DNA from: Auanema rhodensis
Lineage: Eukaryota; Animalia; Nematoda
NCBI GenBank assembly: GCA_964057225.1
Contig: OZ059895.1
Coordinates: 9,052,001 to 9,116,000 of the forward strand
Reading direction: 5' to 3'
DNA: 64,000 nt
The notes under the pieces are model-generated. The model worked only from the letters and a program-made list of their open reading frames with translations, made no database searches and was not told the origin of the DNA. The position numbers and the translations under genes were made by a program. Below, piece after piece: positions 1 to 64,000 of the stretch; the first letter of the stretch is position 1; each line of letters begins with the position of its first letter.

Positions 1-550
1 CAGAAATTATAAATTTGTATTCTTAATTTCATTATATTACTAGGTTATCAAAAATTAAGAAGCTAAAAAGTATTGAAGTTAAATGGGTTAATATAATAAA
101 CTTGCACTGATAAAAAGAACTAAAATCGACGATTGGCATGTGACCGAATGGGACCATATTATAGTTAAATAACAAATAGCATCACACAAATCATTAGTTA
201 AAATAATAAATATAGAGTCTAAGAATCATAATATATTGCTTAAATCGAATTATGAAAACATTTAATCAATTACAAACAATGTATTAATTAAAATATTAAG
301 CATTAGAGATATTTCTTTTGACAACCAAGATTTTTTTCTATTCTGCTCTGATTTTATCCCATGCATAATATAATAAATAATTAATGTTATATTAATGAAG
401 AATTGCAATTTAGCTTATGGAAAATATCTATGTTGTATATTTGATAAAAACTAAATTTTCATTATGAAACAAAATATTAGTAAATACAAATATAAAAATG
501 TAGCTAAAGAGAAATTTAAAAAATTCTATATTTGTCATCATTAATTTCAG

Positions 551-729
551 AAACCTGTTACAATATTTCAATTCCCTATCTTTTCACTGTACTTCCTGAT
601 AAACCGATTTTCTATGATAAAATATCATCATGTCTTGATAATATTAACAAGACGAGTTTTGAGAAATCTGCAGGAAACAAAAAAAGTACTAATATTATCC
701 GATTCCAAAAAAATGGCATTTTGATTTAG
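551..729 (+). other. possible terminal coding exon of a gene that starts upstream of the window
   Basis: TTTCAG acceptor at 545-550 followed by an open frame (..TCYNISIPYLFTVLPDKPIFYDK..KNGILI*) ending in TAG; no recognisable homology. Confidence 0.3.
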
Positions 730-1262
730 TCAATTCCTATAGCTTTTTCAATCAGAACACTGCAGTAAAGTCCGAAAAATTCAAGAACAAATTGAGAACA
801 ATGCTACTTTTTTTAATTGGAGTTCTTCAGCAAGAGTGTTGTTAAATTGAAAATATTACTGATACAATCAAAATACACCATCACATAAAGGTATATATCA
901 AAGATCACAGAGCCTAAAGAGGTTCACAAATTACTTATCCCTGTCCCTAGTTACCCAAGTTTTGAAAGTTACCTTAATTGAATTTTACCGATCTCAATGA
1001 ACTTCGTATCACTTTCATCATTATCATTCTTCAATCTCTCGTTTCTATCCCTTGATAGAATTTCACTTCTATCCTGCTATTTTTGGTCCATCGATGCACT
1101 TTCGCAATACCCGCTAAATAAAACTAATGATTTTCCATAAGAAGGATCACTTCTTATCCTCAACCCAGTTGGCATTTAGTGTTCGCTGCTTATTTCTTTA
1201 GTGTGTTGTTGTTTTAAAGCTGAGTTCCTTTAATTTAGAAAAGAGTCTCCAGTTCTCTTAAA

Positions 1263-3041
1263 ATGATTATCAAGAAAAGCTTCAACGAGTCAGAAGAAAT
1301 CGTAGTATCCAAAAAAGAAGTTAGTGTCTCAAAAGTTATATTTCATGTTTATTTCACATTTGATGATTCTTAATATTCCTTTAATAACTTTTAATAAAAA
1401 TTTTCTTTTTCAGAAATATAAGAGATTTTTTATATTTCGGACTTTGTTTTATAATATCATATGTTTTCCAGTTGAGACGATTTGTCCTTGATTGCTTGCG
1501 AAAAGTAAAATGTTCCGATGATCATGCTCAGCAATTAGCAGATATTCTTATTTGTTCTGATTACAGGTTTGCTTCTTTTCATTTCTCTCATTCAACATTT
1601 AAATAGGGGCCATTATTCCCACGGTTTGAATAGACTTCATATATATGTTCGGGATTTGGCAGAGAGATCAACTGATCCAGAAGGTAGATAAATCATAAAT
1701 TATATTTTTGAGCTATAACATACAGCATGAACTAATGATTCGTAGTCTAGAAACTGTTTGATTTTTCAGGTGAACCTCAAATAATAAAAGAAAAATCGTC
1801 CACTGCTTGGGTGGATGGTAAAAATCTTCTAGGACCGGTAGTGGGAAATTATTGCATTCGTCTTGCTGTACAAAAGGTTACTAAGTTCATTTTCATTCTT
1901 AATTGAGACATCTTTAGGCTCGAGAACATGGGATTGGATGGGTTGTTGCTCGTAATTCGAATCATTTTGGTATTGCTGGATGGTATGCCGAATACGCCAT
2001 GAAGCATGGGATGATCGTTTGTTTAGTTAATGTTTCCATTTATGAATTGTTGTTTATAGGGAATGGCGTTTACTAATACTTCTCCCTGTGTTTTCCCAAC
2101 AGGATCAGCTGAAAAAAGTCTAGGATCTAACCCTATTTGCATGGCTGCTCCCGCAAAAGATGGAGATAGTTTTTTTCTTGACATGGCATCAACAACTGTA
2201 GCATATGGCAAGGTATACGCATATTCTTTAACAATAGTTTATAATTTCTTTTCAGATTGAAGTAGTTGATAGACGTGGTGGAAAAAGAATACCTCCTGGT
2301 TGGGGAGCTGATGACAGAGGTGTGGAAACCTATGATCCAAAAGAAGTGTTGAATGGGGGGGGACTTCAACCACTCGGGGGACAAGAGAGCACTGGTAAAC
2401 AATGTAGACTCTTCATAATTATATAATAAAATTATAGGTGGGTATAAAGGCACTGGCCTATGCATGATGGTAGAAATACTGTGTGGCATCTTAGCTGGAT
2501 CTGCTTTCGGTAAAAATATTCGCCAATGGCAAACAACTGAAACAAATGCTGATTTGGTATATGAAACGGTTCTGAACAATTTTTAATATGTGCTTGATTA
2601 TTCAGGGTCAATGCTTTGTTGCTGTGGATCCAGAATGTTTTGCACCTGGTTTTGCTGAAAGACTGCAAATGTTCCTGGATGAAACGAGAAATCTTTCGCC
2701 AGTAAGTTCTATTAATATTTGGTTCAAAACATTACTAATAGAACAAGTTTCATTGAAAAGAATTATATTTCTTTGAATTACCGTATTGCTCTTCAGAAAA
2801 CGCCTAATGAGCCAATAAAAGTCGCAGGTGATCCCGAGAGAGCTCATATGTTCATGTGTGATGATTTGGATGGCATAGTATACAAAAAGAGTCAATTAGA
2901 GCATTTGGTTGGAATATGATGCGCTTATTTAATAATTATAACCCTATTCAGGAAAAGCTATCAGCAAATCTAGGCGTCCCAATGTTCAAGACCAAAAAGA
3001 TACCGGAAAATGTTGATTCAATTTGTCAAAAAAATGTATAA
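1263..3041 (+). CDS. Ldh_2-family (type 2 malate/L-lactate dehydrogenase-like) oxidoreductase, multi-exon
   Basis: Spliced translation gives [90 protein letters not shown], all Ldh_2 hallmark blocks; GT-AG introns. Confidence 0.92.
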
Positions 3042-3409
3042 ACTTTGAATTGCGAACAAATAACTTTATTGGCAACGAGTGAAAAGGATCTATAAGGAAA
3101 TCGCATTTTCCAACTATAGTGTAGAACAGCAGAAAGAACTTGTTAGCTGAAGAACGTGTAGAACGAAATACGAGTCAGAAAAAGAATACTAAATGATCTA
3201 ATCATGTTGTGAACACATGCAATCCTACAAATGATATATGATGCGATTAAAATGAAGTAATATCCTAATTGAAAGATACCGGTGAAATAGTGAACATAGC
3301 TTCTTGATAGCAACCGTATAAAACTCATGGAAAGTGGAGAAAGAGAAGTATGCTATATCAAAATCAGGATGCACAAGGTACAATGAAAGAAAATTAAAAA
3401 ATCACGTAA

Positions 3410-5244
3410 TCAGACGACATCTTCAAGATCATCGTCGTAGTCTTCGTCCTCATCACTAAAGTAGACTTTGTTTCCTATCAAGCCTGACGTGCGTGGAGGG
3501 GAATTATTAAAACGCTTGACAGGGGGTTGTCTAAAGTTTTCAAACATTAAAATAATTATTTGATATATTAGTATTACCTCGGCACACTCGGAGCTATTCG
3601 TTTTCGAACACTTTTCACTGGCTGATTCTCTCTATGTCTCATTGCACAACGGAATTGTCTGACGATTGGATATATGTTTTCTATAGCCTGCATTACATCA
3701 GCTTCTGAGGATGCTAAAAAATATAAAACATTATTATTGTGTCGCAATTTTCCAATCTCATTGTTTTTAACACTTTAAAACAGCAAGCCCGTTGATTGCA
3801 TTTAATTTAGGCAAAGCATAAAATCACTTAGATAAACACTTTCTCGTAATGAGGAACACGATGCCGCGAATATTATCAATAAGAAATTAACTTACCACCA
3901 GTAACAGTAATACTTCCAGTAGTATGGATTCTCAAAGTAGCTTTGGGTTTTTCTGACCTCCAAACTAAACCAACTGATAACTCAGGTTCATATTGTGATT
4001 GAGCAGGATATTTTTGTGCAACCTAAAACTATTTGTTGAGGAGCACATCATAATAAGTAAACACACCTCTTCAATCTTTATACCAAAAGGCATGCGGCAT
4101 GTAGCTAAGACATTGCAAACCTGAAAAACTCTTGAAATATTAAAAAAAAAATGAAAAAAAAACCTTAAAGTTTCGTATTTTCACAACTTCGTTCACTTTA
4201 TGCATTGCCTTTTGAACTCTTCGAGCTACGGATCTAGATGCTATCATGCAATCAGCTTCGCTAAATTTTCAAGTAATTAAACAATTGTTTGAGAAAACTT
4301 AATATACCTTTTGCATCCAACAATATATACTTTTCCAGAACTATAAATCTTGACATAGCAGTTGGGATTACGCTTTTGCTTCAGTAAAACCTATAAAAAA
4401 ACTACAGTTTAAGATTAAGAAAAAAAACATACTCCACGACCGCGGTCGAAAGTTACATTATTTGTACAAAGCGCAAGTTTTCGCAAATCAATATGTAAAG
4501 GAAGTGTATAATTACATACAACGTTTCGAATCTAATAAGAGCCATGATTATGCACGAATTCTCGTATGTAAAAACCTGAATGTCAATTTCACCATCGTCA
4601 AGACCATCATCAATATCTTCATTAGCGGTTGTAGGCTCATCATTTAACGCAGTATCAGCTTTATTAACAAACTGAAAAACTTCTTGCTATAGATATTTTA
4701 ACGAAAAAAAAAACAAAACCTGTGGTTCAGGCGTTGGTTCGCGTATTGGGACTGCAAGATTAAGACTAGGTGCAGGCTGCATATAACTTACTCCCGCATG
4801 TAGAGGACGAGGCATCACCACTATAACTTTACTTCATAAAATGATTTTTGTATTGTTCAACCTCGTGGTTTTTGAGCTTGATGATGTTGATGTGCCATAG
4901 CTTCATTATGGTACACAACACCGTGATCTGGGCGGACACCAATATGAGTCATTGGCTGATGAACAATTCCTACAAAAATTACGAAGCTTACAACATGATT
5001 GAGATCCCACAAACCTCCTGGGCCATGAGTAGTAGAATTAATTGCCCTAGGTGTTTTAATTGGCGCATTGTTAACAATACTTCTGTAAAATAAAATAAAT
5101 ACACTACTAAAATGCGAAAATATACCTTTGGACAATAGTTCTCTGCTGTTGATGAGGCATCATAACCGTGGGTGAATTTGTAGAATTACCGCCAACTGCT
5201 GTACTTAGATAGCCATGATCATGATCATAAGCGGAAAGACTCAT
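3410..5244 (-). CDS. tlf-1: TBP-like factor (TRF2/TLF)
   Basis: Two TBP repeats: NVVCNYTLPLHIDLRKLA..VKIYSSGKVYIVGC and NVLATCRMPFGIKIEEVAQKYPAQSQYEPELSVGLVWRSEKPKATLRIHTTGSITVTG; His/Gln/Pro-rich N-terminus and acidic tail. Start Met uncertain (acceptor near 5272 is in frame). Confidence 0.9.
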
Positions 5245-5719
5245 ATTTTGTTCTTCATTAAACACCAACTCCTAAAAGACGTTGCAACTATAATAAACAT
5301 ATATAAATATATTAAAATATACGAATGGATTGATAACCCATACTAAAAAAAATAAACAATAAAAGATACAGCCTTATTTCATATTTTGGAAAAAAGAAAA
5401 ACTCGGATTGAATCACCAAAAAACGAATGAGTGTAAACAGTAGTTCTGTCGGAGTCATTCGGATACCCCGCATGAGATGAAAGATTGTAAAGAATGCTAG
5501 AAATTTTCGAATATACATGGGGTCATGTCATTACAGAACAATACTCCAAAAATATAATACATCTACAAAAAAAATAAACATGAAACAAATTCAGTAGTAG
5601 GATATTGCTTACAAAATTTTTGACTGATTGTAACAGCTACATATTTGAGAATTCGAATCTACTTCAAAATGAGATGAAATCTGCACGTGAATGACAAAAG
5701 CGAAATGAATAATTATAAT

Positions 5720-7198
5720 TTAGCCTTCCTGTTTGGGAGGTGTATACCATCCAGATTTTTGGTGAATCTGTACAAGACTTTTAAAGGACTGTTGGGCACG
5801 AGCTAATGAATAGGTCCCCTGAAAGAAGTAAATTGAGCAAACTATAAAAGTATCAAGAAAAACTTACCTTTCCATCGAATTGAATTCGGGCCTTCCCTTT
5901 TACTAATGTTGCAGCAATTTGTAATACAACAGATTCTACGGAATAGGCTGAAGACCACCCTTGCTTGGTTAGAAGCTCCATGCATATAGCTCCTCCCCCT
6001 AACACAAACCCATTTTGAACCTTAAAAATTATATTATTTAAGAAGATTAATCATATGTACCGGTGGTGATACAAGTCTAACAAACGGAGGCTCCATGGGG
6101 AAATTTTCATTGAATACAAAGTGAAAAATAATATGATCTTGTTTTTTTTCCTGTGCGAGAGTTGCAAGATCAGATGCTAATGGACTATCAGAATCCACCT
6201 GTAAGTTCCATTTATTGTTCCATGATGTTAACAAAAAAAATTACCTTATACAGTTTGACCCACCACTCGTACAAGTTAGTATCATTTAAAAGTTCAATAG
6301 TATACACACCTTCAAAAAAGAACTTTAAAAATAAACAAAACAGAAAATATAACCATTCTTATAATGCGAACTGCGATAAATATCTCGGATTTCTTTCATT
6401 AATCGATCAGTTGCGGTAACTGAGCCTTGTACCTAAAAGAATTCTATTCGTATTGTCAAATAAACTGTTAAATACCGATCCTGATAAATGCTGCTGCCGA
6501 TTAACTTTACTGATCCTATTTAAAACTTGAATACCTTCTGGAGCAACATCTTCATCACCAGCTGCAGTTACAGTATCATCAGCCATTTCCACAACCTTTT
6601 AAAATTATTTGTAATCATTGTACAACAATTGTCTCACATCATCCACATTAATTTGGTCATCATCACTATCCACGTCACTCCCTTGACCTTCATCTCTATC
6701 CAGCTCTTTACGGGGAACAAGCCTAATAATTTCACTAGGCACCGTGAGTTCAAATTGAGTACATAACTCAAGAAGAAGTCTATGAATCTAAACTTATATA
6801 TTCAATATAGAAAGTCAGGTTTACGATCCAATTACCTGAAACAGTATTGTTGTCGGTTCAGTAGTTTCGGTCAGCTTTTCTAACGTAGCTCCAACTACAG
6901 GATGATCTGATTCACTAAACCAAATAGGTGGCTGTCTCGGATAATTTTCCTGGAAACGGAAAAGTAACTAGAGAACTTTGTCAAAAAACACCTGTATGTT
7001 GGCATTGATAATGATAGATTTTCCTGTATTGTCTATGAATTTGACTGAAATTTCATCCACAGAAGCTACGAGAACCTAAAATTACTCCTGATATTGAACT
7101 CCTATTTATGTATTTATTACCTGAAGCCGCTCATGACTTTTTGGGAATAAGCTTTCTAACACGGCAATATCTTCCTTCAATTTTCTCAAACAAGCCAT
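5720..7198 (-). CDS. ubc-25: UBE2Q-family ubiquitin-conjugating enzyme (RWD + acidic linker + UBC)
   Basis: [22 protein letters not shown] (RWD); [54 protein letters not shown]-terminus [10 protein letters not shown]. Confidence 0.95.
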
Positions 7199-8198
7199 CC
7201 CAAAGTCGGCACCACGGCCTAAAATCAATTGTATTTCCAAATAATCAATCATTTGAAATCGTAAATCCATGTACTGCTTAAGCATGTGTATGCAATATAT
7301 AAAGATTATGAAATCAATTAATTAAATTTTTACGAAAAATAAACAATTTAAAAATATAAATATCTTTTAATAAGAAACAATGTTCAATAAAAAAAAACTT
7401 CTAAAATAATACGCAAATCGTTATATAGAGCAAAAAGTTAACGACAAGTAAAAACTTATGATCAGCTGACCGACTTCAAGCCGCTAAGCAAAGTTCAGAG
7501 ACATCCTGGCTGCTAAACAAAGATATGGAATAAGGTAAACATAAAGCATCATAAAGGTAATAAAAAAAACTATGAATGTAAGAGAACTGTCAGCAGTATT
7601 CTCAATCATTGAAGTCTGTAAAATCTAAAATGCTGAATAAGCATTACAAAATCAAAAATATAAATAGTATTAACAAATGAAATTAGACAGTCAACATTAG
7701 ACAAAAAATAGTCAATAGACACAACAAAAACACCGTAAGAAAAAAACACAAAGAATCAATGCATAAATCATAATGTGACACATTTTATTCCAATGAAACG
7801 ATATGCCCCACATCTAGTAAACATGTATTTTATTGATGCATCTCGGTTTTCAGTGTTTTATGCAATCTAGTGAATTTCTAGCTTGAATCAATGCTTTGTT
7901 TGCATGCTAATGCTTCTATGATGTTATACGTATATATATACATATATATATTCATATATATAAACGCATAATAGTATATGTATGTGTAAATCTATTAAAT
8001 ATATATACATTGATATATTTATATATAGATGGATAGAGCGGTAAGTAGATAGGTAGATAGGTAGATAGTTTGGCAAGTTAGATGTATATAATACATATAG
8101 GTAATATATATTATAGCACCATACCTTTCCTCACACATACATTGAAAACCTGGTATAGATTGAGGGTGAGTGCTAATCGAGGACAGAATTTTGAGATC

Positions 8199-8247
8199 GT
8201 GGCGAGACCATTTTGTACGATCCTAATGACAGACCTTTAAATGCGCC
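8199..8247. promoter_or_regulatory. probable promoter elements upstream of ubc-25
   Basis: GTGGCGAGACC (8199-8209) and CCTTTAAATGCGCC (8234-8247) in a GC-richer island ~1 kb upstream of the ubc-25 ATG; resemble recalled C. elegans promoter motifs (GGTCTCGCCAC, TGCGCCTTTAA). Confidence 0.4.
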
Positions 8248-8527
8248 AATACAGAGTACTTGATCATAAAATTAAAATACATTGATCAAGATTTGCATAA
8301 TTTTAGAGTTATATATGTATATTAAATACATTCGGATATAGTAATATTCTACATTAGTTCGATTGAGTTACTAACTGTCCTTTACGACCAAACGACAAGA
8401 GAACGAAAACTACCCTTTGCCATGATTGTTACTGTTACATTAGTATCTTTTACTTTTTGGTACTAGCCATTTGTTTAGAAAACAACAAGAATAATTTTAA
8501 ACAATGTTTATTCAACAACAGTAACAA

Positions 8528-9186
<659 letters not shown>

Positions 9187-9603
9187 GATTAACCCTAGAA
9201 AATATTAAAAATCAGACTAACTGTATCAAGTATACGAATAGCAACTAAAAACCAGCGAAAAAATCTCTAATCAAAACAGTGTTAGACGGCAAAACAGCAG
9301 AGCTTTAAGAGAATTGTAATAATCAAAATCCGCATAGTACCGAACTAATTTAAATTATTTAAACCACAAAAAATCGAAAACAAAAATTAACAGAAGATGT
9401 AGAAAAACCCCCCATTTAACTCCAATCTTGCTGCTGCGTATCGACGACCATTCACAGCTGATGCGCAGTTTCTCTCTGCCCAGGCTATATATTGGCAAAT
9501 TGCCAAGATCTGAATTTTGTGCAGAACTTTTGTTAGCTAATTTCGTATATATTTTTATATACATATATTCCATGAAGCAAATTTATTATATGGTCGGGTA
9601 AAA

Positions 9604-11850
9604 ATGCGACGATATCTAGCAATTTTTTTGTTATGCATGCTGCTTGTTCGAAATGTGTTGCCCGGTCCACTAAATGGTGTTTCAAGAGACCTTTCCAGCG
9701 TTCCCGGTTAGTGCCTTGTGTTGATTTTTCTTCCCTTAATTTTTCTTTAAAATTTAACCAATTCTTGATATTTAAATAAATAAAAAAAAATATATAATAC
9801 TTTCGAGACTTAAATAACTAGGTTCAGATCGGGGAAACGACTCATCTACTCCTAAGTCTAATGAAATACCAATAAACAAACTCGATGAGTTGGATGATAG
9901 TAATGAGGATGAAGAGGATGAGGGTTCTATAGAGATGGATGAGTTTGAAGGGTACCGCAACTTCTGAAAATAAAAACGAAATATGTTATACGGTTTCAGT
10001 GATGCGGATAGGGACACATTTTTCGATGAAGCCTTAGGAGTAAAACAATCGCCATCTTTAATTGAAAGCTCCTTTAAAAACAAGTAAATTTAATATAAAT
10101 AGTATAAGTAGTTGAGATTTAAATTATTTAAGAAAAACATTTTCATGCCCCAAAATCAAATCTGATTTAATAACAGGGACCTCGATCGGAGATCTTAGCC
10201 CTGAAGATATAACTATTATAGCTGCCATGGGCGACGCATTATCTGTAAAACATTTTTATTATAACACATGAAACAATATTCCAAATCTAGACGGGAATCG
10301 GCTTATGGCCCAGAACTAATATAGAATTTCGTGGTGCTGCGTTCAGCATAGGAGGAGATGCAACAATTGATGGCCTAGTCACCGTTCCAAGTAATTTTTA
10401 CTCAAGAATACAGTGCTATAAAAATTTTAAGATATTCTTCGAGAATTCAGCCCTTTGCTACATGGCGTTTCTCACGGAATGGGATCAAATGATCAACTAC
10501 CGGAGCATCAGTTGAATTTAGCCGAGAGCGGTGCTTCTAGTACAGATCTTGTTGAACAGGCTAGTAGTAACGTTAAATCTCAGTTCAATTCGGGTAAACA
10601 TTTAAGGCTGAGGAATTAGTGAGAAGACTAAGTGTACTCCGAGAAGTGAATTATCTCAATGAGTGGGTAATGATAATAATTACAATTGGAACAGAAGATG
10701 TAAAATATAACATGCTATGAGTGTTTTAGTCGTATTTCTAGGTGTGTTTGAGATGTAGTGGTGCTAACTTTAATGCAATAGCTGAAGCCATTGATACATT
10801 GAAAAGTGGAATTCCTAAAGCATTTGTTGTTCTACTTGGTCCATTACATGTTGCTTCAATGCATTCTCAGAATGAGAATTGGCTCAGGTCTGCATTGTTT
10901 TCCTTTTACAACAAAAATATATCAAAATATATAGCAAACGGTGTCCATGTCTCATTGGAAACAACAAAATGGAAGAGTTAGCACGCAATTGGACATCTGT
11001 ATTCTACGACATTCAAAATTATGTCGATAATAACGAGCTTAAGGCAATTATCAAATATTATTCAACTTCGATGAGAAAAAAAATTTCAGAGCCCCACATT
11101 TGGAGTTGTAGCTATTCCCTCGTTAACTATTACTTCCCGCTTCCCTGAAGGCTTATTTCTTATGAAAAAGCCATTGCTTAGCAGAAGAGGTCATATGTAT
11201 GCTACTAAATGGTTATGGAATAGGCTTATTGCTGGAAGCTCGTATAATTTATCCTCTGCCATTCTTTCTCGGGATACTTATTTCTGTCCTTCAACTGTTT
11301 GCTTCTGTGAAAAAATAACCAAATCACCAGTAATGTTATTCAGGGATGCCCCTACTTCCGAACTACAGCTAATATGCACGGATGCCAGCTTCTCAGTAAA
11401 GCTGAATTCCAGGAAGGAAAAGAACTGTATTTAGGACAAAATGGTAAAGTAGTGAAGAAAGTAAGTTTAAAATGAACTCTGGAAATTCTTGTATGTATTT
11501 CTTACAGCCTCGTCGTTCTAAAGAAAGCCTCTATGCTATTGCAATTATAATAATTGGAATAGCTTTCTTCATAGTATTAACTTTAGGAACTGTTTTTTAT
11601 CAGAACAGCAAACAGGTAAAACCAGAAGTTCAATTTGTTTATGCTCTATTTTGTTAAGGGAGATCATGGTCGATTCGATGTAGTTGAGCCATCTACTTTG
11701 AAGTTTGAACAAGCCAAAAAAGAAGAAGAAAGAAATCTTTTAACTCGTCAGAATACTAGAGCTATAAGTAATGAGCCTTTCGCTCGTGCTCTTAGTGTCA
11801 GTAACCGGCGCCTCAACTCAGAGTCAGAAAGAATATCTATGGCTGAATAA
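9604..11850 (+). CDS. phospholipase B1-like (GDSL/SGNH fold) type I membrane protein, probable pseudoenzyme
   Basis: Signal peptide MRRYLAIFLLCMLLV, acidic linker, LSPEDITIIAAMGDALS, EFRGAAFSIGGD, TVPNILREFSP, LSRRGH..LWNRL, CP..GCPYFRT, C-terminal TM (YAIAIIIIGIAFFIVLTLGTVFY). Confidence 0.88.
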
Positions 11851-12103
11851 CATGTTAGTACATGTGTATATAAGACAAGTGCCTCATTATTAAGCATTTC
11901 ATACGTTTTGTATAGCCTAGCATATCTAGTCCATGTTAATCGTAATCCATATCAAAATTTACCTCACATTTCATTCCTATGCCTTTAATGTATGTGATAT
12001 AATACAATTTGAAGTAGACTTGATTTGATATAGAAATTATACGGCTAATGACTAAACTAATCATTATTGTTTATTCCAACCAAGTTCTACATAACAGAGT
12101 TAT

Positions 12104-12804
12104 CTAATTATCTAGTTCCTCTCTGCTTAGCGGCAGCAACCATTTCGTCTTGGAGAACCTCCATGATTTCGCATCTCTTCTTGGTAACTCCTTCCTTGTC
12201 GAAACTGAAATTTTTAACAAAGAATACAGGGAATACTCAATAAAGAAATACCACAAAGTGGGCTTCTTCCAGTAGTTGTCACGGCATCTCTCCCAATCCC
12301 ATGGAGCAGTTGAGTGACCTATGATAGCAAAATAATTTTCAATAATGAAGAATAATATCACTTCTGTCGAGCCAGATCTCGGATTTTTCGAATGAGTAGT
12401 AGACAACGTAACAGAAAAGTGCAAACCAGATTCCTGTGAGGGCGAAGAGAGGGTAGATCTCGTAGGCATGACCGAGCTTGCGGAGAAGGAATCTGTAATA
12501 ATAATAAAAGTCATAAGAATAACTAAATAAATGGTCAAACCTGGATGGAAGGTCACCGGGCTTTTGAGGATTGGAATACTTCTTATCTCTAGAGACGTCA
12601 CGATCATATTTGAAGAATCCAGGTTGACTGATCTTCAAAGATTGTTCGCCTCCCTTAAAAGATGTTTAAATGAACAAATTAAGCATTACGGATAAAGTAT
12701 TAAAATACCTTGTATAACAAACCGCTTGATGATGCTCTGATGGCCACGAGCTGAGCGAAGCAGCGTCCGGAAACCAACCGAGGGGTCAAGAGAGAAAGAG
12801 ACAT
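12104..12804 (-). CDS. NDUFA4/B12D (MLRQ)-like mitochondrial membrane protein
   Basis: Arg/Ser/Leu-rich presequence MSLSLLTPRLVSGRCFAQLVAIRASS; YEIYPLFALTGIWFALFCYVVYYSFEKSEIWLDRS..APWDW fits the NDUFA4 pattern (PLF-TM-WDR..PW); TTTTCAG acceptor 2 nt before the ATG. Confidence 0.8.
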
Positions 12805-13868
12805 TCCTGAAAACAATGAGAAAATAACAAGATATTTTTTAAATTAAAAAAAAATAAATAAAATGAAAGAGTAAAGAAAAAAATTGCTTAACATAAAGAA
12901 TTTACGCAGAGAAGGCGAAAAAAGACGTTAAGCAAGATGCATGTTGCCATATAGTTTATATTTAAAATTCATTTGTGAATACCTTTATTATATATAATAG
13001 TCAAGCTTTATAACACTTCCAAAAACATAATTTACAAAGGATAATAAAATTCACAGAGAGGGGCGGAGTTACGGGCGGCCGTCACATACTCTTTTGTACA
13101 CTTTTGCTTTTACGCAACACGCACATAAAGATACGCCACATGAGTTTTATATTTAACCACACAGTAAAAATTACCCACTCAATTTATATTTAATTAATAA
13201 AATTTAATCTTTTGTAATCAACTTGTACTGTATTTTTTCTAAGCTATTAGATAATATGTACTGCTTTCTTTGCAAAAATTGATTATATCACCATATGACA
13301 TTTCATTTAAGTCGAAAAATTTACCTAATTTTATAGGTGTTTATTGCTCTTATAATACATTTGTCATTGTACACAATGTTCTCGATAATAGAAATCTTTA
13401 TTGTTAATCACAATTGAAAACAAAACTGGTTCAGGAATGAAGTTAGAAAGGTTTAAAATGATATGTGACTGAAAGGTGCGCTAACATACAACTGCTATCA
13501 TCATTCGGAATGGAAGCCGGAACGCTGTCACCATAAGGCGGTTTTTAATGAAGAATTATGTCGCATATTTACATCGAGATATGCGCCTACTTCATATATA
13601 ATTTAAAAATTTAACTGATCCAAGAAGAGGATGGGAAGGCTGATAGCCATGAAGGCATTAAACGAAAAACCACGGTGACCAGAACTAGGTACCGACGCCT
13701 GGGTGTTCTTGACGACACTCAGTACTGAAGGGTCGACACCCCAAACATTACACATGCTGTTTTTTAATGAAGCTCATACTTCATTACCGTCACTCATGAA
13801 ATTCTGGTAATGTTATATCAAAATGACGCGTAATGCCAGATTTACAGAACCACAAGCTGGTAAAATTT

Positions 13869-23699
<9,831 letters not shown>

Positions 23700-24559
23700 C
23701 TTTCTAAAAATACCACAAGTCCATTCACAATAATTACAAAAGCATCTTCACAATAAAACCCGTAATGTTATAATGCAGTAGAGAAGTTATGGAAAACTTC
23801 AAGTAACCGTATGCTCATACTTCGGAAGATTCCAAAGTATGCTGATAATCAAAGAGAGACACTTGTCGATAACCCTGTAAAATCGAAAAACTATTAAATA
23901 TCGAAGCATAATTGAACATAAATTGCAAGTTAAGCAGTTTACCCGCAAAAAAGAACTGGACTTGGATATGATAAATAGAGAATTAGGGAACACTAAGTTA
24001 AGAAAAGTCAAGATAGGATTAAATATGATTAGTATCTTTACCAGAAAATTACAAAGCACAACTTTCGTTTAATTTATAGTCAAAGAGATTATTAAATGAT
24101 GAAATACTAATTTTAAAGACACGGTATTTCAAACAACGAGATAACATATGAGAGTAAATTTGAAAAAGAAATTAAAGAAACTAGTTCATAAATAAGCAAA
24201 AAGATTTGTACCTTCAGATTATTGTTCTCATTAATAAATATGAAACACATATCCTTAATGACGGGGAAATAATATTTCATAAAGAACCACTTTTTATGAG
24301 CATTACGAGAAATTTAAAACGACGATGCATGCTGTTTACATGCCACATTTTGTAAATTGTTTTTAGTTGGGTTGTCTGTTTATGGTGTGCGTATTGTTTT
24401 TATAGTATAGTTAATTTTAACTCATGATCTAAGTAAGTTACAGTAAAAGTTTAAACATTTATTTCAATCAATTTTCTTATGTATTTAAAATCGGATTTTT
24501 TTTCATATTCTGTTTTTTTTTAAATTAAACTTTAAAAAATTATCATTACAGTGTCGTTT

Positions 24560-26857
24560 ATGCAGTCTAAAGACCCCATTGGTAATATTGGGGCTCTGCT
24601 AGATGTGAAGAAATTCCTCGATGAGTTAGATGTTACCAAGTCTGATTGGAAAAATGAAGTTGTTAGGTTTGTAAATTTTTTAAAACTTCTTTTATAATGC
24701 CTGATTAGAATGGTTGTTAATGTTGTGGAACGGGAAATTACGAAAACGAATGTGAAGAAAAATGAGCGGAAGGCTCTCTTTTCCTTAGGAGATGAATTAG
24801 AAGAAGATCAACTCACAGGTTGTAAAATAAAATAAAGTAATTTTCTGACTTAATTCTTATTTAAAGTTAGTAACGATGTACATCAGACTAAAGAAGTAGG
24901 AACGCAGTGTGATTTAGATGAGAGTGTTACTGTTACTGTTACTGAAGATGGATCTCTTGATTCTATATCACGTGCTTGGAAAGAAGGTTTTTATTTTTTA
25001 TATTTTACTCTTTTCATCTTTAATTGTTTTAGGAGGAACTGTCAGACCAGGTGATGCTCTCCGGCTGTTGAACCGTGGATTAGCAAAGCAACGTGAGCTA
25101 GAATCGCGGTTTGATGTTGAGACGGCCATTGCGATTCGACGATCGTTTGTGTGCACGCGAGACTTTTCTTTTAAGAGTTTGCCATATAGAGGCTTTGATT
25201 ATAAATATGTAAGAAATCTGTTGTTTGACTTTGTCTATTACATACTTCAGGTGACGAACTCTTGTTGTGAAAATGTTATAGGGCATGTTCCCATTCCCGT
25301 TGGTGTTGCTGGTCCTTTAAGAATTAGTTGTAATTATAATACTCCATATAAAATAAAATATTTAAATTTAGCTGGTAATTCCGACAGAGTAGTTTTTGTT
25401 CCAATGGCTACGACAGAAGGAGCTCTGATTGCAAGTACCAATCGAGGTTGCAGTGCTATTCAGGTAAAATAGTTCGAACCTAAAAATCCAAAAAAGAAAC
25501 ATTTTGTAGAAATGCGGTGGTGTTTTGGCTATGGTTCATGATGACAAGATGACCAGAGCTCCTGTTGTTAAATTTCCCACACTTTTTGAAACTGTGTAAG
25601 AAAAACAGTTTTTTTTCTGTAATAACATTCATTTCAGGGAGTTCAAAAAGTGGCTTGATGAACCTAAAAATTTCGAGGCATTAAAAACTGTTTTTGATTC
25701 AACTAGCAGGTATTTAAAGATGATAGAATAATTATATAACACATTTATTACAGATATGCCAATTTGTGCAAAATAAATGTTGCGTTGAATGGAAACCAAG
25801 CATTTGTGCGTTTCAGTGCGAAAAGCGGTGATGCTATGGGTATGAATATGATTTCTAAGTAAGTTTTTTTTATTAATTCTTAACTTTTCCTATTTTTTTC
25901 AGGGCTTGTTCTATGGCAATAAAATTTCTAAAAGAACATTTTCCTAATATGGAAATTTTGGCGCTCAGTGGTAATTATTGTGTTGATAAAAAATCGTCTT
26001 CGATTAATTGGGTTTATGGACGAGGTCGTTCGGTAGTAGCTGAATGCGTTTTATCAAAAGATGTTGTGCAGTCGGTACTAAAAACTACTCCGAAGGATAT
26101 GGCCTATGTAGCTAGTGTATGATTGTTATTCATAATAAATTATAATTGTTTTATATTTCAGGCAAAGTTACAGCACGGATCTGCCATGGCAGGATGTTTA
26201 GGCGGAAATAATGCCCACGCAGCTAATATTGTTGCAGCTATTTTCTTGGCTACTGGACAAGTAGTTTTCTTTAACTATCTCTTTTCTAAATTAAAATTTT
26301 AGGACGCTGCTCAAGTGGTGTCTTCTTCCATGTGCTCTACTAGAATGGAAGAAACTGATGATGGTCAGTTGTACGTATCATGCAGCATGCCTTGTATAGA
26401 AGTAGGAACGGTTGGTGGAGGAACAATCTTACCACCACAAAATGAGTGCCTAAAGGTTTGAAAGCTTGAAGGTTTGAAAGTAATGCTATTTCATATGTTT
26501 AGCTGCTTGCTTGCGCTGGACCATCAGTTACCAAAGCGGGGTCGAATGCCGAAGCTTTAGCAGAGGTTATTGTTGCTACAGTTTTGGCTGGTGAACTTAG
26601 TCTAATGGCTGCCTTAGTTAAAGACGAACTGGTATCCAGTCATATGAAACTCAATAGGTATAATAATTTATTTTTTTAAAAAAATAAAAATTTTCAATGG
26701 TAAATATTATTTTTACAGATCTACACTTAAGCTTTATAACGTGGAAACGCCACAAACTTCTTCTGTTTCTCTCCTTGATTCGCAAGACAAGCCGGTTAGA
26801 GAACACTTTAGAACTAAGAAAAATAGTGAGCGTGCAGGTTGTTCTAATATTCTATGA
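24560..26857 (+). CDS. hmgr-1: HMG-CoA reductase (class I) with no visible N-terminal membrane domain
   Basis: [101 protein letters not shown]; ends AGCSNIL*. Confidence 0.96.
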
Positions 26858-27471
26858 AATACTATTAGTCTCTCCTAATCTTTTTTCATATAGTTTTGGC
26901 ATCATTGCCTTTTGTAATGTTAGTTTTTGTATTGTTTAGAATCCTACTAGCACTTTATTTTGTTGATTTTGCAAATTTTCTTAATAATCGCATAGTACTT
27001 GTATTTTTTATTTATCTACCACACAACATGCATGTAGTTTTTAGGTAGCTTCGAGGTATTTTTATTTGTCCTGATATAGGCCAATGTCTAAGACATTTTA
27101 CCATTCAAGAGTTGAACATAAACCTATTTTTTTATTCGTGTACTTTATGATATATTATATGAACAGCCTGAACAATTAAAAAAAAATTGAACATTAGGCA
27201 AAATATACAGTATTAATATTTTCTATAATTTGGTACACACGCACCAACGATATGCTGTAGTTACATTGCACTCTGTTTACCAGTTTGTGTCTGGGCAGCG
27301 AGAAGGCGGTGCAGATGATGTCGATTCGCTTGGTCATACGATGCGGCTGCTGCCGAATATTATTAAAGATATTTGTCGATATTGTGATGAATTTATAATT
27401 TATATTTCATTTGTTTTACGAAAAAAACAGTATAAAAATATAAGTAAGGCAATTATTTATAGTCTCAAGGA

Positions 27472-28224
27472 ATGGCGAGCAATCAAAATCCATGTTTCTT
27501 GTCTGTAAAGGATTGTGGTGATTTTTTTATGGATGAAGATGAGGACACTAAACGACTCTGGAAAGATTTTCAGGTGTGTTGCTATCATGAAAAACAATGT
27601 TTCATGAATGATTTCTCCAGGCATGTGCCCAATCTATAACTCGTTTATATTCTGATTCTTCTTGGAAAAGTTTGCAAACGTCCGCAGCTAACACCACTCA
27701 GCTTTATAAGGTATATTTTAAGTTTTATTTCTTTAAATTATGTTTTTTGTTAAAGACATCCTTGGATGTTCGAAGATCAAGCCATGCTAATGGTTTCAGG
27801 GATGGCCGAACGGCTTTAGCTAAGGTATTATATGCATATATTTGGTTTTCTTTTTTGTTTCTATTGTTTTGCTATTTAGGAATTATTAGCAGCCATTACT
27901 TGCCGTAACCCAGTAGATATGCACACAATTTTGGACTATTTACGAAGAAATGTTGAAGGTGGTGTAGAAAGTCAACGCAGGTTTCTTGATGGTCATGATG
28001 GGGATGAGCAAGATGAGGAGCCAGGGTTAAAACTTTTTGAAGAGGTAGGTTTCAATAGAATACAGTGTTTAATTTTTATTTAGGTTTTGACTCCTAATAT
28101 ATCATCGAATGCCCGTGGTGGAGAATTAGATACGTTTTTGGCTGACCAAGTCCAGCGTCACCAACGCAAACGGCAGAGGGATACATCCCCTTCATCTTTA
28201 ATTAAGAAATTTAAAAAGCAGTAA
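27472..28224 (+). CDS. HAPSTR1/C16orf72 (UPF0472) family protein
   Basis: LWKDFQACAQSITRLY..WKSLQTSAANTTQLYKTSLD matches the recalled duplicated LW..FQ..A..V..LYK motif; basic C-terminus HQRKRQR..IKKFKKQ*; 5 exons; not recovered correctly by the ORF track. Confidence 0.85.
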
Positions 28225-28797
28225 CAATTTTTGGTCTATATATATATATACATGATCCATATATCTTTATTATCAGTGAGCTTTCCTTCTGCATCTGTTT
28301 GATACAGATATCACCTATTATGTCAAGTTATAGAGTGATCTTAGGAATATTGTACATATGTTTATCTTTTTTTTACCTTTCATCTTGTACCAGGCCAATG
28401 CTAATATTTAAAATGTTCAGTATAGATAATCAATTGTGAACTGAACTTGCGAAGTTGTTTCAGTTTTAGTTAATTTTTTTTTCAATTTTGAATATTGTTT
28501 GACTAAGACTATCATTGCTAATGATCGGAGATTTAACAAGAGTTGCCTGTACCGGGTGTTGTTCGACATTTCCTTTTTTAATTTTAATTGTGTTTCGATC
28601 GTTTAAGCTTTGCTTTTTTTGTGTAACTAGCTATTCTCGTACTACATTTTTGTGAAAAGAGTCAGAGTTTTTCTTTAATTTGAAAAAAAAAAGTAAAGTT
28701 ATTGCTAATTTTTCTATATATTTGTGCTTCTGTTTTATACAGTTTGTATCGCGACTATTATAATTTTCTTCTAGTTCACCGAATTATAGTTGTTAAA

Positions 28798-29526
28798 ATG
28801 GTTCGAAAACTGAAACTTCATGAGCAAAAGCTTTTGAGAAAAACTGATTTTGTTCAATGGGAAGTCGATCAACATGGTAAACAAAATGATATGCTCAGAA
28901 AGTTTGTTTATATTATATTGTCGCTAATTCAATCGATTATTTCAGATATTATATTCAAAAACGAGAACATTATGCTTTATATAACAAATTAGCAGCAGAA
29001 GTAGGTTATCATTGATAAATGTAGCATTTCATTTCTATTTTTCAGGCTCGATCTATAGCTGAAAAGTTAAAAGAACTTCCGTTGAATGATCCTTTTAGAA
29101 ATAAATGTATCAGAGAAATGCTCAGCAAATTTTATGCTGTTGGTATTATTCCAACTGCCGATTCAGCAGAACGCTTAGGAAAGGTTGTACTTAGATTTTA
29201 AGAAATTAAATATTTTGGCAATTCAGATTAGTGCTTCAAGTTTCGCAAGAAGAAGATTACCAGTAGTAATGAAAAATAGTGGAATGATCGATAGCATCAA
29301 AAATGCATCAGATTTTGTATGTTTTTTTTTTATTTGTTAAATATTTATTTTTTTATTCACTTAGGTTGAACAAGGTCATGTTAGAGTTGGGCATAAGCTT
29401 GTCACTGATCCAGCGTTTTTGGTAACCCGTGCTCAAGAAGATGCCATAACCTGGACAAACGCAAGTAAGATTCGTCAGCACGTTGCGAACTACAATAATT
29501 CTCGTGACGATTTTGAATTAGCCTAA
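28798..29526 (+). CDS. U3 snoRNP protein IMP3 (S4 RNA-binding domain)
   Basis: [73 protein letters not shown]. Confidence 0.95.
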
Positions 29527-29771
29527 GCTGTACTTGCTATATCTTAACTGACAAATCTTTGGCTAACCCTGCTTTTGCGAGAGTTTGAACTCAATCTGTT
29601 CACAACACGTTGTTTATTGTTATGTGTTGAATGAAAATATTGTTTTTTGAATTAGTTAAATGAGTATTTTTGAAATTTCACATATTTTTATATTCTCTTC
29701 CAATGATAAGAGTGATCAATCCACAAAAAAGTTATAACATGCATTAATATTATTTTACTTTCAAATTAATG

Positions 29772-32700
29772 TCATACAGCGGGAATATTTTCTTCCTTTT
29801 CTTGAGTACTTTCTAATTCTTCTTCTGGTTCTTCTTCTGGCTCTTCTTCCACTACATGGGTAATGGTTTTGTTAGCTTGTCTACATAAAGCTGCCAGCAT
29901 TCTTGAAGGTTCGCCGGAAAAACCGGCTGCCCATGCCAGTCGATCCCTTAATGACTGAAATTTGTATTTTATGAAAAATATTAAAAAAAAAACTAGCCTG
30001 ATTTGTGTCTGAATAAAAATATCCGTTTATAGTTGTCTCAGCGTTAGAATTAGACATGAGTAAAGCTATAGCGTGAAAGAATGAAGCTAATATTCTATTT
30101 GAATCTATCAAACTTTGCTTGATTGCTCGTTGTTGATCAATGACGGACATTAACTAGATAAAAGTTTATAGAAATGATAAATGTAATTTATTTACTTGAT
30201 TATGAGCTTTATCCATGAGCATATCTAACGGAGTCAAGCTCTCTGTTTTAGTATTTCGCAACTTATTGGTAATAACAATCTGAATTTCTCTTACTTCTCT
30301 TGAAATACGTTCAATTTCCTTTTTCAAATTTTCTGATCGAGATTCAAGCTAAAACAAATATTTTTGATTGAATAATGATATGATGATAACCTGCAAATGA
30401 TTTTCCAATGCTGGGACAACTATCTCTAAAGGAACATTTCCATGTATGTTAACTCCATTTTCTAATTTTTCTAATCGAACGATCATTTCATGTACAATAA
30501 CATATAATATAGAAGGATCATCAGTTTGAATTCTATACCGATCTGTTAAGAAATAATATTACTTTCGGAAAATTGAAAGTTACTACTGTACTTGACTTAT
30601 TTGCTGCGAATATTGAAACTAAAGAATTCGAGCCATACATATATAAAGCTATTGACGTCGCATTATCGGTTTCAAACTCTATAAGCTTTTTAGTTTAAAG
30701 AAATGAAATTAGATTAGTTTACCTGGAAAGATATTAGCCAACGAAACAGCTGGTCTATCAGTATCTAATGTTATCTTATACTTAGCATTTCTCTCAGGTG
30801 ATGTTTCAAAGAAAAGTAATCTAATTGGAAGATCCACAGTTCCTGTGATTGTTGCTACAACATAGTTTTAAGTTTTTGGGAAATATTCGAGGCTGTTGTC
30901 CATTAGGAGTATGAAGAGACTTACCTTGAGAATCTGAAGCAATAGCCACGAGTTGCACAGTAGTATTGGGTGGCCAGGTATTATTTGGATCAACGGTAAA
31001 CGAAACTAGCGTTTCTTTCTGAGAATGTTCTTAAAATAAATTATTCATAAAATTTAGAGATCAATTAAATAAATTACTAAGAATTTGATATGAAAATGAT
31101 GAACGAATATTAAGATGAATTTTTTCTGCTGAACTAATTCCACTATATTGGATTGTCATAGTACAACTAGGTGCATCTCCTTTTGAACCCTAAGTGCAAA
31201 GAAAATATAAATTCAAAAATCATTTTAAAACAGACCATGCCACTTTTGTCAATTGTACCAATAATAAACTTCATTTGAAGATCACCAACTGAAGATATTG
31301 CTGAATCTAGTTTGATGTTATAATTCTCAAATTTCTTCCATCTTACGCATTGTTCCTGTTGTATCTTTAATGCTTTCTTCCATTTTTTTCAATTCCTGCA
31401 CTTTTGCGTTTAAATCAAGAATTTGATTATCCATGTTCACAACACGGTAGAGACTTGGCTCTGTTCCAAGATATCCTATAGAAACTCTTCCTTCATAAGA
31501 TAGTAAAGATAATAAATATTGATGAGTTGTACTGCAAAGGCATATATATAATCCGTTATATATCAAGATTAATACTTATAACTTCCGATTTCGATGGCTA
31601 TCGGAAGAAAATTAGTTTGACAGTTCCAAAGAAGGACATTATCTGCGTATATCAATAATGTATTTGTATTTACAGCAACACAAAATCTTGTTGATGTTAC
31701 AGCCACTTCAAAGCGAATAAATTATAAAATTTAGTAAAATTATATTACTTCCTGAACGATAAACGTGAAATGATGTAGCAATACAATCCAAACGAATTTG
31801 CCATCTGAACAAATATCTAATGAAACTGAAAAAACGGATAATTTACCTCAAATTTCCACCCGTGGTAAAACAAAAAATATTCCGACGGCAGAGGACAAGA
31901 ACAGATGGCTGAACTGGAGGACCATCATCCATAGCCATTTGCAATGCAACATCCCCAAGGCTACAAACCCAATCGAACTAAAAATAATTTTCTTAGATAC
32001 ATTACAGTTTATTTCAATAAACAAACATTATTACCGTTACACGTTTTCCTGTATTACTCAAACTGGCAATCAAACTGAATTTTGCTGCATGAAGACGAGC
32101 ACCAGATGCTATGATCACCGAAGCAGATGGAATATTATATCCTATAGGACCTGGATGCAATGCAGGAAGTGGACTTCTTGAAAAAATGCACTGATCTCCT
32201 AACAAAGAATAAATTAATCAAATAGTCGATTGTTTTTATCTTAAAAACCTTGAAAAAGAGTTAAAGCGCAGGAAACACTTTGAACAAGGATTTGGGAGCT
32301 ATGAGTCTGGTTATTAACAACCAAACACATATTATAAGCTGGTTCAGATAAAGGATGACTAAACATTTCTTGTAGATCAGTAAGAGCCAGATCACTTGCA
32401 TCTATAAGCATTATCAAGGCAATGTTGTTTCATGTTTGTTTTAATTTCTTTCATAAAAGTTTCACAAATATTCAAAAAAAAATATTTTAATGCATATATT
32501 CTAATTATCATATTAATTATATTTTAAATAAATATAATATTAGCTTTCCATATAACGAACCATATCGAAATCGGTAGTATGTCAATGAACTAGTGCTTAA
32601 AATTGCAATTGTTTTGCCAGAAATTGATAGGAATTCGCCAATAAGAATTTCGATTGCAGGTTTTCCTGTAGTCTTTTGTAACAGTAACGCTTCTTCAATC

Positions 32701-32929
32701 TTTTCTGAAGCTCCAGGATCAATAATACTTATGATCCCATCTTCGGAGCCAACAACTAACTGATCTAAAACATTTTTTATTCGTGTCATTCAAAGTGTTC
32801 ATAGATTACGGCGTGAAGATTGTAAAAAACTGATTACTGACCTCGATTATCCACTAGATTTCCCACCACAATGCAACTAGCACCGGGAAAATCATTTGTA
32901 TACCATTCTGATATATTGAAAAGAGACAT
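29772..32929 (-). CDS. bbs-9: BBSome subunit BBS9/PTHB1
   Basis: MSLFNISEWYT start, DQLVVGSEDGIISII, QILVQSVSCALTLF, LHPGPIGY, CRFDCIATSFH, SLSYEGRVSIGYLGTEPSLY; X-box upstream. Confidence 0.9.
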
Positions 32930-33002
32930 TTCTACAACAAAGTCTGGCTGGTATAGATTTTATTTCGAGTGTAAGCCCATTCTCATCAGGCTTTGCGACC
33001 GG

Positions 33003-33017
33003 GTTGCCAATAGCAAC
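33003..33017. promoter_or_regulatory. X-box (RFX/DAF-19 site) of bbs-9
   Basis: GTTGCC-AAT-AGCAAC fits GTNRCC-N0-3-RGYAAC, ~75 bp upstream of the bbs-9 ATG, the usual position for nematode ciliary genes. Confidence 0.85.
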
Positions 33018-33292
33018 CTATCAACTGTGCGAACCTAAGGTCGCACAAAAAGTTTCACCTGCGAATCTTTTATCCAGAAATTAATTTGTTATTTGAACTG
33101 TTTTCATAACAAATTATTTTTTGTGAAAATTATATTTTGGTAGAAATTGTTTTCTCTCTGTATATCATCATAACAACAATAAATCAATAACTTTTAATAA
33201 TAATTAATATTTTAATATTGGAATGTAAATGCTCACAAATTTGGGGCAACAAAAAGCATTTCAAATTTATGTAAACTATGTTCACTTCAGCT

Positions 33293-33730
33293 TCACTTGG
33301 TCTTAACAGTCTTCTTTTGGTCCTTCTTGGCCCTACGGTCAGCAGCTTTTTGATCTTTTTCCTTGATCGAGTTCAGTAGTTTAAAGCCACAGAAAGCTGC
33401 AAATATAATTGATAACGCATTCCACTTCTTATATTCCAACTGATAACATTTATAATACAAACAGAAGACTATCAGTTACTTTATGCTACAAACGTCCGAA
33501 AAAAAACTTGAAGAATACTCAAAAGAATTCAGAAAGATTAATGACAATAGTCAAATAGCGTAATCGCACTATTAAATACTAGTCATGTTCCATAGTTCAT
33601 AATTTATATCAATGTTTCATGTAACATAAAGAAACTTACCTATGAGAGCAATAATAACAGCAGCTGGGAAAATGAAGACAGTATTGTCGAAAGATTGTCC
33701 AAATGGAGTCTTGCTGCCTAGTTCAACCAT
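33293..33730 (-). CDS. 64-aa single-pass membrane microprotein with basic tail (SMIM15-like architecture)
   Basis: Two exons (33730-33640, 33396-33293) joined by a GTAAGT..TTGCAG intron: MVELGSKTPFGQSFDNTVFIFPAAVIIALIAFCGFKLLNSIKEKDQKAADRRAKKDQKKTVKTK*. Confidence 0.8.
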
Positions 33731-34244
33731 TTTGAACGAATAGAAAGATCTCTTATATCAGCGAAACACTAAGCTTGAAGTTGGGACAACCTTTATGTCC
33801 TTAGAACTACAGAAGTATCTGACCCGGAATAGTCGCGCCGTGTTGGATGACACGCGATGCGACCGCTCGCAAGAGTATTGCATATCATTAGAGCATGTTT
33901 ATTTAGGATCTGTTGATAACTAATCCCTCCAATTTGCTTTACTGTAGAATGAACTAGTATTCGTAATCTTCTGAATGTTTTTTAATGTATTGAAGTTGTT
34001 GAAAAACCATTTAGAAACATAAAAACATATTGTGTTATTAAGAAATAATCATCTGCGTGTTTTATTACAATAGAAAGCCCTGTGCGGTTATGAAAAAGCA
34101 GTGATAAACCTTGGAATAGAAATGCCTATATAGAAAAAAAATACAGTGAATGTATGTGTGTGAGAAAATTTACATTATGAAATATGTGAAAATAAATTGA
34201 ACGAGACCCGTGGACCTTTTAAAATATTTGATTAATGGAAGTTC

Positions 34245-35275
34245 TTAAACAAGAGTTGCAAATTGTTTAAAGTTTTGTCGAGATTGGCTGGAATATGTGG
34301 TATTTGTCCAAATACAGATTGTTTTTATTGCTGTGAATGTTGCTAACAGTAATGCGCATACTCCAATTGATACTCCTACTCCACGTGCGGATAAACTTCT
34401 GGAGTTATCAGTAGCACATCCAATCAGAATAACTTAATATTATAGAATAATTAAATTTTTATATTAAAAAAACATACTTATCAGAAATACTACGAGAGCT
34501 AGAAACCAAAATGAGTTAACAACCATTCTCAGGAAGCTAGTTTTTTCGATGTAACTTAACGCTCTGCAAGTTAATTTATTATAAATAAATGATTATACGA
34601 ATTCACATTTCTGGTTCTTCTGGATGTGATTTCAGCATCTTCAACATAAAAAACGATTGAAAAGCTGAGAAAGCGAAGGTAGCTAATGACAAAGCTATAA
34701 CAGACAATTCAGCTGCATCTAGACAGTCTTTTACTATATCCTATAATGAATAATTATTCAATAAGTAAAAAAAAACATTTTAATATACTTTAACAAATGT
34801 TTTTGTTAATTTAATTCTTGCTGTCCAATCCATAGTATAATATGTTAAAAAGGATATTATAGCCAAAAGGAATGCAGCTACACAGATGCACCCACTAAGG
34901 CAAACTGAATATACAACCTAAAAAATGGCGATAAAAGGATTTAAGCTATATATAGGATAAATACCTTAGTTCGTAGTAAATTTGTTTCATTTTGAGTAGA
35001 GTATGATGTATCAGATGCTCTACTAGAAGTCATATCTACAACTTTCGGTTTTTTAAGAATTGAAATTGGTGCTTGCGGTATAGCATACGAAATGCTGATC
35101 GGAGATGCACTATTACTCTGAAATATAATTATAATTACTTCAGTACTCTAGACGATAAGTTTTAATAACAAAACAATATGTGAAAATGATTGTTCTGATC
35201 AAAACTACTACGTACAATAGCATAATCTGATACCGAATTTGGTATTTGATTCCTCATAGAACGAGTTACAGCCAT
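34245..35275 (-). CDS. four-TM protein, TMEM221/Jiraiya-like
   Basis: Six exons in consistent phase; Ser-rich N-terminus, four hydrophobic segments, C-terminus FKQFATLV* (class I PDZ ligand, resembling the recalled TMEM221 STLV end). Confidence 0.7.
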
Positions 35276-37440
35276 CTAAGAATTCTTATAACCTGGAATT
35301 TATTCAAAATATTTGAAAAGTGAGAAGGAATTCACGAATAAGTTTCTGCACAGATAAAAACATATTGGCTTTGAAAGAATTAAAACAAGATTATTAAAGA
35401 TTTGAAAATTTTTACTTGGCTATGTTTAAATGAAATTTAAGAAATGAATGTCGAGGATTTAGATATAGGAAAAAGAAATGAATTATTTGATATGTATGTT
35501 CTATGTTTTCAAAGATGCACATATGTGCGCGAATTCGCTTGTACATATCATCACAATTTCAGATTTTAAGAAAATTTATATCTTTCGTACAAGAATAACA
35601 AGAGAGAAAGAGGAAAAGAAGAAAATACTCATATTATCTTAAAATTGAACATCTGGAGAAACCTGAAGACTATACATGTTTAATAGCTTGTCATCTGTTT
35701 GAAATCAAGGTTTATTCACAAAAAAAGATAATAGATTCGTAATTGATTTGATATCTGATAGATTATTTAAAATATTTTAGAAGTAAAATTTATAATTAAT
35801 GGAAAACAATTATAAAGAAGAAGAAAAGAAATTGCAGAAATGTAAACGAGAAAAGTTATAAGAGATATGCCGCAATGAACAAATGGATATGACTTGTGGT
35901 GATCAGATGTCCATCTGTAACAGCTACTAGTCTTTCACCTTATTCCTTACTTCAATACATAATATATAATACTTTTTTCGGGGAAAATCTTATTCTAAGT
36001 TCGATCAACAAAATTATTTACAACTTGAAATGTTTTTATGAAAAAATAAGTTGAAAAGTCAACGTCTTTACGAAAATTAATGAAAGAAAGCACAAAATGA
36101 TGAGACAGAATTTGACAGAAAATTGCAACACAATAAATGTGATATTTGAATGAGCTCTTAAGAAATTCTGGAAAGAGCCCACTTGGTGGGTTAAAAGATT
36201 TTTCAAGATCCCAAACTAAAGCATATAAGGCTATAAGAGAGACTATAAGTGACTTAAGAGCACTGAAATCTCGTAGTAAAAAGAAATAAAATATTTTAAA
36301 TTATTTGAATCTTTAATAATATATCTATCTATCTATCTATATATGTATATATATATATGATATAAGTAGAGTAGAAGTTAAAACCGGAAATATTCTTTAA
36401 AATAGATGAAGTCATGATTTCTTAAGAAATAGATTAACTTCTCACTATCTCAAGACATATGTTCATTTGCCATTATTCTGTGAATGGTGAGAAAATGGTT
36501 AAAGGTCATTTGTATAATATGAGAACTATTATATAGATAAATGAAAAGAAATTTATAATATTTAAAGAGATAAAAGTATCAGTTTAATGAGAAACTAACA
36601 GAACGCCATAATTTGGACTGACCCAATGAGATACGAGAAGAGAGATGTGGTTGGTGGAAAGTAGTAAGTTTAAGATGGAGAGCTAGCAGAGAGAGGGAAA
36701 ACGAGGAGAGAAATGAGACCTTATGTTAAGATGATGAATGGGCTCCTACAACTGTCATCATATTTTTGAAAAGAATAGTGAAAAGAGTGAAAGTCAGTTA
36801 AGCCAATTATAATAATTAATAAAAATAAAAATAAATAGATTACATGTGTATCTGAAATATTATTTTATGTTTAAGAAATATAATTGTTTGTTATATTTTT
36901 GAAAAAAAAAACAATGAATAGCATATGAAATGGCGGATTATATGATTTTCTAGAAAGGTACTACTATATAGCGTATAATGAAATAATTAGAGATGACCAT
37001 CTGTTAAGCGCGTGCAACCTTTTTGTGCTCCAGACCATAGAACATGAAAGGAAGACAACACGATTTGAGCATTAGTGTGATTCAATCAATAATGAGTAAT
37101 ATATATAAATGAAATAAATATTGTTCTTGAAACATATTTTATGTGTTTTTATAGAAAATGTTTCAGAAATTATTGACTCTGAATAAGATGTAATGACGAT
37201 AAAGCAACTTTATCTAGGCATTTATGCAAATGATCTCTTCAAATGATGTTACTAAATTTAGATAATCCAAAGATCTATGAATGACAATTTCAATCATTCG
37301 TCATTAACTATTATAAAATACTGAAATAAGATTTTAAAAATGATAATGTTGTGTATCAACTCAAGTTTTATGATGTAAATGTTTTCTCAGTGTACCTCTT
37401 TAATAAAATAATTTGAATTATAAATCTTTATATGATACAA

Positions 37441-37978
37441 TCAGTCAACATAATCGTGAATTTCTGCTTCAGCTTCTTGTTTTCTCGTTTCTGTATAGTT
37501 TCTGAAACCCTCCTTTTCGAGTTCTGAGCAGCAAAACTCGTCGAGGTATGCATCTATACACATGCCTTGTTTACAGCATATATCGGTCAGCGATCCTCGT
37601 AATTTCAAGCGCATACGGGCTGGAATTGAAAAAATTTGAATTAAGTTAGCAACCAAAAGAATAAAAAAAAATATTCTTACATCTTTCTTTCTCAGTCATA
37701 TCAGATAATAATCTGGTATCAGGTGTACCTTCAACTTTAACATAAAACGTATTGATTGGCTTGAAACATCCACCGCAATGCGATCTAATCTTATCTAATA
37801 TCTGACTTCCGCAAAATTTTCTCGATTTAAGCTCAGCATGACGTTTGAATACACCAACTTGTATATCATAGTTTTCAGGATAATACAGAGAATCGTAAGC
37901 ATCATAATCATACACCGACATTGCGTAAAGAGCAGTAACAACTAGAAGTTGCAGAATTATGGAAGAGAAAACATTCAT
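37441..37978 (-). CDS. insulin-like peptide precursor (8 Cys, beta-type-like)
   Basis: Signal peptide, pro-peptide ending KR, B chain RKFCGSQILDKIRSHCGGC, intron 37620-37680, A chain GSLTDICCKQGMCIDAYLDEFCC; TATAAA ~45 nt upstream. Confidence 0.9.
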
Positions 37979-38871
37979 GATCGGATGATCGTATGATTGG
38001 GAAGATACTGATTGTCCAATTTTATATAACATTTTTTATAAGCTTTTAAATATTCTTTATACAATGTATTGTAATCAAAAAAATGAATAATTCAAAAAAA
38101 ACCCATCAAAATTGATGCGAATATCACTAATATATTGCTTATTCATGCTTTTCCATTATACCTCAAAAGAATCTTTTAATTCTCTGATGGGATTCAAATT
38201 AAGATTTTTTAAAAATGCTGCTAGAGGATCGAACCAGCATATTTTAAAATATTTTTTTTATAGAAAACACTTTTTATACAAATAAATAAGAAAGAGCAAT
38301 AATTATTTTTGATTATATAAAACAATTTAAAATCTTCATGTACGATAATTCAATATATAACTTTACCGTGAGCTATTATAAAAGCTTCCGAGTATAGAAC
38401 ACTTTTTGAAGAACTAGTTCTTATCAGTACTGTAATTTGATGTTTACATTTCTTCTCATACCGTAATCCATACGTTATTCCGGAAAAAGAAGAACACGAT
38501 TAGAAAATACAACTTATTATAAATTATGAAATTATTTATATTAAATTTTAAAAAATATAATGAAATAACTTTTAACAAAAATTTATCAATTGGATGAAAA
38601 ACATTTTTTTCAATTTATTTTTAAGGAATACGATATAACACCAACTTCCAACTTAATTTTTCTTAATAATTTTGGAGATACAAGAAGTTGATTACGCATT
38701 GCTACTGTAAAATTTTTAAAATTTTCTTTTTTCTTTCTTTTCTTTTATTTATTAAATTCAAAATTATTTCTTTATAATTCTCAAATCTCTAAGTATTTTT
38801 TAGAAATACGCAAAATTTCGTGTTGAAATAATTGGTTACGGTAAAACTGTAGAACAGTCATAAAAACAGCT

Positions 38872-39007
38872 GGCGCGAATTCAAAATATTCAATATAAAT
38901 ATAAAATTAAATATTTGCCACTATACTACATGATCTTAATAGTTATTTATTGTTATCTAAAATTGTAGTATAATTGAGAAAACAACTGTAGGCGGGAAGG
39001 GTTCAAA
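38872..39007. promoter_or_regulatory. E2F/CHR (DREAM-type) elements upstream of the RRM-zinc-finger gene
   Basis: GGCGCGAATTCAAA (38872-38885) and GGCGGGAAGGGTTCAAA (38991-39007): E2F-like core followed by TTCAAA. Confidence 0.6.
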
Positions 39008-39271
39008 TGAGTAACCCGCCAACGATTTTTGATGTTTAAATCATTATTATTTTATTATATATTTTTATTCATTAACACCAAAGAATTATTCATTTATTTG
39101 CCGCCTAAAAGCGTTTGCTCCAAAATACAATGCCTTAGAAGGGTTAAGTAAGACATTTTCGTCTGTTAATCCGTTCGTAATCATTTATATAAACTTGTAA
39201 TCTTACGTTAAAGTTATCTCTTATTTTATCAACTTCTTCAGGGCGCTTCTAGCCTTGGTAATAGCAAAATC

Positions 39272-40982
39272 ATGAACGGTTCGTGGATTCACCGTTTTTC
39301 GTATCAATTTAAGATTACAGACTTCGGTTTTTCCCTGCCGACTGCAATCATGCCACCTCCAGTATCGTCCATGAATAGCTACCAGCGACCCTCGTTCAGT
39401 GAAGATGGAGCAGCTCTTCCTGGATATAATTCACTTTTGAATGCGTTAGTTTTAAAAAATAAGCTTTTTTTTAAATCCAAGTCTTCGAGTTTTTTCTGTA
39501 TAATTTTTAAATAAATATTTTTCACTAATTTAGGGTTGGCTCCTCGGTATTAAACCAAGATATTAGTTATGACACTAGTTCAAAGGATCCTCTGATGGTC
39601 AGGTGTGAAGTGCATGTTCATGGTTCTCTTTGAATACAATTCTATTCAGAGCACGTGTTTTCATTGGAAATATTATTCGTGGACCTATTACAAGAGATGA
39701 TTTAATCGAATTGTTTAAGCCATATGGAAAATTACTCGCACTTACATTTTTTAAGGTAGTAATTTAATAATTCGCTTCTTTTAAAAATTTTTCTAATATT
39801 TTCGTATTTATAACATAAGAGTTATCATAATTCATTTATAAACTTTTAGCAGGGATACGCATTCGTACAGTTTTCTGAAGCACATGAAGCTGATGCTGCT
39901 TGCACTGGTTTGAATGGCAAACGTTGGAAAGGAGCAATCATTGGTATAGTTATAAACGGTATTATCAATAATATTTTTGTTGCAGATGTTCATCTAGCTA
40001 TGACAGGCCCCGTAGGCAAAAAGAAATATGATTCTGTAGAAGCAAGGTGGTCAATTCTCTCATGTATAATTTATTTTTTCCGATTTCAGTGACTTTAGTC
40101 GTAAACGTCGTTATGATGATTTCAGTCGCGAAGAGCACGTTATGGATGAAACCGCCGAACAAAATAAGCGTAATAGAGATGTTGCTCTTCGGGATGCCAC
40201 CTGCAATGAAGATCTTGCCGACAGTGGTGGGTGGAATCCTATTAAGGAAGAAACTCTGCCCATTACAGCTATGGCTGACACTTTAATTTGCGGAGGTTGT
40301 CGTTTCGTAACCTGCGATTTTGAGTCCTATAAGGATCATCGTATCGCCGGTTGCAAAGCTCTCAAAGTTGACGGTAAGCTAAGGTCTTTGTATAATTTAC
40401 CTTTTATAACCTGCAGGTGAACCAAAAATTTTACGTTGTGCATCTTGTAGTCAACGGTTCCTCAGTGCATGGGCCTTAATCTGCCATCTCACCGATTTCC
40501 ATAGAATGATGCTTTGCCGTGTAGATAAATGTGAAGAAAAGAGCATCGATGAAGAAGTTTGTGTGATTTTATGAAAGACAATCATATCAAACTCTTCCAG
40601 TCTGGTACTCCACCTACTAAGCGCGCTGGTCGTGCCCCTAGTCCTTCATCCACTAATGGACCTTATAGTACTCATGATTCTAGTGGAACTACTCCTGCTT
40701 TAAATACCAGCGATTTGTCTATTGGAGAAGTTAGTTCTTTTATCTTTTTGAGCTATGAATTCGCTTCAGAATCGTGCTCCTTCTGCTGCTTCTTATATTC
40801 CCATTGGAACTTCAGCTGCTCAATCTGCTGCTCCACCCCAAGACGAAAAACTTAAAAGAGAAACCGATTCCCCTGAAAGATCTCCTCAATGGAACCCCCT
40901 AACTGGTCCGACCATTCTTTTACGTGGACCCTCAGTCCAACAACAAGCTGATAACTTTTCCAGCATTTATGGAATGCGTTAG
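39272..40982 (+). CDS. hnRNP C/RALY-like RRM plus BCL11-type CCHC and C2H2 zinc fingers (probable ztf-4 ortholog)
   Basis: SKDPLMVRARVFIGNI..FKPYGK..GYAFVQF (RRM); DTLICGGCRFVTCDFESYKDHRIAGC; EPKILRCASCSQRFLSAWALICHLTDFH. Start at 39272 or 39350. Confidence 0.85.
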
Positions 40983-41269
40983 TGTCATTACTGACAGTAT
41001 TTTATGTTGACTCATTTTAAGCTAAATATAACAAGTTCTTGTATATTAACATATTTTATGGTTAACATATTAGCATAACTGCTTTTTTTCACAAATTAAT
41101 TGCTTCAAACGTGTGTCTTAAGACTATTACAGGTGTAGTTTGATTTTTTATTGCTTTGATTTTATTTATATTTTTGCGCCATGTGAATATTTTTTGTCGT
41201 TTTGGAGATAAAAAGAGCATTTTATCATTTTAAATATTTCATGATATATAGAGATGAGAATGAAGTTAT

Positions 41270-44163
41270 TTAAAGCTGATGTACTTCAACAGATGGCTGC
41301 TTTTGGTAGACACGTGCGTTCACCACACTACATCTTTCAAATAACTAAAATATTTAAAAATTAAAAACTAAAAATCATAAATGTTTTTTACTGTTGTTTG
41401 AGTTGGTTGGAAGGTACGCGATGCAAATTGTGATGTCCACCTAAAACCAGATAAGCTTGAGATTATAAGTTCACGGAATTCAGGATTTAAGAAAGCATAC
41501 AACATAGGGTTAGATACGCAAGACATCATTGCCAATCTAAATAATAATGATTAATAACCTTGAAGTTTATAGAATTGAAAAACATACAAATGAGTAAAAA
41601 GATTTGTAAGATATGTATAATCTTCTTGATTAAACATAAGCATTCTTGTATTATCAGTAAATTCAATTAATGTACTGACAATATTATGTGGAAGAGAAGT
41701 TATTAGAAATATTAAAACCATTGAGACCAAAATTAGAGTTACACGTCGTTTTTGAGCCATAACACGCTTCTTTTGTTCCAATAAATGTGTTAACTGAAAA
41801 TTATACTTAAATATAATTATTTTTATTAAATATAAAAATAATCTTATATTATATTTTAAAGTTTTTTTTATTGTCAAATTAACTTTTTTGTTTTTTTTTT
41901 CATAAAAAAAAACTGTTAATTTAAATTTAAATGTTTTTATATATAGACCAAAGATATATTCTGCAAAAGTTTAAAAATAAATATCTTTCAACTTAAAATT
42001 GGATATATTTAACGCTTGACTAATGATCATCCATGTCGAACTTTGGCAGATCCTTTAGTTTGAACATTTAATGATCTTTGATTATTATATGATCGTTTTT
42101 ATTCAATTCCTTTACTTTTTGACAATATTCTGTCAATTCTTTACTTTTTATTATTATTATATGAATGACTTGCTTCAAAAGCTAACATACGCAAGTATTG
42201 AGAATAGTGACATCTAATGATACCTGCAAAACAAATTGCCGTTTAGGGGGTTCTCTCTTATTTTATAGTTACAACATCTAAAACTTTCAATAATTCATAT
42301 TCTTTCAAGATCTTTCATCATTCTGTTATTTTCCCATCATTTGGTGTCTAAGACATATCTTTTTCTGTCTTTTCATGTATAAACATGAACTAAATACATA
42401 TATATCTATGTATATAGTATAGTATAGTATAGTATATGCTATACTATATAATATAAAATAATAATTATAATTAATATTTTTTATTTAAATAAGAAAAAGA
42501 AAAATCTGCAAAACTATTTCAAATATTTAGTATGATGTTAATATTTTTCATTAACTCTAAATTATTTTTATTACAATTTATTTATTTATTTTTAATAATT
42601 ATATTGTTATATTCAATTATATTCACCTGTTCTTTATGTTGCTGAGTTTGCCTTCCAGCAGTCGCAGCTACAACTAATAGCAAATTAGCTTGCTGAGCAA
42701 TACTTGTAAGCCGAGATTTGGCTCGGCGACGCAAAAAGGCAAAAACCTTAAGGAAGGAATAAAGAAAATTATAAAATTTCCACAAAAAATAAGAATTACC
42801 GCATGGTAACAAATTGCCATAATAGTGAAAGGAATTAAAAATTGAACAATAAGTACGAATATAGTATAAGTTCTCTTAGATGCAACATTTGGCCATTCTT
42901 CCGTACAAAAAATTCCACAGATATCTGAAAAAATGAATAAATTAAGAGAAAAATCATATAGTTAACAGACTAAATTCATCGTATGTTCTCATTTTCACAT
43001 GAACCATATATGGTAAAGCAATAACGATTGATATAATCCATAGTAAAATGGTAATTCTGATAGCATTCTTTCGTCGTAAAGGACTTCCTAACAACAACAT
43101 TATGTATTCGAGTGACGTTTTGAGGTTATTTATCACCTGGAGCTATCACAAGTCTAAAGTAACGATCAACAGCTATTGCACAAAGTGAGAAAGTTCCAAT
43201 AAAGACGCCAACAGCTTGCACTCCAGCAAACGTTCTACACATGGGTGCTCCGAAAAACCTTTGAAGATTAATGATTGATTTGATGAAAAAAAAAGAGAAA
43301 ATAAACCATTCTTTAGCAATATTAGTAACTGGTGTTAGAGGTATAGATATGAATGCAAGAATAACTCCACTAACAGCCAAATTAACGATGAAGATATTTT
43401 GAACTGTTTGTAAACTTCGATACTTGATAGTAGCATAGATGACTCCTAAAAATAAAAAAAAATCCGCAATATTTCGTAGAAATCGGAAATTATTTTGAAT
43501 TGAAAAAGAAAAAAAGAAAGATGATGTATAGTTAGTTATACGGTAAATTGGTTTCTTGCTTTTTGTTCATTTGTTATACAGGAAATAAAGATCGTGATGT
43601 CGGATAATAACGATCAGTCATCTCCATCAAATGACAAAGTTCCGGATATTATCTCAGAACTCCGACAAATTTGGGTAATTTTTAAAAAAAAAGAAATTTT
43701 GATTGAAAAACTTATTTTTGTATATATTTGATGTTTCTTATAAAATCAAATATTTTATATATTCATAATAGAATAATATATATATAAAGATTTCAAAAGA
43801 TCATATAAATTAATAAAACATTAATTAACTTTATAAAATATAAAATAATTAAAGAAAATAGATATTTAACTAACCTGAATTTCCAAGAACACTTGCGATG
43901 AATACTAATGTATATAGTAATGTGAAAATAGAAATAGTAGCAGGATGATGGCTTAAATCAGGAAATACTTGTGTATAAGGCTTGCATTCTCTAGGTTTTT
44001 CAGTTGTTGCTGATGCTATTGATATTGGTGTTGTAGGAGACATTACTTCTTCTTCATCAACATTATTTGATCCCAATGCTAGAATAACATTAGAAGGTGC
44101 TAAGGAATACAGAAGAACTGCATTAGCTGCTCTAGTCATATCATAAGGTATGTTAGATGTCAT
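41270..44163 (-). CDS. NPY/RFamide-receptor-like class A GPCR (npr family)
   Basis: LGNSG, LQTVQNIFIVNLAVS, IPLTP, WFFG..MC, SLCAIAVDRY, FCTEEWP, QFLIP, LPHNI, AMMSCVSNPMLYAFLNPEFR; last exon tentative. Confidence 0.92.
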
Positions 44164-44183
44164 AGCAACTAAGAAGAAAAAAA

Positions 44184-44229
<46 letters not shown>
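44184..44229. repeat. (GA)n microsatellite
   Basis: Near-pure GA tract directly upstream of the GPCR acceptor and ATG. Confidence 0.95.
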
Positions 44230-44234
<5 letters not shown>

Positions 44235-44810
44235 AAAAACAGCAAAACGGACTAGATGATGAAGGCAATAAGCACACACTTCTTCTGAACTTCTGAAATA
44301 ACATAACAATGATTATATTATTAAGAATAATATACGGATTTTTCATTTTTCGAAGAATAAGTACGACATATAGTTAACTAGAATGTTTTCAGCTTTCAAC
44401 ATTATTTATAAACTTTGCACGATATTGATGACAGAATTGAAGAAAATGAGAAAAAAAGGTTGATAACTTCAAGATATATGTATAGTTTATAATATACAAA
44501 GTTTCATAAAATTTGTATTAGTTTTTGAATAATTAAAGTTATTTTTTGATTTTTGGAATATATTACCTTAATTATAAATTTATTTTAATCATTTATGTTT
44601 ATATATCTGGATACTTTTTTAAAAGATCTTAAGTTTAAAAATGAAAAATATAGTCACGTAATGTCAATTAGTAGCTTGTGATCAGCCATTTGTCAACCAA
44701 AAGAGAAGAGTGGGTGGACAAGTCAAACTGAATCGAAAATGGAAAGAGTACAACAAGACGAACGAATAAAAAAATTTTGAAGGGAGAAATCTATTTAAAT
44801 GTTCTGAAAT

Positions 44811-44812
<2 letters not shown>

Positions 44813-44876
<64 letters not shown>
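44813..44876. repeat. (GA)n microsatellite
   Basis: ~64-nt GA tract with one interruption. Confidence 0.95.
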
Positions 44877-44879
<3 letters not shown>

Positions 44880-46811
44880 GGGAGGGAGAGAGGAAGGGAG
44901 GAAGCAAACGAGAGAATGGTAGACATTAAGCGTCTGATCTAGACTTACCAAGATAGATCACAGGTGTAAGTTAAAGCATATAATATAATATTCAAAAATT
45001 AAGATGATATATGAAATATAATTAAGAAAATAAAATATTTAAACTATATTTATGGCTAAGTTTATAAGTAATTGAACATTTCTCAAGAGATACGTTAAAC
45101 TTCAAAAGAATATTAAAGTTTTGAATAAAAGTTACAAAGCATCAAGTTGGAAGTAAGTTTTGAAGACATAATGCTTAATTCTTCCAAAAAAAAGGAACTA
45201 AAGGTAGAAGTCCTGGTGAGATTCCGTTAAATTCTTAATTGAACTGTGTTCATATTATGAAAAATCACATAAATTGAATGAACTATGTTTGAGATTATAA
45301 AAAAAGAGAAAGAATATGATTAAAGAATTGAAAAAGAGATTAAAAAGAATTTGAATGTAAAATAAAATTAAAAAATATTAGTTAGAAGAAAAAAAAATTT
45401 TTAGAAATTGAGTTGAAGAAGTAAAATAATTGAATTGTTAACTATATGAATAAAATCTTCTTTTTCTTTTCTTTTCTTTTTTTAATCTTTGTATTATTTC
45501 TCTTTATTTTATTATTTTTTAAATTAAATTATTTTTTTTTTGGAACAATAAACAAAAGAATTTAAAAAGGAAAAAAGAATTTCATATGATTTGAATAGAT
45601 AATCAAATACTGACATACTTAAGAAGACAATGCTTTTATACTTTTAGAGAAGAAAAATCAAAAACTTAATGAACTAATTTGGAAAAAACTAATACATAAG
45701 AACATTTAACTATTTATATAATATAAAATAATTTTTAAAGAATATCTTTTTGAAAAATCATTGAGACTGCATGGGTGTTCGTAATTGGCAAAATGCGAAT
45801 TTGGTGAATTCTCTATCGTGTAAGTGCTTGGCAGTCATTTCCTTCTAAAGCTCTGCCACAGATTCTAAGAAGTGATGAAGAGGTTCTGTCATCAAAAATT
45901 GGAAATGAAAAGTCAATTGAATGTATTAGTTAGTTGAATCTTTTTTTAAAAACATTTCATTATATATAACTATATATATATAGTTAAAAAGAAATTAAAA
46001 CGAAAAGAATAGAACGTATATATGAAATGGATTATTGCTTTCCTTTATGAACAATTTGACTATAAATATGACATTTTTTAGTTTATTTTAAAACAAAAAA
46101 AAATGAGTTAATACATGAAATGATTGAAGAAGATTTTTATAAAAAAGATTTTTTTAGTTTTAAATTATAAAATTAATTTGAATATAAATATATTTTTTCA
46201 TTTTTTATATTAAAATATGATCAATTGGATGAAAAGAATAAGAAAAAATTACTAAATTGTTAGAAGAAAAGGAAGACGATGAAGCAGAAGAGAAAATAAA
46301 CCATTTTGACTAGTAAACAAGGTCATTTCTCTTTGAAAATTGAAATTTTCACAAAGCAGCGAACAGAGATTATGGAAATTAATTAGAAAATTGTAAAGAA
46401 ATGATCTTAGTTATACGTTGTGATTTAAACTTTTTTTTTGTTTTGTTTTGTATTTCATTGAAAGAAATGAGAATTTGATAGTAAAGAGAGGTAACTAAAA
46501 CTCTTTAAAGTGGATTGAGGCTCAGGTGGTTCGTTAACTACGATTGTTTCAACAAAACTATAAAACTTACTTTAAATACTTGAAGTATCTATAGAAAAAC
46601 TTCTGAATTTAAAAGAAATGGATAAAGATTATAGAATATATGTAAATTATGATTGGCGATAAGCCTAAATTGGAGAAGCAATAGAAGTTTTTCTGGAGGT
46701 AAAAGTCCGCCCCTTGACATATCCTTGCAAATGTTGATGGCTGCTAACTTTGTGAAGAGAAGTAGTTCATAATGTAGAAAATATATGACTAAAAGAGAGA
46801 GAGGGGGAGAT

Positions 46812-46813
<2 letters not shown>

Positions 46814-46846
<33 letters not shown>

Positions 46847-46900
46847 ATGGATGTCAAGTAATCAAACTAAAATATGTATTATATATATATATATATATAT
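46814..46900. repeat. (GA)n and (TA)n microsatellites
   Basis: GA tract at 46814-46843 and TA tract at ~46880-46900. Confidence 0.9.
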
Positions 46901-47707
46901 GGGTATACTGTCAAATAATAATAATTATTATTATAATTAATGAAGAGAAATTTTATGGGCAGTTTTAGATCTTTTGATGTTTTTGTCATTTATCTATATA
47001 TGAAGCTGATATGAAATGAGATATATCCATCATTCCTAACCATGTGGAACGGATACGATTCATTGCTCATTCAGAAAATTGAAGAACCTAAGTACTGACT
47101 AACTGAAATTTTTAATTTTGAATGATAATATTCTTTATCTTTTTAATATTATTTCATATATATATATAGTATAGTATAGTATAGTTAAAAAGATCTTTTA
47201 ATTATTATAAATATATAAAGAAATATTATAATTTTTCATAAAAATTATGTTTAACTGAACTAAAAGAATTGAAAAATTATTAGAAATATGAATTGAAATA
47301 ATAAAAAAATATATATATTTATAATAAAGTTAATTTATATAAATATATATATATATAGTTAAGTAATAGAATATTTGTAATTAAAAGATTTTTTGTATTT
47401 AAAAGTTTTCATTAAATATTTAAAAAAAAACACAAAGTTTATAACGAAAATTAATTTATTATTCTATAATTTATAAAGTTTATATTATTATTATTTTTTT
47501 TAGAATTTAACATATAGTAATTAATTCATTTCTTATATAATATATATTATATACAATAATAATTTTTATTTAAAAAAAAAACAAAAATACTCGTAAAATC
47601 ATGTGAGCCTGCAACCTTTAGACTATTGAAAATTAGAAGAAACCTATCAATCCTATTACAACTAAGCTTATAGGGTTTCAAACTTTTTTTTTTTTTTTTT
47701 TGAAATA

Positions 47708-50417
47708 TTATTGAGGTGAGCTACTTTTTAATTCTGCTGTTATACGTCCACGAAATATTGGTAATGTAGCAGAATCATCATTGATTAGTAATAATTGATA
47801 CGGAGCTACAATTTCTTCTTGATCATCACGATCCATTGGTGATTTGAAGAAAAAACTAAAAAATATATATTAACTATATACATATAGTTAAGAAATGAAA
47901 CATACTGTACATTCGATTGTGATGATATTGATAAATGTTTACGAAATTCTCGAAGTGTCATCATTCCATTAACAAATGGTACATGAGCTACAACTGGTAC
48001 ACCATCTGATCCTTTAAATATTTTAAATTTAAATATAATTTTTATATTTAAATTAATAATTTTACCTTTATATGATATAGTAATAAGAGGATATACAGTT
48101 GATGATTGAGCTATATTACGTGTTCGAGATTTACGATTAGGTTGTTGTTGATGATGATGATGTTGTTGTTGTTGTTGTTGTTGATTAGGATTATATGAAG
48201 TTCCTGATGATGATGATACACGACGATTTGAATGCTTTGAATGATCAGATGGTGCCATTGATTCTATACCAGATGAATCATATACAAGACTTCGTACACC
48301 GTATCTGAAAAATTATAAAAATAGAATTTAAAACTTAAAGCATAACTAAAACTTGAAAAAAATGATCTGTATATAGTAATTTATATGTTTAAATGTCATT
48401 ATAAACGTTAATTATATAATATAAAGTATGTATAACATACCCTTGAGATTTATAACAACCATATGGACTAATTGAAGATGGAGAAGCATATTGATGTGAT
48501 AATATGCTATGATGTGTTAATGCTGGCTGTGGTGCTGGTGATGGAGTTAAAGATGAAGACGTCATCAATGGTGGCATAAATCCATTTACAGTACCATTAT
48601 TAACTGTTTTTGATATTCCATTAGTAGATGATGAACAATCATGTATAGCAGATAATGATTGTTTTGGAATAAACATTGTGGTTACTGTAGAATTGGATTG
48701 ATTGGATACTGTATGAGATGGTCCAGATCGACTACGATCACGATCAGGTGAATAAGGACCTTAAATAAATAAATAAATAAATAAAATAATAATAATAATA
48801 TAAATAATATTTACATGGTGATAATAATTGACATCTAGGTGATCGTTGAGCTGATGCTTTTTGACTATCTTCTCTCATACGTTCAACATATCTAAATATA
48901 TTCAATTTATATGAAAAATTTAAAAAACAAAAAGATTATTTACCTATCAAGATCATCATCATCATCAGCATCAACAGGTTCAGCTGTAGATATAACTTCT
49001 CTAGCCTTTAATTATAATAATATAGTTAACTATGATAATCTATAACATACTGTACATCGACGATCTTCTATATCTTTTAATTGTCTTTCAGTTTCTTCAT
49101 TTTGCTTTCGACGTTGTTGTTCACGCAATAATTTCTTTGATAATATCGTATAAAATTCTTTTCTTCCTTAATTTTTTAATTTTTTTTAATTAAAAATGAG
49201 AAATATATAGAAAACCTTCTTCAGATGAATGATCAAATTGTAATCCATCACTTCTTGAGAAATGTTCTATTCGTGGTAATGCAAAAGTAGTTGGATTACC
49301 ACGTCGATGTTCTTCTCTTATACTACGAAGTCTTAAATATATTTTTATTAATATTAATATTATTATTATTATTATAAACCTTGAACTAGGATGAGCTTCT
49401 GATGAAAATGATGAACTAACAGCACTATCATTTTGACTTGTTGTAGCTCTACATACATATGGTTGTAAGATACATCCATTTGTTGCTGTTGATGCCATTG
49501 AATACATTCGTTCTACAACACTTAAAACACAATATTTGAGATGAAAATTCAATTTTCTATTTGTTTTCATATTACCTTTCACCTAACCTAGTTTGACGAT
49601 CATATCGTGATCTTAATAGCATTTCAGCTGTCAGCTGTGGATTTGATCTTGTATTTGAAAATCCCGTTGATGGAGTTGGAGCACAATTTCTTTTTATTCG
49701 ACGTGCACTTGGTGGAGTATCAACACCCATTGACAGCTTCAAAAGAACATTCATTTTAACAGGTTTTTCTTGAACATTTACCTTATTGAATACATCAAGA
49801 AATTCATCGGAAGAGACAAATTGGGCATGTTGTCGAGATAAATAGTTTTTAACAGAAGGTTCTATGCTGGAAAATAATGCTGGATCAGGAATGCTACCCG
49901 TACAGCTAAGCTTTTTCACACGTAATCCAACCTAAATTTTATATTTTTAAAAAAATTTTTTTAATTCCTTTGTATTTACATCTTGACGTAATTTTTTCGG
50001 AATAAAATGACAACAACCAGCTCGTAATGATGTGTATTTCATGTGAATAGATAGAGCTAATTCTACAGTTTGTGGATGTTCCTGTTGTGCCATACGTTCA
50101 TACGCCCTCAGGGCAAAATATAATTCTAAAGGCTTAAAACAATCCCAATTTAAGTATATTTGAATTCATTCATTGCAGAGATTTACCTCAGAATTGGAAT
50201 TGGCTGCTATCCATTCTCGAAAAGCATCTAAAGCTGGCCTATCGGATAACACAAACTCCAAGCCTTTAGACCAACATAAGCTAGATGAGTATACTCCAGA
50301 TGAGGATGGATGTTGATCATGATCATGATGCCAATCAATAAATGATGATGATGACATCATCATATGGTTATTATGATTTGATGATGGTGTTGAAGATGAC
50401 GGTAATGCAAATGTCAT
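47708..50417 (-). CDS. pry-1: Axin (RGS + DIX)
   Basis: N-terminal RGS domain (WSKGLEFVLSDRPALDAFREWI, LELYFALRAY, QHAQFVSSDEFL); C-terminal DIX domain (ITISYK..PVVAHVP..MTLREFRKHL..FFFKS..LINDDSATLPIFRGRITAEL). Confidence 0.9.
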
Positions 50418-50662
50418 CTGAAATTATTCGAAAAATTTTCTAAAATTTCGTTAAATGATTGAAAAGAAAAATTAAAAATGACTGTCAAATGATACAAAAA
50501 GATTGAAAATTAGATGATTGCGAAGCGATACTGAAAACATGACGATGATTTCGTCGATCATGAAGACGAAAAGGCTTCAGTGAAAAAACTGTGAATCAAA
50601 AGAGACGTTAATAAGAAAAGAAACAGGATAGGTCGTAGGGTGTTTGTGTGCTTGCCGATGGG

Positions 50663-51058
50663 GCTTTGATGTTACCGCGATCAGGTTAACTACTTGCTTT
50701 ATCAACCAAATTTAAAAGTCATAAAACAATTAAAAATAATAATTAAAATAAAACTTGAAATGCTTCTCCTCTTACTGGACTTTAAGGCGTAAGTTGGATA
50801 AAATCATTTTGGTTCAAAAAGTATTTGAAAATACCTATTGTTTTAGTCAAATTAAACACTTTTTGCTTTGTATATCGGTAGTATTTGCTGGCAATGGTGG
50901 TGATGATTGTATCACTTTGATATTGATAATGTGCCTTCTTATCATTTCTAATAATTGATTCTCATTTTTCAGGCACAAGGATCATTTCATTTGCTTGTGT
51001 ATGACAGTGAAAAGAGAGAAAAGAAGAAGTAGATAGAGAAGGTAATAGAAAGAGAGAG

Positions 51059-51122
<64 letters not shown>

Positions 51123-53108
51123 AAAAAAGAGAGATTGAGAGAGAGAGAGATTGAGAGAGAGAGGGGAGATAGAAAATCGAATATGGGTTTTGAAATCAAA
51201 ATAAAAGGAAATTATGAAAACTTAAGGTTTTGTGAAAACTTTACAATGCTTTCAAACGTTTGATGATTGTGACATGTCGACTTAAAGCTCACCAATACAC
51301 GCACCAGACCTAAACGATGCATGTATCTCAGTAGGCAGCTGCTGAAAGTGGAGAAGAGAAACACTCCTCTCCTCATATCTATCCCTCTTTCTTCTCAAAA
51401 AGAATGTGGTTAAACAAAAGAAGAAGAAGAAGAAGAAGAAGAATTGATGTGAAGATGCATGGGTTTAGCTGTAAAATTTGTCATAATTCTTCCTTTTGCT
51501 CCTGAAGCTTTATAAGAATAAATTGACGTAATAGAATAAATTAATTGAAAAGAAAGATTTTTGTGATTAACGTTTGGAAATTAAGGAAAATTGGAAAACA
51601 AGAATGAAATTAACATGAAAAGCCTATCAAAGACTTAGAACGATTAGTCTAACTTCAAAAGGAAGGGGAAGTTTCAATTGATAAATGAACAGACTATAGT
51701 TACCAAAATAAGAAAGATAAATATAGAAAAAAATAGAAAAAAAACCAGACAATGATAAAGTGTGTTAGTTTTAGTAGTTGCAGCAAAAAAAGTGAAACGC
51801 GGCTTATTTCAGTATTGCCTCATCCGTTATGATCAAGATCAGAAAGCTTTGATGTTAGAGATAGAGGGAGCGGGAGGACGCACGTCTTGACCATCTATGG
51901 TAATGGATGAGATGTTCACTCTCTCTTATTTCAGTTATGTCTTTCTCTTTTTCCCTCAGATGTCTCACGAAGAGAAGATGAAGCTTCATAGTCATTTTGC
52001 TGCTTGTGACCATTGCTGTCTTTATGGGATGGACAGCACTAACGAATGGCAATCCAATACGGAAATAGATATGAACAAATTGGAATCTCATCGTAATAGA
52101 AAGAGAAGTAGACACAAAAAAATAATTTTTTTTAAAAGAAATAAGGAAAACTCTTTGAAATATAAAATAAAACTAATTGATTTAATGTAAAAACGCAGAA
52201 AGATAAACGAAACCGCTTCAACCGACTTATCAAGTTTGAGGATTAAACTATGCTGATTCAAAGAAATTGCGTGCACTGTCTATATCATTGCATAACTTCT
52301 TCACAACTATATCATCATTGAGCATATCAGACCCAGTTTGAGAGAAACACAACACGGTTTTACAGAAAATAGGACACAATGACTACGCAAGGACGAAATC
52401 GCTGCGGGACCACAGAAAAGTAAGGAAGAATGAAAACAATATGCGGGAATGATCATTTGGACGAAAAGCCCTAGAGATCATTTCATGACATGCACAGCGA
52501 AGACGCGTACACGACATCAGATAGAAGACAAAGAATTTAAAAGAGAAAAAGAGAAAAAAAAGTGAATAAGACAAGAATTTTTTAAATTTCGCACTAGTTA
52601 TATATACAAAAATATAAAGAAATATGTGAATTATTAAAAAAACTAATTAAAATATTATTTATTCAACAACATAATTTATAAAATAATAACTGAATATTAT
52701 TTATTTTTAAATAAAAAAAAAGAATATTTGATGAATCAATTAGCATAACAATTTAAGTTTTATAAACAGCTGCTATTCTTTCTTTTCTTTTCTACTTAAA
52801 TCGATACGATCAAAGAATTAGAAGAAGAAATGAAAACGATTATTGACAATTTTTGAAAGTTCAAAAAAGGTTTTTTAGATTATAATCTTTTAAATTTTTT
52901 TTCAAATCTTTTTTTTTTTTAATTTAATAGAAGAAAAAATTAATTTAATATAAAAGAATTTATCATTTTAGGTAAAATTCTTTATATTCTTCTCGATTTA
53001 AACGAACACTGTCACTTCTTCCATCTTGGGTTTTTAATTTCTGTGAACTCTTTGAAGTAGCCGGCGGGTCGTTTAGTGTTAACCAACAGTTAACTTCAAA
53101 GATGCCGC
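50663..53108. promoter_or_regulatory. cluster of TCF/POP-1-type sites upstream of Axin
   Basis: CTTTGA(A/T) on either strand at 50664, 50915, 51626, 51847, 52153, 52257, 52809, 53050 and 53095; some flanked by GC-rich helper-like sites. Confidence 0.65.
51011..51170. repeat. (GA)n microsatellite within a purine-rich tract
   Basis: Pure GA run at 51065-51119 inside a degenerate GA-rich tract. Confidence 0.95.
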
Positions 53109-53813
53109 AGAGATATGGCTGTCCTCGTAGTCATGGTCATCTATTCCATCAATGTTTGAAATTTGTCAAGTTTAAAAGAAAAAAAAAGAAGGAAAAACTG
53201 GCAATCATAACTGCTTAAGAGAAGAAAAAGTATTCAATCAAACTAACTATAAGAACTTATACAACTTGTTTATATATTTATTTATTTTATTATTTATACT
53301 TTAATTAATTGATTATTAATTTTTATTTTTAAATTATAAAACTTGGTACATAACGGATTATGATACGCTATTCCATTGGCCTATAGTATCGTTTTAGTGA
53401 ATGTTCATTTACCTTTTTCTTTACTCATCAGTAATTAGAGACAAGCTAATGGATGGCTCCAGTACGAAAAGAGACAAGGGGCATATGACGCAACCAATCC
53501 TCTCAGGTCTCTTGGCTCTCTTCTGACCGACCACATTCGACCGAACGCAACAGGTTTGAACTGGTTGCGCTGTTGTCTTTACTCTCTTAAGTACATGAGA
53601 TAGTATATCTAAATAAGAGAGACAAGGATGTTAAAGAAATGCTCAATTCAAAAGTTGACCTGGTCTGACCGCTGATGACCTCACAACATCAGGGTTGGTC
53701 AGTTTTTTCACCAAAAGAATCTACCATTCCTCCATCATATCTATATCTCTGAATCTCTTTATCCTAAACTTTTGACAAGTCGTTTCAAAATTGTTTTTCT
53801 TCAGATTTCGACA

Positions 53814-54323
53814 ATGACATCAGCATTTGAAACATTGATGGCCGGCCAATCGTTCAGTGAAGCGTTTCAAAACATCAAGAATGAACTGTAAGCTTGAATT
53901 TTTTCTGATCTCATCTGCGATATTCATGTTTTCATAATGTCTTTTAAGATCAAGCTTAAGAGCAACATCAGTAACATCAAATAGTTCAGAAGAAGATAAA
54001 GTTGTCAGTGAAAAGAAGGTTTTCTTTAACTATAATTTATATTAAATTTTATATTAATTTAGTTAGATTATATGGAAAAAAGAAGAAGAAATAATGATTC
54101 AGCTAGAAGATCTCGTGAAGTTCGACGTGTTCGAGAACAAAAAACCCGAGAGAAAATGGAGGTAATATTCATATAAATTTATATTTTTTTATAATTTTAA
54201 TTATATTTTAAGGAATTAGAAAAAGAAAATTTATTATTACAAAGTCAAATAGCACTCTTACGAATGGAATATAATCAATTGGTTTTATTATTAGTTGCTC
54301 AACAAACTTCTAAAACAACTTAA
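53814..54323 (+). CDS. small bZIP transcription factor (PAR/NFIL3/CEBP-like basic region), copy A
   Basis: TTCTTCAG acceptor then ATG; 4 exons: MTSAFETLMAGQSFSEAFQNIKNEL SSLRATSVTSNSSEEDKVVSEKK LDYMEKRRRNNDSARRSREVRRVREQKTREKME ELEKENLLLQSQIALLRMEYNQLVLLLVAQQTSKTT*; AATAAA at 54378. Confidence 0.9.
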
Positions 54324-54517
54324 TTCATCTTTTATTTATTTATTTATTGATCTCTTTATTTATTGTATTTTTAATTTAATAAAATGTTTTATCCTTTTTT
54401 ATTTTTATTATTATTTCTAAATATATTTATTTTTTTTTTGAAATTAATATGAAAATCAGAAACATCTGTTGCCAGAACACCTAGTATGAAAAGGTTATAT
54501 CTAAAAATAATTATATA

Positions 54518-54548
54518 TAAACAAACAAACAAACAAACAAACAAACAA
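54518..54548. repeat. (AAAC)n microsatellite in the palindrome spacer
   Basis: About 7-8 tandem AAAC units. Confidence 0.9.
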
Positions 54549-54788
54549 ATATGAATATTATTCTTATTTCAATTATTTTTAATAAAAATTCAAAAACTAA
54601 AAACTTTATTTGATTGAAGTTTAAGTTTAAAATTATTAAAAATTCTGTTATCAATACGTATTTTTTAATTTTTTTAAGTTTTTAAAGAAAAAATTAAATA
54701 ATAATAAAAATAAAAAAGGATAAAACATTTTATTAAATTAAAAATACAATAAATAAAGAGATCAATAAATAAATAAATAAAAGATGAA

Positions 54789-55298
54789 TTAAGTTGTTTT
54801 AGAAGTTTGTTGAGCAACTAATAATAAAACCAATTGATTATATTCCATTCGTAAGAGTGCTATTTGACTTTGTAATAATAAATTTTCTTTTTCTAATTCC
54901 TTAAAATATAATTAAAATTATAAAAAAATATAAATTTATATGAATATTACCTCCATTTTCTCTCGGGTTTTTTGTTCTCGAACACGTCGAACTTCACGAG
55001 ATCTTCTAGCTGAATCATTATTTCTTCTTCTTTTTTCCATATAATCTAACTAAATTAATATAAAATTTAATATAAATTATAGTTAAAGAAAACCTTCTTT
55101 TCACTGACAACTTTATCTTCTTCTGAACTATTTGATGTTACTGATGTTGCTCTTAAGCTTGATCTTAAAAGACATTATGAAAACATGAATATCGCAGATG
55201 AGATCAGAAAAAATTCAAGCTTACAGTTCATTCTTGATGTTTTGAAACGCTTCACTGAACGATTGGCCGGCCATCAATGTTTCAAATGCTGATGTCAT
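54789..55298 (-). CDS. small bZIP transcription factor, copy B (mirror of copy A)
   Basis: Mirror image of 53814-54323; ATG at 55298, TAA ending at 54789. Confidence 0.88.
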
Positions 55299-55849
55299 TG
55301 TCGAAATCTGAAGAAAAACAATTTTGAAACGACTTGTCAAAAGTTTAGGATAAAGAGATTCAGAGATATAGATATGATGGAGGAATGGTAGATTCTTTTG
55401 GTGAAAAAACTGACCAACCCTGATGTTGTGAGGTCATCAGCGGTCAGACCAGGTCAACTTTTGAATTGAGCATTTCTTTAACATCCTTGTCTCTCTTATT
55501 TAGATATACTATCTCATGTACTTAAGAGAGTAAAGACAACAGCGCAACCAGTTCAAACCTGTTGCGTTCGGTCGAATGTGGTCGGTCAGAAGAGAGCCAA
55601 GAGACCTGAGAGGATTGGTTGCGTCATATGCCCCTTGTCTCTTTTCGTACTGGAGCCATCCATTAGCTTGTCTCTAATTACTGATGAGTAAAGAAAAAGG
55701 TAAATGAACATTCACTAAAACGATACTATAGGCCAATGGAATAGCGTGGAATAGTTGACCTAAAATTTCATATTTTTGATAATATGGCTCAATATTGTTT
55801 CTATTCCGTTGATTGATGTTTGTATCTCTTATAAAGACTTGCTGACAGA

Positions 55850-55921
55850 TCCTCGGTAGTATAGTGGTGAGTATCCGCGTCTGTCACATGCGAGACCCGG
55901 GTTCAATTCCCGGCCGGGGAG
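55850..55921 (+). tRNA. tRNA-Asp(GUC)
   Basis: 72 nt; acceptor stem TCCTCGG/CCGGGGA, D arm AGTATAGTGGTGAGTAT, anticodon loop CTGTCAC, T loop GGTTCAATTCC; T4 terminator 4 nt downstream. Confidence 0.97.
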
Positions 55922-56128
55922 AATCTTTTGCGTTTTTGATATTCGAGTTTTACTGCATTTATATTAGTTTACATGTTAGACTGATAGGAGAAAAGTAAAG
56001 TGAATATAATTTTTAAAACATTTATTAATAAATTAAAATATAAAACATTAAATGGAAAAAAAAATGGAAGATCAAATTATACCAGCATTAGAAAAAATAT
56101 TTTGTTATTCAATTCAAAATATTTTATT

Positions 56129-59100
56129 TTAACCAAAGAAATCATCCTAAAAATAAAATATTTTTAAAAAAGAAAATAAATTTGTAAACAAACATCATCA
56201 TCATCATCATATTCTTTATTTGTTGGTTGATATATGGATGATATACGTGGCAAACGTTGATGTTGTGTTGTATCCTATAAACAAGTTAATTATATAATTA
56301 TAATTAATATAATTAATAAACTTCATGTTCAAATACATTATTTGAAGATGGACTAAAATAACTTTTACTATTATATTCTTTTTCTAATTGATCAAGAATA
56401 TATTTAGAAGTTATAATAGGTGGTGGAAGACGTGATGATTGTCTAAAATAACATTAACTATATGTATATAGTTAATAATTAAAAATTACCTTTCTAATTC
56501 ATTATTTGTATCAGAAGTATTTGGTTTAAACTCATCATTCTAAAAAAAAATTAATTATTATAATTATAATAAATATTTACAATTGAATTGTTAAATGTTC
56601 TTCTTCTTATATTTGGATGATTCTGATTCCGTACAGCTGTTCGATAAATATTTCTTTCTTGTTCTTCTTGTTTTCGAAATGATTTACAACATAATATTCT
56701 TGAAAATAGTTTATAACTATATGATATAGTATATTTTCTTTAACATACCTATCTCTATAAAAATAGAAAACGATACCCAATCCAATAAGTATAATAGCTA
56801 TACCAACTCCAATGATTACACCAGTTAAAACAGAAATTCCTTTCTTAGCTGGTTTTATCTTAATTATTTTTATATTTTATTATTATTATTAATATTAATA
56901 TTATTACCACTGGTGCACATGAGAATATTCCAGCATATCCTTTAACTGCTTGACAATTCTGATTTGTATCACATGAAGATAATAACTATAATATTTATAT
57001 ATTTAATTATATTAATATAGTTAAAACTTACTTGAGGTGAACATGAACTAGACATTCGACATGTTGGAGCTGTATCAACTGATGGACATGGTACACAAAA
57101 TGTTTTATTATATTCCATCTTAATTATAAAAATTAAATTATAAATATTATATAATTAACTTGATATGTTCCCTGTCCACATAGTATACAGATAGCAGCAA
57201 AAATAGTATTTGGTGGAACAGGAACAACTACAGTTGGAGATACTTGTGTATTTGGTGGACACCAAGGAATATCACAATCAGCAAGATATTTACTTCCACG
57301 AGAATATGTAAGTAATCCAATAGGACAGTTATAACATGGAGCTAATGTTGTATTCTTAATATATACATATAGTATAATATTATAATTATAATTATATTTA
57401 CTTTAAATGTTCCAATTGGACATGGTTGACAGTTAATTCCATTCAAATCAAACTCATATCCAGCTGAGCATGTTAATGAACAATCTAATACATTAGTTGC
57501 TCCCTTTAAATAAATAAAAATATTATTTATATGTAATATACTATATTTAATATAATTATAAGATATGTATATTATCAAAATTCAAAAATAACATCCAGAT
57601 TAAGTTAAATCGCACTGAAATGCTCCAGACATGATAAAGGACACCTAGTTCAAAATCATAAAATTTAAAAAAAAAGTTTTTTTAAAGTTTTTAAACATAT
57701 ACATATATGTATGTATATATATATAATATATAATATATAATAAAACTTACAGTAATTGGTGTACTTGTATAGATTGGACAACCAAAACATTCACTTCTAC
57801 CTTCATATGGTTGAAATGTTCCTGCTGGGCAATGAATACATCCTACAGTTTTATTAGCATAATAGCTTCCTATTTGACATTTATCTTTAAAAAATAATAA
57901 ATAAATTATAAAATTATATGATAAAACTAGAATATATACCGTAACATTGAGAATATTGTGTTGCACGTGTTAATATGCCTGTAGTTAATCCTTCAGGACA
58001 ATTATCACATTTATAAAGATTAGAAGAAGATAAATTTCTAAATTATGTTAATTATATAATAAAAGTTTTTAATTTTCTTTTAAACCTATATGTATCAATA
58101 GGACAATCAGTACATTCTTGTGTTTCTTGTTTAAGATATGTTCCTGCTGGACAATTAGCTATAAATATATAAATATTATAATTAAAATACTAATTATCAT
58201 AGATTACCACATGAAAAGTTGTCTCCAATAATAGATGTTACTGGATGTGAAGCTGAGCAATTAAACAATGAACTTATGCTTGTAGATCCATTAGGAAATT
58301 GAAGTTTAACACTTTGATCAACTGGTGCTGATAACATTTTTCTTGTATTACTATAATATAAAAATTAATATAAATTAATAATAATAATAATAATACTTTA
58401 AAAGTATTTCATAAGTGAAATATTGAGGTGAAATATCCCGTTTACTTCTATTTCCCGTCATATTACATAATGGTTCTATTATAATTTGATTTGTGCAATT
58501 ATCAATACAATATTCTGATATATCATTATATAAAGTCATATATAATTCATTAAATATCTAAAAATTATTATAATTAATAGAAATAAATAAAAAAAAAATA
58601 AAAATACTTGTTCACAATTCCCATGAGCATCAAGAGATCCATTTATAACCTGTAATGGTGAAGCTGTATTACCACATGTTGGAAATGTATATTGAACATT
58701 AGGATTCATCCAATTATCACGATCCCATTGACCCTATTAGAATTAATTTATTATAATATATTTATAATTTAATTATATATTATACCATATCATCACATGT
58801 AAAAAAATTAGGATTTTTTGTTTTATAATACTCGTCATCACAATTGATAAATGCAGCTAAATGACTATTTGTTCCATTTATACTTCGTTTATATACTTTT
58901 CCTTGTATCTATATAAATATAATAATAATAATATTAATTATTTTAATATAGTTGAGTATAATTACCTGAGAATCATCTGTATTTCTACAATCCATTGGAG
59001 TAATTGTTAAATCAAATTCACATGTAGCTGTATTACCAGCTTCATCTGATGCTACATAAACTATATGATATATTCCCCTATAATATATATTTTTATTTGA

Positions 59101-62100
59101 TTTTTTCAATTTATTATTTCAATTACCAATTAAATGATTGACCAGATCGATAATTACTAATGACTGAAGATACACCTACATTATCATAAAACATATTTAC
59201 AGTAGACCAATTAACTGTTGTTAAACGATTTTTACTTATTATTCTCATAGAATCTGGACAATTTACAACAACTGGAGGTATTTTATCTGTAAATTATTAT
59301 TTTTTTTAAATAAATAAACAAATAAATATGTAAATACCTGTATCATTACATGATGGTCGTCCAGGAAGACAGTTTGATGTAAGACATATACCTGGTACAA
59401 TTGTTTTAATTGCAGGATTATCTCTTTGAACAGTTGTGAAGTTTGGCCAATTAATAATTAAATCAAGATGTCCTTAAATATGAAATTTAGATTATATCAT
59501 ATAAGTTAAAATATAGAGAGAAAGTAAGAGAGAGAGAGAGAGAGAGACCTGTATTCCATTTGGTACATTCAAATGCCATTTCAGCAATTTCAGCATCAGT
59601 TAAACGTGATGAATATAACTATATACATATAATTAAAATAATAAAAATACATGATAAAACCTGTATTAAACTGATAATTCCTTCAAATGATCCATAAGGA
59701 TCAAGTTTTATTAAATATTGATATAATTTACTTTCAGGTAAAATATTATTAGCAGCTTCTTTTACAAGACTACCATCAACAAAATAACTCCAAATATATC
59801 TAAATTATAATTTATAATTGTAATTATAATAGTTAGTAATATACTTATCATCACTATTATAATCTGGACTTCTTAAACATATCTAAATTATTTTATTTAT
59901 ATTAATTATATATTATTATTTATAATTACCTGATGCCATACAAGTGTTGAAATTGATTGAGATATGAAACGTTCTTGATCTAATAAAACTCCTTGATTAT
60001 CAATTTGTATAACTAATTGTGATCTTAATTATATAAATTATAGATATATATATTATATATAAAATATATTTACGGTGAAGTATTGGCTACAATAGCAACA
60101 AAGGCTGGAAAGAAATCTGTTGATTTACTAAACTTTGATGGAGCATATTGAACCCAACCACATAATGTAAATTCTCTTAAATATTTTATAATAATTTATA
60201 TTTAATATAACTTATACCTATATAATGATGTATTTAACATACGTGATACAATTTGTTGTGTTGATTTATAATTATTAAAAACTAAATTAAATGATGTTGA
60301 TAAATCTAAAATATATAATTATATAATTATATAAATATATTTAATTAACCTGTTTGACAATATTCTCCAGTAAAACTACTTAAACATACACAATATGAAG
60401 TATTATGTTCAGTAATACAATGTCCTCCGTTTTGACATATTATATCATCACATGATGACTAAATATTATATTATTATTATTAATAATAATATAATTAGTA
60501 TAGTTAGCATAGTTAATTTAAATTATAAAAATAAATAAATGAAACACACTTGTGTTATATCACAATGATCACCAATAAAGCCATGTGAACATATACATTT
60601 AGGAATTGTATTAGTAATAGCACAAACACCATGCAAACATGTCCAACTGTCACAAGGATTCTATTAAAAAACAGATAATTTTTATGTTAATTATATTAAT
60701 TATTATTAAAGATCTTACATAGTTAGTCTCACAATGAACTCCTGTATAGTTAGCAAAACATAGACAAGATGGTGTTAATGTATTTGGAGAATATGTACAA
60801 TTTCCATGATAACATTTCCATGAAACACAAGGATTCTTAATATTAATTTCTATATTATTTCTAATTATTATATTAATTATTATTATATAAATAATATATA
60901 AATATACTAACATCTTCTCTTTCACAATATTTTCCACTATATCCATCAAAGCATTTACATTGTTGCTTATCATCATCATTATCATAAACACATGTTCCAT
61001 TATTACAATTCAAATTACATATATTCTATAATTTATATAATTTGTATAATATATATTAATAAAAATTTTACTTGTTCACAATGAAGTCCCGTATTATTTG
61101 GATTACAAAGACATTTTGCATCATTTTTCGAATCAATGATACATGTTCCACCATTTTCACATTTTATATTTGAACATTCATTCAATTCGCAATTATGTCC
61201 ATGAAATTCTAAAATGAATTGAAATTTTAAGAATTATTTCCAACGATAATACCCGGTTTACATGTACAAGTATATCCATTTTCATTAAGTTCATTACATG
61301 TTCCACCATTTAAACATGGATTAAACTGGCAATATGATATAAGTTGAGTACAATTACCATTTGAATCAGTATAATAATTTGAATTGCATAAACAAATATA
61401 ACTTTCTCCAACAATATCAATGCATTTTCCATTATTACATGTATTTACATTACATATTGTTGGTGGAATTTCACAAAAAGTACCTATAATTATGATAATT
61501 AATAATAAAAATTATATTTTATACCTGAATAGTTATCAGTACAGTGACAATCCCAATTAGTAGAATATAAACTACATGTTCCTTTATAACATGGACTAAA
61601 ATCAGGTGAACATATAGTTTCAATTGATATCTATAATTCATATAATTGATAAACTTAAGAAAATTCGGATTTTATCGGTTTTATGCCACTTGCCCTTTGA
61701 AGTTCAATCTAAAGACGGATCCATAAGGCATAAAGCCGATAAGATCCGTGAATTCAAATATACTAACTTCACAATTCTCTCCACTATAACCTTCATCACA
61801 TTTACAGAATTTTCCATTTGCATATGGCATACATTGACCATGTCCAGAGCATTTTTCCCCATCACAATATGATTTATAAGAAAGACATGAACATGTATCT
61901 CCTGACCATGCTTTAGGACAATCACAATGATATGTCATAGATCCATTTAAATAAGAAGCTTAATTATATTTTTTTTAATATATATATATAGTTAGAATAA
62001 TAATATACTTACATACAACACATTTACCATTAGAACATAATGAATTTTTTGAATATGAACTTGATAAACATGCAGTTGAAACACTACATGTTTGCCCAAT

Positions 62101-64000
62101 AAAACCTTCAAGAAACTTAACAACTTAAAAGCAAAATGTTTAGAAACTTACCTAAATCGCAATCACATTGTGGATCATTGCTAAAGTCTTGTGAACAAAC
62201 ACCTAAGTTACTACAAGGACAAGGTGTTGGAGTTTCACTACTTTCTGAACAAAGGCGTAGCACATTTCCATCTTCTACTACACATGTTGATATAACAGTA
62301 TCTATAATTATATAAATAATATTATATAGTTTAAATATATAAATATAATTATATAATTAAGATATATAGGTATATTACCAGTATGATGTCTTATCATATA
62401 AACACATATCTGGTTAAGTTCGGATTTAGCATTACATTCTTGATCAATATTCATAAAAGAACATGTACTTCCTTCAAATCCTAAAAATAAATAGAAGTTA
62501 TATGAAATTATTTGAAATTATACCATTTGAACATTCACATGTTCCATTTAATGTTTTAGTTTTTGTTCCAATTGATGAACAATATGAATATTGTTTATCA
62601 TTTGAAACACATTCACCATGTCTTGAATCAAATACAAATCCTTTGAAATATTTTTTTATTTTTTTGTTTGGAAATTTGAAATTACCTTCATAACAATCAC
62701 ATTCGTAATTATTCTCATCAATTGGTATACAACTTCCCCATGGACAACGATTTATATTACAAACATTCGTTGGAGTTACTACTGTTGAACCAATCAACGG
62801 AGTTTGAGATGAGGAGAAACCTCCAAATGACGGAGTTTGAGATGAAATTTGTGATAATGTTGTTGTTTCAAAATTTGAATTCATTGGACCTAAAAAATAA
62901 AAAAAATTAAAATATAAAAATTAAAAAAATACATGTATTTGATATATTCCATCCATTAATATCACATATAGCTGTTATATTATATTGATCAATATTGAAT
63001 AAATTTGGACATTTTATAACTTTTGATTGTTTCCTTGATGTAACATATGTTTTTTCTATAACTATGTTACCATAACGAATCTAAAATATATTTTAATTTA
63101 TAAAAAAAAATAATTTTATAAATTACTTGTGGACATATATTATAAATTATATCAAATGATCTTATTTGAGCTGTATCAGATGAATATATTTTAATTGAAA
63201 TATATCGATATTCAATATCTGTTATATTTATAAATAATAATCCAGCATGAGTTGTTGTTGCTATTAAATCTTTATCACCAAATATAGGATTACCAATATT
63301 ATCTATATTTGCATGCATATCTAAATTAAAAATATATAGTATATATAGTATATATAATACTTACAAATATTGAGACTTCCAACAATAACTGAAACATCTA
63401 ATACTAATTGTATTGTATCACTGTATAATTCTACTAACATTGCAGTTAAATAACTAAAAATATATTATTATTATTATTATTTAATTAATTATTATATATG
63501 TTTACTATATATTATATAATTTAGATATATTAAAGTTTTTAAAGTTTAAAAATAGCAAACAGGAAAGGAAAGTTTATAAATTCAGGTATAACCCTTAAAA
63601 GATGTTTTATAAAGCTTAGAATTTCAAATTTAACAGACATATAATTTATATTTAATTATATAATTATATAAATTTATATTACTTACTTGTCTGGTGCTGC
63701 TTTAGATATTGAATATATTTTATTTTTAGAATTATATGACCACTAGAACAGAAGAAGAATTAGTACAAAATACAATTAAAAAGAAAAAAAAACAACATAC
63801 ATCTATTGACATTGTCCAAATATATGTTAAAAATAAATTTAAATCTAAAAATTATATTTAAATTAATTATATTAATTATAATAAATAAATATTTTACCTT
63901 CATGCATCAATGATTTACTATTACAATCAGTACTACCATACCAACTAGCATAATCTCCACCTGAATTATAATTTATTTAAAAAATAAAATATAATTAAAG
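56129..64000 (-). CDS. large type I membrane protein with EGF array, pentraxin/LamG, HYR, sushi-like and ephrin-receptor-like Cys repeats (SVEP1/uninflatable-like); 5' end outside the window
   Basis: Many EGF exons (CSGHGQC..CKCDEGYSGENCE), pentraxin REFTLCGWV, HYR DKIPPVVVNCP..YVASDEAGNTATCEF, CIHCPAGTFQPYEGRSECFGCP, TM VLTGVIIGVGIAIILIGLGIVFYFY, tail ending DDDDDFFG*. Confidence 0.88.

Follow-up and report, generated by a model that had tools for sequence, protein, structure and literature searches.

Two bZIP genes that appear identical and face each other in the genome of the nematode Auanema rhodensis raise the question of how such a mirror image was formed, of whether the likeness of its arms reflects youth or continued homogenization and of whether the arrangement affects the activity of the genes. 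The locus was analyzed within a stretch of 64,000 nucleotides (contig OZ059895.1, positions 9,052,001 to 9,116,000), referred to here as the window. A repeat search of the window detected an inverted repeat with arms at 53365-54416 and 54696-55747, each of 1052 nt, 100% complementary and 279 nt apart, and a scripted arm comparison demonstrated that the reverse complement of the right arm is exactly the left arm, with 0 differences. The first-pass annotation had reported identical 1052-bp arms across a 279-bp spacer, with introns that match even where they are AT rich, and the exact comparison agreed on both counts. The whole palindrome occupies ~2.4 kb, with the gene copies tail to tail and hence convergent, and is made up of the following parts.

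53365..54416, + strand: left arm, 1052 nt, comprising upstream DNA (449 nt), the gene with its 3′ UTR and 33 nt past the AATAAA
54417..54695, no strand: spacer, unique, 279 nt, 15.8% GC, containing a microsatellite of (AAAC)n and, on each strand, additional AATAAA hexamers
54696..55747, - strand: right arm, exact reverse complement of the left arm

A search of the whole genome (181 Mb; 180,911,798 bases) found two copies of the arm, both at the palindrome, and one of the spacer. The palindrome is located deep within a 24-Mb contig and has unique flanks. The spacer contains an (AAAC)8 run at ~54521-54552 and AATAAA hexamers at 54581 on the + strand and at 54605 and 54426 on the - strand, and no mirror homology was detected between its two halves. 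No second large inverted repeat was present within the 64-kb window, nor was one present in the contiguous 264 kb formed by the window and C3:9116001-9316000, a span too small for statistical power. Repeats of other kinds were observed in the added DNA. A 1043-nt direct repeat, 99.8% identical and with its copies 2.4 kb apart, lies at C3:9241524-9245984 (L015:5524-6566 and L015:8942-9984); a 108-aa open reading frame overlaps the end of the first copy, and the repeat may represent either two LTRs or a recent tandem duplication. At C3:9191015-9193129 (L010:5015-7129), a 2.1-kb tandem array repeats every ~100 nt, with copies that are ~85-92% alike.

The arms had been described as each holding a complete unit, and this description was borne out: each contains 449 nt of upstream DNA, an acceptor site, four exons and an AATAAA hexamer, and ends 33 nt after the latter. 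The acceptor, TTTCTTCAG, is located 9 nt 5′ of the ATG at 53814. The coding sequence of 354 nt specifies 117 codons and a TAA stop and is divided among exons of 74, 70, 99 and 111 nt, with introns of 61, 44 and 51 nt, all three of which have GT..AG borders. Exons were searched singly, and a protein of Auanema sp. JU1783 (P0001) was utilized as a proxy for the full-length product. Coordinates of the right copy were mirrored from the left as 109112 minus x, and a match for the right exon 3 at C3:9106951-9107049 on the - strand confirmed the mirrored positions.

53814..53887, + strand: left gene exon 1, 74 nt, with the ATG at 53814; its last 2 nt belong to a codon completed in exon 2; matches P0001 residues 1-16
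53949..54018, + strand: left gene exon 2, 70 nt, Ser rich with an acidic stretch; matches P0001 residues 29-50
54063..54161, + strand: left gene exon 3, 99 nt, encoding the basic region of the bZIP (signature N-x7-R); 30 of its 33 residues agree with P0001 residues 51-83
54213..54323, + strand: left gene exon 4, 111 nt including the TAA, leucine zipper; 32/36 identical to P0001 residues 84-119
54378..54383, + strand: left gene AATAAA polyadenylation hexamer, with the arm end 33 nt later
54789..55298, - strand: right gene copy, with exon 4 at 54789-54899, exon 3 at 54951-55049, exon 2 at 55094-55163 and exon 1 at 55225-55298
54729-54734, - strand: right gene AATAAA, a hexamer found by script

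When exon 3 was compared with 1.84 billion representative proteins, three matches were obtained, the best being P0001 itself, a protein of 125 aa (CAI4225341.1). All four exons are colinear with this protein, with exon borders at residues 50/51 and 83/84 and identity at 90 of 107 aligned residues. The gene model, including its start codon, is thus independently supported, because it is colinear with an annotated protein. A word search with P0001 detected bZIP proteins of 109-190 aa and one 69-aa partial protein in Ancylostoma, Haemonchus, Oesophagostomum, Trichostrongylus, Nippostrongylus, Angiostrongylus, Teladorsagia, Parelaphostrongylus and Cooperia, with further relatives in Pristionchus and Dictyocaulus; about ten strongylid genera are thus represented. 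As the Auanema sp. JU1783 protein matches all the exons and strongylids have relatives, the gene is, on the strength of these alignments, real and conserved among rhabditine (clade V) nematodes. Paralogues of the basic region elsewhere in the genome are only distant, being at most 55% identical. In one of the relatives, Dictyocaulus viviparus KJH49922.1 (P0002), the basic-region segment occurs twice in tandem at residues ~98-163 in nearly identical form, which is either an exon duplication or a local duplication in the assembly or annotation.

The product had been annotated as a bZIP protein, an assignment reinforced by profile searches. Exon 3 alone scored 24.2 bits against Pfam PF07716 (bZIP_2), above the cut-off of 22.3 (E = 3.6e-5), while P0001 scored 41 bits (E = 2e-10) and covered profile positions 4-54 of 54. 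The Asn and Arg of the signature are exon-3 residues 10 and 18, Thr occupies the first heptad position (residue 28), and Leu is present at exon-4 residues 2, 9, 16 and 23, in steps of +7 and in register with N-x7-R. The best relative among solved structures was NFIL3 (8k86, E = 2.3e-4 with exon 3; 8k89, E = 2.9e-9 with P0001), followed by C/EBP beta (0.66 and 2.5e-4, respectively). No Pfam family was matched by exons 1 and 2 (47 residues), and the protein is too short to accommodate a PAR region or an NFIL3 repression domain. The predicted protein is a small NFIL3/PAR-type bZIP transcription factor of 117 aa. It has in common with NFIL3/E4BP4 and the PAR-family factors an extended basic region, N-x7-R and a four-heptad zipper but differs from them in its length of only 117 aa, in having no recognizable domain beyond the bZIP and, apparently, in lacking a proline- and acidic-rich region.

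Base composition is uneven across the palindrome. The upstream part of the arm (53365-53813) has a GC content of 39%, compared with 25-27% in the flanks and 16% in the spacer, while the 3′ UTR is 9.7% GC. This GC-richer part is presumably a promoter or an outron. A non-coding RNA within these 449 nt was considered and rejected: the arms contained no Rfam match at E ≤ 1, and the upstream part folded no better than shuffled sequences on either strand (z = -1.0 and -0.3). Candidate binding sites for bZIP factors were also sought in this DNA.

53486..53493, + strand: candidate bZIP site TGACGCAA, a hybrid of CRE and C-EBP half-sites located 328 nt 5′ of the ATG; mirror copy at 55619-55626

TGACGCAA has three matches in the 64 kb, one of which is this site, within the 449 nt that precede the gene in the left arm, and TTAYGTAA, the type of site expected for NFIL3/PAR-type factors, was absent from the arm upstream DNA. 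Auto- or cross-regulation by a bZIP factor at the candidate site is possible and may serve as a lead only; a claim of autoregulatory sites was dropped, as there was no TTAYGTAA and the single TGACGCAA was too weak.

The arm ends were inspected for traces of the originating event. Decayed homology beyond the arms was looked for as a sign of age and none was found, with no residual similarity on the outer or the spacer side of the arms (all z < 2). There was no target-site duplication, the flanks GATTATGAT and GGAATAGTT having no common direct repeat, and no microhomology was visible at the arm junctions. The heptamer GGAATAG occurs at 55738-55754 both 3 nt inside the outer end of the right arm and as the first 7 bases outside it, and its complement occurs at 55801, 46 nt further on, and at 53141; these amount to 4 independent copies in ~1.6 kb, compared with 13 in the whole 64 kb. 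GGAATAG was considered as a junction microhomology and set aside, as it did not fit a simple switch model. One RNA gene lies close to the right arm.

55850..55921, + strand: tRNA-Asp (GTC), intact, 102 nt outside the right arm and not duplicated

Genes for tRNAs are known pause sites for replication forks, and the flanking tRNA-Asp might have favored a template switch. The number of tRNA loci counted in the A. rhodense genome is 19,554 (10.64898/2026.08.27.747507). The neighbor to the right, at 57000-59400 on the - strand, has multiple exons and combines cysteine-rich repeats of the ephrin-receptor-like type with a HYR domain, and to the left, at 41550-44350 on the - strand, is a rhodopsin-family GPCR. 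Another multi-exon gene to the left of the palindrome (47.8-50.4 kb, - strand) had no Pfam match, and an axin-like reading of it by eye was dropped when Pfam gave nothing. Long intergenic (GA)n and (GAGAGG)n microsatellites are also present to the left of the palindrome, at 44143-44950, 46775-46868 and 51000-51170.

The first-pass annotation had posed a recent inverted duplication and gene conversion as the alternative origins of the palindrome; this was the right pair, and it fits all the tests run. In our judgment, the palindrome probably arose very recently, when one complete small gene unit was duplicated in inverted, tail-to-tail orientation. A very recent one-off duplication was favored because the arm ends are sharp, there is no target-site duplication and there are zero differences even in the introns. 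A single replication or repair accident of the fold-back or template-switch type may have produced it, with ~1 kb of the opposite strand being copied into the chromosome again, 279 nt 3′ of the gene. A unique spacer would then be the usual mark of such a mechanism, and the identity of the arms, including the AT-rich introns and the 3′ UTR, would be a plain reflection of youth. Human inverted duplications formed by fold-back reportedly have a short unique spacer between their arms. As P0001 differs by roughly 16% of amino acids and the arms by zero, the arms are much more recent than the separation of the two species. At a mutation rate like that of Caenorhabditis, ~2e-9 per site per generation, which is not an Auanema measurement, zero differences in 1052 nt place the event, or the last homogenization, at under about 7e5 generations ago (95% bound). 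The main rival is an older palindrome whose arms have been kept identical by recurrent arm-to-arm, that is, intrachromosomal, gene conversion. The arms of sex-chromosome palindromes are known for such exchange, and in Caenorhabditis conversion runs through short introns and acts between inverted neighbors. The authors who described the hsp-16 inverted repeat of C. elegans attributed its identity to conversion (PMC3966223). Against this stand two weak arguments: each of the four arm ends is identical down to its final base, with no decayed homology beyond (long-converted repeats usually show frayed edges), and the 3′ UTR (9.7% GC) and introns are without the GC enrichment expected from biased conversion. 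The one-off duplication was ranked above long-term conversion because of the identity to the last base at the four ends and the lack of any sign of biased conversion, and we regard an older palindrome kept identical by conversion as unlikely, while giving it real weight.

Two further readings were weighed. In one, the true locus is single copy and the palindrome is the consensus of chimeric or fold-back reads, an artefact that would likewise give exactly identical arms. The locus, however, lies deep in a 24-Mb contig with unique flanks and a genomic-looking unique spacer of 279 nt, and artefacts from missed adapters are without such a spacer and are sized at read scale. The assembler was also not making such structures routinely, as no comparable repeat was present in 264 kb. 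The presumed source assembly was made from HiFi reads of unamplified DNA at ~236x: the A. rhodense APS4 assembly of 180.9 Mb was produced with hifiasm from HiFi reads of unamplified bulk DNA of an inbred line (bioRxiv 10.64898/2026.08.27.747507), with a read depth of ~236x in gene-rich regions (10.64898/2026.08.27.747507). Because such reads, of which hundreds are expected, would cross a 2.4-kb structure with unique flanks and spacer, an assembly artefact is very improbable. In the other reading, a transposable element of the fold-back type captured the gene. Foldback elements are resembled by the locus in their long terminal inverted repeats and short loop, but no transposase is present, both copies of the arm in the genome are at the one locus, and the arms consist of a conserved host gene with orthologues across nematode genera. 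A mobile element was excluded because there was neither a target-site duplication nor any further copy, and this origin is scarcely credible.

Inverted duplicates of several kinds have been described, and the Auanema pair resembles each of them in part. In C. elegans, the hsp-16 locus (hsp16-1/hsp16-48) is a 3.8-kb perfect inverted repeat with 1.9-kb arms that are 416 bp apart (Russnak & Candido 1985, summarized in PMC3966223). The likeness lies in small nematode genes within a perfect inverted repeat, a short unique spacer and 100% identity including non-coding DNA (1.05-kb arms and 279 bp in Auanema). The difference is that the hsp-16 arm carries a head-to-head pair of stress genes, whereas the Auanema arm carries one transcription-factor gene, the copies of which are convergent. 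Newborn duplicates in C. elegans frequently lie next to each other in inverted orientation, and their median span is 1.4 kb (Katju & Lynch 2003, summarized in PMC2728529). The Auanema pair, with zero divergence, adjacent and inverted copies and a span near this 1.4-kb median, is like that class, and it displays the opposite orientation, near-zero divergence and ~1-2-kb span of young adjacent inverted duplicates. About half of the young C. elegans duplicates are partial or chimeric, whereas the Auanema duplicate is complete from its upstream DNA to its poly(A) signal. Fold-back or template-switch inverted duplications (human; yeast, PMC7467729) have inverted arms and a short single-copy spacer, as in Auanema; the human and yeast cases, however, are large, are usually terminal and are joined to a deletion or a new telomere, while the Auanema repeat measures 1 kb and is interstitial. 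As the repeat is interstitial, a second switch back would have been needed.

The immediate effect of the duplication is two identical transcription units and hence, potentially, a doubled dosage. As the arms each include the whole coding unit together with 449 nt of DNA upstream of it, the plain expectation is of two active copies and a higher dose. The convergent arrangement could also generate double-stranded RNA. It had been noted that a short read-through would give a fold-back RNA, and the distances and predicted folding were in accord with this: transcripts reading ~300 nt past the cleavage site would reach the other arm and those reading ~390 nt its stop codon, and an exon 4-spacer-other arm transcript was predicted to fold into a perfect 204-bp stem (-313 kcal/mol, z = -46). 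Given the identity of the arms, a read-through RNA would be antisense to both mRNAs. A selected self-damping module, in which such hairpin or antisense RNA enters a Dicer/RDE-1 or ADAR pathway and buffers dosage, was already put forward in the first-pass annotation; it is physically possible and could be combined with either origin, and in C. elegans Dicer-dependent siRNAs and ADAR-edited double-stranded RNA are made from hairpin and inverted-repeat loci. Each Auanema gene, however, has its own AATAAA, with back-up hexamers in the spacer on both strands, the structure is so young that there has been little time for selection, and in the sister species the annotation treats the gene as a normal protein-coding one. 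We therefore consider a selected module of this kind to be very doubtful. The C. elegans hpRNA, 23H-RNA and ADAR editing-enriched loci (10.1101/2024.02.15.580610; PMC5859968; PMC4408787) resemble the palindrome in that a long perfect double-stranded RNA is possible if the DNA is transcribed through. Small RNAs or editing have been observed at those loci and define them, with the hairpin within one transcript (an intron, a UTR or a non-coding RNA), whereas the Auanema pair consists of two separate terminated genes that would need read-through. On the favored reading of a recent duplication, hairpin or antisense transcripts arising by read-through would be incidental and not a function under selection. 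The stronger proposal, that negative feedback is built into the convergent identical pair through dosage-dependent double-stranded RNA (Dicer/RDE-1 or ADAR) and that the palindrome has been retained and homogenized in Auanema for this reason, is more doubtful still.

The young mirror-image gene pair is real and belongs to an ordinary class long described in nematodes, and it reveals no new mechanism. It offers a clear case of a gene born by small inverted duplication, in which a whole transcription-factor unit was copied with no later change, in an inbred line for which the assembly is of high quality. Its value is that of a well-defined, natural test case for how such duplications form, for how rapidly their arms diverge or are converted and for whether convergent identical genes give rise to double-stranded RNA.
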